A stretch of 64,000 nt of DNA from Shigella phage SHSML-45. The DNA lies in the sequence record KX130863; one strand, 5' to 3'. The notes beneath the pieces were generated by a model. The model was not told the DNA's origin. It ran no database searches and was given only the letters and a program-made list of their open reading frames with translations. The position numbers were made by a program, and so were the translations under genes. Shown here one piece after another: positions 1 through 64,000 of this stretch. Position 1 is the first letter of the stretch; each line of letters opens with the position of its first letter.

Positions 1-327
1 TATCTTTAGATAAACCAGCTTGTCTCTCCGCTTCAGTAGCAGAAGCAGCAGATTGGGTTGCTGAAGCCTCAGAAGCATCAGCATGAATACCTGCTTGAAT
101 TTCTGAATCTTTAGCTTTATTCTCAGAATCTTTAGCTGCTATTTCAGAGTCTTTAGCAGCAGCAGCAGATCCTGCAGCGGCCTCAACAGCCGCTGTTAGT
201 TCACCAGCAGTAATAGAACTAATAGAATTACCTAAAACTACTGTGTATTTAGGATATTTACTAGCAGTAGTTGTAGTGTCATCTATGTTCAGAATCTGCT
301 GTACAATAATTTTAGTTTTAAGTGCCA
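1..327 (-). CDS. L-shaped tail fibre protein (pb1-like), N-terminal part; gene continues beyond window edge
   Basis: Minus-strand ATG at 325-327 directly after the p132-like stop; translation [35 protein letters not shown]..., Ala/Ser/Lys-rich repeats; position downstream of p132/pb4 as in T5. Partial. Confidence 0.5.
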
Positions 328-750
328 TTATTGAGTTACCCCATCACTGATAAATACTTTACCCTCCATTATACGAAAAGAGCTAATAGCTGATCCTATG
401 ACATCTCGTGTCATAATTATATCATAATAACCAGCAAAACGTTGTCTTGGGTTATACTTATCACGTTCTTTAGATGCTTTTTCACCAATATTAGTAACGT
501 CTGCAACGGAAAGACTAATTGCAGCAGCACCTTGAGCAGCATCAATAACACGAGTTTTAAAGTTAGCTAGAACCTCGGCGTTCTCATATAAACTAGATTT
601 AATAGTTCCTCGGAGTGAATACCCCGTCAAGTTAACAGGAACTTCTGTTGGTGGATATACACTATCATCAACATCCATAAATTGCATGATAAGACCATAA
701 GGTACTTTTTCATCAACAACAATATCAATAACTCGGTTTTCTGTACTCAT
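328..750 (-). CDS. small tail protein, p132-like (140 aa)
   Basis: 140-aa ORF immediately downstream of the pb4-like gene; size and position match T5 p132. Confidence 0.5.
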
Positions 751-755
751 TATAA

Positions 756-2828
756 TTACCTTATATGGATATACCCACTATTTAGGTCTATCTTCATCTT
801 GTAGTATGCTTCAGGGTTCCCTGATAATGCAGCATTTCTATCGTAGATTATATTAACACCGATTTGCGATAAGAAGGCATTTCCTGCCACAATCTTATCC
901 GCAGTAACAGTCCCATTAACAATCATATTGCCATGAAGAACCATTGCAGGGTTAATCCATCCAGTCCCGTTCCATTGACGGGTAAATGCTGTTTGTGGAG
1001 CATTACTGTTAAATTGTGTTAGAACATCGTATTTAACCGGAGGTTTTCCAAAGTTATTTTGGAAGAATGCGTTAGCTTGTCCATCATCCCAACCACCTAG
1101 TCCCGGAATACCCATAGAGTACATCCCCGGACCACGCTGTCCATCATGTCCTATAGTACCTTCAGTACCACTCCACTGCACCACATCAGACCAGCTAGTA
1201 CCTTCAAGAAGTTTGTTAGTAACTGGATCAAGTGTACCCGTAGTCGCATAGATATTTTGTGTCATATCTGTACGATTAGGTGGAGTTTTTGACCAACCAG
1301 GAGGTGGATAATCTTGTTCTAGTGGTTTAGCGGGTAGAGATGTTGCTAACTTATAAACAAATACTGTCTGTTTACCTTGTAAACCAGTTCCAATATCTAC
1401 GTCACCATTTGGTGTTCCAATTACTACACCACTAGAGATACGCAAAGTAGTACCATCATAACGTATCCATTGTGTAGCGTTACCAATGTCTAGTTTAGCT
1501 TTGGCAGAGGTATTATCCATACCCATCCAAATACCTGAGTTATTATCCCCCCAAGATTTACCTTGAGTGTAAATTGCTGGATTATCCTTACCTGATAAGT
1601 TAGTCATGATAAAGTTCGCAGCATTAATATCTCTAGTAATTACTTTACCATCAACGTTAACAACACGGTTTATAGGGTCAAAAGAAATAGGTGCTTTTCC
1701 TTCTTCATCCAGCAGACCAATGTTAATAGCACCAGTAGCTGCGTCGATTAAGAATGTCTGTCTCCAGATTTCTCCATCTTTCATGCTGCCCTTAATAAAG
1801 GCATAATTAACATCAATACCCGTCTCATTGACAAAGCTGTTGTCTAGAGGAGTATCTTCATTCAATATAAATGTTACAGGAGCTGATTCTGTTATATCTT
1901 GTTTATTTGGTCCCCAGGCAATTGATGATACCTTAAAAGTATGCTCAACTTTCCATGGGAATGATATAATCGTTGCAGCTCTAGCAGCCCCAACGTTTAT
2001 CTTTTGAGCTTTAGTCCAACCAGTCTTAGCATATTCTTCGGAGTTTATATAAGTAACCAGAAATTCACGGACATTAGCACCAGCACCACGTTCCCAGTCC
2101 CACTCTATTCTAACATCATATCGTTCCTTACCATCTGCAATTCGTGCAGCTTTAAAGGCAATGTTAGTAGGTGCAGTAGGTGGTACGAAATTATAAGCTA
2201 CAGTGAAAACGCTAGGATACTCATAATAACCAGATGAGTCAACGGTAACACCATCTGGCATCGTAACTTGACCAGATATTCTGATCTTATAATCACCAAC
2301 AGGAACACCACCAAATTTGATAGTAGGTCCCAGCGCGCCTATATAATACTTAACCCATTCACTATCTTCTGATGCAGTACTTTTTAATTCAATAGTGCAG
2401 TAACTAGCTTCACCAGCAGTCTCTACAACAACTATTGGAGCACCAACACCCACGTCGACGGGTTCTGATTCAGATCTTGCTGCAACAATTATTGGCTTCT
2501 CCTTTGTTCTAAAGTTAGTTTCATTAGAGAGGTTGATACCAATTTTTGCATTTAAAAGTTCTGAGTCGATAATTGAGTCATAGAAAGCCCCCTGAATCTC
2601 ATAGGAGGTAGAGGGGGTTAGATTATTAATCATTACGAAGAAAGTATCTATACCGGTGTAATCACGTCTATCTATACTTTCTCCTATTTTTAACCAAAAA
2701 GATCTACCAATAACATCATAATCAGTATAAATGGAGTGCTGGACATAAGCCAAAGTATATCCAGTCATTATACTATTTAAGACCATTTTGGCTGGTGCAT
2801 TATTTGAAATCATTAAATGGATGCCCAC
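756..2828 (-). CDS. baseplate/tail-tip protein pb4-like (690 aa)
   Basis: Large ORF between hub and p132-like genes; size and order as T5 pb4; beta-rich Gly/Thr composition typical of tail tip proteins. Confidence 0.6.
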
Positions 2829-5662
2829 TCCACAGACTGTTCTCCATCATCCCCTTCGGCCCTAATACGAAAATACAATTTTCTATTTATACCTAGAGCA
2901 CCACTATTCTGGAGAGCAAAGTCTGCCTTATTATACGTTAATAAATAGTCATAAGTATACTGATTTTCAATACGTACACTTCTTAACATCCTATTTTGTG
3001 AATCGTGTATTTCAAGGGTATAAAATATACTCTCTATTATATCTTCTTCAGGTATTCTATCCCAGGCTAGTTTCACATCTGGGCCAACAAACTCAGTTAC
3101 ATCTCCAGAAGCAGTATTAGTTACCCTAAAATTAGATACTACACTAAGGTTTTTAGCGGAGTTAAGTTCTATGGACAGAGTCACCGGAGAACTTCTTCTA
3201 CCATTAATATCCACTGCCCTTATCTCAAATATAGCCAGACCTGCTGGTTCCCCAATTATTTCTTGGATCATACGTTCGTTAGGATTGGTCTCTAACTGTT
3301 GTACTATGTAAGGTTCGGCATGGCCTGAGTGCACAATAGAGTAATAAACTACATTATTGGTTAGACTCGGAAGCCAGGATAACTCACCATTTTTACCTAT
3401 AGAGCCTACTAAACCGCCAGGAGTAGGGGTATACTTAAAGTCTCTAGGAGGAAGGACATTATTACTAATATCGGGAATATCATTACCGCTATTATCAACC
3501 TGCTCAGAGTTGATGAATACATCTTCTCCATACTCCTGTAGAGTAACATTTATCTTTCCTTCCCTAGAGTTTTCCACTTCGTCTACTAGGAAGTACTTCT
3601 TATCCCACCCATAACGGTCGTATGTAAATGCAATAGCATCATTAGGCTCAATACCAATGAATTGATATGGCAATGAGAAAGAAAGTGTTCTTGAGTATCT
3701 GGATTTCTTAAGTTCCCTATCAGCAAAACTTCTTGCAGTATAGTAATTAGTAATATTAGCAAAAGATAGTTGTAATTTTTTATCTAGGTTCTTGTCCTGT
3801 TCCTTATACTTGGAGTTATAGAATGTAATGGAATTAGTTTTCCAGCTAAGAGCTGGATCTACGATAGATGCTTGAACTGAGTTGAATTTATTTCTACCAG
3901 TAGTATCAGATAGCTCCAAATCACCGTAAGTATCTAGAAAATTAATCTCTAATGGAGTATTAGAGTATTTTTCTACAGTAACCCTATACTGGCCAGATAA
4001 ATTGTTAATAGCCCCACCATAGGACTCTAACAAACCTTGCACATTTTTAAATACTGATTCAGATGTATCCAGAATAGTATTCATTTGTACTATTTGTCTA
4101 TTTTCTGCTAGTGGATCAGTCCATCCAACGTATCTCCAATATGGCTGCCAAGATACCTGATAGGATTCATCTATAATATCTAAAATAGCTGCTTCCTGTA
4201 TTAGTTGCTGAAGGGGGAACTGATCAATGGTAATATTAGCGCCATATCTATCAGAGGTTAAGTAATCAAGTGTTTGCCAAATACCATTTAAACTAGTACT
4301 ATTAGCAGTTACTCTACCATCAGAATGGTAGACTTTTACCTTTTTACCTTGAATTTCAGCACTAACTTCTGGAATCTCAGTTCTGTTTTCATTAATAGTA
4401 AAACGCACTACGGCATAAGCAGTATCAAGTAGCTTATATCTAGCATCCCAGTATTCAGGCCCATTACCATTCATATTTTGAAGATAGAACCCACGTTCTT
4501 TAGCTATATCTACTAGTACTTCAGAAGCCGTTTGGTCAGATTTTCCATGATACGTCCAAATTCTTATGTCCCCATTACCATCATTATACTTATATTCCTG
4601 CCCATGCACGGAAGGGCTACTAGAGGGTGTTCCTGACGCTATTCTTTGCATGGTGTCCCCAGCCACTTTTTTAACACCAAAGCAGGTTCTGGAAGAACTA
4701 TCATTATCATTCATACAAATCATAGGGTTATCGCCAAAGGAAAAATCAAGAAAACCGTCTATCTCCCCTTCAGCAAAGGCATATACTACATAAACTATAT
4801 TAGGATTGTGTAGTTCTGTATCCGCAAAAATAGGTATTCCTGGTATTTTCTGCACGCCATAAACTACTGGTATATATTTAGCAGCAAGGTTAAAATCTAT
4901 ATCTACTTCCTTAGTAACAGTTTCATAGTACTTTTTAAGGCTATAGCTTCTAGATAAGCCAAATAGTTTTTTCTTTGATTTTAGCTTATACCTTTCTTCC
5001 TGTACTTGGTACTTTGCTAGTATAGATATACTTTTATTAGCATGAAAGAACCCATAGTCTTCTTGGTACTCAGGTCTTTTAGCCCCGTTAGATGGAACTA
5101 ATTGTCCCGCTACAACTTCAAGCCCCCTATGGGAAGCGTCATCAGTATATCTACCATTAACTCTATCAAAGTCATAGAATTGGTTAGAACAATTCCAGGT
5201 AATTGTAGAGGTTCCTACTCCAGAGGTACTAATGTTATCTTTAATGCCCCCTCCAGTAATCCTCCCCCTAAAATATAGTAAAGGACCATTTGTATCTGGG
5301 TCTACTGGTAGAATAGAACCATCCTCAGTAATAATTGCTTGATGAATTGATACGGTTCTATCTAAGAAGGATACACCATTTTGTACTAGTTTTAGTACTT
5401 CATCCTGTGCTGTACCAGTAATAGTAAAAGATAGACTACCAATAGATAAATCTCTATTTTGTTTGTGTGAGCTAATAGACTTAACTTTACCCGCCTGGTA
5501 TAAGATGCCATTATATAGTACATCCCTAAAATAATCAGTTAAATAAATAAAAGCAGTACTAGTACCAGTAGAGCCAGGTAACTCTAGAGAAATTAGACTA
5601 GCAGTTTTTATTCTGCTATTATTTTTTAAGTAGTTTCTAGCACTATCTAGTATTTTTTTCAT
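2813..5662 (-). CDS. baseplate hub protein pb3-like (949 aa)
   Basis: 949-aa ORF directly after the distal tail protein gene; same length as T5 pb3; overlapping start/stop coupling with neighbours. Confidence 0.7.
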   Translation of the reverse strand: MKKILDSARNYLKNNSRIKTASLISLELPGSTGTSTAFIYLTDYFRDVLYNGILYQAGKVKSISSHKQNRDLSIGSLSFTITGTAQDEVLKLVQNGVSFLDRTVSIHQAIITEDGSILPVDPDTNGPLLYFRGRITGGGIKDNISTSGVGTSTITWNCSNQFYDFDRVNGRYTDDASHRGLEVVAGQLVPSNGAKRPEYQEDYGFFHANKSISILAKYQVQEERYKLKSKKKLFGLSRSYSLKKYYETVTKEVDIDFNLAAKYIPVVYGVQKIPGIPIFADTELHNPNIVYVVYAFAEGEIDGFLDFSFGDNPMICMNDNDSSSRTCFGVKKVAGDTMQRIASGTPSSSPSVHGQEYKYNDGNGDIRIWTYHGKSDQTASEVLVDIAKERGFYLQNMNGNGPEYWDARYKLLDTAYAVVRFTINENRTEIPEVSAEIQGKKVKVYHSDGRVTANSTSLNGIWQTLDYLTSDRYGANITIDQFPLQQLIQEAAILDIIDESYQVSWQPYWRYVGWTDPLAENRQIVQMNTILDTSESVFKNVQGLLESYGGAINNLSGQYRVTVEKYSNTPLEINFLDTYGDLELSDTTGRNKFNSVQASIVDPALSWKTNSITFYNSKYKEQDKNLDKKLQLSFANITNYYTARSFADRELKKSRYSRTLSFSLPYQFIGIEPNDAIAFTYDRYGWDKKYFLVDEVENSREGKINVTLQEYGEDVFINSEQVDNSGNDIPDISNNVLPPRDFKYTPTPGGLVGSIGKNGELSWLPSLTNNVVYYSIVHSGHAEPYIVQQLETNPNERMIQEIIGEPAGLAIFEIRAVDINGRRSSPVTLSIELNSAKNLSVVSNFRVTNTASGDVTEFVGPDVKLAWDRIPEEDIIESIFYTLEIHDSQNRMLRSVRIENQYTYDYLLTYNKADFALQNSGALGINRKLYFRIRAEGDDGEQSVEWASI

Positions 5663-6273
5663 AAACTTTCCCGTAAATTTAATGAGATGCCGGAATATGT
5701 TCCGTTATTATTTAATGTAGATCCGAAAGCATCACCATTCATGAGTTTTGTTCTAAATAGTATCCCATTAAATACTGGTTTTTCAGCTCCAGTAGTAGTT
5801 ACAAATAAATCAGGATATACGTTAATAGACCATGAATTACCAGATCTATTAAATGATGTTATTTTATAAACTTTTGGGTGATTGGATAGTTTAAATAAAT
5901 CACCTGGTTTAGGGATACCAGTAAGAACACCTTTTGTATCCATAGTAATATTGGAGCCCTTTTGTCCTGCGGGTATATTTACTAAGTTAGTATTACCCCT
6001 AACCCTAAAAGCCTCATACTGAGGTAATATAACATCAATGTAGCCTCCTGTCCTTTTGTACTCTAGAATAAAAGCATCTAGAACACTATATTCATCTGGA
6101 AATAGTTCTGGGTAGGAAATATTTATACCCCAGTATTGAGCGGATACCTTAACTTCGTTAACTTTACCATTAGGTAACTCATCACGAATTACTGGGTCAT
6201 TATCAATCAGGTTAACACTTTCGAATCCTAATCCTGAAAGTTCTGGATTCGTGTATGGGTCTGGTAGTCTCAT
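5659..6273 (-). CDS. distal tail protein pb9-like (Dit, 204 aa)
   Basis: 204-aa ORF immediately downstream of the tape measure gene, the canonical Dit position; size matches T5 pb9. Confidence 0.6.
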   Translation of the reverse strand: MRLPDPYTNPELSGLGFESVNLIDNDPVIRDELPNGKVNEVKVSAQYWGINISYPELFPDEYSVLDAFILEYKRTGGYIDVILPQYEAFRVRGNTNLVNIPAGQKGSNITMDTKGVLTGIPKPGDLFKLSNHPKVYKITSFNRSGNSWSINVYPDLFVTTTGAEKPVFNGILFRTKLMNGDAFGSTLNNNGTYSGISLNLRESL

Positions 6274-6337
6274 AGTTAATTTCTCCTCTTAATAACAATA
6301 TTATAATAGGATTGGAAAATTTTATCAAGAAATTTTT

Positions 6338-6375
6338 ATTTTTCCATAAAGAAAAGGAGGACATAAAGTCCTCCT
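6338..6375 (-). terminator. rho-independent terminator after the tape measure gene
   Basis: Hairpin AGGAGGA-CATAAAG-TCCTCCT (6355-6375) followed on the minus strand by a U-rich tract. Confidence 0.6.
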
Positions 6376-6381
6376 CCAGTA

Positions 6382-9300
6382 TTAAGAATTACCAAGTGAT
6401 TTCAGGGTGGTTCCATTCTCATTAAGAGCCTGTTCCACGGCATCTCTTAAAGCAGTGCTGTTATTCGATGCAAAATCTCTAAAGCTAGCAGCATCCATTG
6501 TGCTAATATTCAGAATGATTGGTCTTCCAGAGGTAGTCTTTGATCCATCGGAAAGCTGATCATTAGGTGTAGCTTTCATAGGAACCATAGGAGTAATTAC
6601 CTCGGTACCGTGCTCACCCATTTGATAACTAACTCCAGGGTACATCATACCGCCCTCAGCACGCGGAACAAATGAGTTGGCATTACCAATACCTTTATCA
6701 CCGCGTAGGTAGGATAGTTCTCCTGAACTAGCTTGCATAGATACATCAACATTTTTCTGTCGCTCACCTAGAGTTAAGTACTGAGTAGTATCTGCCCCAG
6801 AATCCGCAATAGAAGACATGCCAGATGCAGAAGATGCTTGAGCAAGAGCTAGGGCACCTGCCAAACCTGCTGCCACCATTAAAGGAATAGAGAACGGGTA
6901 TGGTACAGCTGTTGCTGCTTGCATTACTGCTACTGCAGTTTGGATGATGATCTGCTTCTTAGCTGCGTCTTGTTGAATCTTCAGCTTTTCAGCTTCCAAC
7001 TTCTTCAACTTAGCTTTAGATGCTTCAGATTTACCATCTCGTTTCTGTTCTGCTGCAATAGCCTGATCAATCGCACTAACTTGTTGGCTAGTACTATATT
7101 GAATCATCGAGGCTACAGTCTGCATACCTGCTGCGATCGTGGAAGTAGTATCTAGAGATCCCTGAGAGAACTGAATCATAGCATTAGTTAAGTTACCCAT
7201 ACTTTGTGCTACTGCAGTTGCTTCAGAATTTAGCTCAGATAGCTTAGAGATTGCCTGATCATAAGAAGCCATTCTATTTCCCATATCAGCAAAATCTTTG
7301 TCTTCCCCGGATAGACCAGTTGTAGGAGTATAAGTAGCTCCAACAGAAGATCCAACAGAAGCTTGCATCTCCGCATTTCTCTGTGCCCTTAAACCTGCTA
7401 GTTGTGCCCTAGTTTCAGCTATCTTTTTATTATATTCCGCTTGTGCTGCAGCATTACCTAATGTTTTCTGCTTTAAGTCTTCATATAATTTTAGCTGTTC
7501 CTGTAAGCGCTCCGCATTTCCCATTAATGGTTTAGTAGTAAATTGTCTTTGCTGTTCTTCCTCTCTACCAGCAGCCATTGAAGCAATCTGATCTTGGCGG
7601 AATTTCCAGATTTCACGTTCAATTTGGGCTTGAGCACGTCTAGACTGTTCCGCCTCTTTCTGTTTATCAGCTTGTTTTGTATACCATTCGTACTTCTCTT
7701 TTTCAACGGTCAATTCAAGATTTAACTGTGCTAGACGATACTGAGTATCTGTCATAGTACGGTTATTTAAGAGAGCTATCTCACGATCTACACCCAGGAT
7801 TTTATCTGTATAATCCTTAACCTTCTTCTGGGCCTCCATACCCTGATTAGTAAGCTTAAGTTTCTCCAGCTGAATTTTTTCAATTTCTTTCTCAACAGCT
7901 TTATTTCCCTGGTTTGTTTGAAGAACACGGCGTAAAGCAGCTTCTTGCTCTTCTAACTGTTGGAGTTCTAAACGCCTACCGGCTTCCTGTGCTTTTTCTT
8001 TATCCTTAGTTTGGTTATATACATCAGCTATCTTCTGTTGAACTGCTAACTGGTTCTTAGTCTCATTACCAGTTAGTTTAACGTACTCAGATAAGGCCTG
8101 AGACGCAGTTTTCATTTCGGACAGAGTGTTGTAGCCTAGATTAAGATTTTTAACGTACTCATCAGCACTCTTACCAGTACCTAGAGATAGAGATTCTATG
8201 TTTTTTATAGCATCTGCTAAAGTAGCACTAGTTTTAGCAGCAGTATCTGTATTCTGAGCAACGTTCTGTATATCATTAGCTAAGTCACTAGCAGTTTTCT
8301 TAGTCTGATTGTACGCTTTCTGCTGCTCAGTTAGTCCTTTTAATACAGTAGAGTTAAAATCGTATACAGCATCAGGATCAGTAGTATCTCTCTGTAGATT
8401 AATTTGCTTCTGAAACTCTGGACTAGCCTTTGCAGCAGCGGCTCCAGCAGCTTGATACGCTGATTTCCAAGCATTGAGATTCTCTGTAGAATCCTCTACT
8501 TCCTTACCAAGTCTAGTTACTTGTAGACCCATAGCTGCAGTTTCTGCTACAAATTGCTTATTGGCCTCCGAAGCACCTGCTGCTGCAAGACCAACAGGAA
8601 TACCTTCACCAACTTGACGTATAGCTAATTTTGTATAGAAATCTGCTTGTTCCATTCGTTTATCAAACTCAGATTTTAGCTTATTACGCTTATCAAGAGA
8701 TTCCTTATACATATCTAGAGCTTTATTATAGCCTTCTTCAGAAGCAGCTAAACTTAAAGCAACAGCACCAACGTTGGTAGGGTCTATCTGTCTATTAGTT
8801 TTTTCTTGAGCTCTAGCTGCTTCAGCAGATACAGAAGCCTGAGAAGTATAAAATACTGTGTTGATAGCATCAATTACTGGCCCTAAGTATTTAGCAGCAG
8901 CCTGCTGAATCTTTCTCAGTGCGGCATCAGCATTAGCGGCAAATTGCTCCCACGGAGTTGCACGTAAAACTTCATCTAAGTAACCAAAACGTTTAGTAGA
9001 CTCTGCTATAACAGCATTAGCATACGCCTGCTGTTTCTGGAAAGTAGTAAGACTATTAACGTTATAAGTTATACCCGTATTAGCAGCATTCAACTGTTTA
9101 ACATAGTCAGCATACGCGTCATTAAGACGGATAGTAACACCAAGTTCATCCAGAAGTTCGATTTCTTGTTTAGATACACCTTTGATTACACGGTTAAGTG
9201 CATCAGTCATATCTACACCAAGAACAGCAGCAGCACGACGAGCTACTAGACCAAATTTATTAAGTTGTTCAGCATCAAAACCGTATGCAGAAGCAGAGGA

Positions 9301-10062
9301 TGCTTGTCTCATAGCTTCTTCAAAGGAAATAGCGTACCCAGCTGCCTCTTGTAGTGACCTAGCTAGGGACTGAACAGGGGTACCTGTCTGAGTACCTACT
9401 ATAACACCAAATTTTTCTAGACGATTTAGCTGGTCACCTAGTTTAAGTTGTTCGAATGCAGATTGCAAAACGAAGATGTTGGAAGCAAGAGCTGCGTACA
9501 TAATAGGTAAACTACCACCTATCTTAGCCATTGCTGCAAAATCACGAGTTGCACCGCGTGCTGAACCAGAAGTATTACCAATAGCCCTAGAAGCTCTACC
9601 AGCAGCACCAGTAGTATCGTTAAAGCCTTTAGTTGTGCCACCTAAAGCTCTATTAGTATCGTATAACCTATCTTGAACTTTCTCTGTTGCAGCTGCAACA
9701 TCATTACCCATTGCTTTAACAGATTTAGAAACTCCGTCGAATCCAATTTCTAGCTTATCTGTTACTTCAATAAGTTGGATAGCCAGGTAATCTAGCTTAT
9801 CACCAATACCATCAATAGATTTAGTGATACCAGCCATACCCCTACTAGCCTGCATTTTAGTAAGACTTTTTGCTGCTCTATCTGCCGCCCTCTCAATGGA
9901 GTATAGAGTTTTGGGCATTTTACCTAACTGCTCATTTGTCAGTTCGGAAGCAGCAGCAGCATTTTCTAACGCATCAGATACGTTTTCAATAGACTTTGCA
10001 GTACGAGTTGCCCCCTTCTGTTTAACGTCTATTAGTAGTTCTCGTATTAGCTTATCAGTCAT
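6382..10062 (-). CDS. tail tape measure protein pb2-like (1226 aa)
   Basis: Very long ORF, Ala/Gln/Lys-rich with extended coiled-coil character (QQ/EE/KK repeats), located between tail tube and Dit genes. Confidence 0.9.
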   Translation of the reverse strand: MTDKLIRELLIDVKQKGATRTAKSIENVSDALENAAAASELTNEQLGKMPKTLYSIERAADRAAKSLTKMQASRGMAGITKSIDGIGDKLDYLAIQLIEVTDKLEIGFDGVSKSVKAMGNDVAAATEKVQDRLYDTNRALGGTTKGFNDTTGAAGRASRAIGNTSGSARGATRDFAAMAKIGGSLPIMYAALASNIFVLQSAFEQLKLGDQLNRLEKFGVIVGTQTGTPVQSLARSLQEAAGYAISFEEAMRQASSASAYGFDAEQLNKFGLVARRAAAVLGVDMTDALNRVIKGVSKQEIELLDELGVTIRLNDAYADYVKQLNAANTGITYNVNSLTTFQKQQAYANAVIAESTKRFGYLDEVLRATPWEQFAANADAALRKIQQAAAKYLGPVIDAINTVFYTSQASVSAEAARAQEKTNRQIDPTNVGAVALSLAASEEGYNKALDMYKESLDKRNKLKSEFDKRMEQADFYTKLAIRQVGEGIPVGLAAAGASEANKQFVAETAAMGLQVTRLGKEVEDSTENLNAWKSAYQAAGAAAAKASPEFQKQINLQRDTTDPDAVYDFNSTVLKGLTEQQKAYNQTKKTASDLANDIQNVAQNTDTAAKTSATLADAIKNIESLSLGTGKSADEYVKNLNLGYNTLSEMKTASQALSEYVKLTGNETKNQLAVQQKIADVYNQTKDKEKAQEAGRRLELQQLEEQEAALRRVLQTNQGNKAVEKEIEKIQLEKLKLTNQGMEAQKKVKDYTDKILGVDREIALLNNRTMTDTQYRLAQLNLELTVEKEKYEWYTKQADKQKEAEQSRRAQAQIEREIWKFRQDQIASMAAGREEEQQRQFTTKPLMGNAERLQEQLKLYEDLKQKTLGNAAAQAEYNKKIAETRAQLAGLRAQRNAEMQASVGSSVGATYTPTTGLSGEDKDFADMGNRMASYDQAISKLSELNSEATAVAQSMGNLTNAMIQFSQGSLDTTSTIAAGMQTVASMIQYSTSQQVSAIDQAIAAEQKRDGKSEASKAKLKKLEAEKLKIQQDAAKKQIIIQTAVAVMQAATAVPYPFSIPLMVAAGLAGALALAQASSASGMSSIADSGADTTQYLTLGERQKNVDVSMQASSGELSYLRGDKGIGNANSFVPRAEGGMMYPGVSYQMGEHGTEVITPMVPMKATPNDQLSDGSKTTSGRPIILNISTMDAASFRDFASNNSTALRDAVEQALNENGTTLKSLGNS

Positions 10063-10074
10063 GTTTTATTTTTC

Positions 10075-10108
10075 CCAATAAAAAAGCTCTGGGCATATCA
10101 CCCAGAGC
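10075..10108 (-). terminator. rho-independent terminator immediately upstream of the tape measure start
   Basis: Hairpin GCTCTGGG-CATATCA-CCCAGAGC (10086-10108) followed on the minus strand by a T-run; shares flanking sequence with the 15074-15097 terminator. Confidence 0.6.
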
Positions 10109-10145
10109 CAAGCCTCATCGTGGAACGCCCCATTGGAGGAAACTT

Positions 10146-10637
10146 TTACCGTGCTCGAGATTTAGCATGTGGCTTAACGTTAGGTATTCTACCGTTTTGC
10201 GGCTTATGCTTCTCAGCACGTTTACGTGCAGCGTCTACAGCTTTAGCATCAAATATATTGATAATGTGTAGAACAAATTCTTTTTCTATAGGATCAGTAA
10301 TCCCATAAATATCAAATAAAACACCTAAAGCAGCCTTGTCTTTACCTATAAAGATAGGGAAGTCACCAGGTATGAAACAGTCAACTAGACTATTATAAAT
10401 ATTCATACTAATAGCTACAATAGGTGGAAAGTCTTCAAGTTCAACAGGCATAGCCTTAGGATCAGGTTCTATACCCATTGACTCACAAAGTATTAAATAT
10501 TGTTGTTTAGTCATTTTAGATGCTGAGCTTTTAATACACTTATCGGCAAAATCAGCAACAGCATCTAGTAGTTCTTTACGCTTTTGAGCTACGAAAAGTG
10601 TCGAGGTGGAACACTGTCTGGTTGATCCAAGAATCAA
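10146..10637 (-). CDS. hypothetical protein, tail assembly chaperone position (163 aa; true start may be internal)
   Basis: ORF between tail tube and tape measure genes; overlaps upstream ORF by 62 nt in a different frame. Confidence 0.4.
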   Translation of the reverse strand: MILGSTRQCSTSTLFVAQKRKELLDAVADFADKCIKSSASKMTKQQYLILCESMGIEPDPKAMPVELEDFPPIVAISMNIYNSLVDCFIPGDFPIFIGKDKAALGVLFDIYGITDPIEKEFVLHIINIFDAKAVDAARKRAEKHKPQNGRIPNVKPHAKSRAR

Positions 10638-10995
10638 ACGCAGCAGAGTTCTGCATAAGCATTACAGCATTATCATGACTAAATGGAACTTCAGTAGTAG
10701 GATCAGCATCTGTTTCAATCAGCATCAGCTTTTCAACGTCGCCTACAGTCAAACCAGTCCAACCTTTAATTGCAGCATCAACGAAAGCTTCAATAAACTT
10801 ATCGTCATCCTGTACTTGTATCAGCGTACCATTAACCCATTCGTCACGTTTAGCAGAAGAAATAACACGTTTAGAGGTAGCACGAGACATATAGTTAAGT
10901 TCTAGCTTAAAGTTCGGCATACCTGGGTATGAAAGAGTAATAGTGCGGGTATCAAGAGTAATATCTTTTAAATTAATCATTTTTAATTTCTCCAA
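10576..10995 (-). CDS. hypothetical protein, tail assembly chaperone position (139 aa)
   Basis: ORF between tail tube and tape measure genes, canonical chaperone location in siphophages. Confidence 0.45.
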   Translation of the reverse strand: MEKLKMINLKDITLDTRTITLSYPGMPNFKLELNYMSRATSKRVISSAKRDEWVNGTLIQVQDDDKFIEAFVDAAIKGWTGLTVGDVEKLMLIETDADPTTEVPFSHDNAVMLMQNSAAFDSWINQTVFHLDTFRSSKA

Positions 10996-11875
10996 AGAAA
11001 TCTATTCTCACGGGGTCTGAAGAAGCAGTAGGTATAATATCCCACTCAACTTTATACACATCTGAGAAATCTAGGCGTTTTGTAATACGTGCTAAAGGGA
11101 ATGTTATAGAAACATACTTATTTTTAATAATTAGTGGAGTTCTTGTTTCAGGGTCTAGATTCAAGGACTTATCTCCTACCAATCTCTTAACGTAATAGAA
11201 AGCTAGTGTTGCGGAAGCATTCATTTCATTGACATAAGCTCGTTTATTAGTATAAACTTTGTTTATATCAAATATACTTCTATCTTCTCTCCAAGAACAT
11301 TGTTGTTGGAAGGACATAGATGCTGAAATTAATGCCGGCAGCGGCGCGCTATTAGTATACACAGCTGGAGGACTATACGGAAGTACTTCACCTTGTGTAA
11401 TTGTATATCCATCACGGAAAGTAGATACTTCAGAGAATTTTCCAGACTCAATACCAACATTTAGAATTGGTACACTCTTATCTAGAGAAAAATCAACTGT
11501 TGATACATAACAGTTTTCGAAATAAATACAGCTATTATTATAATTAATAATATACATATTGAACATAATAGGTTCAATATTGGGAGTATTTCTTGGCAAA
11601 AATAAAGAATTTCCCTCGCGCGTGAATCCCATCCAATCAAAGAAATTAGATTCAATAAGCGTAGTACTGAAATTTATTGCCAATGAAATAGATGAAGGAT
11701 CTTGAGCATTAATAATAGAGTCTGCATAGTTAGTACGATTATGGATAGTACGTCTAAGAGTCTTAAACTCTTGAAAAGACGTACTAGCATCATAATTAGA
11801 GAGGGCATCGAAATGATACCCCCTACCATCGTACTCAATAACTATTTTAGACTCTCGCATGAGAGAATAAAACAT
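10973..11875 (-). CDS. tail-associated hypothetical protein (300 aa)
   Basis: ORF immediately downstream of the tail tube gene within the tail module. Confidence 0.4.
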   Translation of the reverse strand: MFYSLMRESKIVIEYDGRGYHFDALSNYDASTSFQEFKTLRRTIHNRTNYADSIINAQDPSSISLAINFSTTLIESNFFDWMGFTREGNSLFLPRNTPNIEPIMFNMYIINYNNSCIYFENCYVSTVDFSLDKSVPILNVGIESGKFSEVSTFRDGYTITQGEVLPYSPPAVYTNSAPLPALISASMSFQQQCSWREDRSIFDINKVYTNKRAYVNEMNASATLAFYYVKRLVGDKSLNLDPETRTPLIIKNKYVSITFPLARITKRLDFSDVYKVEWDIIPTASSDPVRIDFFGEIKND

Positions 11876-11879
11876 TTAA

Positions 11880-13274
11880 TTAACCACCTGTTACAGTAAT
11901 CTGTTTAGTACCTTTAACTCCAGAACCATCCTTAGCAGTAGCTTCTACAGTTACTTCACCAGTTTTAGTGGTGTCCGCAGTTAATAGGCCAGATTCTGGA
12001 TCAATTGTAGCTGCATCACCGGCAGTGATAGCCCAAGTAACTTCCTTATTCTTTGCGGAAGAAGGAGTAACTTCAACACTCATTTGAAGAGTAGCCGAGT
12101 TATTTACTGTAGTAACATCACCAGCAGATTTAACAGTGATTGCGGTTACAGCATTAGTAGCACCATCACCATTAACAATCAAGTTATTAATAGTTGTTTT
12201 GGTATATTTACTAGAGAAGCCTAAGTAACCTTCATCACCAGCATCCAGATCAGATGGAATAGCTTTAAACTCTACTGAAGTACCCAGTACATCATCAGTT
12301 TCAATAGTAGGAATATTAACGTGTGCTTGTTTAGCTACCAGAATAGCCGCAGGACGTTCTTCATCGTACTCACCACCAAGTACTAGAGCAATTTCGAAGC
12401 GGTTAACTACCTTCAGAGTTTTGATAAGATCTTTATACAGCTCCATAGAACCAAGAGATTTATCATTCAGATAAGCAGTTAATGAGCCAGTTAGTTCAAA
12501 TGCGCCAGTAAATGAACCGATCGGAATATTTACACGGGACATAATATTCGGGGTTAGATACGTGATGTTATTATTAATGGTGAAAGTACCACCAGTAATA
12601 GGTATGTCATAAGACTTATTGGTATCCATGTCCTTGATCTTCAAGATCGTTAGTTTGTTCTTAATATAAGAACCCTGGATAGTCATATAAGTTTCATCAT
12701 CAATACCTATTTCATCCGGATCAAATGGTTGCGCATCCAGAGGAATAAGCTGATTACCATTACCAGACCAAGTTACACGACCAATATCTTCGATATCAAC
12801 GTTAACCTCTGCCTGATTAATCTGACAGGAATCAATATAACTCCATGCTTTATCAGTCAGAATATAAATATGTAACATTGCTAACTCATGATAGGAGTTA
12901 TCTTTGAAGTTAACCATGAAGTTAGTTGTGTTATTGTGTGCCCCTGTATTACCTTCTAAGTTAATAGCTTTACCGCTAGAAAGTGCATGCCATAACATAT
13001 AGTCAGGAACAATTTGTTTGCTAGTAGTTTTATCTTTATACGGTAGGATGTAAGTAGAAAAACTCCACTCAGCTGCGTTTAAAGAGTCGTTAAAACGTTT
13101 AGAACCACGAGTTGGACGCGGACCAGCTTCATTAACAGTAATATCTGTTGAGTTACTGTCCTGACCCCAAGAAATATCATCCTGAACTAGAATCTCTTGC
13201 GTGTTGGTCTTATTATGACCAGTCTTAACCGTAGACACGAAGATTCGAGTATTACGTAATAGTTGTAAAGACAT
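11880..13274 (-). CDS. tail tube protein pb6-like (464 aa) with C-terminal Ig-like domain
   Basis: 464 aa, same length as T5 pb6; C-terminus (KEVTWAITAGDAATIDPESGLLTADTTKTGEVTVEATAKDGSG) looks like a bacterial Ig-like (Big_2-type) domain. Confidence 0.75.
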   Translation of the reverse strand: MSLQLLRNTRIFVSTVKTGHNKTNTQEILVQDDISWGQDSNSTDITVNEAGPRPTRGSKRFNDSLNAAEWSFSTYILPYKDKTTSKQIVPDYMLWHALSSGKAINLEGNTGAHNNTTNFMVNFKDNSYHELAMLHIYILTDKAWSYIDSCQINQAEVNVDIEDIGRVTWSGNGNQLIPLDAQPFDPDEIGIDDETYMTIQGSYIKNKLTILKIKDMDTNKSYDIPITGGTFTINNNITYLTPNIMSRVNIPIGSFTGAFELTGSLTAYLNDKSLGSMELYKDLIKTLKVVNRFEIALVLGGEYDEERPAAILVAKQAHVNIPTIETDDVLGTSVEFKAIPSDLDAGDEGYLGFSSKYTKTTINNLIVNGDGATNAVTAITVKSAGDVTTVNNSATLQMSVEVTPSSAKNKEVTWAITAGDAATIDPESGLLTADTTKTGEVTVEATAKDGSGVKGTKQITVTGG

Positions 13275-13300
13275 TTAATTATTTTCTCCTAATCTGTAAC

Positions 13301-13786
13301 TTATCTGCGAAGTGACCTACGTGGAGGCTGATACCTCACTGTTACATTTATTTCTGCTAAACCATATGGGGCCAGTAGACCCTCATCTGTACTAACTGAT
13401 GTAATGATCATATCAGTTGCCTCACATGGGAAGGTCGATCCATTAGGTTTACTAACAGTATATTCTAAATTTCCACCTGTGTCAATAACGGTTTTTATAT
13501 CCGCTACGAGTTTTTCAAGTTGCTCTTGAATGTCTGTTTTCTCTTTATCGTACACCAGGATTGGAAGTTCTAAAAACATCCACTGTTGGCCTGAAGGAAG
13601 ATACTGCCCAGTTTCAGTTCCGATATGAACTGCTACATAAGGAAACTCTCGTATTTCCTCAAATTTATAAGTTTGACGAGAAACGTTTCCGTATAGATTA
13701 TTAAAATATTCGTCAGGTTGAGAACCATCCATTTGTTTAGAGATTCGGTCAACCATAGCTTGTGCAATACTTGTTCTATGATCCAT
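13301..13786 (-). CDS. tail completion / tail terminator-like protein (161 aa)
   Basis: Position between neck genes and tail tube gene. Confidence 0.4.
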   Translation of the reverse strand: MDHRTSIAQAMVDRISKQMDGSQPDEYFNNLYGNVSRQTYKFEEIREFPYVAVHIGTETGQYLPSGQQWMFLELPILVYDKEKTDIQEQLEKLVADIKTVIDTGGNLEYTVSKPNGSTFPCEATDMIITSVSTDEGLLAPYGLAEINVTVRYQPPRRSLRR

Positions 13787-13789
13787 TTA

Positions 13790-14557
13790 TTAGGTTCCTT
13801 GATTAACCTTAATTTTATATCTGGAGTGAATCAGGTCTCTTGCAGCTTTTGCTATAGCCTCACCAATAAGTTTTTGTGGGTTTCTAGCGCCAGGATAAGG
13901 TCGTAGAGATAATCTTCTATATGTAGATACTGCAGGATTAAATACTGAATATGGACGTACCATATAATTATATGTAACATTTAATTCAGGAGCACCTTTG
14001 CTAGTTCCAGCATCTCTAAGCATAACATCTTTAACTTTTAGAGAATTTGCAAAACGACCTGTTCTAAATTTAAGTGGAGCTCCTGCTTTTTTCATATCCT
14101 TTATTAAGTATTCTTTAGCAACCAATTCCAGAATAACCTTCATATTACTATTTGATACAAAACGGCCAGAAGCACCTGTTACTGCACCAGAATATCCATC
14201 TTCTACGTCTCTAGGATCCCCAAAGTTTACTTGAACTCTGCCAGTAGAACGTTTTTTACCTACAGAGGATTTTTTACCAGCGGTTGCTTGAATAAGACTT
14301 TCTAAAGCACCTAAATCTCCAGAAAGATCTAAACTAGAGGATACAGCTTTTAATATAGAAGCTGTTCTAATGTTAAGGAGATCTTGTGATACAGGTTTTG
14401 AGAATTTAAAAGATACCTGAGCAACAGTACCATCTCTAGTAGGATCTTTCAGTCCTGTTTCAACAGAATATACAACAGTATTCTTATTGTTCTCGGAACG
14501 TCCAACATTATCTAGCTGCTCCTTAATAATTTGTGTAGCTAAATCAGAAAGAGACAT
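13790..14557 (-). CDS. neck / head completion protein (255 aa)
   Basis: Position between head-tail adaptor and tail completion genes; start-stop coupled to neighbours. Confidence 0.4.
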   Translation of the reverse strand: MSLSDLATQIIKEQLDNVGRSENNKNTVVYSVETGLKDPTRDGTVAQVSFKFSKPVSQDLLNIRTASILKAVSSSLDLSGDLGALESLIQATAGKKSSVGKKRSTGRVQVNFGDPRDVEDGYSGAVTGASGRFVSNSNMKVILELVAKEYLIKDMKKAGAPLKFRTGRFANSLKVKDVMLRDAGTSKGAPELNVTYNYMVRPYSVFNPAVSTYRRLSLRPYPGARNPQKLIGEAIAKAARDLIHSRYKIKVNQGT

Positions 14558-15069
14558 TATACTCTCCTGTAAACTTCAATAATAGTACGAATATGCTCTG
14601 GAATACCAGACTTAGTATTATTAAAAGTAACTGTTTCTCCACCAATTGTTTTAGCTTGGCGATAATCCTGTTTGTGCCAATGATCTACTAGCATACATGC
14701 TGCAAGTTTGAGATCCTCAGGTATTGGATTAAATCCACCTTGTGTGTATTCTACATCCATATAACCTTCTGGAGGGTTAAATTTAAGAAGTATAACCCCA
14801 TCAGAATACAACTTATACTGTTCGGGATCTATCTCCTTGTCGTTAATAGTCATTTTGGTTACTGAAGTAGCCGAGGGAGAACTTAAGAAGTATTTTTTAC
14901 GAGTAGGTTTTGTATTGATTAACTGGTCTACCGCATCAGCATCATCCATACCTAGGAGGCTAGTAATCAGCGCATTGGCAGCAGTAATCATCATTTCTAC
15001 TCCAGATTCTAGTTCAGGTCGTTTTAACCCGCCGTATAATCTATAGTCTTCAGCTGTGATTATTTGCAT
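14557..15069 (-). CDS. head-tail adaptor-like protein (170 aa)
   Basis: First gene downstream of the major capsid gene and its terminator. Confidence 0.45.
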   Translation of the reverse strand: MQIITAEDYRLYGGLKRPELESGVEMMITAANALITSLLGMDDADAVDQLINTKPTRKKYFLSSPSATSVTKMTINDKEIDPEQYKLYSDGVILLKFNPPEGYMDVEYTQGGFNPIPEDLKLAACMLVDHWHKQDYRQAKTIGGETVTFNNTKSGIPEHIRTIIEVYRRV

Positions 15070-15073
15070 TTAT

Positions 15074-15097
15074 TTTTCCCAATAAAAAAGGAGAGCC
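15074..15097 (-). terminator. rho-independent terminator after the major capsid gene
   Basis: Hairpin GGAGAGC-CGAA-GCTCTCC (15080-15097) followed on the minus strand by TTTTTTATT. Confidence 0.7.
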
Positions 15098-15128
15098 GAA
15101 GCTCTCCTTATCGGCTGAAAAGCCTGTA

Positions 15129-16505
15129 TTAAGATGCAGCGTAAGCACCAGATACAACGCCATTTGCAAAGTAACGTTGCAGGTTAACACGCTGAGTAAC
15201 GTAGTATGCGTCACGCTGTTTACCAGCTTGGCGCTCACGTTCAACAGTAACAGCACGCTGACGTGGCATTACGAAGTTATCTTTATAAACAATAACTGCG
15301 AACTCTTTATCAACCGCTTTAGCTGGGAAGTATTCAGAAACTACAACTGGCAGACCATAAATACGACCAACCTGACCCTGCAGTTTAACAGCATCGTTAC
15401 CAACCTGTGCAACATCCTGCCATTCTTCATCTTCCAGCAGATCGTAGTAAGCATCCATAGATACGATCAGTACCAGTTTGCTCAATTTCAGACCATGACG
15501 GCCAAGTTTACGACGCAGTTTAGAAATAGTTTTAGCAGTTACCAAAACAGTACCATCAGCTTTAGCTTCAGTAGTAACTTTAGCACCATCTTCACTAGCA
15601 AGAGTCAACAGACCTTTCGGCTGACCAGTACCATTACCAGTCATGAACGCTTCTTCGATAGAAACGGCATGTGCTTCGATCAGACGCTTACGCAGCAGAG
15701 GCAGCAGGGAGAAGATTGCATCTTCTTCAGTTTCATCAGTGATGAAGGACTTAGCAGCCAGCTTGTAAGTTTTGAAACTAATCTCAGTCAGAGTACCTTT
15801 AACTTCGTCACCAACAGTTTCGTCAGTACCGAATTTGGAAGCATCTACCCAAGTAGCTTTTCCAGCTTCTGGTTCAACCAGCATAGTAAGAATTTTGCTG
15901 GACATTGGCAGTTCATCGAACAGTGCGCCAACTACTAATTCTTTCTGCAGGTCACGGATAATACGAGTGGAGAAGATAGTTTCATATGCTTCGCTAGACA
16001 TAGAAACGGAAGAAGAACCATTAACAGCCTTAACGTGGGCTTTACCATGTTCAGTTTCAAATACATCCTTCTCCATCATATAAGACAGAAGAACCAGTTT
16101 TTCAACTTCATCTTCAAAAGCTTCCTGAGTACCATACAGTGCTTTAGCTACGCTATCACCGACGAAGGAACGTCCTTCACGAGCTGCCAGCAGAGATTTG
16201 ATTTCGTCCTGAAGACCAACAATAGTTTCCTGCTGCTTTTCTACAGTCTGTGCGAACAGTTCTGCACTCTTTTTAGATTTTTCATCCAGGGACTTAACCA
16301 GTTCCAGAGCTTCTTCTAGCTTCTGACGATCTTCGCCAACTGCTTTAGAAACCAGATCATTCATACGAGCCAGTTCTTTTTCTTCCTGCTCTTTGCGCAT
16401 ACGTTCAGCTTCAGCAGCTTTCTGAGCAGCGGTCAGACCTTCCAGAGATTTAGCCAGATCACCCAGACCAAGTTCTTCTTTCAGCTTATTAATATCAATA
16501 GTCAT
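15129..16505 (-). CDS. major capsid protein pb8-like (458 aa) with N-terminal scaffold-like delta domain
   Basis: 458 aa as T5 pb8; N-terminal ~150 aa is charged and coiled-coil-like (KLKEELGLGDLAKSLEG..., EKSKKSAELFAQTVEKQQETIVGLQDEIK); follows the prohead protease gene; strong terminator hairpin downstream. Confidence 0.85.
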   Translation of the reverse strand: MTIDINKLKEELGLGDLAKSLEGLTAAQKAAEAERMRKEQEEKELARMNDLVSKAVGEDRQKLEEALELVKSLDEKSKKSAELFAQTVEKQQETIVGLQDEIKSLLAAREGRSFVGDSVAKALYGTQEAFEDEVEKLVLLSYMMEKDVFETEHGKAHVKAVNGSSSVSMSSEAYETIFSTRIIRDLQKELVVGALFDELPMSSKILTMLVEPEAGKATWVDASKFGTDETVGDEVKGTLTEISFKTYKLAAKSFITDETEEDAIFSLLPLLRKRLIEAHAVSIEEAFMTGNGTGQPKGLLTLASEDGAKVTTEAKADGTVLVTAKTISKLRRKLGRHGLKLSKLVLIVSMDAYYDLLEDEEWQDVAQVGNDAVKLQGQVGRIYGLPVVVSEYFPAKAVDKEFAVIVYKDNFVMPRQRAVTVERERQAGKQRDAYYVTQRVNLQRYFANGVVSGAYAAS

Positions 16506-16522
16506 TTTTAAATAATTCTCCG

Positions 16523-17155
16523 TTATTCTTTAACGTAGCCTAAAGCTATCGCAAGTTTTTCTAGTTCAGAAAGATTACGTTCTTGAGCTGGGACAGCTTT
16601 AGAACTTATTGCAGTAAAAGATTTACGCCATTCAGTATAATCATGGCCATTCATGCTCTTAGCGAGATTGAATGTTGAGTCCTGATTACAAGGTACAGAA
16701 ACTACCGAAACTTCGTATAGTTCTAAATCTTTAATAATAAATATATCAGTAGCTTCATCCCACTCTGCATCTAGGCAGCGGAATCCGATACTAAAAGTTT
16801 TCAGTACACCGTTTTTAATTAGTGAAAAGATAGCCGGGTCAGAACTTTCATAGATCTCGCATTCTATTTCGAGACCCATTTCAGTAGGGTTAAGATCAAT
16901 ACACTTACCGATTGGACGACGATGATCGTGTCCGAAAAGAATAATCGGGTTTTTCATATAGTTAGTAAGTGCATTAGATGTTTTCCACGCAGAAGCAGGA
17001 ATTACATCACCAGCGCGATCTTTACTAATTGTATTAGCGAATCCACGGATTTTTACAACGCCCTCTTTGGATTCGCTATCAATAGATTTAATATAAGCAT
17101 CTAAATGAACGGGTGCTGATTTTAACTTGTTATAGTCAATAGCAGCTTGTGTCAT
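16523..17155 (-). CDS. prohead protease pb11-like (210 aa)
   Basis: 210-aa ORF immediately upstream of the major capsid gene; size and position match T5 pb11. Confidence 0.7.
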   Translation of the reverse strand: MTQAAIDYNKLKSAPVHLDAYIKSIDSESKEGVVKIRGFANTISKDRAGDVIPASAWKTSNALTNYMKNPIILFGHDHRRPIGKCIDLNPTEMGLEIECEIYESSDPAIFSLIKNGVLKTFSIGFRCLDAEWDEATDIFIIKDLELYEVSVVSVPCNQDSTFNLAKSMNGHDYTEWRKSFTAISSKAVPAQERNLSELEKLAIALGYVKE

Positions 17156-17158
17156 TTA

Positions 17159-17653
17159 TTAGCCTCCAGGAACAGTAGGATTAACTGTCACAGCACATGT
17201 AGCAGAGTCCTTGCTTACTTGCTTACTATCTGTTACAGTTACTTTATAGGCTCCAGAATCCTCCGTAGCTGCTGCAGGCTTAGTATAGGTAGCTCCTGAA
17301 GCACCAGGAATAGGAGAACCATCTTTAGTCCATGTATAAGTATATGGACCAGTACCACCAGTTGCAGTAACAGAAAGTGTTAATGCTGCTCCCTCTTCAA
17401 CTGACATGCTCGCAGTTAAATCTTTAGAAAGAGTTAAGGGTGGAGCCGGTGGAGCAGGAGGAACTGCTTTACCATAAGCCTCTACAAATTTCTTCCATAC
17501 TTTACGGTTAGTATGCGCAGATGAAAGCCCTAGTTCTCTACGCAGAAAAGCATAGCTAGGAACATATTTATGCGCAGCAACCGTAGCAAAGAAGATATGA
17601 GATTCTGGCAGTTTTTCACCAAAAATGGTCTTTAGACCATTATAATCAATCAT
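17159..17653 (-). CDS. capsid decoration protein pb10-like (164 aa) with Ig-like domain
   Basis: 164 aa; C-terminal half (LTLSVTATGGTGPYTYTWTKDGSPIPGASGATYTKPAAATEDSGAYKVTVTD) resembles an Ig-like domain; located between portal and protease genes. Confidence 0.6.
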   Translation of the reverse strand: MIDYNGLKTIFGEKLPESHIFFATVAAHKYVPSYAFLRRELGLSSAHTNRKVWKKFVEAYGKAVPPAPPAPPLTLSKDLTASMSVEEGAALTLSVTATGGTGPYTYTWTKDGSPIPGASGATYTKPAAATEDSGAYKVTVTDSKQVSKDSATCAVTVNPTVPGG

Positions 17654-18867
17654 TCTTTATCTCCCTCGGTGGAACCTTGAGGTCTACCACCTTCTTGACC
17701 AGATACACCTGTTGCAGAACCAGCAACGTTAGCAGGAATACGAATCCTATCCATCTGCTCATCATCTAAAGGTTCAAGGTTCAGCTCTAAACGAGCTTCG
17801 TTACCAGTCATAATACCATTATTAACCAATGAGGTTAAATGTTTAGCCTCAGCTTCTTTATCTGGTGTTAATGCAGCTACCTCCTTAGTATTAGGGGTAA
17901 TCTTATAACCAAAAAAGAAAGTAAGAGAACTAGTCAGTTTGTTCAGCATAGGAATGATAGTCATATAATAGAACAATTCGATGTTTGGTCGAATATTCGC
18001 ATTATTACCACCATCAAGTAGTACTTGCGGAACTCCAAAGGCTAGACAAATAGATTTATTAAATCCTTCGATGTCTTCCTTAAAGTCTAGATCTTTAAAA
18101 GAGGATATTTGGGAGTACGGTTTAGCTTTCATACCACCATCTAGAATCAGGACAGAAGACTGACCCGTACTAGGATTATAATCGAGTTGTAATTCTTCTT
18201 GTTTACGCTCACGCAATTTCTTGTTCAGGATTTCATCCGTCTCAAGAATAAGACCAATCACGGTTCCGTTATCGAGGAATTTCTCTTTAAAGTTAAGCAT
18301 CTTAGAACGCTTCTCAAGAGAATCAATAACAGTAGCAACACGAGATTGTCCAGAAATTTGAGAGTTTGTGCCACACACGTAACTGTTATCCTTTATAAAG
18401 ATAATCTCATCTACGCGATAGTCTATCTGATTATTAAATGTAAATTTTTTGATAAACTTATTGGCATCTGCCTCGACCTGCATAAGAGCAGCCGGGACAT
18501 GGTAAAGCGATGTGCCATCCCAATAGATGTATGCACAACCTTCAAAAAGTAGGTCAGTGACTACAAGTCTACGGAATGTGCTTATATCCATGAATGGATT
18601 AGGTCGTACATTTAAGAGAGTGTCTAGAGTCTTTGTTTTGACGCCATTAGCGTACGTAACAATATTATATTTATCTCCGACAGTATAAGAACACTCCGCC
18701 GCACTATCTATAACCATATTAGCAGTTCTATTGAGAATCTCAATTTTACTGTAGGCTTGTCCAGTGGTAAAAGGCTTACGGTTAGTGCGATGACTAACTG
18801 GTTCCATGTCTCTTATAATACGTTGACCCGGATTTAACTTTTCAGTAATCCAGCTTTTTAAACCCAT
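17650..18867 (-). CDS. portal protein (405 aa)
   Basis: Position between terminase and head genes; size close to the T5 portal. Confidence 0.7.
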   Translation of the reverse strand: MGLKSWITEKLNPGQRIIRDMEPVSHRTNRKPFTTGQAYSKIEILNRTANMVIDSAAECSYTVGDKYNIVTYANGVKTKTLDTLLNVRPNPFMDISTFRRLVVTDLLFEGCAYIYWDGTSLYHVPAALMQVEADANKFIKKFTFNNQIDYRVDEIIFIKDNSYVCGTNSQISGQSRVATVIDSLEKRSKMLNFKEKFLDNGTVIGLILETDEILNKKLRERKQEELQLDYNPSTGQSSVLILDGGMKAKPYSQISSFKDLDFKEDIEGFNKSICLAFGVPQVLLDGGNNANIRPNIELFYYMTIIPMLNKLTSSLTFFFGYKITPNTKEVAALTPDKEAEAKHLTSLVNNGIMTGNEARLELNLEPLDDEQMDRIRIPANVAGSATGVSGQEGGRPQGSTEGDKE

Positions 18868-19319
18868 TATAAGAACCTTGCGAATCCTGATTTTATTTCA
18901 GTCTTGACTTGTGTCTTTTCTTGAGGATTCTGTAATTTGTCTTTCTGCTTTTGAACCCACACTTTTTGCTTATTAGCAGAAAATAAAGGAGGTTCTTTCG
19001 TGTAAACCTTATGTAATAGTTGGTGATGGTGCTGGCACAATGTTACCACGTCCCTAACTAACTCATGCTCATATTTCTTGTAGAATGCTTCCCTATTTGA
19101 AAGGACGATATTCTCATCAGTGAAATCCAGCTGGAGTTCTTTAGCAAATTTTTTTATTAGCTGAGATATAGTATGATAGTGATGAAGTTCTAGGTCTTCA
19201 CTACTACCACATATAGCACAGCAACCATCCTTACTATACCTAGATTTTATACCATCCCTCATTATGGAAATGGCATCACGTTTGTACTTAGTATTAGTGG
19301 CCATACTCCTCCAATCCAA
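18867..19319 (-). CDS. HNH endonuclease (150 aa)
   Basis: Cys/His motif CAICGSSEDLELHHYH ... CQHHHQLLH typical of the HNH fold; sits between terminase and portal genes. Confidence 0.7.
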   Translation of the reverse strand: MDWRSMATNTKYKRDAISIMRDGIKSRYSKDGCCAICGSSEDLELHHYHTISQLIKKFAKELQLDFTDENIVLSNREAFYKKYEHELVRDVVTLCQHHHQLLHKVYTKEPPLFSANKQKVWVQKQKDKLQNPQEKTQVKTEIKSGFARFL

Positions 19320-19968
19320 AGCTATTTAGAAAGATTACTATATCCTCAGGAGCAACATTAAAAAATTCCGTGCTTCCTGTAAAATTAGAAAACCCACAGT
19401 TTTTATTATAATATTCTCTGTGAACTTCCTTTTCTAAATCTAAAGCAGTCTCTCTATCTGGCAGATGATACATGGTGAACAAGTACAGGTCAGAAAATCC
19501 AGATTCTCTTTTAACTTCATTCAACCGTTTCTCGGGATATAAGCTTATGCCTACTTTAGTACCGCTAGAGAAGGACATGATATAGAGGAATCCACCATTC
19601 TCCCACTTAAGAGAACAATAAGGACATCTCTTACCTTGAGTCAATCCATCTAAGGTAATGAAACAGTCATGCCCATTATTGCAGCGTAGATGTAGTTTTG
19701 TTTTAGCATTAGTATAGCTGCTTAACAGAGTATACCCTATATTAGATATTCTGTTACTAACTTCATCTAACGATATTGTATTATTGGAGCAGTGTGGACA
19801 ACCTCTCCTCATATGGAGTATAGAATGTGGTGTTGCTTCCCAAACGTGTGCTCTCTGGCATTTAAATACTGTTTTTGTACGTTGGTTTACATATTCACCG
19901 ACAATTTGGATTCCACGATCAGCTAATCTAATATTTATATCTTTTATTGTTAGCTTTTGTCGACCCAT
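19294..19968 (-). CDS. putative homing-endonuclease-like protein, T5orf172/GIY-YIG-related, with zinc ribbons (224 aa)
   Basis: Two CPxC zinc-ribbon motifs (CPHCSNN, CPYCSLK), GFLYIM...KVGIS core, C-terminal GSTEFFNV shared with a paralog at 50118-50816. Confidence 0.5.
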   Translation of the reverse strand: MGRQKLTIKDINIRLADRGIQIVGEYVNQRTKTVFKCQRAHVWEATPHSILHMRRGCPHCSNNTISLDEVSNRISNIGYTLLSSYTNAKTKLHLRCNNGHDCFITLDGLTQGKRCPYCSLKWENGGFLYIMSFSSGTKVGISLYPEKRLNEVKRESGFSDLYLFTMYHLPDRETALDLEKEVHREYYNKNCGFSNFTGSTEFFNVAPEDIVIFLNSFGLEEYGH

Positions 19969-20139
19969 AGAATCTCCTACACCCCATGTAGAGTATTAAT
20001 TTTTCTTGTTTACGTTCTATTATGGGAGAAGTTCTCCCGATCAATGAATATAGTATACATAATCGTATCGAATTTGTAAAGGGGATTTTAAAATACAGGA
20101 ATGGGATACCAACTGAGTAGTATCCCATCCTATACTTAT

Positions 20140-21456
20140 TTATTTACCACGGGAAATAGAGTAAATTCCATAGCGGAGCGCATCACAAAGGTGAGAGTTA
20201 GCATCATGACGTGGTTTTTCACGTGATAATTTCTCTTCACCCTCTTGGAAATCCCACTTATAGTTCTGCAATGCATGGATTAATGAGGAACATGAAGCAT
20301 CTACAATAATCTTGCCCTGCTGGAATAGTGCTTGCAAGCATGCTAGACCATCTAGGACAGATTTTTTAGCTGGAGCTGATGCAATTTCATGCTCATAAGC
20401 TAAGTCCTGTCGGAACTGGGCTGCTGCAGAGTCAACAAAAATACGATCAACTTTATAACGATCTATACAGTGCTGAATATAAGCAGCATGCTGAGCTGTA
20501 GTTTTCTCCGCCTGCTGGTACTCTTCTAGTACATAGTAAGTATCCGTGTCGTAATGATATTTAATAGTAAGAACTGCTGTAGGATCACGATAACCAACGT
20601 CAATACCAAGCAACGTTTCAAATGCTTCATCATCTTTAAAGAAGTGACGCATACCTTTGAGATCTTTAACATGATCTATAGCATTAAAGGTATCAAATAT
20701 CTGTCCTTCGAATACAGAGAAGTCAGCCTCGTATTCTTGGCGGAAGTAGTTTTTACTAACTGTACGACGTGCTTCCTCAATGTCATTCAGATCAGCACGT
20801 GGGTTATCACGATATGTACCATGAATAGATACCCAGTTAGGTAGTGTCTCGTTAAATCCTTTCTCATAAAACTCTTTGAACCAGTTACCACCACGAGGGG
20901 TAGAAATGAAAAGAGCCTTAGAGTTTGGTTTATCTAGGGTTGGACGAAGCTGAATATCGAATGCAGCACCACCAACGTCAGAGATTGCGGCTTCATCAAA
21001 GATGATGAAATCATAGGAACGACCAACTGCGGAGTCAGCCTGAGCAGCAGAAGCTAATTTGAACAGAGAACCGTTGGCCAGCTCAATTTCTTTATCTTTG
21101 GCATTCTCACGCTCAGTCTGCAATCCATATTTTTTAATTAGACCACGAATCTGTGACCAACCGATGTTTGCTAGTGAGTAGTTAGGTGCAACTACCAGCA
21201 CTTTTACATTAGGTTCTAGCAGTTTTAGGAACCCAAGTGTATATGCGATAAATGACTTACCTACACGACGTGATACACAAGCAGTTACGAAACGATGTCT
21301 AGGGTCTTCTAGGGCATTAATAATTGCTATTTGAGGACCATTAGGTGTAATACCTTCTTGTGCTAGTATTCCCGAAACAGGTAGACGAAAGAAACGCTTA
21401 TCTATTCCGAAATCAATAACATCTACTGTGTTAACATAGGGTCTTGACACTTCCAT
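20140..21456 (-). CDS. terminase large subunit (438 aa)
   Basis: Walker A-like VSRRVGKSF and Walker B-like FIIFDEAA motifs; nuclease-like C-terminal half; 438 aa as T5 TerL. Confidence 0.85.
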   Translation of the reverse strand: MEVSRPYVNTVDVIDFGIDKRFFRLPVSGILAQEGITPNGPQIAIINALEDPRHRFVTACVSRRVGKSFIAYTLGFLKLLEPNVKVLVVAPNYSLANIGWSQIRGLIKKYGLQTERENAKDKEIELANGSLFKLASAAQADSAVGRSYDFIIFDEAAISDVGGAAFDIQLRPTLDKPNSKALFISTPRGGNWFKEFYEKGFNETLPNWVSIHGTYRDNPRADLNDIEEARRTVSKNYFRQEYEADFSVFEGQIFDTFNAIDHVKDLKGMRHFFKDDEAFETLLGIDVGYRDPTAVLTIKYHYDTDTYYVLEEYQQAEKTTAQHAAYIQHCIDRYKVDRIFVDSAAAQFRQDLAYEHEIASAPAKKSVLDGLACLQALFQQGKIIVDASCSSLIHALQNYKWDFQEGEEKLSREKPRHDANSHLCDALRYGIYSISRGK

Positions 21457-21938
21457 TACTTCTTACCTCCAGTAGCTAGGGAAGTAATTAAGTCCATGTA
21501 GTTTTGATCCCCAGCTCCAGCAATAATATTATTCTGGATGTTAGTCTGATTAGCAGGAGCTCGAACGGCAGCTTTAGCTTTTTCTAACTCCACCATCATT
21601 TTCATTTCTTCCATCTTCATTTTGTGAGCTTTCCAGAGAATATCCATAATATCCTGGTCAGATCCCATACCCGTTTCTTCAAGTTCTTCCAGCTTACGCT
21701 TGATAACCTCATCAAGAACTCCAAACAACTTGTCACGGTTGCGGAACCCACTTTCCATAAAGATATCATTGAGGTAGTTCTTAACTTCCCCACGATTCAT
21801 AATATCCCTGAATGCAATTTCCGACATACCAAGACTACGGGCAGCCATGCGTACATCGCTACCGCACTGTAAATAAGCCTCGATTACATCCATGCCTTCA
21901 GGGGACATAAGATCTGGTACTAATACATCATTTGCCAT
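21456..21938 (-). CDS. terminase small subunit-like protein (160 aa)
   Basis: Small ORF directly upstream of and start-stop coupled to the large terminase gene; N-terminal HTH-like segment. Confidence 0.55.
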
Positions 21939-21948
21939 ATTTCCTCCT

Positions 21949-23706
21949 TTAGGTAAGGCGTTGAACTGTTACTCTTAGTCTAGGCAGGAAAACTGCACTA
22001 CCTAAACTCACGTGCATAACTACCCCTAGCTCTACATTTCCATTTCCCAGGTTTTTAACGGTGTATATAAAACTATTCCTGCTTAGAGCATTATTAGGGG
22101 TGTATCTAAAAGCTGCTGTAGTATGAAAAGGTACTAGGTAGCCCACAGGTAGCGTTAGAATCTGGTGGAATATTGCATCTCCATTACCATAACTATGCGC
22201 TTTTCTTCCTTGTACTTGAAACACCCTATCATTCCATGTATTAGCAGGAACACCTGCACAGTTAAGGTTACCGGATATAACTTCAGTAGTAAGAATAACT
22301 GTAGCATTACCGCCAGGGATACCTAACCCAATAGTTGATAAACCAACATACCTGTCGCCAGTTCCGGGATAGTAAGGAGTAATATCATCTCCCATATAAG
22401 AACTACCCACATTTCCACCAAAAAGTCGTAGTGGAACTGCTGAGGGTCCCCAAACAACTCCATGCTCATTACCAATAGTATTATCGTTAGAGTTTACATA
22501 CCACTGTTTACCTACTCCGAACTTATAAATGCTAATCTGTGATTTAGCTCCTCCATAATCTACAGGAGACCACAATCCTCCATTACTAGACCCTACAAGT
22601 TCACATCTTGCCGTGGTATCACCAAAAACTCCAGTATACGCTGCGTTATTTCCGATGAATTCCATATCTGGCCTATAGCCTAAGTTACCAAAAGCATTCT
22701 GGTTAATAAACTTATACCCGGTATTAGGGAGACTCACCCCTTTAATTATGAAATTAGAAGGAGATATAAGAATATCAGAACCAGTAAAGGGGTTGCCGGA
22801 AATACTCATACCACCATTCGAGTACCTTAAATTAAGAACATACCAAATAACCTTAGTAGGAGTTATATTATACCAATCCTGTATTACTGTAGGGTTGCCA
22901 GACTGATTGGCCAGATTAGTAGTAGACCCTCTACAAACAAATCTGTTCCCGCCGTCGTGGTACATAGTATTTACATTGCCTGGGAGCCCTTGTCTAACCC
23001 CACCATATCCACGTATATTAGAATTGCAGACATAAAACCAATCATGCCCTCTATGCGCTGCTCCTAGAGGCGACATCCATCCAGGATCCCAATAGTACGG
23101 GTTATTCCCATCTACAGGTACTGTGCTACTGTTAGTAGGAAACCCTAATTGTGCAAAAGCTTCTGCAACAGTAACACCTACAGGAGCTCCCGCACCAGGC
23201 CTAACTATACCATGGTAGGTACTATGTAACGTAGTACCACCTGTGCCACTCCTAGAGATAGATTCTTCGTGCCCTATCGAGGGGTTATAATTATAAGTTC
23301 CAGATGCGAGGCTGTTACCAAATGCAAATCCACTGGTTTGAGAAACACTAGCAAAAGATCTAAAGGGACCTGCTTGAGTAGCAACTATAGTTTGACCAAC
23401 TTTACTCTGAGTACCATTAAGAAAAGCCCTATGAGTACCATTAATCTCAATAGCAGTTAGTATAACTCTACCTGGGTCGTTGGATTTAATATTTATTATG
23501 TCAGAGGGCATCTGACAGACAAAAAACCCATTCCCGGCATCCCCTAATCCTGCCTCATAAGTACCATCAACTAGAACAAATGGCATATCACTATGAAAAA
23601 TACTATTATTATTTGGACTATAGTGACGATTAATGTCACCCCCAGATTCAGTATTTAAAGATAGTACGGTCTTACCATCGCTATATTTTCCAGCGAAAAA
23701 ACCCAT
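21949..23706 (-). CDS. receptor-binding protein pb5-like (585 aa)
   Basis: Gly/Asn/Thr-rich beta-type protein encoded divergently from a lipoprotein gene, the arrangement of T5 oad/llp; 585 aa (T5 pb5 is longer, suggesting a different receptor class). Confidence 0.65.
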
Positions 23707-23731
23707 ATAATCTCCTATTATAAAAATGTAT

Positions 23732-23760
23732 TTGCTTTCATCCCTCTATTTTGCTATAAT
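23732..23760 (+). promoter_or_regulatory. sigma70-type promoter for the Llp-like gene
   Basis: TTGCTT (23732-23737), 17-nt spacer, TATAAT (23755-23760), AT-rich upstream; GGAGAG RBS before ATG at 23792. Confidence 0.65.
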
Positions 23761-23791
23761 AAATTCATAAATTAGAAATGGAGAGATAAAT

Positions 23792-24058
23792 ATGAAAAAG
23801 TTTGTAATTGCACTAGTTGCCGCAGTTATGTTATCTGGTTGTGCACCTGCTCCCAAACCATTTTGTACTGGATTTGTAAAATCTTTTGGAGGTGCCGGAG
23901 AAGAACATTACGGCCTCAAGGTTCAAAAAGTTCGTATTAAGGGAGATCGCTTTCCAGTAGTACAGCTCCGTACTAAGTTTGGGTGGTGGGATCTCAGTCA
24001 GTTTGACCTTAAATACGGTGATTGTAAATTTAAACTAGAGCAATCTAATTACTTGTAA
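23792..24058 (+). CDS. llp: lipoprotein Llp-like (lytic conversion / receptor-blocking), 88 aa
   Basis: Signal peptide plus lipobox (VMLSGC) at the N-terminus; encoded divergently beside the receptor-binding protein gene. Confidence 0.65.
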   Translation: MKKFVIALVAAVMLSGCAPAPKPFCTGFVKSFGGAGEEHYGLKVQKVRIKGDRFPVVQLRTKFGWWDLSQFDLKYGDCKFKLEQSNYL

Positions 24059-24235
24059 TTAGTATAAAGCAAAAAGACATCCAAGTAAACTAAATTTTTT
24101 ATTTCTTGGACGGTATACTGGCAGAAAACACTACATAAGAAAAGTAGAAGTCCTTCTAGGAGTTCACAGGCACGGTTGGTTATGCCCAAATTATAAAATA
24201 TTTTAAAATACCACATTTATAGGAGCATGAAAGAT

Positions 24236-24364
24236 ATGTCAAACAAAAGAAAGAGCAGACGTGGAGAAGTGTACGATAGCTGGATTAATAGCTTTGGATT
24301 CGGAACTATCCTATTCTTTATTTTCGTAGGTTTTTGGTTAGCAGCTATGGCGGGGTGGATTTAA
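24236..24364 (+). CDS. small membrane protein (42 aa)
   Basis: AGGAG RBS before ATG; basic N-terminus then hydrophobic helix (GTILFFIFVGFWLAAMAGWI); below the ORF-track size cutoff. Confidence 0.45.
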   Translation: MSNKRKSRRGEVYDSWINSFGFGTILFFIFVGFWLAAMAGWI

Positions 24365-24471
24365 TGGAATGGGTAATTATTGCATTACTAGGGATTGTGA
24401 TTATCGGGCAATGTATTTTAGATATTCACTTAGCTAGAATTGAAACTTTATTACTGGAGAAGCGTAAATGA
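24364..24471 (+). CDS. small membrane protein (35 aa)
   Basis: ATG overlaps the preceding stop (TAATG); hydrophobic N-terminus MEWVIIALLGIVIIG. Confidence 0.4.
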   Translation: MEWVIIALLGIVIIGQCILDIHLARIETLLLEKRK

Positions 24472-24662
24472 TGGAAGTAGTAGCTACATTAATAGTATTA
24501 GTAGTTTGGGCAGCTTTCATTATTTCTTACACCGCGTATGTTCGCCTAAAAACTCTAGAAGCTCAGGTAAAACAGCAACAATTTGCTATAGAAAAAGTAG
24601 TAGAACTGCAACGTTGTGATAGTACCCGTATTCTGCAAATTGAGAGGGAATTAGATGTTTAG
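24468..24662 (+). CDS. small membrane protein (64 aa)
   Basis: ATGA start/stop overlap with the upstream ORF; one predicted TM helix then charged tail. Confidence 0.5.
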   Translation: MMEVVATLIVLVVWAAFIISYTAYVRLKTLEAQVKQQQFAIEKVVELQRCDSTRILQIERELDV

Positions 24663-24900
24663 TATTATAATTGCTTTTATTATCGGGGTAATCGCGGGAG
24701 TTTTCGGAATGACTGCGGCTATTAACAAGCATCGTAAGTATACTGCGGAAGTATCGCGGGAGATTGCGGAAAGGGAGCGGAAGTTTGAAGAGAAACGTGC
24801 GGAGTTTGAGCGGGAGTGGAATGATGGTTCTCGGGCGTCGCGGAAGAGATTTCGTGAGTTTAGACCTGAACATAGGTTTGATGACCCTTCTATGCGCTAA
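24655..24900 (+). CDS. small membrane protein with Arg/Glu-rich tail (81 aa)
   Basis: Overlaps the upstream ORF; N-terminal TM helix (IIIAFIIGVIAGVFGMTAAI), highly charged C-terminus. Confidence 0.5.
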   Translation: MFSIIIAFIIGVIAGVFGMTAAINKHRKYTAEVSREIAERERKFEEKRAEFEREWNDGSRASRKRFREFRPEHRFDDPSMR

Positions 24901-24942
24901 TTGGGAAATCTCGAAATTTCATAAGATTACACATGGGGGTTC

Positions 24943-25482
24943 ATGGTGAAGAATAATCTAAATATACAGGAAATACAAGAAGTATTTGCTTATGATCCCG
25001 AAACTGGAGTTTTTACCTGGAAAAGAGGCAATCGTAAGGGTAAAGAAGCAGGTACTTTAAATAGGGGATATAGGCAGCTTAAGTATCGAGGGTTTAAAGC
25101 TTATGCACATCAAGTAGCTTTTGTTATTATGGAGAATAGATGGCCAGCGGAATGTGTAGACCACATAGATAGGAATAAACTAAATAATAGATGGTCAAAT
25201 TTAAGAGAGGCTTCAATTACAGAGAATAATCATAATGGCAGAATCTCAAGAGCATCATCAGGCTATCTAAATGTTACATGGCATAAAGAACTTCAGAAGT
25301 GGATGGTAAGATTACATGATAAACAGGGGCTGATAAGGGGTACTACTAAGTACTTTCCCTATAGCGGATTAGAAGATGCCGTAAATTATGCAAATTTACT
25401 AAGAAGGACATTTCATGGTGACTTTGCAATACAGGAGATGTTCAAAGGAAGTATACCAGACGTTGCCCAATTAAACAGTTAA
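24943..25482 (+). CDS. HNH homing endonuclease (179 aa)
   Basis: Motif AHQVAFVIMENRWPAECVDHIDRNKLNNRWSNLREAS typical of phage HNH homing endonucleases; paralogs throughout the window. Confidence 0.75.
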   Translation: MVKNNLNIQEIQEVFAYDPETGVFTWKRGNRKGKEAGTLNRGYRQLKYRGFKAYAHQVAFVIMENRWPAECVDHIDRNKLNNRWSNLREASITENNHNGRISRASSGYLNVTWHKELQKWMVRLHDKQGLIRGTTKYFPYSGLEDAVNYANLLRRTFHGDFAIQEMFKGSIPDVAQLNS

Positions 25483-25529
25483 TTAGCGCTAAAATGACTT
25501 TTGCCAAATTCTTTGGATTACGTACGCGT

Positions 25530-25550
25530 GGGTGGGTGCAGTGGGTTGGG
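25530..25550 (+). other. G-quadruplex-type motif
   Basis: Four GGG tracts with short loops (GGGTGGGTGCAGTGGGTTGGG) in an intergenic region. Confidence 0.4.
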
Positions 25551-25603
25551 CGAAAATACTTAGTCTGCTAACCGCCACCCCCGTTACTATTACCATGCTA
25601 ACT

Positions 25604-25640
25604 GTTTCATCCTGCAACCATTTTAATTGCAGGATGAAAC
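25604..25640. terminator. perfect 14-bp stem hairpin between convergent genes
   Basis: GTTTCATCCTGCAA...TTGCAGGATGAAAC followed on the plus strand by a T-rich stretch; lies between the plus-strand HNH gene and the minus-strand dmp-like gene. Confidence 0.5.
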
Positions 25641-25657
25641 TATTTCAACTTTAATTA

Positions 25658-26392
25658 TTACGCGACTTTTAGTTTCTCAATATATTGTTGCGGGCTGCAA
25701 CTATATTCTGCGCGTTCTTCCTCGGTCATACTTTCCCAACATAATTGCAGGCGGTCGGCTAGGAATTGATAATCATTATCATCGTCGAGCGATTCATCAA
25801 TAAAGGTTTCACCTATCAATGTAACCCCAATCGATAGAATATCGTTAATAGCTTGCGCGTCCAGCGTTTTAAATCCGTATGACGCCGCCGCTGATAGCAC
25901 GCCTTTATGATCATCAATCATCGTAAAATCAGCGTTTGGATATAGCTGTTTAAATAATTCAAAATAATAAGATTTATATACCGCGTCCTTACTGTGGTAT
26001 ATCTCGCTAACTTTATCAGCCTCAAAATATTTGTGTAGTGTATCACGGGAAAACACGCGGATATTACTATCACCACGACCGCGCAACCCTTGTTTACGCA
26101 AATAATAATAGTCCGACTTGCTCATTAGTCGAGCGGTGCAAATAATGTTTAAAGTATTTGCGTCATTCATGCACTGGCGCATATATGTAACAAGGGGCAA
26201 TAGTGTATCTTGCATTATTAAATCATGTTTGCAGGCTTCATTTTTATACTTATTTAAATCTAAATTGCCCTCGCTATCAAAGCAAGGCGCTACACGATGA
26301 AACGAATTAACGATAGTGCCGTCCAGATCCCAGATCATGACGCGGGAAATATGCGGGAAATTACGGGTAATATTCGTTTTAACTTGATTCAT
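25658..26392 (-). CDS. dmp: 5-prime-deoxyribonucleotidase Dmp-like (HAD superfamily), 244 aa
   Basis: N-terminal HAD motif IWDLDGT; 244 aa as T5 Dmp; adjacent to the A1-like gene. Confidence 0.6.
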   Translation of the reverse strand: MNQVKTNITRNFPHISRVMIWDLDGTIVNSFHRVAPCFDSEGNLDLNKYKNEACKHDLIMQDTLLPLVTYMRQCMNDANTLNIICTARLMSKSDYYYLRKQGLRGRGDSNIRVFSRDTLHKYFEADKVSEIYHSKDAVYKSYYFELFKQLYPNADFTMIDDHKGVLSAAASYGFKTLDAQAINDILSIGVTLIGETFIDESLDDDNDYQFLADRLQLCWESMTEEERAEYSCSPQQYIEKLKVA

Positions 26393-26420
26393 TTTATTAC
26401 GTTCTCCATTTGAGGGATTA

Positions 26421-26454
26421 GATTAATTCAGCATTACCCGCTAGTAAATAGCGG
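26421..26454. promoter_or_regulatory. conserved palindromic motif upstream of the dmp-like gene
   Basis: CATTACCCGCTAGTAAATAGCGGGTAATAATAAA with an 8-bp inverted repeat; related copy at 30323-30352. Confidence 0.5.
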
Positions 26455-26472
26455 GTAATAATAAATTAACTA

Positions 26473-26865
26473 TTAAAGGCCATACGCAAGCGCGTCAGCG
26501 ATAAAACTAACATCCTCACCTGATACATAGGAACGAATACCCGCACAAGTATATACTTTTGCACTCATCAATTGATCATCTAGGCAAGCGGGGCAAGGCG
26601 CAACCACTGCGAAAGCTAAACCGGATTTTACCGCGTCGATGATAGTCGTTTCTTGTTTCATCGTGTCAACATAAACGCCTGCGGCCTTAATGTAACTACT
26701 TGCGCGGCCTTGCGTATAGGCGAAAGTAGTGATCTGTAAAGCGTCGTTAAATTCGATTAAATCATCGACAACATGCCCCGCCTCGACGTGATAACGTTCG
26801 CCATTAGAATAAACCAGAACAATAGAAGATTGAGCGCGGTCAAATGGAATATTTTGCTTTTTCAT
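26473..26865 (-). CDS. hypothetical pre-early protein (130 aa)
   Basis: ORF with RBS, GC-richer codon usage like neighbours; no recognisable motif. Confidence 0.45.
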   Translation of the reverse strand: MKKQNIPFDRAQSSIVLVYSNGERYHVEAGHVVDDLIEFNDALQITTFAYTQGRASSYIKAAGVYVDTMKQETTIIDAVKSGLAFAVVAPCPACLDDQLMSAKVYTCAGIRSYVSGEDVSFIADALAYGL

Positions 26866-26886
26866 ATTTATATAACTCCAATTAGT

Positions 26887-27396
26887 TTAATAAGGGATAT
26901 TAAATTCTTTACACTTTGATTTAACCCATTCTAAAAGAATAGATAAATCATAATTGCCTTTTGAAACATATTTATTTGTTATAGGGTTTTTAATTTTTGC
27001 CCTGTAATATTCTCCCGCTATGGGATCAACTTTATCAAGATAAATATATTTCGGTAGTTTATTACGCCTTTTATAATCACTCTTATTTGTCATATTAACA
27101 GCATGAGTAACTAGGCGTAAATTATTTATATCGTTGTTAACGGGGTAAGAAATTATTTTATGATCTATATCTAAATCAGGGTTAATTTCTTTATTAAATA
27201 AAACCCAAATTAAACGATGAGCTTTATATAATTCACCATTAATCATTACATCATAATAGCCTGTCTGATTTAATGTTCCCGCTACACTTCCAGCTTTCAC
27301 ACCGGGCTTACTTATTTTCCATCGTAAAAATGATGGGCTAGATTCATCATAATAAACATTCTCGTTAACTTCATTAAAATCTATTTCTTTTGCCAT
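26887..27396 (-). CDS. HNH homing endonuclease (169 aa)
   Basis: Motif YKAHRLIWVLFNKEINPDLDIDHKI...NLRLVTHAVN shared with other HNH paralogs. Confidence 0.7.
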   Translation of the reverse strand: MAKEIDFNEVNENVYYDESSPSFLRWKISKPGVKAGSVAGTLNQTGYYDVMINGELYKAHRLIWVLFNKEINPDLDIDHKIISYPVNNDINNLRLVTHAVNMTNKSDYKRRNKLPKYIYLDKVDPIAGEYYRAKIKNPITNKYVSKGNYDLSILLEWVKSKCKEFNIPY

Positions 27397-27466
27397 TTAT
27401 AATCCTCCAATTAATATTGTCTCACTAATTGGAGGATTTAGGCAAATAAGATTTTAATTTATTGGC

Positions 27467-29134
27467 TTACTGTACAAAAAATTTACCGTTTTTAAAGTCA
27501 ATCAAAGTGCGCTGACCGTTTGCATAGGTAATAATATGCGTTTGCGTCCAGCTTGACGCGCCAACGTTGTAGCCCATATCAAGCGACCCCGCCACGCCAG
27601 CGGTATAAACGCCGCCGTAAATGCTAGCCGTATGAGTATGACCAGTGTTAAGGCGTCCCAACTTTTTAAACTGCTTAGGATTGCCCCGACTGCCGTTAAT
27701 GCCATTGTGACCGTGTACGCCGCATTCAATGCCAGCGATTTTAAATGATTGGTCTGTCGTCAGGAAAATAGCGTTAAATTCGCAACCTGCGACACTACGC
27801 AAGGCGTAATCTAGAACGTTAAAGGTATCATCCTTTTCAGCAATAGCGGCGTAAATCGCGGCATTTAGACGGTGATACAATTCCGCGTTTGCGGGATCGT
27901 CTTTAATGTTTGCGTTACGATCATCTAGCCAGCGTGAAAGAGCTAAATCGTGATTCGATTCAACAATAATTGTCTGCGAAAAATCGCGTTCCATTGACTC
28001 CAGCACGCGTCCAGTATCGATAAGATCATCCAGAACTTTATCACGTCCGGCGGCGTACTGTTTAGCAAGGAATACACCACTTGCGCGGTTATGATGATTG
28101 CGCGATGTAAAATCATGCACATCATGAATAAACTGATATTTCGGTTTAAGAATATCAAGCAAGCTGTTTTCACTAGCCCATGACGCAGCGGCGCAATCAT
28201 CATCTAATTTTTCGGCGTGAATATCGCCATATTGCAAGCCTAGAACATGATCGGATGTTTCAAAACATCCGGTAGGCATAGCGCAAACATTCAAATCGTA
28301 GAACATGCCGCTTTCGTCCATTGTTTCAAGCTGGCGGCAATAAAATTCTCCGTCGTCGTCAAATTCTACTAGCAAAGCGCCGAAATTATGTAAAGCCTCG
28401 GCCTTTTGCCCTGCTTTCTGCTGAATGTAGTTTTTAAGCGTAGCCGTTCCGGTTGAGTACATACGGCGCACTACTTCACCTTTTAACGCTGGCACACTTT
28501 CAGCGGTGATTTTAGCATGACCGATTGCCAGACCTTCAATATTTAAAGCCGTGGCGGTTTCTGCGAATCCTGAAAGCGGATAATCTGCCGTTGGTAAAAC
28601 GTTAATTTCAGCCATGAAAGCAAAGCGGCGATTATTCAGGAAAACATTTTTATCGCAAATATATTTATCGAAAGCTGAATCATATTTGATTCCTTCGCTA
28701 CCTTCGCCGTTTTGGAATCCATTTTTATTATAAATGAATTTACTAACCAGCAATTCAGCACCGATATATTCAGCGAATTTTTCCAGACTTGCTAAAAAGT
28801 TTTTATGCGGGAAAGTATTATTTTGAATCGACGTTAGAATAAAACGGCGACCGGATTTAACTTCCCATTGTTCGACGGTACTAGAAACAATCCCCGCCGC
28901 TTCGGGGCGATCATCATTTTTAATCGCCTTTTCAGCTTTTGCCGCTTTCGGTTTCGCTGGCTTATTTGCTTCCAACCAGTCACAAATTGCGGTCGAATGT
29001 TTCGGCGTATCATAAACAGCTTTTGAAATATCGTCGCAAACTTCCAATTTAGTAGCGCGTAAACGCTTACCGTAGAAGTTAAAATCTGCGGCCATTTTCA
29101 AAATTTGAGCTTGTTTTTCTGCGGAAATAACCAT
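27467..29134 (-). CDS. A1: A1-like pre-early protein, metallophosphoesterase-type (555 aa)
   Basis: 555 aa (T5 A1 is about this size); C-terminal His-rich metal-binding motifs (GHNGINGSRGNP...GHTHTASIYGG); sits between dmp-like and A2-sized genes. Confidence 0.6.
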   Translation of the reverse strand: MVISAEKQAQILKMAADFNFYGKRLRATKLEVCDDISKAVYDTPKHSTAICDWLEANKPAKPKAAKAEKAIKNDDRPEAAGIVSSTVEQWEVKSGRRFILTSIQNNTFPHKNFLASLEKFAEYIGAELLVSKFIYNKNGFQNGEGSEGIKYDSAFDKYICDKNVFLNNRRFAFMAEINVLPTADYPLSGFAETATALNIEGLAIGHAKITAESVPALKGEVVRRMYSTGTATLKNYIQQKAGQKAEALHNFGALLVEFDDDGEFYCRQLETMDESGMFYDLNVCAMPTGCFETSDHVLGLQYGDIHAEKLDDDCAAASWASENSLLDILKPKYQFIHDVHDFTSRNHHNRASGVFLAKQYAAGRDKVLDDLIDTGRVLESMERDFSQTIIVESNHDLALSRWLDDRNANIKDDPANAELYHRLNAAIYAAIAEKDDTFNVLDYALRSVAGCEFNAIFLTTDQSFKIAGIECGVHGHNGINGSRGNPKQFKKLGRLNTGHTHTASIYGGVYTAGVAGSLDMGYNVGASSWTQTHIITYANGQRTLIDFKNGKFFVQ

Positions 29135-29230
29135 GATAATAAAACTCCGTTAAAGGGATTAAAAACTTTTGTTATTGGCAATATTGCCAGATATAACGCC
29201 TTGAATAATAGGCGTTATAATTTGCAACAT

Positions 29231-29428
29231 TTAACTAATCGGCATTAGGCTAGAACTAACACCACAAGCAACGGCGGCAATAAAACAAAGTAAGCCCAAA
29301 CGCTTAGCTAATTTAGATTTACGTTTAAAATAATATGAATCTAAATCATTTTGAAAATAAGCGAACAATAATGAGGCCGCCATAATAAATAAGCCTAGAA
29401 TTAAAGATTCAGTAGGAAAGAAAATCAT
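29231..29428 (-). CDS. small membrane protein (65 aa)
   Basis: Two hydrophobic helices flanking a basic loop (KRKSKLAKR). Confidence 0.4.
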   Translation of the reverse strand: MIFFPTESLILGLFIMAASLLFAYFQNDLDSYYFKRKSKLAKRLGLLCFIAAVACGVSSSLMPIS

Positions 29429-29517
29429 TTTTAAAACTCCTGATTTAAGGGAAGAAAATAACTATCGCTAAACAGTTATATTATTGCCCTCCCACTAGGA
29501 AGGGCAAGGTATAACTA

Positions 29518-29934
29518 TTATTCACCTGCGGCTTGTTTTACTTCATCGGCAACGCCTAACAGTTGCGCCACGGCGTCCAGTGTTTCCAATTTTGCACTTT
29601 CCAGTGATGCCAGATCGTCAACGTCTTTGATAATGCCTGAATCGATGGCATGTTTTGCAATAACACGCACATAATGCGCTTTACGGATGGAACTACCACC
29701 GCCAACTTTACGCGGCTTATCGCTTTTCTGATACGCTTTCGCGCTGGTCAATTTTGAGCGAACAGACACGGGGGAGGCCGCGCCAACTGTTTTCGCAATT
29801 TCTTTCAGGCCGTCGCTGTTGGCGAACTCTAATCCGTTTTCATTAATTAGCTGTTGATACATGGTAACAGCCTGCTGGGTGTTTTCTTCATTCCAAGCAA
29901 ATTTTGCGGTTTTTTCGGTTTTAACGTTAGCCAT
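29518..29934 (-). CDS. A2-like pre-early protein (138 aa)
   Basis: Size and position immediately upstream of the A1-like gene match T5 A2; basic central region. Weak assignment. Confidence 0.4.
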   Translation of the reverse strand: MANVKTEKTAKFAWNEENTQQAVTMYQQLINENGLEFANSDGLKEIAKTVGAASPVSVRSKLTSAKAYQKSDKPRKVGGGSSIRKAHYVRVIAKHAIDSGIIKDVDDLASLESAKLETLDAVAQLLGVADEVKQAAGE

Positions 29935-30035
29935 GATTGTAACTCCTATCGATTTAATTTAAGGGATAAGATTAACATAATGTTAATCGTTATATACCCC
30001 GAACTACTGGGGTATATAAAAGTAACACTATAAAC

Positions 30036-30287
30036 TTATGCTACAGCTTCCCATTTTTCATTGCGCTGGGCAACCTTTACAACGTCGCCGGATTTAACCC
30101 GAACGTTATAAACGGTTTTCCCGTTGTTACTCCGTTCCGTTTCAGCGTATACCGCATCAATTACATCAAACGGCATAAGCGCCGCGCCTTTAATGCGCTC
30201 GGCCTTTCCGGTTAATTCGTCCGTTTTAGTAACGAAAGGAATAAAAACGGATTGACCAATTTTTGGCGCATTAGTAACGTTTTTCAT
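30036..30287 (-). CDS. hypothetical protein (83 aa)
   Basis: ORF preceded by a conserved palindromic upstream motif also found before the dmp-like gene. Confidence 0.45.
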   Translation of the reverse strand: MKNVTNAPKIGQSVFIPFVTKTDELTGKAERIKGAALMPFDVIDAVYAETERSNNGKTVYNVRVKSGDVVKVAQRNEKWEAVA

Positions 30288-30322
30288 GGTATAAACTCCA
30301 ATTTATTCAGTGGATTGTTCCG

Positions 30323-30352
30323 CATTACCTGCTAGAAAGTAACAGGTAATAA
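30323..30352. promoter_or_regulatory. conserved palindromic motif upstream of ORF 30036-30287
   Basis: CATTACCTGCTAGAAAGTAACAGGTAATAA, same architecture as the copy at 26421-26454. Confidence 0.5.
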
Positions 30353-30485
30353 GAAAAAATCCGCTCGCCAATATAATCAATTTAAAGAACTCCACTCAGG
30401 CCGCTATATCCCAGTTAGGGGGCGGGACACATTATGGTAAGTGCCGACCGTCAAATTTTATCAAGTTATCGCTCTTATCGAACTG

Positions 30486-30509
30486 GGTACATCTTAAAGC
30501 CTATCGGCT
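30486..30509. repeat. 24-bp inverted repeat, left copy
   Basis: GGTACATCTTAAAGCCTATCGGC matches the reverse complement of 30752-30775 with one mismatch. Confidence 0.65.
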
Positions 30510-30515
30510 AGGGTG

Positions 30516-30719
30516 TCAAACAGTTTTTTGCAGTTTTTTATGATTTTCTTTCAGGTCAATCATAATATTGCGCCAGATCATTTCTAAACCTTGCTGGCGG
30601 CCTTTCTTGTACTGCGCAAATCGGTATTTTACGGATTGCTGGGCTATTGTCAACAATTTTTTTGTTTCGCTATCTAGTGCCTTGCTAGGCTTGCCAGTTA
30701 TTAAAAGCGTTTGTTTCAT
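30516..30719 (-). CDS. small basic protein (67 aa), possibly DNA-binding
   Basis: Lys/Arg/Gln-rich; bracketed exactly by a 24-bp inverted repeat pair. Confidence 0.4.
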   Translation of the reverse strand: MKQTLLITGKPSKALDSETKKLLTIAQQSVKYRFAQYKKGRQQGLEMIWRNIMIDLKENHKKLQKTV

Positions 30720-30751
30720 ATCGTCGATTCCTTATAATATATAAGTTTACC

Positions 30752-30775
30752 GCCGATAGGCTTTAAGATATACCC
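30752..30775. repeat. 24-bp inverted repeat, right copy
   Basis: GCCGATAGGCTTTAAGATATACC; partner of 30486-30509; lies in the upstream region of ORF 30516-30719. Confidence 0.65.
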
Positions 30776-30896
30776 AATTTTTAAAGAGCGTGGCGGTAAA
30801 CTTCCCGCCGTGTAGTTCGTCATTGCCGCCCTACGAGATAAATAATAGCAAATACCAAAAATGGCGCAACCTTATTTTTGTAAAGAAACGTAAGTT

Positions 30897-31238
30897 TTAC
30901 GCCTTTCTATAGTCCCCCTTATTTTGGTTGTTTTCGGCTTGAGTTACTAACCGTAAGTTATCAATAAAATTATTACTAGGGTTACGATCAATATGATCAA
31001 TTACTAGTTTGCTATCTATTTTATAGTTAAATAATAACCACACAATACGATGCGCTAGGTAACGCTCTTTATTGAGCTGTACAGACCAATAGCCATCCTT
31101 TCTTTTAGTGCCTGCTACCCCATGAAAGGCGCAACCGGGGCGGGATACTTTCCACCGTAGGCAACTGGGACTAGTTTCATCATAGTAAAGATTATCTAGC
31201 ACGGTTTCTAAATCAATATCTTTTGTTAACTCAATCAT
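30897..31238 (-). CDS. HNH homing endonuclease (113 aa)
   Basis: Motif AHRIVWLLFNYKIDSKLVIDHIDRNPSNNFIDNLRLVTQAEN. Confidence 0.7.
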   Translation of the reverse strand: MIELTKDIDLETVLDNLYYDETSPSCLRWKVSRPGCAFHGVAGTKRKDGYWSVQLNKERYLAHRIVWLLFNYKIDSKLVIDHIDRNPSNNFIDNLRLVTQAENNQNKGDYRKA

Positions 31239-31573
31239 TAATATTCTCCTATTAGTTTCATTTGGTTATTATATTATACCAAAATTATTAGCAATGTGGC
31301 TAATACAGTTTCACCGGACGCCGTCCAGCTATTGCCTAAGTTTAAAGGAAACGGGCGCGCGAATACCACAAAACAAAGCAGATAGGCAAGTAATTTTTTC
31401 ATATATATTTGCTTTGCCCTACTTGACAAAATCTAAAAAGCTCGTGGTAGCGATAAACGGCTTATCACCTTATGATGGGATGGCTAAAAACTTCATCGCG
31501 TTCTAGGGCGTTTTAGGCGCATTCTAGCCTTGTTGATAACTTATCCCCAGAAGCAAAAATGAAATTTTCCTAG

Positions 31574-31616
31574 TTATCCACTTGACTTTTATTTTCCAGT
31601 GGATAACTACTTATTT
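31574..31616. promoter_or_regulatory. inverted pair of DnaA-box-like sites
   Basis: TTATCCACT at 31574-31582 and its complement AGTGGATAA at 31608-31616; one mismatch to the TTATCCACA consensus. Confidence 0.5.
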
Positions 31617-31835
31617 TATGAAATAAATTAATTGACTTTTGTTTGTTAGTATGTATTGAGAGAATAGTAGGCTTATAATTGCTAGGATGATAATAATGCT
31701 GGTGGATTGTAACAGCCTGAACTATTAGCAGACTACTAATCCCGTAAAATCTCATTAGCCAACTAACTATTACATAATATATAATATATACATAAATTAA
31801 TAAGAAATAATAACGATAAGAAACTATCGGCCTAA

Positions 31836-31965
31836 GTGAGAAACACTATCATTTAAGTTATCCACAAGTTTATTAACAGCACTTTTTGACTTGACACGAT
31901 AGGCGGCGATATAAGGACTTTTACACAGACTTATCCACAGGTTATCCTACTGTATAAATATACAG
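31836..31965. repeat. left arm of ~130-bp imperfect inverted repeat, containing two DnaA boxes
   Basis: TTATCCACA at 31858-31866 and 31931-31939; reverse complement of 35225-35354 matches with few mismatches over the outer ~60 bp and inner ~42 bp. Confidence 0.7.
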
Positions 31966-32231
31966 GGTAAAAAGGTAGTGTTAACAACTGCAATCAATTT
32001 TAAGCGGCCTAAATCGCATTCTAACGAGCAAAACGCTGTAGGGTAATATTAAAGTAAAGCCTTCACCAGTCGCCCTGGTGGCTCCGCCGTGTTTTGCTCT
32101 TTACTATACCGCTGCGCAGTTAGCATAAAACTAGGCGTTAGGCAAGGAAAATAAAAAGGTAAAATAAACGTTGCCCCTAGAAAGAAAATACCTTTATCAT
32201 TCTCCTACCGATTAACGAGGGAGGCCAACAA

Positions 32232-33218
32232 ATGAGGCTATATAAACCAGATAACGCAACCGTCTTAAAAGGTGCATTGCGCAACCTGCTGGACGGTAGC
32301 AGAACAACCAGCATTAAACACTTTGTTAACAAGGCCGAAGATATTCACCAAAATTTTTTTGATGATTTCGATGCCTATGATATGAGTAGTTTTTTGCAAC
32401 TGTATAAGCAGGGGGCAACGATTATCTTGTATAATCGGGATAATCACCTGCTTACTAGCAGGGGGCCGGATACCGATTTCATAATTGTAAAAGGTAGCAC
32501 AGTAAAAGCCTATGATACTGGGGCGGGCTTAGAAGTTTTTTCAATAGAAAACTATGAAGCCAACCCCAATGATCTTTATGACGTTGAAAACTTTCTTGAT
32601 TCATTTTGGCGTTATTTATCCGTTGGCTGGAATCGGTCAATTGGTGACGGGTATCGTCTGGCGGCTGTAATGGCTTTTGATGATAACGGTAATTTTTTGC
32701 TACCGCCGGAATTATATGATCGTGTATATGAAGGCGATATTGTTGACGCCGGATTCTCTTTCGAAAGAGAAGAAAGTATTGGCAATATAGAAAAACATGC
32801 TGTAAATTCTAACACTCAAAGCGTTAATACTCAAATCACTGAAAATAAAGGAAAAAACACCATGACCAAGATCGCTAATATTGTTGCCGCTAATAAATCC
32901 GCTGTTGTAAACGCTGCAAAACTGGAAGCGGGTAAAATTGCACTGACTCAAATTACGAAAGTAGCGGCGAAAAAAGCACCGTTTATGATTAAAGGTTATA
33001 TTGATACACCTATCGGTCGAGTAGTGATTGCCAACCTGCTGAGCGTAGCGGTTGACCAGTACGCCCCAAGTAACCAAAAGGCGAAAGCGGTAGCAGGGGC
33101 AGCTATGGAAGCGGCAATGCTGGAAATGGTGCAAAGTTTTAACATCGCTGAAATGATTGATGAAATGGTGAAAGGTATTGATATTTCTACTTTTACCACT
33201 AGCACCGAAAGCGAGTAA
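32232..33218 (+). CDS. hypothetical protein (328 aa)
   Basis: Long plus-strand ORF inside the inverted-repeat-bracketed segment; Ala/Lys-rich helical C-terminal third; no recognised motif. Confidence 0.55.
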   Translation: MRLYKPDNATVLKGALRNLLDGSRTTSIKHFVNKAEDIHQNFFDDFDAYDMSSFLQLYKQGATIILYNRDNHLLTSRGPDTDFIIVKGSTVKAYDTGAGLEVFSIENYEANPNDLYDVENFLDSFWRYLSVGWNRSIGDGYRLAAVMAFDDNGNFLLPPELYDRVYEGDIVDAGFSFEREESIGNIEKHAVNSNTQSVNTQITENKGKNTMTKIANIVAANKSAVVNAAKLEAGKIALTQITKVAAKKAPFMIKGYIDTPIGRVVIANLLSVAVDQYAPSNQKAKAVAGAAMEAAMLEMVQSFNIAEMIDEMVKGIDISTFTTSTESE

Positions 33219-33283
33219 TAATATTAAGCGGGGATTGTTACCCCGCTTTACTATTCCCTTGTTAACTAATAGGAGGCTAATAA

Positions 33284-33778
33284 ATGGCTGCGGAAAAATA
33301 TGGCTTCTCACTGGGAGAAGTGAGCACGGCAAAACATGATATGATCATTTTGGTCGATTGTCATACTGGCTATTGCGGAGAAGGCTGGACGGAGGAACAT
33401 TTTGTTCCCGCTGGCTGTGATCTGGACGCTTTCGCAAACGAACACGCATATGATAATGCTTCTCGTTTCGGTAGTGATGGGGAAGAAGATGAAGAAACAG
33501 GGGAATGGATTGAAAATGATAATGTATACGCGAGTCTTTATCATTATCAATTGAGTAAGTCCGGTACTTATGTAAATGGTGGCGATCCTATTAATACCGT
33601 TATGAAACTAATTATTAAACACGGTGGCGCGGAAATAATTGGTAACAAGGCGTTATTATATGCAAATCGATTAAAACAGCTTGTTTATATTCCTGATAAT
33701 TCCCGTTGGGATGAATATGCCGTTTTACAGAAAGAACTAAAACGCTGTTTCGGCGTGGAAACATTAGAAATAGTCTAA
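33284..33778 (+). CDS. hypothetical protein (164 aa)
   Basis: ORF with AGGAGG RBS 8 nt upstream; acidic central stretch (DGEEDEETGEW). Confidence 0.55.
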   Translation: MAAEKYGFSLGEVSTAKHDMIILVDCHTGYCGEGWTEEHFVPAGCDLDAFANEHAYDNASRFGSDGEEDEETGEWIENDNVYASLYHYQLSKSGTYVNGGDPINTVMKLIIKHGGAEIIGNKALLYANRLKQLVYIPDNSRWDEYAVLQKELKRCFGVETLEIV

Positions 33779-34037
33779 TGTAAAGTTTTGTAAAGGTCGC
33801 CTATTATGGCGGCCTTTTTTGTTATAATGCCTTTACACCGAAACGGTGGACTGAAAATTTTCCCTGATTTCTAGGAGGCGTTAAAATGGTTATTTTTCGA
33901 TCTATTCTGGCTAGTATCTTGGGCGCTATTTTATCACTGTTTGCAATAGCTTTCGGAGTTCACGTGGTTATTATTGGAGCAGGTATCGCGGGGTTTTCTT
34001 ACTTGTTAGGCTGTATGACTGGTAAAGGGGAATAAAA

Positions 34038-34250
34038 ATGTTAAAGAATGTTTCCCTTGCCCGTTCCAAAGGTTTTAAGCTGGTGGATGTTAACACGTTC
34101 GAGCGTCCAGATTGTAAAATCGAATATGTAGCACGCAACAAAAACGCTTTCCGTGTTACAGAAAAGAAATTTGACAAGCGCGGCAATTTGGTAGCCGAAA
34201 CGGTTAAACACTTTGCCACCTTTTACGCTGCATTTCGTGGGGTATTATGA
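34038..34250 (+). CDS. hypothetical protein (70 aa)
   Basis: ORF start-coupled to an upstream small hydrophobic ORF (33887-34035). Confidence 0.4.
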   Translation: MLKNVSLARSKGFKLVDVNTFERPDCKIEYVARNKNAFRVTEKKFDKRGNLVAETVKHFATFYAAFRGVL

Positions 34251-34365
34251 TAGCGCAAATTAAAACAGCGTTTCGTTTCTGGGGAGTGATCCTCAGCGTA
34301 TGTTTTGGCATAGTTATTATTAGCCAGCTAATGATCATTGTTGCAATCGCAGGGGAAATGCTATC

Positions 34366-34710
34366 ATGGTAATTTATGAGGGCAATCGTTTTGTTACTAA
34401 TTGCCGTCCGGCATTATTAGCAAACTATTTAAACCAGCTTTCACCAGTTTATAAAGGCGTGGTTAATATCTATGAAGGCAAAGCACATTATAAAATTTCT
34501 GCCGTTGTCACCCGTGAACTAGCGTTTCAATTTTTAACTTTTGGGTCTTGTGACGTTCAGGTTATGGGGGAAGCGTTAATAGCAGAAAATGAAAATGAAT
34601 TTACTGACATTTTCCGCAAAGTATGTACGGAGCGCCTGATTATGAAAGGCGCATATATTCAATCCACTGCTGAAAGTATTGAAACAGCATTTCGAAAAAT
34701 TGCACAATGA
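34366..34710 (+). CDS. hypothetical protein (114 aa)
   Basis: ORF overlapping the stop of an upstream small hydrophobic ORF. Confidence 0.45.
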   Translation: MVIYEGNRFVTNCRPALLANYLNQLSPVYKGVVNIYEGKAHYKISAVVTRELAFQFLTFGSCDVQVMGEALIAENENEFTDIFRKVCTERLIMKGAYIQSTAESIETAFRKIAQ

Positions 34711-34837
34711 ATAGCTGGTGGCGAAAAACACAAAGCCATAAATCTAATAATACCGCTGGGAAGCATTCCCAGCGTTTACGATTTGGTAATGGCTTCACAA
34801 TGATATTGATAATCATTCTCATTCTAGGAGCAATGGC

Positions 34838-35077
34838 ATGGCTGTAAGAATTTTACGATATGTAGAACGTAAAGAAACCGATATTATGCAACATCATTTA
34901 ACTGATGGGCAATACGCGCAATTTTTAGAAATGCAGAAAAGCGGAGCTGATACAGCAACGCTAGGAGCGTGGATCAACTCAGTTTCAACGTGTACGCATT
35001 TTGATTCATACGGGTATACGCCAGCCGAAACCGTCCAGATCTTTGACGACTACGAGAAAGAATACATAACAGACTAA
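34838..35077 (+). CDS. hypothetical protein (79 aa)
   Basis: ORF with GGAG RBS; last gene before the right inverted-repeat arm. Confidence 0.45.
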   Translation: MAVRILRYVERKETDIMQHHLTDGQYAQFLEMQKSGADTATLGAWINSVSTCTHFDSYGYTPAETVQIFDDYEKEYITD

Positions 35078-35224
35078 TAATAACGGGGCGCAACTATCGG
35101 CCCCGCTTTTTCTGGCCTTCCTCAAATTTCCCCTTATTAAAGTACCTCCTCCAAAATTAAAACGCTTAGAATGCGTTTGAGAGCGTTTTAGACCTATATT
35201 AGAGTTATTCACTACGTAGGAATA

Positions 35225-35354
35225 CTGTATAAATATACAGTAGGATAACCTGTGGATAAGTCTGTTGAAAACGCCTCAAAATCGCTAGGGTTTTGTCAAG
35301 TCAAATCGTGCTGTTAATAAACCTGTGGATAACTTAAATAACAGTGTTTCTCAC
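35225..35354. repeat. right arm of ~130-bp imperfect inverted repeat, containing two DnaA boxes
   Basis: TGTGGATAA at 35251-35259 and 35325-35333; inverted partner of 31836-31965. Confidence 0.7.
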
Positions 35355-35510
35355 TTCCCTTTCTAAATGCGAATCATTCTCAGTATGTGACTCATTCGTA
35401 TTCAACTCTGTAAATGATAACCGTTCTCATTCCCCTTTCTAAACGCGAATCATTATCATTCGCATTCAACTTCTCAAATGCGAATCAATCTCATTATCAT
35501 TCGCATTCAG
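35345..35510. repeat. imperfect tandem direct repeats
   Basis: Recurring units CCCTTTCTAAA(T/C)GCGAATCATT and TCATTCGCATTCA read directly in the sequence. Confidence 0.6.
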
Positions 35511-35515
35511 GCGAG

Positions 35516-35531
35516 CAGGGCAATTGCCCTG
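35516..35531. repeat. perfect 16-bp palindrome CAGGGCAATTGCCCTG
   Basis: Self-complementary sequence immediately before the first GTGCAAATCCGA copy. Confidence 0.7.
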
Positions 35532-35566
35532 CGCTTTTGTGCAAATCCGACATTTGCCCCCATGGA

Positions 35567-36106
35567 TTACGCGTGGGCGTGTATGTGCAAATCCGACCCA
35601 TTTTTGGTAGTGTGCAAATCCGACCCTAAAATTTCATCCCTCCATTTTACTAGAAATTCTAGATCATATGAACACTTAGACTGAGTACCATTACTAGTAG
35701 GAACATAAGCCCGGTAATAATCACCCTTTGAGGTAGTTCTAGCAACACGAATATATTTTGGAAGATTGGTTGTTTTACTGTTGGTATTTTTGCGATTTCT
35801 AGCATTTTTATAGTCTGGTATTTGTCTTAGATTCTCAGGAGAATTATTAGTGGGATCCTGATCTATATGATCTACCTGCAACTCGGGATCAATACTGCCG
35901 TTATGCAGGCAGAAAACAATCCGAGAAACTGCTAGGGTTCCCACCCCAGATACAAAGACCACATAAGACTTCCTACCTTTTCCGTCGTCCCTTAAAGTGC
36001 CTGTATGTTTTCTTTTAGGTAATCTACTCAGCCCACTGGGACTTGATGGGTCAATAAAAAATAAGTCTTTCATTTGTGCATATTCGATAGGTATATATCT
36101 TGACAT
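35567..36106 (-). CDS. HNH homing endonuclease (about 179 aa from internal start)
   Basis: Motif LAVSRIVFCLHNGSIDPELQVDHIDQDPTNNSPENLR; GGAGG RBS before ATG at 36106; the track ORF extends to 36160. Confidence 0.65.
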   Translation of the reverse strand: MSRYIPIEYAQMKDLFFIDPSSPSGLSRLPKRKHTGTLRDDGKGRKSYVVFVSGVGTLAVSRIVFCLHNGSIDPELQVDHIDQDPTNNSPENLRQIPDYKNARNRKNTNSKTTNLPKYIRVARTTSKGDYYRAYVPTSNGTQSKCSYDLEFLVKWRDEILGSDLHTTKNGSDLHIHAHA

Positions 36107-36180
36107 AATAAAATTCCTCCTATGAAGTAATATTATAACAAAATTTTCGAAAGTGTGCAAGTGAAATTTTTATATTTGAA

Positions 36181-36207
36181 AATAACCGCCCTCCCTATAA
36201 CCGCCCT
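36181..36207 (+). repeat. direct repeat AATAAC(C/T)GCCCTCCCTATAACCGCCCT, copy 1
   Basis: Near-identical 27-bp sequence recurs at 36706-36732; each copy is followed by a GTGCAAATCCGA motif. Confidence 0.65.
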
Positions 36208-36705
36208 ATTCGAATCCTGTGGGATATGTGCAAATCCGACACGGTTTTTCTAGGATTAAGATGTGCGAATCCAATGAAATTTTTGTGACTTCGATGAGAG
36301 GGTGTGTGATTGTGTGAGTTTGGGGAGAAGTTGAGAGAGCGAGAGAAATTTAGAGGCTAGAAGGATGTGGGCGCAGGATTGGTGCGGAGCACCTGATTTG
36401 CGGGGATTTTGGGGAAGAGTTGAGATAATTTGGGAAGATTTGAGATAGGTGCAGAAAAAGTAAAATTTTATTAGCAAAATGGGGCAAAATAGCTTGACAA
36501 GTGGAAATTCTTGTGGATCTAAAAACTCAGGCAATCATGGGCCTTCGGCCCGAAATAATGCTGCTATTTTCGGGAGATTATATGTTCCTAAAAACTTAGG
36601 CATTTGTGCAAATCCGACCAGTTTTTAAACTCCTGTCAGTGTGCAAATCCGATAGCAATTTCCAGAAATGTGTTTTGGAAAAATGTCTTCTAGAAATAAC
36701 TGCCC

Positions 36706-36732
36706 TCCCTATAACCGCCCTGTATAGAAAAC
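36706..36732 (+). repeat. direct repeat AATAAC(C/T)GCCCTCCCTATAACCGCCCT, copy 2
   Basis: Matches 36181-36207 with one mismatch. Confidence 0.65.
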
Positions 36733-37234
36733 CGGCCTAAGATATGTGACGTTGGTGAGAAACTGCCCTAGAATGCGTGCAAATCCGATGAATATTTTTG
36801 TGTGATCTCTAGAATTTGTGCTTATCAATTTCCTAGAAACTTAGGAGTCTAGAAGAAAGTGTTGTGCCATCCTAGCAGATGAGCGGCAACCGGTGTATCA
36901 TCTTGAACGTTAATTTATCTATTCAACAGTATTAGTTTTTATATAAGTATAAGATCCCCAGGGTTCTCATATAGAGCTTTGCCCCCACCAGAAGGTCTCG
37001 TGATGTTTCTAGTAATCTTTATTAAATTACCTGTTGACTTGTCCTGTCGCTCCGTAACCTACGCTACAAGTCAGTAATTTAAGATTCCTGAACCACCACA
37101 CCTTCTGTGTGGCAACTCTAAATGGTTAATTCTATTAACTCATAGAGTTATGATAACATACATTTAGCTATCTGTCAACGAGAGTTTGTATTTGAGTCTC
37201 GGTACAGGTATTGTGCACCGAGACATGCAGAGTA

Positions 37235-38119
37235 CTATAATAATTCTTGGTATGCTTTCTGATACGCCTCAGTATCTGTAGGTGTATCTTTTGCTAACGC
37301 AATTAGTTCATCCGTTATCTGAATATTCGTATTATAACGTTGGTGGAACTCGTCTGGAATTTCTAGATATCTATTTATGAATGCTGCAGCAAGCGGTGTA
37401 ACTAACCCAATTTCTAGAGATAACTTAACTTGTTTCTCATAAATTAAATATTGAGAATCAGACGGTATTGGTGGGGTTACATCAATTTTTTCTGGTTCTT
37501 TTTCTGGTAGCAATGGATTGTTATACAATGCTTCATCTGGAAGCACAGATTTACGCTCTTTAAATATATAAGTTTCTAGATCAGATGCTTTAGACCCTGA
37601 ATACACAGCAAAAACGCTAGCTTTACCTTGAGATGCCCTAACTGGTAAGTAACTAGTAGGGTAGCTCCTTAATGCATCGTGGAATGGACTTCCTGAGTAT
37701 TTGTATGTATCCCCATAGAGATCATCAATATTCATTCGTTCATCTTCAAAGATATGGAAAGAGCTAAATGATGGGATAGTAAAGTATTCCATCTGTAATC
37801 CATAAACTAAGAAACGATGTGCGTATGCACTGATTTTTAAGACTGTAAATGCTTTCTCACCTTCTTTATAGGAATTGCCTTTTGAAGTAACTTGGTAACG
37901 TTTACAAAACATCTCTACTAGACGTTTCTCATTAATACCAAGAGTGGAGTACAGTCGTCCATTTAATCCTATAAGTGCATCGAACATAAATGCTAGTTTA
38001 TCTTTTTCTTCTTGGGATAGTTCTGGAAATGGCAATACTTTGGCATTAGGAACACTATTGTTCTCTTTAGGTTTTGTTTTACCAGCATTTTGTCTTAGTT
38101 TATCTTTAAAGTTATACAT
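37235..38119 (-). CDS. hypothetical protein (294 aa)
   Basis: First long minus-strand ORF after the repeat region; no recognised motif. Confidence 0.55.
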   Translation of the reverse strand: MYNFKDKLRQNAGKTKPKENNSVPNAKVLPFPELSQEEKDKLAFMFDALIGLNGRLYSTLGINEKRLVEMFCKRYQVTSKGNSYKEGEKAFTVLKISAYAHRFLVYGLQMEYFTIPSFSSFHIFEDERMNIDDLYGDTYKYSGSPFHDALRSYPTSYLPVRASQGKASVFAVYSGSKASDLETYIFKERKSVLPDEALYNNPLLPEKEPEKIDVTPPIPSDSQYLIYEKQVKLSLEIGLVTPLAAAFINRYLEIPDEFHQRYNTNIQITDELIALAKDTPTDTEAYQKAYQELL

Positions 38120-38198
38120 TATTATCTCCCGTTTTTAAGGTCTGGATGACCTTCTTTTTATTTTAGAGCCTCCGTAGAGGCTCATATATTAGGAATTA

Positions 38199-38810
38199 TT
38201 AATCCTTTTTACTCTCATTAATAACAGCCCCCAATGCTTCCATAATTGCATCTTCTAGACTTCCATGTTTATCAGGATTACTAAAATGAATAGTATAAAC
38301 AGAATTCCTAGAAACTCCAGCATCCGCAGGTGCTACGCTTCGCATATCAGATTCAAAAGCTTCTTGGGTATGTTGCAGCTGTACAGAAGGGCCGTAATCT
38401 TCACCAAACTTATATGACTGTGTGTTACTTACCACACCCCCACAAGGAACATTGTGCATATCCGACATTAATCTTTTATCAGAATTATTTAACATTGCAA
38501 TTGGCCCAGACTGCCATGGATCTCTAATAGTCACTGGAGTACTAGGGCGGTTCACCTCAGTCTTCACAAGTTTGTACCCTGCATCGATTAGTGCATTAAT
38601 CAGGTTATCCGCCGGGATGCGAGCCGTACCAAAAATCTTACGAGCATCTTCGAGCTTACCTTCAAGATCTTTACATGCTCTAAGGTCAGTGTGTGCAAAT
38701 GTTAGCTTCATAGATTTGAATTGTACAGTAGCAGTTAAATCTTTAAAGCTATAATCCCATGTGTTCAGTTCATGGTCTGGTACTACTTGAATAGGTTGTT
38801 GTGTAAACAT
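38199..38810 (-). CDS. hypothetical protein (203 aa)
   Basis: ORF start-stop coupled to the downstream small membrane protein genes. Confidence 0.5.
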   Translation of the reverse strand: MFTQQPIQVVPDHELNTWDYSFKDLTATVQFKSMKLTFAHTDLRACKDLEGKLEDARKIFGTARIPADNLINALIDAGYKLVKTEVNRPSTPVTIRDPWQSGPIAMLNNSDKRLMSDMHNVPCGGVVSNTQSYKFGEDYGPSVQLQHTQEAFESDMRSVAPADAGVSRNSVYTIHFSNPDKHGSLEDAIMEALGAVINESKKD

Positions 38811-38994
38811 TATTTATTCTCCAGTTTGTCTAACAGTTTATGGGCTGCTAGGTTATATTGCTCAAGTTCACGATTAAGGATTTGGTTTTCACACTTTAGC
38901 TCTAGATTCTTATTATTAAGAATATTGCAGATCAGTAGAAGTGCTAATATAACTAGCAAGGAACCTACAAGTATTAAAAGAAAAAGAGTTTCCA

Positions 38995-39228
38995 TTATTT
39001 AATTCCCATGTAACGTTTGAGATATATGACGAAGTCTTCTGCTGTATGCTCCACACTACCTTGAGCTACAAACAACTTTAAAGCCTCACGCTGTAATTTA
39101 AGAGCAGCTAACTCACCACGTAATTTTGTTATATCTTCCGCTAGTTCTCTAGCTCTGCGCATAATAGCAAATGATACAAATGTTACAATAAATAACATAA
39201 CTGCTAAAATAATTACTATGATCTCCAT
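38995..39228 (-). CDS. small membrane protein (77 aa)
   Basis: N-terminal TM helix (IIVIILAVMLFIVTFVSFAIM) then charged helical tail. Confidence 0.45.
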   Translation of the reverse strand: MEIIVIILAVMLFIVTFVSFAIMRRARELAEDITKLRGELAALKLQREALKLFVAQGSVEHTAEDFVIYLKRYMGIK

Positions 39229-39498
39229 ATTAACATCCAGCTTTTATCATATATTTGGGCATGTTCTACTAATTCATTTATTGATGTAGAATTATCGTAG
39301 ATACCCTCTAGTAAACGTTTTCTGTCAAATTTATCAACCAAATACTCCGCGCCATTTATCACTACCATATACAGCTCTGGAACTAAGGGGTGTTTGTTTG
39401 GTATTGGACGACTACCTAAGTCTATTTCATTTTTACCCCACTCTGTTTTAAACAGTCTGTTACTAAGTGCTGCTAGTGGGTTTGACCATACAATATAG

Positions 39499-40047
39499 CT
39501 ACTCACTACTTATCTCCATTCTTAGCTTTGAAAACTTATTATACCAAACTATATGATTATCGTCAATTACAAATTTATGGTAACATGCTGGTACGGTATA
39601 AGTTCCATAATCCGTGACACGCTGCACAACCTTGTGTGCACACAGTCGACAACCATGCCCTTCTAAATGAGATCTAGCAGTTTGCCAGTAATAACCCTTA
39701 TGGTCTGGACAATAGATCTCGACTTGCTGTTGCATTGTTTTATAATTTACACGCTCATACCCAAAGAAAGCCCCGTGAGCTGCAATGGCTTTCTTGATAA
39801 ATATAAGGTTTAGCGCCTCTTGCTGAAAATCGGGATGTAGCTGTTTAATCTTAGTTCTATTAATAGATCCATCCGATTTGATGAACCTATTTATTGGAAA
39901 GTTGTTAGCTTCCTCGATTAATAGTTCATTTACTTTCTCTCTCATATTAGATACTCTCACAACTAAGATGGAAACATTCGTAAGCATCTCCAGTAAACTC
40001 TTTATCTTGTAGTATACACTTAGCCTGGTCTTCTGGTACTCCAACAT
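39499..40047 (-). CDS. hypothetical Cys/His-containing protein (182 aa)
   Basis: ORF with CPDHKGYYW...GHGCRLCAH possible metal-binding motifs. Confidence 0.4.
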   Translation of the reverse strand: MLEYQKTRLSVYYKIKSLLEMLTNVSILVVRVSNMREKVNELLIEEANNFPINRFIKSDGSINRTKIKQLHPDFQQEALNLIFIKKAIAAHGAFFGYERVNYKTMQQQVEIYCPDHKGYYWQTARSHLEGHGCRLCAHKVVQRVTDYGTYTVPACYHKFVIDDNHIVWYNKFSKLRMEISSE

Positions 40048-40205
40048 CTAATAATTGTTGTTTACTTGGCTTTTCAGCGAATACTTTTACAAAATACTCA
40101 CCATCCTGATTATACTCATTTATATCTCTAGTAAGGACATATACTTGCATTTGAAGTTCCTTGAAACATAAAAGGCCAGAACAATTAAGTCCTGGCCTCC
40201 TAAAA

Positions 40206-40643
40206 TTAATGAAGTTGTTTACCACTTCTTAACATAGTGGCCGTTTCCATAAGACCTAGCGTAGCATCACGCTTATTGATCTGTTTACCAAGTTCATCAG
40301 TACGTTTACTGATGTAAGCATTAATAGCCATATTCATAGCTGTAGCGAGATCTTCTTTGGTTATCTCTTCATCGTCTAAAGCTAATTTAGCCAAAGAATC
40401 AAATGTGCTAGAGAGTCCTATAAGATCTGAGGTTTCTCCCGCCAAAATAGGATTAATATTATCTACTGTTACTTCTAGCATGGAGTTGACAATATCTTCA
40501 CCGTCTATTAGACCAGTTTCAATATTACTCTCCCACTCCTTCATCTGCTCCAATAATGGATTTTTCTTTTCTGTCATGGTAGAGGTTTCCTGTGTCAGTC
40601 GGTAAGAAGGATGATTGAGCTTTAGGCGGATGTTGCTTAGCAA
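40206..40643 (-). CDS. hypothetical protein (145 aa)
   Basis: ORF in a compact run of overlapping minus-strand early-type genes. Confidence 0.4.
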   Translation of the reverse strand: MLSNIRLKLNHPSYRLTQETSTMTEKKNPLLEQMKEWESNIETGLIDGEDIVNSMLEVTVDNINPILAGETSDLIGLSSTFDSLAKLALDDEEITKEDLATAMNMAINAYISKRTDELGKQINKRDATLGLMETATMLRSGKQLH

Positions 40644-41282
40644 TCCAGTTAAGAATCAGCACGCGACTAGGAACAATATCGGTGTTATACCAAAAATCGT
40701 GAACCCATTGACGAGCATCTTCAAACTTACCAAATTTATATGCTTTCTTAAACAATTCAAATCCAAAACAATCTGGTGTAAAGTCTACTTCGCGATATTG
40801 AATTACTTTAGAACCAGTTAGGTCTTGGATCGCTGCATTAATTTCTGTATGCGAGAACTTTGTTTCATGAAACTTATTAAAGAATCGGTAGTTGAAGCGT
40901 CCGTTCGTTTCGACAAACAACTGGATGAAAAGATCGTTAAATTGGTTATCAAACCAGTAATTCTGTAGTTGTTGTAGTGCTGTCATTTACGAACTCCGTT
41001 AATTGCCGTGATAATGCCTTCATACATAAAAGGAAGTAACCAAGAAGTATAGAATATATTTTCCGTTATTCCTAGATGTCGAAAAAGTATATTAAATAAT
41101 GCTGTTAGAAATACAATCTGAGGCAGTAATACAAAATACTCAGTTACAATCTTTGGTGCCTGATAAACAAGACGTTTTATCATTGTTTTTAAGTCTCCTT
41201 ATTACTTTGGCCTGCTCCACAATAATGAAAACTGCGAGCACTAATAGTGCTATTAGCCCCGCAGTAATTGGTACTAAATCAA

Positions 41283-41672
41283 TCATGGGAGACGCCATAC
41301 GTAATTAGCTGTCTGTAGAACTTCGGAAACATCATCATGTTGCATCACTACAGACGTTGGAGAGTAACTATTCGCCAGTTCTGTACGAACCATCTCACGT
41401 TCTTCTCCAGTTTCAATATTTTTAACAACCACCTTCATTTTGAGAGGTGTCAGTTCAGAGAGCGGTTTCCAAGAGTCCTCAATTGCAATTCCTACCTTTT
41501 TCTCGATTACCATGAGAACTTCTAGTGTGTCATCTGGAATACTAATATTATTATTTACAAACTGTAACAGCTCATGCAAAGTATTTAATTCGTTAAAATT
41601 AAGTTTCATCTTTAAGAATATCCTCAACCATATCACAGGACTGTTGCAATTCGTCAGCAATACGCTTAACAT
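41283..41672 (-). CDS. hypothetical protein (129 aa)
   Basis: ORF in a compact minus-strand gene run. Confidence 0.4.
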   Translation of the reverse strand: MLSVLLTNCNSPVIWLRIFLKMKLNFNELNTLHELLQFVNNNISIPDDTLEVLMVIEKKVGIAIEDSWKPLSELTPLKMKVVVKNIETGEEREMVRTELANSYSPTSVVMQHDDVSEVLQTANYVWRLP

Positions 41673-42636
41673 CGGTCTTCGTCACTTTACCAATTAACAT
41701 CACCAGTAGCATAGAAAGTATAATAAGTGGAACTGGAATAACAAATAATGCTACCTTAGCTATATTCTTCGGTGCCCATGTATGGTACTTAGTAACTAGA
41801 ACTCCTACCACGATTAGGTAAAATGCTAGAATAAACATCATCATTTTTTAATCTCCGTGATTATCTGTGTGCGCATTACTTTAGCAGGTAATTTATTATT
41901 CCCAACTATTGCTTCTATATTATTTAATTTTTCCTTAAGAATATCCGAGCGTCTTTGGGCTATTTCAATATCTTGCTCTAGCAAACGGTGGTGTAGTCCA
42001 TCGTTAGTAATAAGCATATTTTCCATGCTTTTTCGTGCATTCACAATCCCAATAACTCCGCCAATCGCTACTAGCGTAGTAAGAATTAGTAACCCAATAA
42101 GAATTTCAATCAACATTAAATATCCTTACATTTTTCATTGTTTGGAACTAGTTTACACAACTCCACATTTAACTCGTGGATAGAATTGTCTAGTTCTTCT
42201 AAACGTGTGTGAAGAGAAACTATACTATATATTAACACTCCTAAAAGGAATGACAGCATAAAAATGGATAGTCTTTCCATTATTTCTTACCTTTCAGTTG
42301 TTTAACTTCACGCTCAAAGCTAGCTGCTCGGCGTTCTGCCACTGCTTGATGCTCCTTAGCAAAGCGTGCCTCTTGTTTTGCTAAGTTAAAGGCCATAGCG
42401 TTCTTGTTAAGAGAATCGTACATCTTTTTCATTGCTGGGATGGACATTTTCATCAGTTGCCCCTCAAATCCTTGCATGTCGAGGAGAATTGCTAATACAT
42501 TGGCCATTTCAGTCTTGGTAAGGTTAGAGGCGTCGAAGTCTTTAGTCATGTTTTCCATTAGAATTTCCTCTCTCATTAATTTATGAACTTATTATACAGA
42601 ATTTTAAGGCTTAAAGCAACTGAATTTTTTAATTAC

Positions 42637-43068
42637 TTACCAATCGTTAACGAAACCTGAGAACTCAGAAGCAAAAACTTTTTCAAATTTTTCTGCAATT
42701 TCAGGATGATCTTTACAGATTAACTCAATACATGCTTCTGGAGCTATTCCTTCGTCTTCAGGATCACCGTAATATTTGTCCCAAAGATCATCAGGGATGA
42801 TGTGCTCTGCCAAATCTTGGAAAGAGATTAGCTGATAACGTTCTGCTTCCTCGGGGATAAGGATTTCACAAAGATCTTTATCTATATCACTACGGTAATC
42901 AGCAATTAGCAAGGCATTGCAAGCATGGCACTCCCAAACCATCAAGCGTTCAGAAATAGGATTAGACTTATCCTGAACGTAAGACTGAAACAGGGGTCGG
43001 AAAGTAGCTTTGACTTGTTCAAACTTATCTGCTGCTGCGAAAACTAGAGCCTTATCAACTTTGTTCAT
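42637..43068 (-). CDS. hypothetical protein (143 aa)
   Basis: ORF with acidic composition. Confidence 0.45.
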   Translation of the reverse strand: MNKVDKALVFAAADKFEQVKATFRPLFQSYVQDKSNPISERLMVWECHACNALLIADYRSDIDKDLCEILIPEEAERYQLISFQDLAEHIIPDDLWDKYYGDPEDEGIAPEACIELICKDHPEIAEKFEKVFASEFSGFVNDW

Positions 43069-43235
43069 TTTATCTCCTTCTCATCAATTTATAGAGTAAT
43101 TATACAGAAACTTAGGCATTTTAGCAAATAAAACTTTTAATTAAAATGCCTAATCCTGTACTAATAGCAATACAAATGATTATAAGTATTGCTACTGCTT
43201 GTATGATTCGTTTAATAATAGCCTCAGCTATATAC

Positions 43236-43757
43236 TTAGACATTTAACATCCAGCTAATTTTATCGTGGGAAGTATACCTACCACTCATGATGTCTTCCA
43301 GTCGTACTGGTGATTTTGCATACTCTACACAAACGTTAATATAACGGGGATCTCCCATTAATTCAAAGTGAGTATGCCCATGTAAGTTCTTCTTACCCCT
43401 CAGCTCTCCTGGATGTACTGGAGCATGGGAAAGCCAGAAGTTTTTATATTTAACTAGTGATTGTACATTATCTACAACTCCTGCTAAGTCTTTGAAAGAT
43501 AATCCTTCTCGCTCTAAGTCGTGGTTCCCCAAAACCAGTGTAGTTCTAACATTGCTAAAGAGTTTTCCGAACTTCTCCAAACCATTTCTAGATACAAATG
43601 CATCTCCTAAAATATAAAATACTGTACGCTTATCTTTCATGGATGTAATAGTATCCATAATAAATTCATCATGCTCTTCCATAGTAGAGAAGATTGGCCT
43701 GAATTTAGTAATATTTGCATGTCCTAAATGGAGATCACTCCAAAAGCAAACTTTCAT
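43236..43757 (-). CDS. metallophosphoesterase (calcineurin-like fold), 173 aa
   Basis: Motifs DLHLGH, GDAF, GNHD and GHTH characteristic of the metallophosphatase fold. Confidence 0.65.
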   Translation of the reverse strand: MKVCFWSDLHLGHANITKFRPIFSTMEEHDEFIMDTITSMKDKRTVFYILGDAFVSRNGLEKFGKLFSNVRTTLVLGNHDLEREGLSFKDLAGVVDNVQSLVKYKNFWLSHAPVHPGELRGKKNLHGHTHFELMGDPRYINVCVEYAKSPVRLEDIMSGRYTSHDKISWMLNV

Positions 43758-44633
43758 TTAAAGAATCCTCTGTACACCACAGCTATTATTTTTGTCAGTG
43801 GTAAATGTTGTGATTTTGCCAGTTTCATCATTAACCTGCGCAACCGTCAACTGCCCGTTGAAAACACCGCCAGTATCAAGATAAACACGGTTCTGGTATA
43901 AAATCGGGTAAGGTACTCCAGTATGTCCGTGAAACACGAAATCTACTCCTTTAACTGGAGGTATTTCTACTGTGTATTTTTCTTTAAACCCAGAATAACG
44001 CTGGAAATAGGGGTGTTCCTCACCATTTTTAGACAAGTGGAAGCCTATCTCTTGGATTACATCTCGATCCCATAAGTATGGTTCAACATGGTATCCAGGA
44101 TGGTCATGTGGGTCTTCCTTAGCTGCTTCTACTTGTGCAATAAGGTTATCCCATACTGGGGTTTCTACCTCATTACCACATTCTTTATACGTGAATGGTA
44201 CACCACCATGAACAACACCATACTTCTTACCACGATGCAGCACAGTCAGGAATACTGGAAGTTTTTCAGCCATGTCTTCGGCAATATTTTTAATGATATC
44301 TGTATCTAGTTCATTCATAGCCCACATACCACCGTTATACATCCAGTTAGCCCAATCCCCTACAATCATAAACTGGTCATGATTTCCACGAACGCTACAG
44401 AAACGTGGATTATACAGGAATTTGGCTAAAACTTGTAGGTTTTGTGTGCCTCGGTCAATTAAGTCCCCTACACATACAACGCAATCTTTCTTGCCGTTAT
44501 AGCCAGCTAATTGTAGTGCATCTTCTAGTAAATCGTTGCATCCATGAATATCACCAACAAAGAATAAGTTAACATCATCAGGTACTACTAGTGTTTTATG
44601 CACATTAAATTCTTTTTTCATAATTATTCCCAA
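43758..44633 (-). CDS. Ser/Thr protein phosphatase, PPP family (291 aa)
   Basis: Canonical PPP motifs GDIHGC, GDLIDRG and RGNHD in correct order and spacing. Confidence 0.8.
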   Translation of the reverse strand: MGIIMKKEFNVHKTLVVPDDVNLFFVGDIHGCNDLLEDALQLAGYNGKKDCVVCVGDLIDRGTQNLQVLAKFLYNPRFCSVRGNHDQFMIVGDWANWMYNGGMWAMNELDTDIIKNIAEDMAEKLPVFLTVLHRGKKYGVVHGGVPFTYKECGNEVETPVWDNLIAQVEAAKEDPHDHPGYHVEPYLWDRDVIQEIGFHLSKNGEEHPYFQRYSGFKEKYTVEIPPVKGVDFVFHGHTGVPYPILYQNRVYLDTGGVFNGQLTVAQVNDETGKITTFTTDKNNSCGVQRIL

Positions 44634-44873
44634 ATAACATTTAAAATAGTTGTACCATAGTTATTAGATAGTTTGAGAGTATAACCCTCTTTATAAATGG
44701 CTTTTATGGCCTCATAACTAATTTCATCACGGTTAAACTGCACATAAGAACCACCACATTCTACAGAAGATATAATCCGTCTTTTAACGTATCTATACGG
44801 TTTCTTTCTGCTCTTGAGAAGAGCAGCTCTATTAACTCTAGCTAAATGTTTTGCTTGCTCTGCTAACATTTAA

Positions 44874-45251
44874 TTATCTCCAATGGTTAGTATGTTTTTC
44901 AGCCTCTTCATCATTAGGCTCAAATACTACGTGGCAATCTACAGCTTCCCAAAAGGCTTCACGGATTAAGGAGTTCTTAGCTGAAATATCTAACTCTTCC
45001 CACTCCTCTAAAGTCTCTAGGTCTGTATCAACTTCGGTATCACAGCCAACCAAACCCAGAGACACAACAAGAGTAAGACGATCTTCACGTTCTTCGGGAT
45101 AAACCTCAGCATACTCCCAAGCAGCTTCTTCAACATAATATTGTTGTTCCTTTTCTGGAAGTGACTTATACTTTTCCTCTGTAATACCCATCTCAACAGC
45201 GCGAGTACCACAAACTACGTTATTATTAATAATTAGATATGCATAGTTCAT
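44874..45251 (-). CDS. hypothetical acidic protein (125 aa)
   Basis: ORF, Glu-rich. Confidence 0.4.
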   Translation of the reverse strand: MNYAYLIINNNVVCGTRAVEMGITEEKYKSLPEKEQQYYVEEAAWEYAEVYPEEREDRLTLVVSLGLVGCDTEVDTDLETLEEWEELDISAKNSLIREAFWEAVDCHVVFEPNDEEAEKHTNHWR

Positions 45252-45378
45252 TGGAATACTCCTATTTCTTGTAGTGCGTAGATAGCCTTCTCATCAATTT
45301 ATATAAGTATTATACCAAAATTTTTAGCAAAAAGCAAGTAAAATAAAAGCCTGATCCGCTAAGATCAGGCTTGGTTTA

Positions 45379-45675
45379 TTAATCCTCTGGATTATCATCC
45401 AGGAAATTTTTAATAGCTTCGTGCATAGTTTCTTTACGAAGCTGACGTCCAATCAAAATATGGTTAGCTTCTACTCGACCATTAGGTAAGCGATCTGCCA
45501 GAACTACTACAGGAACTTGGCGTACACCAAATTTCTGCATTAATTCTGTATTATCAGTCTCTTTATGGACTTCCAAATTATATTCATTGACTACTTTATC
45601 AAACACAGGTTCGAAAAGAGCACAAGGACGACACGTGGAACCTTTTAATAAATAAATAACTTTGCTCATATACAC
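45379..45675 (-). CDS. thioredoxin/glutaredoxin-fold protein (98 aa)
   Basis: N-terminal CxxC motif (GSTCRPCALFEPVF) in a ~100-aa protein. Confidence 0.5.
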   Translation of the reverse strand: MYMSKVIYLLKGSTCRPCALFEPVFDKVVNEYNLEVHKETDNTELMQKFGVRQVPVVVLADRLPNGRVEANHILIGRQLRKETMHEAIKNFLDDNPED

Positions 45676-45682
45676 TCCTATT

Positions 45683-46222
45683 TTACTTGTTAAGCTCTTC
45701 TAAATCTGGTATATATCCAAGAAACTCCTCAATTAAAGCGTACTCCCCAGCAATCTCCTGTCTAGACTTATTTGCTAAGTCTACTGCCAGAGCTAAGTCT
45801 TCATAATTGAAAGTTCCTTTCATACGTTTTCGGCCTGTTTCATCCGTAATTTGAACTCTCCATTTCTGCCTATCTTTAGCCCACATAACATTTGCATATC
45901 CAGATTTGGACTTTCTATGCTTCTTATTACGACAATTTTGTGGTTTAGATGCAGAACGTAAGTTTTTCCATCGGTTATTTTGTGGATTTCTATCTATGTG
46001 ATCCACAAATTCAGGTATATATCCTTCCATATATAGGAAGGCCCATCTATGGGCTCCCTGCCTCTCCCCTTCCACCATTATCATTATGTAATCATTGTTG
46101 TATAGAGTTCCAGCTTCCATTCCCCTCTTTACATACTGATTATTACCATCTATCTTCCAGGTAAATATCCCGGTTTCTGGGTTATATTCTAGTAATTCTT
46201 TTAGTCTTTCTTGAGTAATCAC
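45683..46222 (-). CDS. HNH homing endonuclease (179 aa)
   Basis: Motif AHRWAFLYMEGYIPEFVDHIDRNPQNNRWKNLRSAS, close paralog of 24943-25482. Confidence 0.75.
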   Translation of the reverse strand: MITQERLKELLEYNPETGIFTWKIDGNNQYVKRGMEAGTLYNNDYIMIMVEGERQGAHRWAFLYMEGYIPEFVDHIDRNPQNNRWKNLRSASKPQNCRNKKHRKSKSGYANVMWAKDRQKWRVQITDETGRKRMKGTFNYEDLALAVDLANKSRQEIAGEYALIEEFLGYIPDLEELNK

Positions 46223-46623
46223 AATTTATTAATGGCCTCTAAGAAGTTTTTCATGCACTTAACAGTTGCGGTGCTCAGATCAAGATTTACACCCAAACAC
46301 TCGGTTAATGCTTCCTGATAAGGAGCCTTTAATCTGCCTTCTGGGACTTCTACCTTCTTATATTCTTTATTTTTGACCTTTTTAATCATAGTCTCTAGTA
46401 CAAGAAGCGGTAATTTAGCACCTTCAATATCAGTACCCAAAAGTTCAGTTAAAATTTTATTAAGATCAAGACGAGTTAACTTTTTGCCCTTAGACATAGT
46501 AGTTCCTGCCTTCTTCTCAAGTTTTTTACGCTCTGGTGAATCGAGGTCACGTAATGCGATGTTCAACTCATATGGAGCCATGTTATAATGTTCCGCCATT
46601 TGAGTGTAGAAACGATCAGACAT
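46219..46623 (-). CDS. hypothetical protein (134 aa)
   Basis: ORF start-stop coupled to the HNH gene. Confidence 0.4.
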   Translation of the reverse strand: MSDRFYTQMAEHYNMAPYELNIALRDLDSPERKKLEKKAGTTMSKGKKLTRLDLNKILTELLGTDIEGAKLPLLVLETMIKKVKNKEYKKVEVPEGRLKAPYQEALTECLGVNLDLSTATVKCMKNFLEAINKL

Positions 46624-46698
46624 AATATATACCTCTCTTAACTAATTTATGTATATATTATATAATAACTAGGGCTAAAAGTCAACTACTTTTTTATC

Positions 46699-47115
46699 TT
46701 AATCTACTACATGTATAAATCTTTTCCTAACTAGATACATAGTTATTGGGTAAATTGAGTACATAAGTATCGGGGAGAAAAGGGTGAAATACGCTGTAAC
46801 TCCCCCAGCTAACATCAAAGGTATTAATGCTAGAGTAAGGGCCATAAGAATCATACCGAATGAAACAGCCAAAGCTATGGATATAGGATTCTCTAGTTCC
46901 ATCCATAACCAACAATATTTCGTATCTCTATGGCAATTGCATTTACAAACGCCGAATGAACCCATAATTATATACTCTAGTCCGTGAATAACCTTTATTA
47001 ATAAGCTATTTCGGGTAGTTAATGCAAGGATAGTAAAGACTATCATTAAAACGAATACTACTAGACTTATTTTCCAGATACCTAGCAGCATCATAGTGAA
47101 TAGTTCTGCAAACAT
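46699..47115 (-). CDS. multi-pass membrane protein (138 aa)
   Basis: Several hydrophobic helices; immediately downstream of the endolysin terminator. Confidence 0.45.
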   Translation of the reverse strand: MFAELFTMMLLGIWKISLVVFVLMIVFTILALTTRNSLLIKVIHGLEYIIMGSFGVCKCNCHRDTKYCWLWMELENPISIALAVSFGMILMALTLALIPLMLAGGVTAYFTLFSPILMYSIYPITMYLVRKRFIHVVD

Positions 47116-47156
47116 GGCTTTCTCCTATCTTCAAAAATTATTAAAGCCCCCTTTGC

Positions 47157-47181
47157 CTAAAAAGGCGGGAATACTCCCGCC
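47157..47181 (-). terminator. rho-independent terminator after the endolysin gene
   Basis: Hairpin GGCGGGAATACTCCCGCC (47164-47181) followed on the minus strand by a T-run. Confidence 0.6.
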
Positions 47182-47190
47182 GTATCTTAC

Positions 47191-47604
47191 TTAAATCAAT
47201 TCTATATGTGGGCCATCAAAAGTACCACGTTGGATTTCATCCTTATAACTTCCGTTCTGGTTCCAATCACCACCCCATCTAATCTTTACCCCTAGCTCTT
47301 CTGCTGCCTTAAAGAAGGCATCTGCCACTAATTTGAATGATTCTAAATCATTCCAATCAATCTTCCCATTTTTAAGAGGAGCAAAGTCAACGGCCAGCCC
47401 TTGTACGTGTTTTGACTTGCTCGGGTCTTTTAAAAACGAGGTTCCATTCTTAATATTTTGGGCGCTTTGTTCTAAGGAACGTAATCCTTCTGTAATCGTA
47501 AAATCATATGGGCTTAATTCTAAAGCTCTATGAGTTACTCTTACTAAATCTGGATGAACACCCTTTAATCTATCTAAACTTCTTTTACCAAATTTAAAAC
47601 TCAT
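47191..47604 (-). CDS. lys: endolysin, L-alanyl-D-glutamate peptidase type (137 aa)
   Basis: 137 aa as T5 endolysin; metal-binding peptidase motifs (HVQGLAVDF, GGDWN, DGPHIEL); adjacent to a holin-like gene. Confidence 0.75.
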   Translation of the reverse strand: MSFKFGKRSLDRLKGVHPDLVRVTHRALELSPYDFTITEGLRSLEQSAQNIKNGTSFLKDPSKSKHVQGLAVDFAPLKNGKIDWNDLESFKLVADAFFKAAEELGVKIRWGGDWNQNGSYKDEIQRGTFDGPHIELI

Positions 47605-48257
47605 ATTGATCTACCTAAAGATCTCTGTTGTGGGGAACAGAGCTTTGTTAAATACTCGTTAAATTTCTCAGAATCGGCTGCATCTACAGGATTATCTTTC
47701 CAAGCAATACCAATATATCCAGCATAGATATTGTTTAGATTGAAATAGGGACAAGTGTATATGTAATTAAAAGTAACGTTCTTAAACGCAGGTATATTTA
47801 ACCCCATGTATTTATTTACTTTTACACTTAAATCCGATGCGTAGTTAAAGCCTTCCAAGTGACGTCTATATAGCTCAGACGTTTTATTTACCGCTTTATC
47901 GGCCAAGTCAGCCCTATCTAATTGCGCATTGCTTTCCCATGCAATAATGTTAGAATAATCATTAATGGCATCGGGTTTATACTTGACGACAAAAACAGCA
48001 TCCGCACCCGTTTGAGAAAAGAGTACCATGCTCTTTTCTCTAGCTACATTAGGAAAGTTATCTATCCTTTGAGTTTGAACATCCTGTAGAACCGCAGACG
48101 TGGAGAAAGTCTTTAAGAATGACATCACCTCGCTAGTATTACTAACAAATAAGAAAATAATGACAGCAACTAAGATAGTTAGCAGACGTTTAAGAAGCGA
48201 TGCTGGATCTTTCGCTTCTTGGAGCAGTACCGTTAATAATTGTAAGAACTTTTCCAA
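47601..48257 (-). CDS. holin-like membrane protein (218 aa)
   Basis: N-terminal hydrophobic helix (LLTILVAVIIFLFV); directly upstream of and overlapping the endolysin gene; size matches T5 holin. Confidence 0.55.
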   Translation of the reverse strand: MEKFLQLLTVLLQEAKDPASLLKRLLTILVAVIIFLFVSNTSEVMSFLKTFSTSAVLQDVQTQRIDNFPNVAREKSMVLFSQTGADAVFVVKYKPDAINDYSNIIAWESNAQLDRADLADKAVNKTSELYRRHLEGFNYASDLSVKVNKYMGLNIPAFKNVTFNYIYTCPYFNLNNIYAGYIGIAWKDNPVDAADSEKFNEYLTKLCSPQQRSLGRSI

Positions 48258-48412
48258 TTGTAACCTCCTCTAACCAGTACCATTATACTAATTTTGGAGG
48301 AAAATTACAATGTGTTTTTAAAGATCACTTCTGGAGCACAAAATTATGTCGTTGTCAAGAAGAATTTTAGATAAAAGAAAAGCCAGGGTACTTAACCCTG
48401 GCTTAAAATTAC

Positions 48413-49012
48413 TTACTCTTCGTTGTGCTCCTCGGATTGAGGTAACTGAGCTTTATTATATTGCTCAGATCGATATTTTGCCAAGATTTCAGTACGCTTA
48501 TGAATTTCCTTGCTATCTAGATAGATATTTTTGTTGTCTTTTACCATCTCGTCGATTTCATCTATTGAGAAGAACGGATAGTAGACATCTAGCATCATAT
48601 CTTCTACAAACTTGTTGTAAGATTCATAGGCTTTCTTGATTTCTTGACCTTTCTCACAGAACCCGCCAGAGAACGTGTGCCCCATTAGCGTAGCATGTGG
48701 ATGTACTACCCATCCATGACAAGATAGGAAAATTGTGCAGTAAGCAGAAGCACTAGGACCAATCAGGTGTCCTATAACTGTTCCACGGCAATTAGCAATT
48801 AAGTTAGATAACTGTGCAGCAGTATCAACATAACCACCTGGACCATTAATCATCAGATTAATTTCGTCGTCCTCATTTGCCTGCATAAGTACCATTGATA
48901 AATCACGGTATTCATCCGGTGGGCCTAATTCTTCATCAAAGAAAAAGGTATACTCGTTAGATTGGCGAATGGAGTGAAACAGGTTAGTCTTTTCTTCTTT
49001 TTTATTAGTCAT
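48413..49012 (-). CDS. hypothetical protein, possibly ClpP-like peptidase fold (199 aa)
   Basis: Segment MINGPGGYVDTAAQLSNLIANCRGTVIGHLIGPSASAY resembles the ClpP core; weak, unverified. Confidence 0.35.
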   Translation of the reverse strand: MTNKKEEKTNLFHSIRQSNEYTFFFDEELGPPDEYRDLSMVLMQANEDDEINLMINGPGGYVDTAAQLSNLIANCRGTVIGHLIGPSASAYCTIFLSCHGWVVHPHATLMGHTFSGGFCEKGQEIKKAYESYNKFVEDMMLDVYYPFFSIDEIDEMVKDNKNIYLDSKEIHKRTEILAKYRSEQYNKAQLPQSEEHNEE

Positions 49013-49024
49013 AGCGATCCTTGA

Positions 49025-49777
49025 TTATCCAACTAGTGGTTCTAGCTCTAAGTCACAGAAGTTATAAACTTCTAGTTTAAGGTTATTGATACCATCGAAT
49101 TTATTAACTAATTCGTGAGTAATATATTTTGCAGGAATACCACTTTCAGATGGATGATCTGATTTAATAGTGAACTTCTGCTCAGCGGGTACTACATTTA
49201 CTATCAAAGAATCCATATCTAAATGGTTTGTTTCTCTGAGTAACTCTCCTTCATTGGGGAATCTAACATCTGTTATTACGGCGACATCTGGGTCGTCTTT
49301 AGCGATGGATTGCTCCAGAATTATGAGCCAAATGCGTTCATGCACCAGCTGCCTTCCTAGCTCTGTCCCTACGAGCTGTAACATTTTTCTCGGAGAAATA
49401 AATAAACTATAAAGACCATCTTCTTTACTCTCTGAGATAAGTTGTTGAGGATTAAGATATTTTTCCTCAAAAATAGGCCAAACGTACGAGAAGTCTTCAA
49501 ACTTATCGATACCATACTTAACCCACACATCTCTAGCTCGCTCCAACTGAGATTGTGTGACCGTAAACCATTGGTCAATTTCTTTTCCCCTGCGCTCTCC
49601 TAGAAACTCTGGAGTTACCCCGAGGATTACGGATGCAAGCTCATAAACTGGTTTAGCAAAACTGTAACGACGGGGTAAACACGTTGGATACGTGTCATTA
49701 CACCAATCGATAATTAATTTTGCAACGGTATCTTTTCCTGCACCTGCCTCGCCATGTAAACCTACTAATACTGACAT
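49025..49777 (-). CDS. deoxynucleoside monophosphate kinase-like P-loop protein (250 aa)
   Basis: N-terminal Walker A GEAGAGKDT; 250 aa as T5 dNMP kinase. Confidence 0.55.
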   Translation of the reverse strand: MSVLVGLHGEAGAGKDTVAKLIIDWCNDTYPTCLPRRYSFAKPVYELASVILGVTPEFLGERRGKEIDQWFTVTQSQLERARDVWVKYGIDKFEDFSYVWPIFEEKYLNPQQLISESKEDGLYSLFISPRKMLQLVGTELGRQLVHERIWLIILEQSIAKDDPDVAVITDVRFPNEGELLRETNHLDMDSLIVNVVPAEQKFTIKSDHPSESGIPAKYITHELVNKFDGINNLKLEVYNFCDLELEPLVG

Positions 49778-50130
49778 TAATCTTTCCTATTGTTAATGGG
49801 TGGATAGTAAATTAAGCAACGTTTTTCTTGTAAATCTTGGCGATAAAAGCAAACCATACTAGTCAATCGTGAGATATATGAATATTCTGCCTCGCGGCAT
49901 TTTGCCAACATATTCCAATCTTTATATGGTACGACTACTACTACGCCATCCTCCCCATTTGTAGCTAATTTCTTTTCGAATTTGAAATCAAAGCTACAAG
50001 GTTGAAGTCCTTTAGGCCAGTCCACATGAGCTGTTGGTAGTTCATGGGTAGGTTCTGGCTTTATTTCTTGTGCACAGCCTGTGATTGTGATTGCGGCTGC
50101 GAGCAGTATTCCAAGTTTTATTTTGTGCAT
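49777..50130 (-). CDS. lipoprotein (117 aa)
   Basis: Signal peptide with lipobox (ITGC); Pro-rich segment after the lipobox; several Cys. Confidence 0.55.
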   Translation of the reverse strand: MHKIKLGILLAAAITITGCAQEIKPEPTHELPTAHVDWPKGLQPCSFDFKFEKKLATNGEDGVVVVVPYKDWNMLAKCREAEYSYISRLTSMVCFYRQDLQEKRCLIYYPPINNRKD

Positions 50131-50816
50131 CTACGCACCTCATAATGTGTTTCTATGTATTGTTCCACTTCTACTGGAGAAACATTGAAAAACTCTGTAC
50201 TTCCACTAAACCCCCCATAACTGCATCTTTTATTTTTATAGACACTATGTAGGTCAGCTTCGATCTTAGCTGTTTCTTCCTTAGAACCCTTGCCACAAAT
50301 ATAGTAAGATGATACTCTCAGATCTTTAAAACCACTACAAGACTTAACTTCTAGAAGTCTTTTCTGCACACTCTTACTTATACCTATTTTTATGCCTTTA
50401 TCTGAAACAAATATGTATAAAAATCCTTGTGTATCCCAAGCTGTTTTGGCACAATTTGGGCACCCACTATGGTGTAAAACGTGGTTAGTGGTTGTCTCCC
50501 ACTGATGGGAACATGTATTACATAAAAACTTTAGCTTAGAAGTAGAATTAGTATATTCACTTAGTAATACGATTTTTCTAGGACTGAGGAGTGAGTTAAT
50601 CCTGTCTTTGGTTAACTTTTCATTGCCTGCACATTTTGGGCATCCTCTACCTTTATTTCTGACATTTGTAGGGGCTGTTAACCATGTATTAGAGCATATA
50701 AGACACTTAAATTGTGTCTTTGTCTTATTATGTTCATATTCCCCTACTAATCTTACTGTCCTACCTTGAGCTTCTAAATCTTTATTAAAGATTTCTTTAT
50801 TTATTTTTACGCTCAT
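50118..50816 (-). CDS. putative homing-endonuclease-like protein, T5orf172/GIY-YIG-related, with zinc ribbons (232 aa)
   Basis: CPKC and CPNC zinc-ribbon motifs, GFLYIF...KIGIS core, C-terminal GSTEFFNV; paralog of 19294-19968. Confidence 0.5.
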   Translation of the reverse strand: MSVKINKEIFNKDLEAQGRTVRLVGEYEHNKTKTQFKCLICSNTWLTAPTNVRNKGRGCPKCAGNEKLTKDRINSLLSPRKIVLLSEYTNSTSKLKFLCNTCSHQWETTTNHVLHHSGCPNCAKTAWDTQGFLYIFVSDKGIKIGISKSVQKRLLEVKSCSGFKDLRVSSYYICGKGSKEETAKIEADLHSVYKNKRCSYGGFSGSTEFFNVSPVEVEQYIETHYEVRRCTK

Positions 50817-51222
50817 CCCTACAGTACTCCAAGCTACCAGAAAGACATGCTAATCTTTCCTCGAATTCCTTACTCTGCTTTTTAGCAATTAATGTAACCA
50901 ATCCAGGCTTTGCAGCTATAATATCTTGACGACTAAGTGCTTTATCAAGCTGATTAATTTTCTTGTCTAGATCTGCTTGCGAAACATTATTCATTGTGAA
51001 ATACTGATTCATTCGAGTCTCACGAAGTTCACTCTCAGCCCTCACATTATTAAGGGAAGTTTCTAGAGAAGAGATCTTTTTAGTAGCTACTGCAAGATCA
51101 CCTGCTAGAGTCTCAACCTTATTAACTAAGTGATAAGCACCGAATCCGATGCCTATCGCCAAACCAGCTCCCAGGATATACCACTTACCTTGCCATAGAG
51201 AACTAATAAAGTTTTTTATCAT
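50797..51222 (-). CDS. membrane-anchored coiled-coil protein, spanin-like (141 aa)
   Basis: N-terminal TM helix (WYILGAGLAIGIGFGAY) followed by a long charged helical region. Confidence 0.4.
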   Translation of the reverse strand: MIKNFISSLWQGKWYILGAGLAIGIGFGAYHLVNKVETLAGDLAVATKKISSLETSLNNVRAESELRETRMNQYFTMNNVSQADLDKKINQLDKALSRQDIIAAKPGLVTLIAKKQSKEFEERLACLSGSLEYCRDERKNK

Positions 51223-51899
51223 CTTTTCATATTCCTGAATGACGTAACCGTATCAAATCCATGTGCTGCTAGGCGGTCTTTATCAGAAATGGTAATAATA
51301 TCTGGTTCTCCTGTTCCAAGTACGCCCCAGATATATTGTTCAATTCTCTGGTGTAATCGGTATAAGTTGCTTTCAACTTCCTGCCACGGAATACCTGATA
51401 GATGTAGGCGTGGGTTAGTTATAACCTTGAAATACTTATTACTATCTTTATCATTTGGAACTACTGAGTCTAGAACCGCTAAAGGTACTCTTAACTCAGC
51501 TAAGGCTTCTTCAGCTTTAGAGGTAACTTCTTCTTGCCAGGATAGAATAGATTCTTTTGGCTTTCCTCTATTTATATCTAGTAGAGAAAATCCCGTTGAC
51601 CATCCATTCTCTTTCAAAACTTCTAATGCTTTGTCTAGGTTGAAAGTTTTTACTTGAGTATCCAATACATCAATATGGTACATCCAGTAAATCTCTCCTG
51701 CTAGGAAAAACGGTAGAATTTTAAAGTAGCCTTTCTTTTCACCAACACGAGCAATCATACGTTCTTGCATAATCATGTAGTTGCCATCATCTGGAGCCTT
51801 TATTGTTAGCTCTTCAGTTTTACGCTCCCAAGCACGATCGGGGTCAAACAAGCTGTTCTGCAAATCGTATACATCTGCCCATTTACTAATAATTCTCAT
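51219..51899 (-). CDS. hypothetical protein (226 aa)
   Basis: ORF start-stop coupled to neighbours. Confidence 0.45.
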   Translation of the reverse strand: MRIISKWADVYDLQNSLFDPDRAWERKTEELTIKAPDDGNYMIMQERMIARVGEKKGYFKILPFFLAGEIYWMYHIDVLDTQVKTFNLDKALEVLKENGWSTGFSLLDINRGKPKESILSWQEEVTSKAEEALAELRVPLAVLDSVVPNDKDSNKYFKVITNPRLHLSGIPWQEVESNLYRLHQRIEQYIWGVLGTGEPDIITISDKDRLAAHGFDTVTSFRNMKR

Positions 51900-51902
51900 A
51901 GT

Positions 51903-52418
51903 TTATCCTCTAAATCCCTCGTAAATAGCAAATTCACCAAAATACTCGAATCTTAACTCATTAGCAGTTTCTACTGCTTCTTTAAGATCACTAAAGATTC
52001 CGCCATAGATTGTTTTTCTATCTTTAGTAACAGAAACTTGCCACTTATTAGCTCTTTTATTCCAACTTACATTTTTGTAACCTGAAGTATTATTAGAGTA
52101 CTTTGACTTATTGGCATTATTCTGTGATTCAGTAGACTCCCTCAAGTTATCCCAAACATTATTTGTTGGGTTAATATCTTTATGGTCTATGTTTTCTGGT
52201 ATATAACCTTTCTTATATAGAAAGGCTAACTGATGAGCATAGTAAGGTTTTCCATCAATTCTTATAGAAATATACCCATTGGATTTTCCACCAGCTAAAC
52301 ATCCAGCATGTCTGGCATTCCATGCATTATCTAACTCTTTTCTGAACTTCCACCTAAAATTTCCAATATGTTCATCATACTCCAGAATACTTTTTAGGTA
52401 TTCTTGTGTTAATTCCAT
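51903..52418 (-). CDS. HNH homing endonuclease (171 aa)
   Basis: Motif AHQLAFLYKKGYIPENIDHKDINPTNNVWDNLRES. Confidence 0.7.
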   Translation of the reverse strand: MELTQEYLKSILEYDEHIGNFRWKFRKELDNAWNARHAGCLAGGKSNGYISIRIDGKPYYAHQLAFLYKKGYIPENIDHKDINPTNNVWDNLRESTESQNNANKSKYSNNTSGYKNVSWNKRANKWQVSVTKDRKTIYGGIFSDLKEAVETANELRFEYFGEFAIYEGFRG

Positions 52419-52568
52419 AATATAATTGATCCTTTTGCCTCAATCTATAAACATATTATACAATACTTGTGGCATCTGAGCAACTGAAATTTTATTACAA
52501 AAATAGCCCAGTCGCAAAATTGCAGGCTGGGCTTTGTCATTATTATTCTTGCTAGGAGGTGATTATCA

Positions 52569-52958
52569 TCACTCTTGTTTACTTAATTCTCTAGCACGAC
52601 GTAGCGATCCAGCGGTTCTCCATAGTTTAATGTCGTCAACAACTTCTTTGTAGGGAGCAATAGTAAGACCTAGCGGCCCCGCTACCAACAGTCCAAAGAA
52701 ACCAATTACACGCATGTAAAGCAAGCATTCTTTGGGAGTCATTGACTGGACAGCCTGTCTTTCCTCAGCACTGTCGAACTCGTGTTCTTGATAGTCTAAA
52801 CGTAGGTACTTAATAAACCATTCAGCAGAATATTCATCCAGATGACGAATAACTGCAATAGCATAGCCTAAACCAATAATAAACCATGCTGCTACAATGA
52901 ATAAAATAAAGCTCATGATATCTCCAGTTAAAGTTGAGGTCAGCGACCAACTCACCAC
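52569..52958 (-). CDS. membrane protein (129 aa)
   Basis: Two hydrophobic helices. Confidence 0.4.
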   Translation of the reverse strand: MVSWSLTSTLTGDIMSFILFIVAAWFIIGLGYAIAVIRHLDEYSAEWFIKYLRLDYQEHEFDSAEERQAVQSMTPKECLLYMRVIGFFGLLVAGPLGLTIAPYKEVVDDIKLWRTAGSLRRARELSKQE

Positions 52959-54264
52959 TTACCGCACTAAGGGGCACGACTCCCTTATCCGTAACAGTTG
53001 CAGGTGACGCAACTCGGTCCTACGCGAGTTCTTTACTTGCTCTGCATTTCAGCGCGAAACTTTTTCATCTTACGAGTTTTACGGAAGAAGAAGTAAGTAG
53101 CTACTGGCCCGAACAAGGTGTCCATGATAAGCATACCTGACATAATGAATTTGAACATCTTTTCATCGTCAAATTCTGCTAATTCTGGTGGACGATATTT
53201 GTTTATAACATAAAGAATAACATCTTTATTTTTAGAGATATACAGATCATCAATCAGGCTGTAAATCGCGACAACTGCACCAATAACAAACCACAAAGCA
53301 AATGGAGAGATAATCATTTAAGATCCTTTTCATCAATTAGAATAGTAACAAACAATGGTACACAACCTGGGCACAAATCTTTACCAAACTTTTCCATCAC
53401 ATCCCAAAGTGGTAAAGTAATCACACCATTCTTAACTCTAGGATCTGTATACTCAGCTATTCGTTTATTTGCAAAATCAGTAGCTAAATCTGAGTTATGC
53501 TCGTAGCTATAATCAGTCCAGAATTTAACATGATCCTTTCTAAGATATTCTAGTACAGCATCAGTTGCTGGAATCTGTACTAGACTGTTGAGATTTAGCT
53601 CTTTCACGTTCTTCTCTCCGACGTTTGCGTTCTTTCATCATGTAAGCTGCTACAACTTCATGGTAGTAGTCGTTAATGTTACCTTCAGGCAAGAAATGCT
53701 TAATCGTTTCTAGCTGGCAGACAACACGGTAAAGATGTTTATTTGGTAAACATAATTTCATGCCCATAACAAATCCAGAGAAGCCTGGAACACTGAACAT
53801 GGGTTGGGCTTCTACGTTGCCCTCTGGATTGATACTAAGTTCAATCGAGATGCCCATTTTCATGCTATAAAGCTGACAGCCTTCACCATTGCCAAATCTT
53901 GACCAAACAGTGAAGTCCTCATCTATCTGATCTTGGATTTCTTCGACTGCATGTTTAATTCTAGGGTCTAAATTACTCATCTTCACCTTCAAAGCCGCAG
54001 TCATAACGGCAAGTAAAAGAATCAGAACTATTAGTACGTTGAGTAGTGATTTCACCACGTTTACTAACAGTAATAGCCGGAGTAGAGAAGTTTTTATTAG
54101 TATAGATTTCTACTTTGCCATTACGTTCTTTAACATCACGTACTTTACCATATTCGGTGGTAATGCCGTTCTGTTGTATCCTAACACTACCATTTTTCAT
54201 AGAAACTTTGGTAGATGCCAGAGAACCGAAACTAACTGCTGAGATTACTAGAGCAATAATAAAC

Positions 54265-54546
54265 TTATTCATCTTCATCGTCCTCTTTACAGTCACGGCA
54301 TACATCATAATCATTGAAAGAATGTTCGTGAGCTTCACACCACCAAGAACAAGAATCGCACAAGAAAATTTCTGTTTTCTCTATTGACTGTCCAAGCAGT
54401 TCGTCTGCTTCATCTTCTGTGATTTTCAAACTACAAACATCAGCAACACGTTTAACAATCATTTTACCTGCTTCATGATAAGACATACAAGTCCCAACAA
54501 CATCATGCTCAAGTACATGAACAGCACAGTCTAAGTGAGTTTTCAT
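54265..54546 (-). CDS. Cys-rich small protein (93 aa)
   Basis: CDSCSWWCEAHEH...CRDCKE paired-cysteine motifs. Confidence 0.4.
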   Translation of the reverse strand: MKTHLDCAVHVLEHDVVGTCMSYHEAGKMIVKRVADVCSLKITEDEADELLGQSIEKTEIFLCDSCSWWCEAHEHSFNDYDVCRDCKEDDEDE

Positions 54547-54623
54547 TTCAAAGCCCTCTCTATCAATTTATATAAATATTATATCAATAAAGAGGCTCTT
54601 TAGCAAATGAATTATTTACGAAA

Positions 54624-54971
54624 TTAGTCGTAGCACCACCATAAACCACGCTTACGCATGTCATGGTCGCGATTATAATCATAATTTTCTGGATCTTTCA
54701 TCACGCGGTGGAGTTCTTGACGATTCCCTTGACGAACCATTTTATTAGAATGCCACTTAACATTCTTACTAATAGAATTCCAGTTATAACCATCCTTTTT
54801 CTCATTACGAATGGTTGCTTCCTTCATTTCTTTTTTGATGTCGTCCCAAGATTTGGCATAAGTAACACGAATGTAGTAGCCACTTGCTTTGAGGAAAGTA
54901 TATCCCTGGGTGTAATTAGCTTTAGACTTCCACCACTGATCACCAGTTTGTCTACGATAAGTACGGCTCAT
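54624..54971 (-). CDS. hypothetical basic protein (115 aa)
   Basis: ORF, Arg/Lys/Trp-rich. Confidence 0.4.
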   Translation of the reverse strand: MSRTYRRQTGDQWWKSKANYTQGYTFLKASGYYIRVTYAKSWDDIKKEMKEATIRNEKKDGYNWNSISKNVKWHSNKMVRQGNRQELHRVMKDPENYDYNRDHDMRKRGLWWCYD

Positions 54972-55092
54972 ATTACCTCCATTAAGTCTTTTAAATTAAC
55001 CTAATGTGGATGAATTTTATTATACATAAACTATTTTCCTGTACACAGAAAAACCCCAGACTACTTATTCAATAGCTGGGGTTTGTTATTAA

Positions 55093-55407
55093 TTACAGAT
55101 CGGGGCGTTCATCTTCGAAACAGCCTGAGCTAATTCCTTCTCCGAATCCTACAAAGCCATCAAATTCGTCATTTGAGATGCCCATAATCATTGCTTCCAT
55201 TTTCCTAATCTCCGAGATTTTCATGCCTGCTTTACTATTCTTATAGTACTTGCGAGGGTTCCCACACATCCAACAAGAACAGATGCAAGGAGTAGTAGTG
55301 ATAATACCTAACCGTTTAGGGCTTTCTTCATGTGGGAAGACTGTCCAATACTTTTTGCGATTGTTCTTCACACGTTGCCGGTGATGGCGTCTCAATGCTC
55401 GATCCAC
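55093..55407 (-). CDS. small zinc-ribbon protein (104 aa)
   Basis: CICSCWMCGNPRK motif. Confidence 0.4.
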   Translation of the reverse strand: MDRALRRHHRQRVKNNRKKYWTVFPHEESPKRLGIITTTPCICSCWMCGNPRKYYKNSKAGMKISEIRKMEAMIMGISNDEFDGFVGFGEGISSGCFEDERPDL

Positions 55408-55488
55408 ACATTTCTCCTAAAACTTGGGAGATAAATGGAGTTTGCTCGACTACCTTGCGTAGCTGGGAGAAATCGTATCCAAACCCCA

Positions 55489-55857
55489 TTACATCGCCTG
55501 AGTAAATGTACGACTAATAACGTCGTTCTGTTGTTCACGAGTCAGTGCGTTAAAACGTACAGCGTACCCTGAAACACGGATAGTTAATTGAGGGTATTTT
55601 TCAGGATGTTTCTGTGCATCCAAAAGCTGATCACGACTTAACACATTGACATTTAGGTGCTGACCTCCCTCGATTTGAGGAACTACTTCCACCTTGACTT
55701 CACGGAAGGATTCGGGGTCAAAATGTGGTGTGATACCTTCTAGATCCTCAACCAGAACTTTTTGTTTAAGTTCACCATCTTTAGAGTACAGTTGAATAAT
55801 CTGATTATCATGAACAAGATTAATTACGCCAGACTTAAGATTTTGATATGCTTTCAT
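55489..55857 (-). CDS. grcA: autonomous glycyl radical cofactor GrcA-like (about 122 aa)
   Basis: C-terminus [57 protein letters not shown] closely matches recalled E. coli GrcA/YfiD including the RVSGY glycyl radical motif; AGGAG RBS before ATG at 55857; the track ORF extends into the adjacent tRNA. Confidence 0.8.
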
Positions 55858-55870
55858 TAGCTCTCCTGTT

Positions 55871-55946
55871 TGGTAGTTAGTAGTGGATTTGAACCACTGT
55901 AGTCGCTCCGTATGAAGGAGGTGCATAACCACTCTGCCAACTAACT
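55871..55946 (-). tRNA. tRNA, anticodon CAU (Met or Ile2)
   Basis: Cloverleaf read manually: 7-bp acceptor stem, T-arm AGTGG-TTCAAAT-CCACT, anticodon loop TTCATAC, encoded CCA. Confidence 0.7.
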
Positions 55947-56042
55947 ATTATGTTTTACTAGGCTAAGTAAGTATTCTTTATACTCTTTAGACCAACTAGC
56001 TTTTTTAAACTTTCCTGGACGCATAGCCTTAATTCCTAGATT

Positions 56043-56119
56043 TGGTACTCCGGGAGGGATTTAAACCCCCGATCTCTCGGTTATCAGCCGAGTGCTTTAG
56101 ATCGCTAAGCTACCGAAGC
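56043..56119 (-). tRNA. tRNA-Ile (GAU)
   Basis: Anticodon arm CTCGG-CTGATAA-CCGAG; T-arm with TTTAAAT loop; acceptor stem with two G-U pairs; encoded CCA. Confidence 0.6.
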
Positions 56120-56134
56120 ATTAAAATATTTACA

Positions 56135-56425
56135 TCACACACTGTCTAAGTAAGAAGTATAGTGGAATTTAGTTTCTCCAGTATTATCTACTTCTACCTC
56201 AGTTCGTGGTACTTGACGAACCACACCATGAATCATCTTATATCGGATGCCTCTAGCTGGTTCATGATCTTTTGGAAATACTTGTTTAACCGTCACTACT
56301 TTATATTCTTCACGCGGTGTTAGCACTACTACTTGATCACCCTCTTTGATTTTCCAAGAAGATGGAAATTCATAGGTGTATCTTTGACCACCGGTAAGGA
56401 ATATAACAGAAAGATAACGTTTCAT
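56135..56425 (-). CDS. hypothetical protein (96 aa)
   Basis: ORF between tRNA genes. Confidence 0.4.
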   Translation of the reverse strand: MKRYLSVIFLTGGQRYTYEFPSSWKIKEGDQVVVLTPREEYKVVTVKQVFPKDHEPARGIRYKMIHGVVRQVPRTEVEVDNTGETKFHYTSYLDSV

Positions 56426-56502
56426 TTGGTTTCCCTCTCATTAATTTATATAAATATTATAGCAATAAATAAGAGAGAAAGCAAATGAGTTTTTCTTGAA
56501 AT

Positions 56503-56578
56503 TGGTAGCGGGTTCCAGTACTGCCCTGGACTTACTTAGCTTATGAGACTAAGAAGAACTCTATGCCTCCCACCCGCA
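56503..56578 (-). tRNA. tRNA-like, anticodon CAU, atypical T-loop
   Basis: 76 nt fitting standard cloverleaf positions: anticodon arm TTAGT-CTCATAA-GCTAA, T-stem TCCAG/CTGGA with non-canonical loop GGCAGTA, one acceptor mismatch, encoded CCA. Confidence 0.45.
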
Positions 56579-56831
56579 ATTGTTTGGTCATTCTAGGCAG
56601 GACTCGAACCTGCTATCACTTGTGCGGACTTACGAGAACCATTCTTTCACTCGAATCGAACGAGCTTCTGCCCTCGCCAAGTTGGTTTCCCCATCAACCA
56701 CGCTAGAATGTTAGATTGTTTTCAGTGCAAGAGTCCGAGTCTTGGACACGACCGCTTCGCAAGTACATAGGCAGCTTATCATGAGTCAGCACTTCCGAAT
56801 TGCTAGCTCCGTGTTCTGCACTGAAATTCTG

Positions 56832-57179
56832 TTAGTTTAATCGTAAAGTATTATCTACTTCACCATTAATTGTTCGGCATTCCTCTGGGATTGCCGGGGT
56901 GGCCTTGTATTCCCACCACTCAGCACCATCATATTCCCCACGTTCTAGCCAAGTTCCATCGGCAAACCATACATTACCATAAAGTAATTGTCCACCGTAT
57001 CCAGAATCATATTCAAAGTCTAGGTTATTAAGAAAATCCTCAATGTATTCTTCTGTATAACCTAAAGGTAATACCCAAACTTTTTTATCCCCATAATACC
57101 CGAATTCTATTTTAATACACTTAACTTTAGAATTGGTATTTTTTAAGGCGAGTAACAGCTCTTCTTTAGCATTACGCAT
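56832..57179 (-). CDS. hypothetical protein (115 aa)
   Basis: ORF between tRNA genes. Confidence 0.4.
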   Translation of the reverse strand: MRNAKEELLLALKNTNSKVKCIKIEFGYYGDKKVWVLPLGYTEEYIEDFLNNLDFEYDSGYGGQLLYGNVWFADGTWLERGEYDGAEWWEYKATPAIPEECRTINGEVDNTLRLN

Positions 57180-57204
57180 AGTATATTCTCATACTGAATT
57201 ATTT

Positions 57205-57281
57205 TGGCGCGACCGATGGGATTTGAACCCACATTCCCTCCCGTGACAGGGGAGTACCATTACCAAGCCAGCCCCGGTCGC
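57205..57281 (-). tRNA. tRNA-Asp (GUC)
   Basis: Acceptor GCGACCG/CGGTCGC, anticodon arm CTCCC-CTGTCAC-GGGAG, T-loop TTCAAAT, encoded CCA. Confidence 0.75.
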
Positions 57282-57578
57282 ATAATTTATTTACTCAGCT
57301 TTGAGTTTTTCAATAGCTGCATTAAGTTCTTTAAGAAACTCTTTTCGTACATTAAGACGATTGAGACTTACTAGTATATCATGTTTAAGTTCTTCGATGT
57401 ATTTCTTCTCAACTTCAATATTGTTGATAGTGCTATCACGATGAACTTCTAGCTGCGCAATCACATTCTTGGACATGCTTGTTTCCTCAGTTATTAATGA
57501 AAATGGTATCTGTGGCTGAATTCGATGTCAGCAATGATAGCTGGTTGGCTACCGGTTTACTTAACTCTACACAGAATT

Positions 57579-57661
57579 TGGCGGGCCGTGTAGGATTCGA
57601 ACCTACGTTGTCTTTCGACACGGATTAACAATCCGCCGCCAAACCGCTTGGCTAACGACCC
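57579..57661 (-). tRNA. tRNA with anticodon GUU (Asn) and unusually long variable region
   Basis: Anticodon arm GCGGA-TTGTTAA-TCCGT, T-arm GTAGG-TTCGAAT-CCTAC, encoded CCA; 83 nt with a 13-nt variable segment GTCGAAAGACAAC. Confidence 0.55.
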
Positions 57662-57813
57662 TAAATTTATATTGCTGACTAGGATTTTCACCTAGACGGA
57701 GTTAGCACCGTAGCGTGTAGCGGCATACCTCTCCAAACCGTGCCTCATCTTTCAATTACGGAGACAGTGTTCCTACGCGTGCCTGAATTGATTTAACAAT
57801 TCTTTCAGCAAAT

Positions 57814-57889
57814 TGGACGACCGCATGAGATTTGAACTCACATAAAAAGGATTTGCAATCCTTCGCCTAAGCCATTCAGCCAACGGTCG
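57814..57889 (-). tRNA. tRNA-Cys (GCA)
   Basis: Anticodon arm AAGGA-TTGCAAA-TCCTT, T-arm GTGAG-TTCAAAT-CTCAT, encoded CCA. Confidence 0.7.
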
Positions 57890-58406
57890 ATCTATCTTGT
57901 TTTTCGAGATCTTCAAATTCTAGATCATTGAAGTTCCCTAGAGTACGGGTGTAGAACCTATCTCCTGAGTCATAGCCTGATTTACCACAATCATACATTT
58001 TAAATTCACGAAGAGGTGTGAAAATGTGTTCAGAACCACAACACTTAAATCTAACTAATCGTTTCATTAGCTTCTCCAGTTCAATTTATGTAATTATTAT
58101 ATAGAACTTTTGGAAACTAAGCGACTACATTTTTTAAGAATTTGATGCCTTTCTTTTTCTTCTTATATTTCCACGTTAATGGATTTTGTCGATTATGAGC
58201 GCTTGAGATCTTTGTCTCGTCAAAGTTCTTCAATATCATGTAATCACAGGATAATTGTTCTAGTGGAATGTGATCACCGTCAAAAGCGTATACATAAGGC
58301 TGTTGACTAGCACGATAATGATAGACTTTGTTAATTCTACGTTTCAGCGACTTATCCGCGCAGTAAATAAAGAAGTTTTCAGGATGCATCAGCATCTACT
58401 TCAATT

Positions 58407-58490
58407 TGGTGCATCGTGATGGATTTGAACCACCAACCCCGAAGGGCACGGATTTACAGACCGCTGCAATAGACATTCTGCCAACGATGC
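58407..58490 (-). tRNA. tRNA, probable Tyr (GUA), class II with long variable arm
   Basis: Acceptor GCATCGT/ACGATGC, T-arm GGTGG-TTCAAAT-CCATC, anticodon loop CTGTAAA, ~15-nt variable arm; anticodon stem imperfect. Confidence 0.5.
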
Positions 58491-59366
58491 ACATTTAAAA
58501 GTATTCAAATACTAGTTTAAACACTTTTAAATATGTTTCCAAATTAGATAACTATTATACCAAGTTTTAAGGCACTGAGCAAGTCAAATTTCGAAGAACT
58601 TGCTCAGTGCTGTATTAGTTAGTCGAACTTAGGAGTGACAGTTAAGGAGAACGGAAGTTCAAAAACTTCTTCCCCCTCATTACTAACTGTAACTACACGA
58701 CCTTTAAGTTCAGACATTAAAATATCAATATCAGCTTTTGCATCTGGAGCCATGCCAGCTTCAACACATTTAGCTTTAACTTCCGGAAGGAGTTCTACAT
58801 CGTAGAAATAAAGCCATTCAATCTCACCTTCCCAGCCTTCCCAGGATTTACAGATTGCACTTTCAATACCAGTTGCTATAACACGATTTTGCATTCGTTA
58901 ACTCCTTCATCAATTTATATAACTATTATATCAGAAATTTAAAGTAAAAGGCAAGTACATTTTTAAAAATTCTATTCGGAGGAGCTAAACTCCAGATTCT
59001 TCGGCCAAGTCTAGACTAATAAGAGTTATAGCCATAATTGCCGCACCATGTTCTTTTTCCCCGGTGTTTTTAGCAGAGTCTATAATATCCTTAATCTGTT
59101 CGTAATAACTTTTTACTTCTTGTTCAATACCTGCCTCGGCTATCATGCCTTTAGTCATGATTCGTTGCATAGTAATTTCACGGTTAGCCATGATGTTTCT
59201 CCAGCTTCATTTTTAATAGTTTACAAATGAAGTCAACGTCTTCATCTGTGCCTAGATCTCTATCTTCAAGAGTTGCCTTGAAGTTTTTCGTTAGTTCCAT
59301 AAGAACTACTTCTCTAGAACGACGTGTTGGCGGGGGTGGATGTCTATACATCTTATTTCCTTAATT

Positions 59367-59441
59367 TGGTGGGTCGGAGGAGAATCTAACTCCTACTCGT
59401 TAGCTTATGAGGCCACCGCTTTAACTTTAAGCTACCGACCC
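59367..59441 (-). tRNA. tRNA, anticodon CAU (Met or Ile2)
   Basis: Acceptor GGGTCGG/CCGACCC, D-arm GCTT-AAAGTTA-AAGC, anticodon loop CTCATAA, T-arm AGGAG-TTAGATT-CTCCT, encoded CCA. Confidence 0.55.
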
Positions 59442-59447
59442 TATGTT

Positions 59448-59536
59448 TGGCGGAAGAAGGGGGAATCGAACCCACAAGGCTATATTTCAAACCGACAGAT
59501 TAGCAATCTGCTGCAATACCGTTATGCTATTCTTCC
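59448..59536 (-). tRNA. tRNA-Ser (GCU), class II
   Basis: Acceptor GGAAGAA/TTCTTCC, anticodon arm GCAGA-TTGCTAA-TCTGT, long variable arm, T-loop TTCGATT, encoded CCA; 89 nt. Confidence 0.65.
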
Positions 59537-59557
59537 GAATTTATAAGATATATTATA

Positions 59558-60076
59558 TTAGAAATTTAGCTTCATGGCAAGAAAATTTTTCAAGTTTTCG
59601 GTAGACATCTCATCCACATCTATAGGAGAAACAAACCCATTTAATTGTCTAGCAAACTTTTCGCCAGCAGGATCATTATCCCCAACAGCTACCAATTTAA
59701 AAGGTAGTAATTTCAATTGCTTTAATAGCGGTTTTCCTGGAGAAGAACCCAACATTGCTAGAGCAGGATACCCAGCATTATGTAATGCTACAGCCTTAAA
59801 TACAGATTCAGCAATTAATACTACTTTTTCATCCCCATTGAGAGTTTCTAGTCCCCATACACACTGTGTAGTAGAATAAGTAAAATATCTAGCTTCAAAG
59901 GGGCACTTACCATGACCTTTTGGAGCAGAAGGATTATAAGTCTGATAGCCTCTCAACATTCCAGAGAAGTCATACAATGGGACTGTTAGCCATCCTTCTG
60001 GGCTTAACCAGCAGTGATATTTATCTGTATCAAACCCTCTAGATAAGAGATGTTCTGTTAGTTCATCAATAGTCAT
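59558..60076 (-). CDS. Toprim-domain protein (about 172 aa from internal start)
   Basis: Toprim-like signature: conserved Glu in VVLIAESVFKAVAL and DxD in LVAVGDNDPAGEKFARQL; GAGAGG RBS before ATG at 60076. Confidence 0.5.
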   Translation of the reverse strand: MTIDELTEHLLSRGFDTDKYHCWLSPEGWLTVPLYDFSGMLRGYQTYNPSAPKGHGKCPFEARYFTYSTTQCVWGLETLNGDEKVVLIAESVFKAVALHNAGYPALAMLGSSPGKPLLKQLKLLPFKLVAVGDNDPAGEKFARQLNGFVSPIDVDEMSTENLKNFLAMKLNF

Positions 60077-60361
60077 ACTAGATTCCTCTCTCAAATTTAT
60101 AAATATATTATGCAGAGAATTTAGCATTCAAGCAATTGAATTTTTTAACTTTTTAGAGGAAAATCACAGGATGCTTAAGGGTAGCAGGTAAGTGGGTAGA
60201 CCCCAAAATTGTTATCCCCACTTGATTTTCAATGTGATATAGTGTAAAGTATTTGTCATAGCTGAGTGACCAAAGAGACACACTTATCCTCTACCTTAAA
60301 ACAGAAAAGCCCTGCGCTCTCCAGGGAACACAGGGCTTACTTCGAATATTACGTGTGGGAA

Positions 60362-61309
60362 TTACTTGTTACGCATATCCATAATCATCTGGCCATCGTA
60401 ACCAGTGCCAACTACTGTTTGAGGTACACCGCCTTGATATTTCTGAGCACGAATCATTTCAACTTCTAGTTGTTTCCAGCGAATCATCTCAGGAGTAATA
60501 GTACGTTGCAGAGCGGCGTTAGCTTCGGCTTCCTTCTTAGCTGCGTACAGTTTAGCATCTGCATCACGTTCGTTTGCAATAGCTTGGTTGTTACGAGCTT
60601 CACGATCTGCTTCTGCTTGTTTAACCTTCTGCTGTGCTTCTTGTTCAACACGAGCCAACTCAGCTTTCGCAGCATTAACTTGTTCCTCACGAACTTTGGT
60701 ATTCTGTACCTGTTCCACGATTACAGGCGGCAAAGTAATATCCTGAAGGAACACTTGCTTAACTGTGTAACCATAAGGGCGTGCATACTCTTCAACTTCC
60801 TGTTGAATTGCGGTTTGTAATTGAGCCTGGATTTTAGCATCAAACAAATCTTGTGCTTTAGGAACAGACTTACCGAACTCACGAATAGTGGACAGTAATT
60901 TTTCAGTTACATATTTGTCTAATGCTTGATCCTGGGTACCTGCGTTAATACGGTTAATCGGTGCCTTAGAACCATCAAACTGCAACATAACAGTCAGGTC
61001 AACAGTGGATTTAAACTTATCCTGACTAGGAACCTGAAGTTTATCTAATTTTACAGCAATGTCTTTTGTACTAAAAGTATCGAAAGATGCAAATGGGTTT
61101 ACAAGATGAAAACCAGGTAATACAGGATTAGGGTCTACTTTACCCAGAAATGTTTGGGTTTTAACCGTACCATCAGAAACAATAGTATATGAATTAAAAG
61201 CTAGGATTAAACCTGCTAAACCAACTACAGCACCAATACCCCAACGTTTAATAGTGCGAATTACTTTTTGCTCAGAAGTCAGTTCTTTCATATTTTTAGT
61301 ATTAAACAT
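60362..61309 (-). CDS. SPFH/band-7 (stomatin/prohibitin-like) membrane protein (315 aa)
   Basis: N-terminal TM anchor, central SPFH-like region, C-terminal Ala/Glu/Gln-rich coiled coil. Confidence 0.6.
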   Translation of the reverse strand: MFNTKNMKELTSEQKVIRTIKRWGIGAVVGLAGLILAFNSYTIVSDGTVKTQTFLGKVDPNPVLPGFHLVNPFASFDTFSTKDIAVKLDKLQVPSQDKFKSTVDLTVMLQFDGSKAPINRINAGTQDQALDKYVTEKLLSTIREFGKSVPKAQDLFDAKIQAQLQTAIQQEVEEYARPYGYTVKQVFLQDITLPPVIVEQVQNTKVREEQVNAAKAELARVEQEAQQKVKQAEADREARNNQAIANERDADAKLYAAKKEAEANAALQRTITPEMIRWKQLEVEMIRAQKYQGGVPQTVVGTGYDGQMIMDMRNK

Positions 61310-61547
61310 ATATTTCCTTATTATTTAGAAGAGTTAGCTACTACAGTTACTTTAGTTGCAGAAATAAACAGGCTAGCATCCACAGCAAATTCAGGAGCTT
61401 TGATATCTCCATTATGAAATATGACTATACCGGAGACTACTTCAAATGCTAGTGCTGTAACATCGGTGGTATTTACTTGTGAATGTTCACCTACTACTTT
61501 TACTATATATCGTGTTTTCACTTTATTTTCCTAGCAGTTAATAAAAT

Positions 61548-61622
61548 TGGCCGAGGTGACAGGATTCGAACCTGCATAAAGGAATTTAGAAGACTCCTGC
61601 CTCTCCCTTAGACTACACCCCG
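61548..61622 (-). tRNA. tRNA-Arg (UCU)
   Basis: Acceptor CGGGGTG/CACCTCG, anticodon arm GGAGT-CTTCTAA-ATTCC, T-arm GCAGG-TTCGAAT-CCTGT, encoded CCA. Confidence 0.6.
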
Positions 61623-62123
61623 TTTAAGTATTTTTAAGAACTCTCGTAAAAACTCTTAAAAATACAGACGATACCGGGAGAGTCATAAGTCTCACTCATT
61701 AAGTATTTCAAGACAAAATACAGTAACGTCTATTATTTTCCAGTTTAAGTCAAGGTGACTTAGTGGTTATGTCCTGCGGTATACTGAGGACTCGGTTAGG
61801 TTAGGGTCATGACTCCCCACCTTTTGCTGCTACTCAACAGGAGTTATCGCGAATTACCTGTGCTATTGTGCACCATTAGTGACATCTCTCATGTCAGCAT
61901 TTCCCACTTTGTGGATAGCTTGAAAAACTACTCCGATATGGAGAAAGAACTTCACTATCCTAGAATACCTTCTAAAGTTCTTCTTTAGCCTGGACATAGT
62001 TAAATCGTAATAAAACTATTCAGCAGACTGGTTGGTTAGTCTGGAACCAACTACCGCGTGGTTTAGGCAGTGCGCAACTAACCTCGGAAGCTTTTACGTT
62101 AAAAGCACCAGTTATCCAGTTCT

Positions 62124-62195
62124 TACCGACCGTAGGATTCGAACCTACATCTTCCACCAGTTACGGCTTGATAATACCGTTTATACTAGATCGGC
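62124..62195 (-). tRNA. tRNA-like sequence, anticodon undetermined, no encoded CCA
   Basis: Canonical T-arm GTAGG-TTCGAAT-CCTAC and pairable acceptor GCCGATC/GGTCGGT, but no convincing anticodon stem by manual folding. Confidence 0.4.
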
Positions 62196-62308
62196 AGTGT
62201 TACTACATAAGTGATTTCCACACCCCACTATTTATAAATTAGAGAAGAATTACTCTCTAATTTATGAATATATTATACAGAATTTATAAGCATTTAGCAA
62301 ATGAATTT

Positions 62309-62743
62309 TTAGAAAAACTCGCTAGCAATCAAGGCGGCTGTTTTACCATCATAACGCCCCGGAAACTCTGCCTTAATAGTTTTCATTAGGAGAGCTTTGG
62401 TAATACCTGGGTTTAGCTTAACCAATTCTGCAAAATATTTACGAATTTCAGTTTCAGTTAGCTGTTGTAGTGCATAATCATGCTCTAAACGCGCTAAAAG
62501 ATCTAAGTATTCAGCATCAGGAGTATAGTCAACATTCGATTTTTCAGCGGCAATCCGTGTATTCTCAATTGCTTTGAGTTGTGATTTCAACCAGTTAGTA
62601 AACTCCAGCTCAGTTACGCAATCTTTATCAATACGTTGCAGGTCTCCTAGAACCGTACTTAGATGCTTAACTGATACAGCGTCACCACTTTTGCGAGCAG
62701 CTTCAATCAACTCTCGCAGTACATAAAGCATGTTCATGCCCAT
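62309..62743 (-). CDS. hypothetical protein (144 aa)
   Basis: ORF. Confidence 0.45.
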   Translation of the reverse strand: MGMNMLYVLRELIEAARKSGDAVSVKHLSTVLGDLQRIDKDCVTELEFTNWLKSQLKAIENTRIAAEKSNVDYTPDAEYLDLLARLEHDYALQQLTETEIRKYFAELVKLNPGITKALLMKTIKAEFPGRYDGKTAALIASEFF

Positions 62744-62981
62744 TATTTCATCCCCAATGCTTGGTTAAAAGATTGTTCTGTCATAACTACTGAGACTTTG
62801 GCGAAATCAAACTTTTTAGGGTTCGTAGTGATCTCAGCAACGTTGGAAGTTTTAACAGTTTTCGTAGTACGAATACCGCGAGTGCTAACACCAATGACGA
62901 TCAAGTTTTTCATATTTCGCTTCCTCTCATTAATTTATGAAAGTATTATACAGAAGTTTAAGTATTTAAGCAAATAAATTT

Positions 62982-63431
62982 TTAAGTTTTAGTGACAGCA
63001 GGCTTATAAAATGTATGTCCCTTAATCTTAGTTGTTTTCTTAAACTTCTTTGTCCAGTATGGTTTATCTTTACCACTATGGAAGTATAAAGCTCCATGTG
63101 TAGGATCTTGTGGTAAATCAACGTAGTATATCACTCTAGCTAAATTCTTGGCAGTTTGCCAAGCCTCATCGGTTTTATCAACTTTTGGTCTCTTAGATAC
63201 CCAAGAGAACTGGTTAGACTGATATACTACTTTACAGTAGGAATCTGGAAATTTGCCGGAGTTTACACGGTTTTTAGTAACCTGTGCAACCGCCATCATT
63301 CCCTTTATGCCCTCACCACGACTCTCGAAATAGATATTTTTAGCAATGCAATCTATTTCTTTTGCATCGTGCGATGCTTGACTACTAAAGCTGAAGGTAA
63401 GGGCAGCTACTAAAAGCAAAGCTGCCTTCAT
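62982..63431 (-). CDS. secreted cell wall hydrolase, SleB-like (149 aa)
   Basis: N-terminal signal peptide (MKAALLLVAALTFSFSSQA); motif NIYFESRGEG...MAVAQVTKNRV typical of SleB-type hydrolases. Confidence 0.55.
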   Translation of the reverse strand: MKAALLLVAALTFSFSSQASHDAKEIDCIAKNIYFESRGEGIKGMMAVAQVTKNRVNSGKFPDSYCKVVYQSNQFSWVSKRPKVDKTDEAWQTAKNLARVIYYVDLPQDPTHGALYFHSGKDKPYWTKKFKKTTKIKGHTFYKPAVTKT

Positions 63432-63443
63432 TCTTTTTACTCC

Positions 63444-63875
63444 TTAAAATAGATCATATTCTAATCTATTGGGATTTTCTCGGTATCCATAAGACGTAAG
63501 AGTACCCCTCATATACTCTGCGTCAACAGGATTAGATGTTACTAGAACCACTTTTAGTGGTCTTTGACCTAAAAATAGTATATGATCTAATAAGTCTTTT
63601 CCTTGTACCTCTGGATCTCCTAAATCTGAGTCCATAAATAAATAGGATCCTGTGAAACTAAATATATCTGATAGCTCCAGCGCACCTATAACTGTACGAC
63701 AAATAATGGACATTTCAGGTAGATCTCTAACATCGTCTATTAGAATATTGGTCTGCTTCCCAATTTCTGCATTACATAAACCATTTACTAGTTTTTCTCT
63801 TTCCCCTTTAGCTTGTTCGAAAGTGGTGAAGCCAGGAGATACGAAAAACTTTCCACCTAATGTAATGCTATACAC
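63444..63875 (-). CDS. hypothetical protein (143 aa)
   Basis: ORF. Confidence 0.45.
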   Translation of the reverse strand: MYSITLGGKFFVSPGFTTFEQAKGEREKLVNGLCNAEIGKQTNILIDDVRDLPEMSIICRTVIGALELSDIFSFTGSYLFMDSDLGDPEVQGKDLLDHILFLGQRPLKVVLVTSNPVDAEYMRGTLTSYGYRENPNRLEYDLF

Positions 63876-64000
63876 AAAACCCTCGGGGAGGAGTTCTACA
63901 CCTACGGTTTTATTAGTATTAATCCTATTTAACTTAAAATTTGTCTCTCTTAGATTAATAATTCTGTTATCCCACGGTATAGTATTTATATGGTCGATCA

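What the first reader, a model, noticed from the sequence alone, without database searches (positions are those of the whole stretch)
56589..56709. A ~120-nt tRNA-like element closed by a perfect 8-bp stem
CATTCTAG at 56588-56595 pairs with CTAGAATG at 56702-56709. Inside is a canonical T-arm (GCAGG-TTCGAGT-CCTGC) directly adjacent to the 3-prime strand of the stem, as in a tRNA acceptor, plus a D-arm-like hairpin and a second T-arm-like hairpin (GCTCG-TTCGATT-CGAGT). At 120 nt it is too long for a standard tRNA. It may be an intron-containing or composite tRNA, or another structured RNA derived from one.
Basis: seen in the sequence. Interest (0 to 1): 0.55.

Follow-up and report, generated by a model that had tools for sequence, protein, structure and literature searches.

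The report
Phage T5 tRNA-like stable RNA2
This is the Salmonella phage Shivani copy of "RNA2", a 125-base RNA already annotated in phage T5: a tRNA-shaped molecule whose anticodon loop is replaced by a conserved 48-base extra domain, so it cannot decode, and its function is still unknown.

Summary
The window is Salmonella phage Shivani, a T5-like phage. The element (56710..56585, minus) is the ortholog of T5 rna2. The T5 and BF23 GenBank records annotate rna2 as a "tRNA-like stable RNA with unknown functions"; Shivani does not annotate it, and Rfam and ARAGORN give nothing there.

An 8-bp stem alone is at chance level. Comparative analysis is decisive. About 30 distinct homologs support an acceptor stem, D-arm, T-arm, a 5-bp anticodon-like stem and an inner T-arm-like hairpin. 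In that alignment 95.8% of cells are paired, 24 of 32 pairs change on both sides, and 0 of 500 shuffles reach this.

The single-sequence RNAfold structure of the long arm is wrong. A 48-nt domain sits inside the anticodon loop. Deleting it in silico makes ARAGORN call a 73-nt cloverleaf, but the remaining loop (GCGAGCA) has no U33, no purine at 37 and no conserved anticodon.

The family also occurs in T4-like Acinetobacter phages and in an uncultured 164-kb phage. The core-motif pattern scan found no match in 185,579 bacterial genomes.

Best reading: a non-decoding RNA on a tRNA scaffold, matured by the tRNA machinery and acting through the inserted domain. Its target is unknown. It is already known as an entity; interest is moderate.

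The parts
56585..56710 (-). Whole element: Shivani ortholog of phage T5 rna2 (RNA2, tRNA-like stable RNA), 126 nt including the 3' ACCA
   Evidence: The window is 100% identical to Salmonella phage Shivani KP143763. The element lies 122 nt downstream of the T5.067 homolog, the same spacing as T5 misc_RNA rna2 at 32959-33083. It differs from T5 RNA2 at 3 of 122 positions. Covariance model R1 scores it 154.5 bits, against 15-32 bits for ordinary tRNAs.
56703..56710 (-). Acceptor stem, 5' strand: C(-1) at 56710 plus A1-G7 (AUUCUAG) at 56709-56703
   Evidence: All 8 pairs show changes on both sides across the family, with 95% of cells paired. KPN4 (UACGGGG/UCCCGUA), Slocum (GGGUACU/GGUACCC) and L064 (GACUUUG/CAAAGUC) have entirely different but complementary stems. 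The 8th pair, C(-1)-G73, occurs only in the T5-like subgroup.
56683..56700 (-). D-arm: 5-bp stem UGGUU/AACCA with loop GAUGGGGA
   Evidence: All 5 pairs change on both sides and 98.7% of cells are paired. The run of G in the loop is conserved: three positions are invariant and one is >=90% in A1.
56678..56682 (-). Anticodon-like stem, 5' strand (ACUUG), pairing with 56622-56618 (CAAGU)
   Evidence: RNAalifold predicts it independently. All 5 pairs show changes on both sides across ten different helices, for example CUUG/CAAG, UCUG/CAGA, CCUC/GAGG, CCAU/GUGG, CUCCG/CGGAG and CCCAU/AUGGG.
56626..56673 (-). 48-nt inserted domain that replaces the middle of the anticodon loop. It comprises P4 (GGGC 56673-56670 with GUCC 56629-56626), Hy (AGAA 56669-56666 with CUCG 56636-56633), the inner T-arm-like hairpin, the J strand and the UAA bulge
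   Evidence: P4 is predicted by RNAalifold; its outer pair alternates C-G and U-A in both phage lineages. In Hy, G43-C77 is invariant, and A44-U76 appears as AU 10, UA 3, CG 2, GC 1 and is never unpaired. P4 and Hy are less certain than the other helices. Deleting this segment in silico makes ARAGORN call a 73-nt cloverleaf.
56649..56665 (-). Inner T-arm-like hairpin GCUCG-UUCGAUU-CGAGU
   Evidence: 98.8% of cells are paired and 4 of 5 pairs change on both sides: GCUCG/CGAGU, GCUGG/CCAGU, UACGG/CCGUA, GAUGG/CCAUU, GUUGG/CCAAU. The loop is UUCRAUU in all members.
56637..56648 (-). J strand GAAAGAAUGGUU: conserved unpaired 3' side of the internal loop below the inner hairpin, containing AA(U/G)GG
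   Evidence: The two A and the GG of AA(U/G)GG are invariant in alignments A1, A4 and A5. GAAAGAAUGGUU is identical in T5-like phages, the uncultured phage L064 and four of the five Acinetobacter phage sequences; Acj9 has GGAAGAAUGGUU.
56630..56632 (-). Invariant UAA bulge between Hy and P4 on the 3' strand
   Evidence: Invariant in every family member.
56674..56677 (-). L1 (GCGA). Together with L2 (GCA, 56625-56623) it forms the remnant of a 7-nt anticodon loop
   Evidence: A 4 + 3 nt split is kept in almost all members. C at 'position 33' and the final A are invariant, while the middle bases vary without compensation (CGA, CUA, CUU, CGG, CAG). ARAGORN reads the loop as gcGAGca after in-silico excision.
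56597..56613 (-). T-arm GCAGG-UUCGAGU-CCUGC
   Evidence: 98.7% of cells are paired, 3 of 5 pairs change on both sides, and GGUUC...CC is invariant.
56589..56596 (-). Acceptor stem, 3' strand: CUAGAAU at 56596-56590, plus G73 at 56589, which pairs with C(-1)
   Evidence: See the acceptor 5' strand entry. T5 has CUAGGAU here, giving U3.G70 instead of U3-A70.
56585..56588 (-). 3' tail ACCA. It was created by a 280-bp deletion whose junction lies between 56587 and 56586
   Evidence: ESCO40 reads ...CTAGAATGAC|ACTATAAAG after RNA2 and ...GCACTGAC|CAAACAATTG after tRNA-Pro. Shivani reads ...CTAGAATGAC|CAAACAATTG, so the deletion lies between TGAC direct repeats. T5-type RNA2 ends GACAC, with no encoded CCA.

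Best explanation
The element is the phage Shivani ortholog of bacteriophage T5 RNA2, a non-decoding small RNA built on a tRNA scaffold.

Proposed mechanism, step by step:
1. It is transcribed on the minus strand as part of the phage's polycistronic tRNA operon (inferred).
2. It folds into a tRNA-like shape with an acceptor stem, a D-arm carrying the conserved G run, and a T-arm. This fold should let the host tRNA-processing enzymes release it and keep it stable: RNase P at the 5' end, and endo- and exonucleases with or without the CCA-adding enzyme at the 3' end (inferred from the structure).
3. Where the middle of the anticodon loop should be, it carries a conserved 48-nt domain. The domain consists of two short stacked helices with an invariant UAA bulge, a conserved single strand (GAAAGAAUGG) and a second T-arm-like hairpin. 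The 'anticodon arm' is therefore about three times its normal length and ends in a T-loop instead of an anticodon. The molecule cannot read codons (shown by sequence).
4. The inserted domain is most likely the working part. The RNA would act in trans by binding a factor common to gamma-proteobacterial hosts. My preferred guess is a competitor or decoy for a protein or RNA that recognises tRNA T-arms or elbows, such as a tRNA-directed defence or processing factor. That last step is inference only, and I give it about 25%.
5. It is an accessory function: dispensable in the laboratory but kept in nature.
For: Identity:
- The window is Shivani.
- The element has the same position and about 97.5% identity to T5 misc_RNA rna2, 'tRNA-like stable RNA with unknown functions'. 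BF23 carries the same annotation.

Structure:
- RNAalifold and a covariance-model alignment of 30 distinct homologs give 95.8% paired cells. 24 of 32 pairs change on both sides, 0 of 500 shuffles reach this, and slid controls give 32-44% paired.
- The arm model gives 90.2% paired cells. All 5 pairs of the anticodon-like stem and 4 of 5 pairs of the inner hairpin change on both sides. One Hy pair shows all four Watson-Crick types.
- G.U pairs are frequent (for example columns 30/101, GU in 24 of 30 sequences). These would be A.C on the other strand, which fixes the minus strand as the RNA strand.

tRNA scaffold:
- Ordinary tRNAs match model R1 end to end at 15-32 bits.
- Removing the insert in silico gives an ARAGORN cloverleaf for Shivani, T5 and L064 at the default threshold, and for most other members at a relaxed threshold.

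Non-decoding:
- ARAGORN and Rfam do not call it.
- The remnant loop has C33 and C37, and its 'anticodon' varies.
- All 9 regular tRNAs of the window encode CCA, whereas T5-type RNA2 ends GACAC.

Selection on the insert:
- The J strand, the UAA bulge and the T-loop are invariant or nearly so across Demerecviridae, five T4-like Acinetobacter phage sequences (Straboviridae where the record is classified) and an uncultured 164-kb phage.
- 416 of 486 matching phage records hold at least 80% of the element.
- The pattern scan of 185,579 bacterial and archaeal species genomes found no match.

Accessory role:
- T5Mos carries the deletion 30661-38625, which includes rna2 (position compared), and it is still propagated and infects PARIS-free cells. 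The region is a hotspot of non-essential deletions (PMC11464382; PMC12483538).

Context:
- It lies in or next to a tRNA cluster, often a few nt after a tRNA's CCA; L064, with no tRNA in its 10-kb locus, is the exception.
- No strong promoter or terminator of its own was found.
Against: - No transcript, end-mapping or binding data could be examined. 'Stable RNA' rests only on the notes in the T5 and BF23 GenBank records; the primary papers were not in the library.
- The target of the inserted domain is unknown, and no neighbouring gene gives a consistent hint.
- P4 and Hy are short and only partly supported: P4 has 80% of cells paired and Hy 87%, and their outer pairs are often mismatched.
- In the T4-like Acinetobacter phages the acceptor stem is weak or absent. 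In phage 133 a tRNA-Cys starts about 7 nt after the T-arm. A complete tRNA scaffold is therefore not universal.
- A few members encode CCA (EH5, SIY1lw, KPN4, and Shivani through its deletion), so aminoacylation is not excluded.
Confidence: 0.75

Rival explanations
1. Intron-containing tRNA: the 48-55-nt insert is removed after transcription, leaving a functional tRNA of about 73 nt.
For: The insert sits exactly inside a 7-nt loop closed by a 5-bp stem. After in-silico excision ARAGORN calls a cloverleaf, 'tRNA-Leu(gag)', for Shivani, T5 and L064.
Against: - The remaining loop, GCGAGCA, has C33 and C37 instead of U33 and a purine.
- The 'anticodon' is not conserved: GAG, UAG, UUG, GGA and AGA all occur.
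- The scaffold has a short variable loop, whereas bacterial tRNA-Leu has a long variable arm (established knowledge).
- The insert is far smaller than any group I intron. I saw no bulge-helix-bulge motif, and the archaeal-type splicing endonuclease that cuts such motifs is not known in these hosts (established knowledge). The insert is at loop position 35/36, not 37/38.
- The insert itself is the most conserved part of the molecule.
- T5 annotates the 125-nt species as the stable RNA.
Confidence: 0.03
2. Decayed tRNA pseudogene: a former tRNA gene disrupted by an insertion, transcribed passively and without function.
For: The T5 tRNA region is a deletion and rearrangement hotspot and is dispensable in the laboratory. 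A degenerate tRNA(CAU) lies right next to the element in Shivani.
Against: - Compensatory changes keep every helix intact across Tequintavirus, Epseptimavirus, Sugarlandvirus, Myunavirus, Serratia phage Slocum, the T4-like Acinetobacter phages and an uncultured phage.
- Unpaired insert motifs are invariant.
- The element is retained in more than 400 genomes, including Shivani, which lost the neighbouring tRNA-Pro.
Confidence: 0.04
3. Chargeable tRNA-like RNA: the molecule receives CCA, is aminoacylated by a synthetase that ignores the anticodon, and acts in a non-decoding reaction, either tmRNA-like or as an amino-acid donor.
For: It has a 7-8-bp acceptor stem stacked on a canonical T-arm. CCA is encoded in EH5, SIY1lw and KPN4, and ACCA in Shivani. 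Some phage tRNAs are known to rely on host CCA addition (established knowledge for T4).
Against: - Most members (T5, BF23, My1, phiR201, Slocum, L064) encode no CCA, while all regular tRNAs of the window do.
- The discriminator base and the first pairs are not conserved: G, U or A at position 73, and an A1.C72 mismatch in EH5.
- There is no G3.U70 pair. ARAGORN finds no tmRNA and no tag reading frame is conserved; the mini-ORFs vary in frame, and My1 and L029 lack the AUG.
- The Acinetobacter phage versions have a poor acceptor stem or none.
Confidence: 0.1
4. Cis-acting processing or stability module: the structure serves only to guide or punctuate RNase P and RNase E cleavage of the polycistronic tRNA and ORF transcript, or to protect neighbouring RNAs. 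The released RNA has no function of its own.
For: It lies inside the tRNA transcription unit between an ORF and other RNAs, and no promoter or terminator of its own was detected. tRNA-like punctuation is a known principle (established knowledge).
Against: - A plain tRNA or hairpin would be enough for punctuation, so this does not explain the invariant J strand, UAA bulge and second T-loop.
- The flanks differ completely between lineages: an ORF or another RNA in T5-like phages, tRNA-Lys in Epseptimavirus, tRNA-Gly in Acj9 and 133, and no tRNA within 10 kb in L064.
Confidence: 0.08
5. Small protein-coding gene: several GenBank records annotate a 'hypothetical protein' over this stretch.
For: ORFs of 47 and 44 codons lie on the + strand at 56563-56706 and 56580-56714. 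'Hypothetical protein' features overlie the homologs in phiR2-01 (g056), Slocum (CPT_Slocum_106), Acj9 (p148) and others.
Against: Substitutions follow base-pairing rather than codon structure. Indels of 1-6 nt occur between members. The annotated ORFs lie on different strands and in different frames in different phages.
Confidence: 0.01

Closest known systems
Bacteriophage T5 rna2 / RNA2 (T5s06, NC_005859 32959-33083) and BF23 rna2 (AJ604530 5701-5825)
   Same: Orthologous. It has the same position downstream of the T5.067 homolog, the same length, 119 of 122 identical bases within the stem-to-stem region, and the same covariance-model score range.
   Different: Shivani's copy is unannotated. 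It carries CUAGAAU instead of CUAGGAU in the acceptor stem. A 280-bp deletion has fused it to the 3' trailer of tRNA-Pro, so it encodes ACCA and has lost the downstream RNAIV, promoter P13a and tRNA-Pro.
Bacteriophage T4 species 1 and species 2 RNAs (rnaC, rnaD)
   Same: They are small stable RNAs of unknown function encoded inside a phage tRNA cluster. The 3' part of rnaC has an 8-bp acceptor-like stem and a canonical T-arm.
   Different: They are not homologous by the test run here. Model R1 matches only the acceptor and T-arm of rnaC, at 16.9 bits, and nothing in rnaD. The insert motifs are absent. The T4-like Acinetobacter phages do carry true RNA2-family members.
Bacteriophage T5 RNA1 (T5s03, 'tRNA-like stable RNA')
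   Same: It is another tRNA-like stable RNA of the same region. It shares the motif GGUUGAGAUA..AAAUGG..UCUCGU(G/A)A with the Epseptimavirus and Sugarlandvirus forms of RNA2, where the motif forms the Hy helix and J strand.
   Different: Model R1 does not match it at E <= 1. It has no second T-arm hairpin, and in RNA1 the motif forms a simple hairpin next to the T-arm. No homolog with this motif exists in the Shivani window.
Engineered 'tRNA scaffold' RNAs, in which a recombinant RNA is inserted into the anticodon stem of a tRNA for stable expression in E. coli (Ponchon and Dardel; from my own knowledge)
   Same: The architecture is the same: intact acceptor, D and T arms, with a cargo domain replacing the anticodon loop on an extended anticodon stem. 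This is thought to give tRNA-type processing and nuclease resistance.
   Different: RNA2 is a natural, evolutionarily conserved example. Its cargo is a specific conserved domain of unknown function. Whether it is processed and stabilised in the same way has not been tested here.
Bacterial Y RNA-like YrlA and the tRNA-like domain of tmRNA
   Same: Both are non-decoding RNAs that mimic the tRNA acceptor, T-arm and D-loop elbow.
   Different: There is no Rfam hit even at E <= 10. ARAGORN finds no tmRNA. YrlA is topologically permuted, with its 5' and 3' ends in the Ro-binding stem (from my own knowledge). RNA2 has no G3.U70 pair and no tag reading frame.

Membership tests
T5 RNA2 (rna2) family of tRNA-like stable RNAs | Sequence and structure homology to T5 rna2 | tested here: met
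   119 of 122 bases are identical to T5. Model R1 gives 154.5 bits for the window and 150.6 bits for T5.
T5 RNA2 (rna2) family of tRNA-like stable RNAs | Same genomic position: minus strand of the tRNA region, 122 nt downstream of the T5.067 homolog | tested here: met
   The window ORF at 56832..57179 matches phrog_3972 and corresponds to T5.067. The spacing is the same as in T5.
T5 RNA2 (rna2) family of tRNA-like stable RNAs | Accumulates as a stable RNA of about 125 nt in infected cells | not testable with these tools
   Only the GenBank notes say 'stable RNA'. The primary literature is not held in the library.
Canonical tRNA (Rfam RF00005) | Acceptor stem, D-arm and T-arm with conserved GG and a T-loop | tested here: met
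   Covariation supports all three arms. GG and GGUUC..CC are invariant.
Canonical tRNA (Rfam RF00005) | 7-nt anticodon loop with U33, a purine at 37 and a conserved anticodon | tested here: not met
   The loop is interrupted by a 48-nt domain. The remnant, GCGAGCA, has C33 and C37, and its middle bases vary.
Canonical tRNA (Rfam RF00005) | Recognised by tRNA finders | tested here: not met
   ARAGORN gives nothing, with or without the intron option. Rfam gives nothing at the gathering threshold or at E <= 10.
Intron-containing tRNA (group I or bulge-helix-bulge type) | Either a group I intron core, or a bulge-helix-bulge motif at position 37/38, leaving a canonical anticodon loop after excision | tested here: not met
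   The insert is 48 nt, and no Rfam intron hit was found. By my reading of the supported structure there is no bulge-helix-bulge geometry, and the insert lies after loop position 35. The excised loop is non-canonical.
tmRNA | tRNA-Ala-like acceptor with G3.U70, plus a tag reading frame | tested here: not met
   ARAGORN's tmRNA search is negative. The third pair is U3-A70 (U3.G70 in T5). The mini-ORFs are not conserved.
T4 species 1 / species 2 RNA (rnaC, rnaD) | Homology to T4 rnaC or rnaD | tested here: not met
   R1 matches only the acceptor and T-arm of rnaC, at 16.9 bits, and nothing in rnaD.
T4 species 1 / species 2 RNA (rnaC, rnaD) | Small non-tRNA gene embedded in a phage tRNA cluster | tested here: met
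   The element lies between tRNA-Ile and tRNA-Asp on the tRNA strand.

The most novel reading that the evidence does not exclude
RNA2 defines a phage RNA family, not described as a family in Rfam or in the literature I could search, that crosses virus families: Demerecviridae, T4-like Acinetobacter phages, and an uncultured 164-kb phage. It would be a natural 'tRNA scaffold' whose cargo is a second T-loop 'elbow' held at the end of a long arm. It would work as a molecular decoy or adaptor for host machinery that recognises tRNA T-arms or elbows, for example by blunting tRNA-targeting anti-phage nucleases or toxins, or by redirecting a tRNA-processing or tRNA-modifying enzyme.
Probability: 0.2. 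Interest if true: 0.7.

Novelty: already known. Interest (0 to 1): 0.4.

Why it matters
T5-like phages are model systems and candidates for phage therapy. Their tRNA region has recently been shown to hold counter-defence functions, such as the T5 tRNA-Lys that neutralises PARIS (PMC11464382).

RNA2 is among the most widely retained genes of that region. Even so, only the T5 and BF23 records name it, it has no Rfam family, and many records mis-annotate it as a protein.

This work adds three things:
- A secondary structure supported by covariation, which differs from the thermodynamic prediction.
- The finding that the conserved, and therefore probably functional, part is a domain inserted into the anticodon loop.
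- The finding that the same RNA occurs in unrelated T4-like Acinetobacter phages.

Together these make the function of a decades-old orphan RNA directly testable. If it proves to be a decoy for tRNA-binding host factors, it would extend the idea that phage tRNA clusters are anti-defence islands.

Tried and rejected
- **RNAfold minimum-free-energy structure.** Its long arm (CUUG/UAAG plus CGAGGGC/GUUCUCG) is rejected. The CUUG/UAAG pairs are broken in 10-12 of 17 sequences, and the arm shows almost no changes on both sides. Single-sequence folds of relatives were not significant and were mutually inconsistent.
- **Alternative register AGAA/UUCU for the Hy helix.** It works only in T5-type sequences, so I replaced it with the register in which G43-C77 and A44-U76 are paired in all members.
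- **First IMG/VR pattern.** The pattern was mis-specified by one base and returned one chance hit, L008. Corrected patterns worked.
- **Chance hits in the pattern scans.** Eight of the 18 metagenome loci were chance matches without a T-arm or other family features, as were three IMG/VR loci from the looser pattern (L067, L069, L070).
- **Rfam.** No match at the gathering threshold or at E <= 10.
- **Mini-ORF or tmRNA-like reading of AAUGG...UAA.** The frame and length vary, and My1 and L029 lack the AUG.
- **Homology to T4 rnaC or rnaD.** Not supported. The shared GGUUGAGAUA decamer in rnaC lies in a D-arm-like hairpin and is probably coincidental.
- **Functional hints from neighbouring genes.**
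  - The flanking Shivani ORFs belong to families of unknown function.
  - The YqeY-like gene next to the L064 copy is not found in T5-like or Acinetobacter phages.
  - The RF-1-domain gene next to the ZZ1 copy was annotated only in the ZZ1 and W16 records among those I examined.
- **Literature searches for the primary description of T5 RNA2.** Nothing was found in the held library.
- **Acceptor stem in the Acinetobacter phage versions.** I found only weak, AU-rich, irregular helices, and in phage 133 there is little room for a 3' strand.
Full report
**1. What is in the sequence**

The window is 100% identical to Salmonella phage Shivani (KP143763), a T5-like Tequintavirus. All ten tRNA genes that ARAGORN and Rfam find in the window lie on the minus strand between 55871 and 62196. 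The finding sits among them.

- CAUUCUAG (56710-56703) pairs with CUAGAAUG (56596-56589).
- A D-arm-like hairpin, UGGUU-GAUGGGGA-AACCA, lies at 56700-56683.
- A T-arm-like hairpin, GCUCG-UUCGAUU-CGAGU, lies at 56665-56649.
- A canonical T-arm, GCAGG-UUCGAGU-CCUGC, lies at 56613-56597 and abuts the 3' strand of the closing stem.

**2. Is it more than chance?**

The 8-bp stem alone is not. The window has 177 perfect 8-bp inverted repeats with a 60-150-nt spacer, against about 137 +/- 12 expected. The single-sequence fold is not better than shuffles (z = -0.99).

Perfect 5-bp + TTCRANN hairpins are rare: 10 on the minus strand, of which 7 are in tRNAs and 2 in this element. The real proof comes from relatives, described in section 4.

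**3. Identity**

ARAGORN and Rfam give nothing here, even at E <= 10, and Shivani's own record annotates nothing.

The T5 reference record (NC_005859 = AY543070) annotates misc_RNA rna2 (T5s06) at the equivalent place, 122 nt downstream of the homolog of window ORF 56832..57179 (T5.067). It starts at the same C and ends ...GAUGACA. The BF23 tRNA-region record (AJ604530) and T5 record AY692264 carry the same gene.

Shivani differs from T5 at 3 of 122 positions. 486 phage records match the element, and 416 of them hold at least 80% of it. The listed records carry no feature or a 'hypothetical protein' there; only the T5 and BF23 records name rna2.

So the thing is already known as an entity, but its function is not. 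I could not read the primary T5 papers, so 'stable RNA' rests on the GenBank notes.

**4. Structure from comparison**

I collected homologs from these lineages:
- Tequintavirus and Epseptimavirus (phiR2-01, EH5, SIY1lw and others).
- Sugarlandvirus (KPN4, and a metagenomic variant L041).
- Myunavirus (My1) and Serratia phage Slocum.
- IMG/VR and metagenome contigs.

RNAalifold independently predicts the acceptor stem, the D-stem, a 5-bp stem joining 56682-56678 to 56622-56618, a GGGY/RUCC helix, and the T-arm.

A covariance model (R1) scores family members at 104-156 bits in Demerecviridae and 55-57 bits in Acinetobacter phages. Ordinary tRNAs align end to end at only 15-32 bits. That fits a tRNA scaffold carrying something extra.

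On the model alignment of 30 distinct sequences:
- 95.8% of cells are paired, against 85.2% in shuffles.
- 24 of 32 pairs have changes on both sides.
- 0 of 500 shuffles reach any measure.
- Sliding the partners drops pairing to 32-44%.

The acceptor stems of KPN4 (UACGGGG/UCCCGUA), Slocum (GGGUACU/GGUACCC) and the uncultured phage L064 (GACUUUG/CAAAGUC) are completely different from Shivani's, yet complementary. Frequent G.U pairs fix the minus strand as the RNA strand.

**5. The long arm**

RNAfold pairs CUUG with UAAG and CGAGGGC with GUUCUCG. Comparison rejects this. The CUUG/UAAG pairs are broken in 10-12 of 17 sequences, and the arm has almost no changes on both sides.

Instead, ACUUG pairs with CAAGU. 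This is the anticodon-stem position, since only GAUA (4 nt) separates it from the T-arm. All five pairs covary through ten different helices.

Beyond it lie, in order:
- A 4 x 3 internal loop, GCGA/GCA.
- P4, GGGC/GUCC. Its outer pair alternates C-G and U-A in both phage lineages.
- An invariant UAA bulge.
- A short helix, Hy. Its two central pairs are always formed; one is invariant G-C, and the other occurs as AU 10, UA 3, CG 2 and GC 1.
- A conserved unpaired strand, GAAAGAAUGGUU.
- The inner hairpin, with 98.8% of cells paired and 4 of 5 pairs changing on both sides, and loop UUCRAUU throughout.

P4 and Hy remain the least certain parts, at 80% and 87% of cells paired.

**6. A tRNA with its anticodon loop replaced**

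L1 + L2 add up to 7 nt. If the 48 nt from P4 to P4 (56673-56626) are deleted in silico, ARAGORN calls a 73-nt cloverleaf. It does so at the default threshold for Shivani, T5 and L064, and at a relaxed threshold for most other members.

That loop reads GCGAGCA. Position 33 is an invariant C and position 37 a C, and the 'anticodon' varies (GAG, UAG, UUG, GGA, AGA).

The insert is far too small for a group I intron. I saw no bulge-helix-bulge motif in the supported structure, the insert is not at 37/38, and it is itself the best-conserved part of the molecule.

The intron reading is therefore very unlikely, and the molecule cannot decode. Architecturally it is what biotechnologists call a 'tRNA scaffold': intact acceptor, D and T arms with a cargo on an extended anticodon stem (comparison from my own knowledge).

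**7. The 3' end, and a deletion specific to Shivani**

All nine regular tRNAs of the window encode CCA. T5-type RNA2 ends GAC-AC, and BF23, My1, phiR2-01, Slocum and L064 also lack CCA. EH5, SIY1lw and KPN4 do encode it.

Shivani's ACCA is an accident of a 280-bp deletion relative to phage ESCO40, between two TGAC repeats. The deletion removed RNAIV, promoter P13a and tRNA-Pro, and joined RNA2 to the trailer of tRNA-Pro.

The T5 tRNA region is a known hotspot of non-essential deletions (PMC12483538). T5Mos carries the deletion 30661-38625, which includes rna2 when compared with the positions, and it still infects cells without PARIS (PMC11464382). RNA2 is thus dispensable in the laboratory.

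**8. Distribution**

The family is not confined to T5-like phages. True members, with the same anticodon-like stem, P4, Hy, inner hairpin, J strand, UAA bulge and T-arm, occur in the T4-like Acinetobacter phages ZZ1/W16/Henu6, Acj9 and 133 (all Straboviridae) and in the AB1I1M/AB2I2 group, whose records carry no family assignment.

In these phages the acceptor stem is weak or missing. In phage 133 a tRNA-Cys begins about 7 nt after the T-arm.

A complete cloverleaf version lies in an uncultured 164-kb phage contig (L064 3709-3827), with no tRNA gene within its 10-kb locus.

A pattern scan of one genome from each of 185,579 bacterial and archaeal species found no match.

T4's own species 1 and 2 RNAs (rnaC, rnaD) are analogous but not homologous.

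T5 RNA1, the other 'tRNA-like stable RNA', shares the motif GGUUGAGAUA..AAAUGG..UCUCGU(G/A)A with some RNA2 forms but is not matched by the model.

**9. How it most likely works**

Shown:
- It is the RNA2 ortholog.
- It has a covariation-supported tRNA-like scaffold.
- Its anticodon loop is replaced by a conserved domain ending in a second T-loop.
- The unpaired motifs of that domain are under strong constraint across unrelated phages of different hosts.

Inferred:
- Co-transcription with the tRNA operon. No promoter or terminator of its own was found, and in T5 the flanking promoters are P14b and P13a.
- Release and stabilisation by the tRNA-processing machinery.
- Action in trans through the inserted domain.

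The J-strand GG lies 3' of the inner T-hairpin, and the D-loop carries GGGG or GG-N-GG. This suggests a second elbow-like T-loop/GG knob, but that is speculation.

My preferred function is a decoy or adaptor for a host factor that recognises tRNA T-arms or elbows, in line with the counter-defence role now shown for T5 tRNA-Lys. It has no direct support, and I rate it at about 0.25. The identity and the non-decoding scaffold model together I rate at 0.75.

**10. Verdict**

This is a real, conserved structured RNA. 'Intron-containing tRNA' is not supported.

It is already known as T5 RNA2, so novelty is low. Three things are new relative to the annotation: the corrected secondary structure, the view of the insert as cargo, and the occurrence across virus families. 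Interest is 0.4.

Noticed in passing
window 56720-56826 (minus strand): A second element of about 107 nt lies immediately upstream of RNA2, closed by a perfect 10-bp stem (UUUCAGUGCA / UGCACUGAAA). It is at least 94% identical in 218 T5-like phage records, but the T5 record leaves it unannotated and Rfam has no match. In Epseptimavirus a tRNA-Lys occupies this position. It may be a further uncharacterised stable RNA; the copies diverge too little to test covariation.
   Followed up: partly
window 56503-56577 (minus strand): A degenerate tRNA-like gene with a CUCAUAA loop (anticodon CAU) and a non-canonical 'T-loop' GGCAGUA sits where T5 has its 'initiator tRNA-fMet'. The Shivani and ESCO40 version is very different from T5's, and both ARAGORN and Rfam miss it. 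The phiR2-01 record labels the equivalent gene 'tRNA-Pseudo-CAT'.
   Followed up: partly
window 56586/56587 junction (minus strand); compare L002 1815-2094: Shivani, and vB_SLGBLB0002 at 99.8% identity, carries a 280-bp deletion relative to phage ESCO40 between two TGAC repeats. It removes RNAIV, promoter P13a and tRNA-Pro, and it gives RNA2 an encoded ACCA end.
   Followed up: yes
window 56456-56484 (minus strand): A T5-type early promoter, TTGCTT - 17 nt - TATAAT with an A-rich upstream stretch, lies in front of ORF 56425..56135. The generic sigma-70 scan missed it because its -35 hexamer matches the consensus at only 3 of 6 positions.
   Followed up: no
window 62123-62196 (minus strand): ARAGORN calls a 'tRNA-Ser' with the odd anticodon ACT, with no encoded CCA (it ends ..GGUCGGUAA) and the lowest Rfam score in the window (36.8 bits). 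It may be a pseudo-tRNA or another tRNA-like RNA.
   Followed up: no
L003 2-145 (T5 RNA1, NC_005859 30501-30644): T5 RNA1, a 'tRNA-like stable RNA', contains a hairpin UGAGAUA-AAUGGUC-UAUCUCG followed by UGA. This repeats the GGUUGAGAUA..AAAUGG..UCUCGURA motif of the RNA2 insert as found in Epseptimavirus and Sugarlandvirus. The motif occurs only once in the Shivani window, in RNA2.
   Followed up: partly
L064 3005-3508 (uncultured 164-kb phage contig IMGVR_UViG_3300035181_002522): A YqeY/GatB-tail-like protein gene (Pfam PF09424; phrog_1460 'tRNA amidotransferase') lies 200 nt upstream of this phage's RNA2-family member. tblastn finds homologs in Vibrio, Aeromonas, Pseudomonas and Caulobacter phages, but none in T5-like or Acinetobacter phages, so there is no consistent linkage.
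   Followed up: yes
L063 1667-1897 (Acinetobacter phage ZZ1; also W16): A 76-aa protein consisting only of an RF-1 domain (Pfam PF00472, E = 3e-10) is encoded about 20 nt downstream of the RNA2-family member in T4-like Acinetobacter phages ZZ1 and W16.
   Followed up: partly
phiR2-01 g056 (L004 685-831), Slocum CPT_Slocum_106 (L007 642-821), Acj9p148 (L060 587-817), and other records: Many GenBank records annotate a 'hypothetical protein' across the RNA2 homolog, on either strand. These calls are almost certainly spurious.
   Followed up: partly
window 55489-55932 (minus strand): A 147-aa ORF that overlaps tRNA-Met at its start carries a glycyl-radical domain (Pfam PF01228, E = 5.6e-18). The shorter Shivani CDS CPT_Shivani58, in the same stretch, is annotated 'acetyltransferase, glycine radical domain'.
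   Followed up: no
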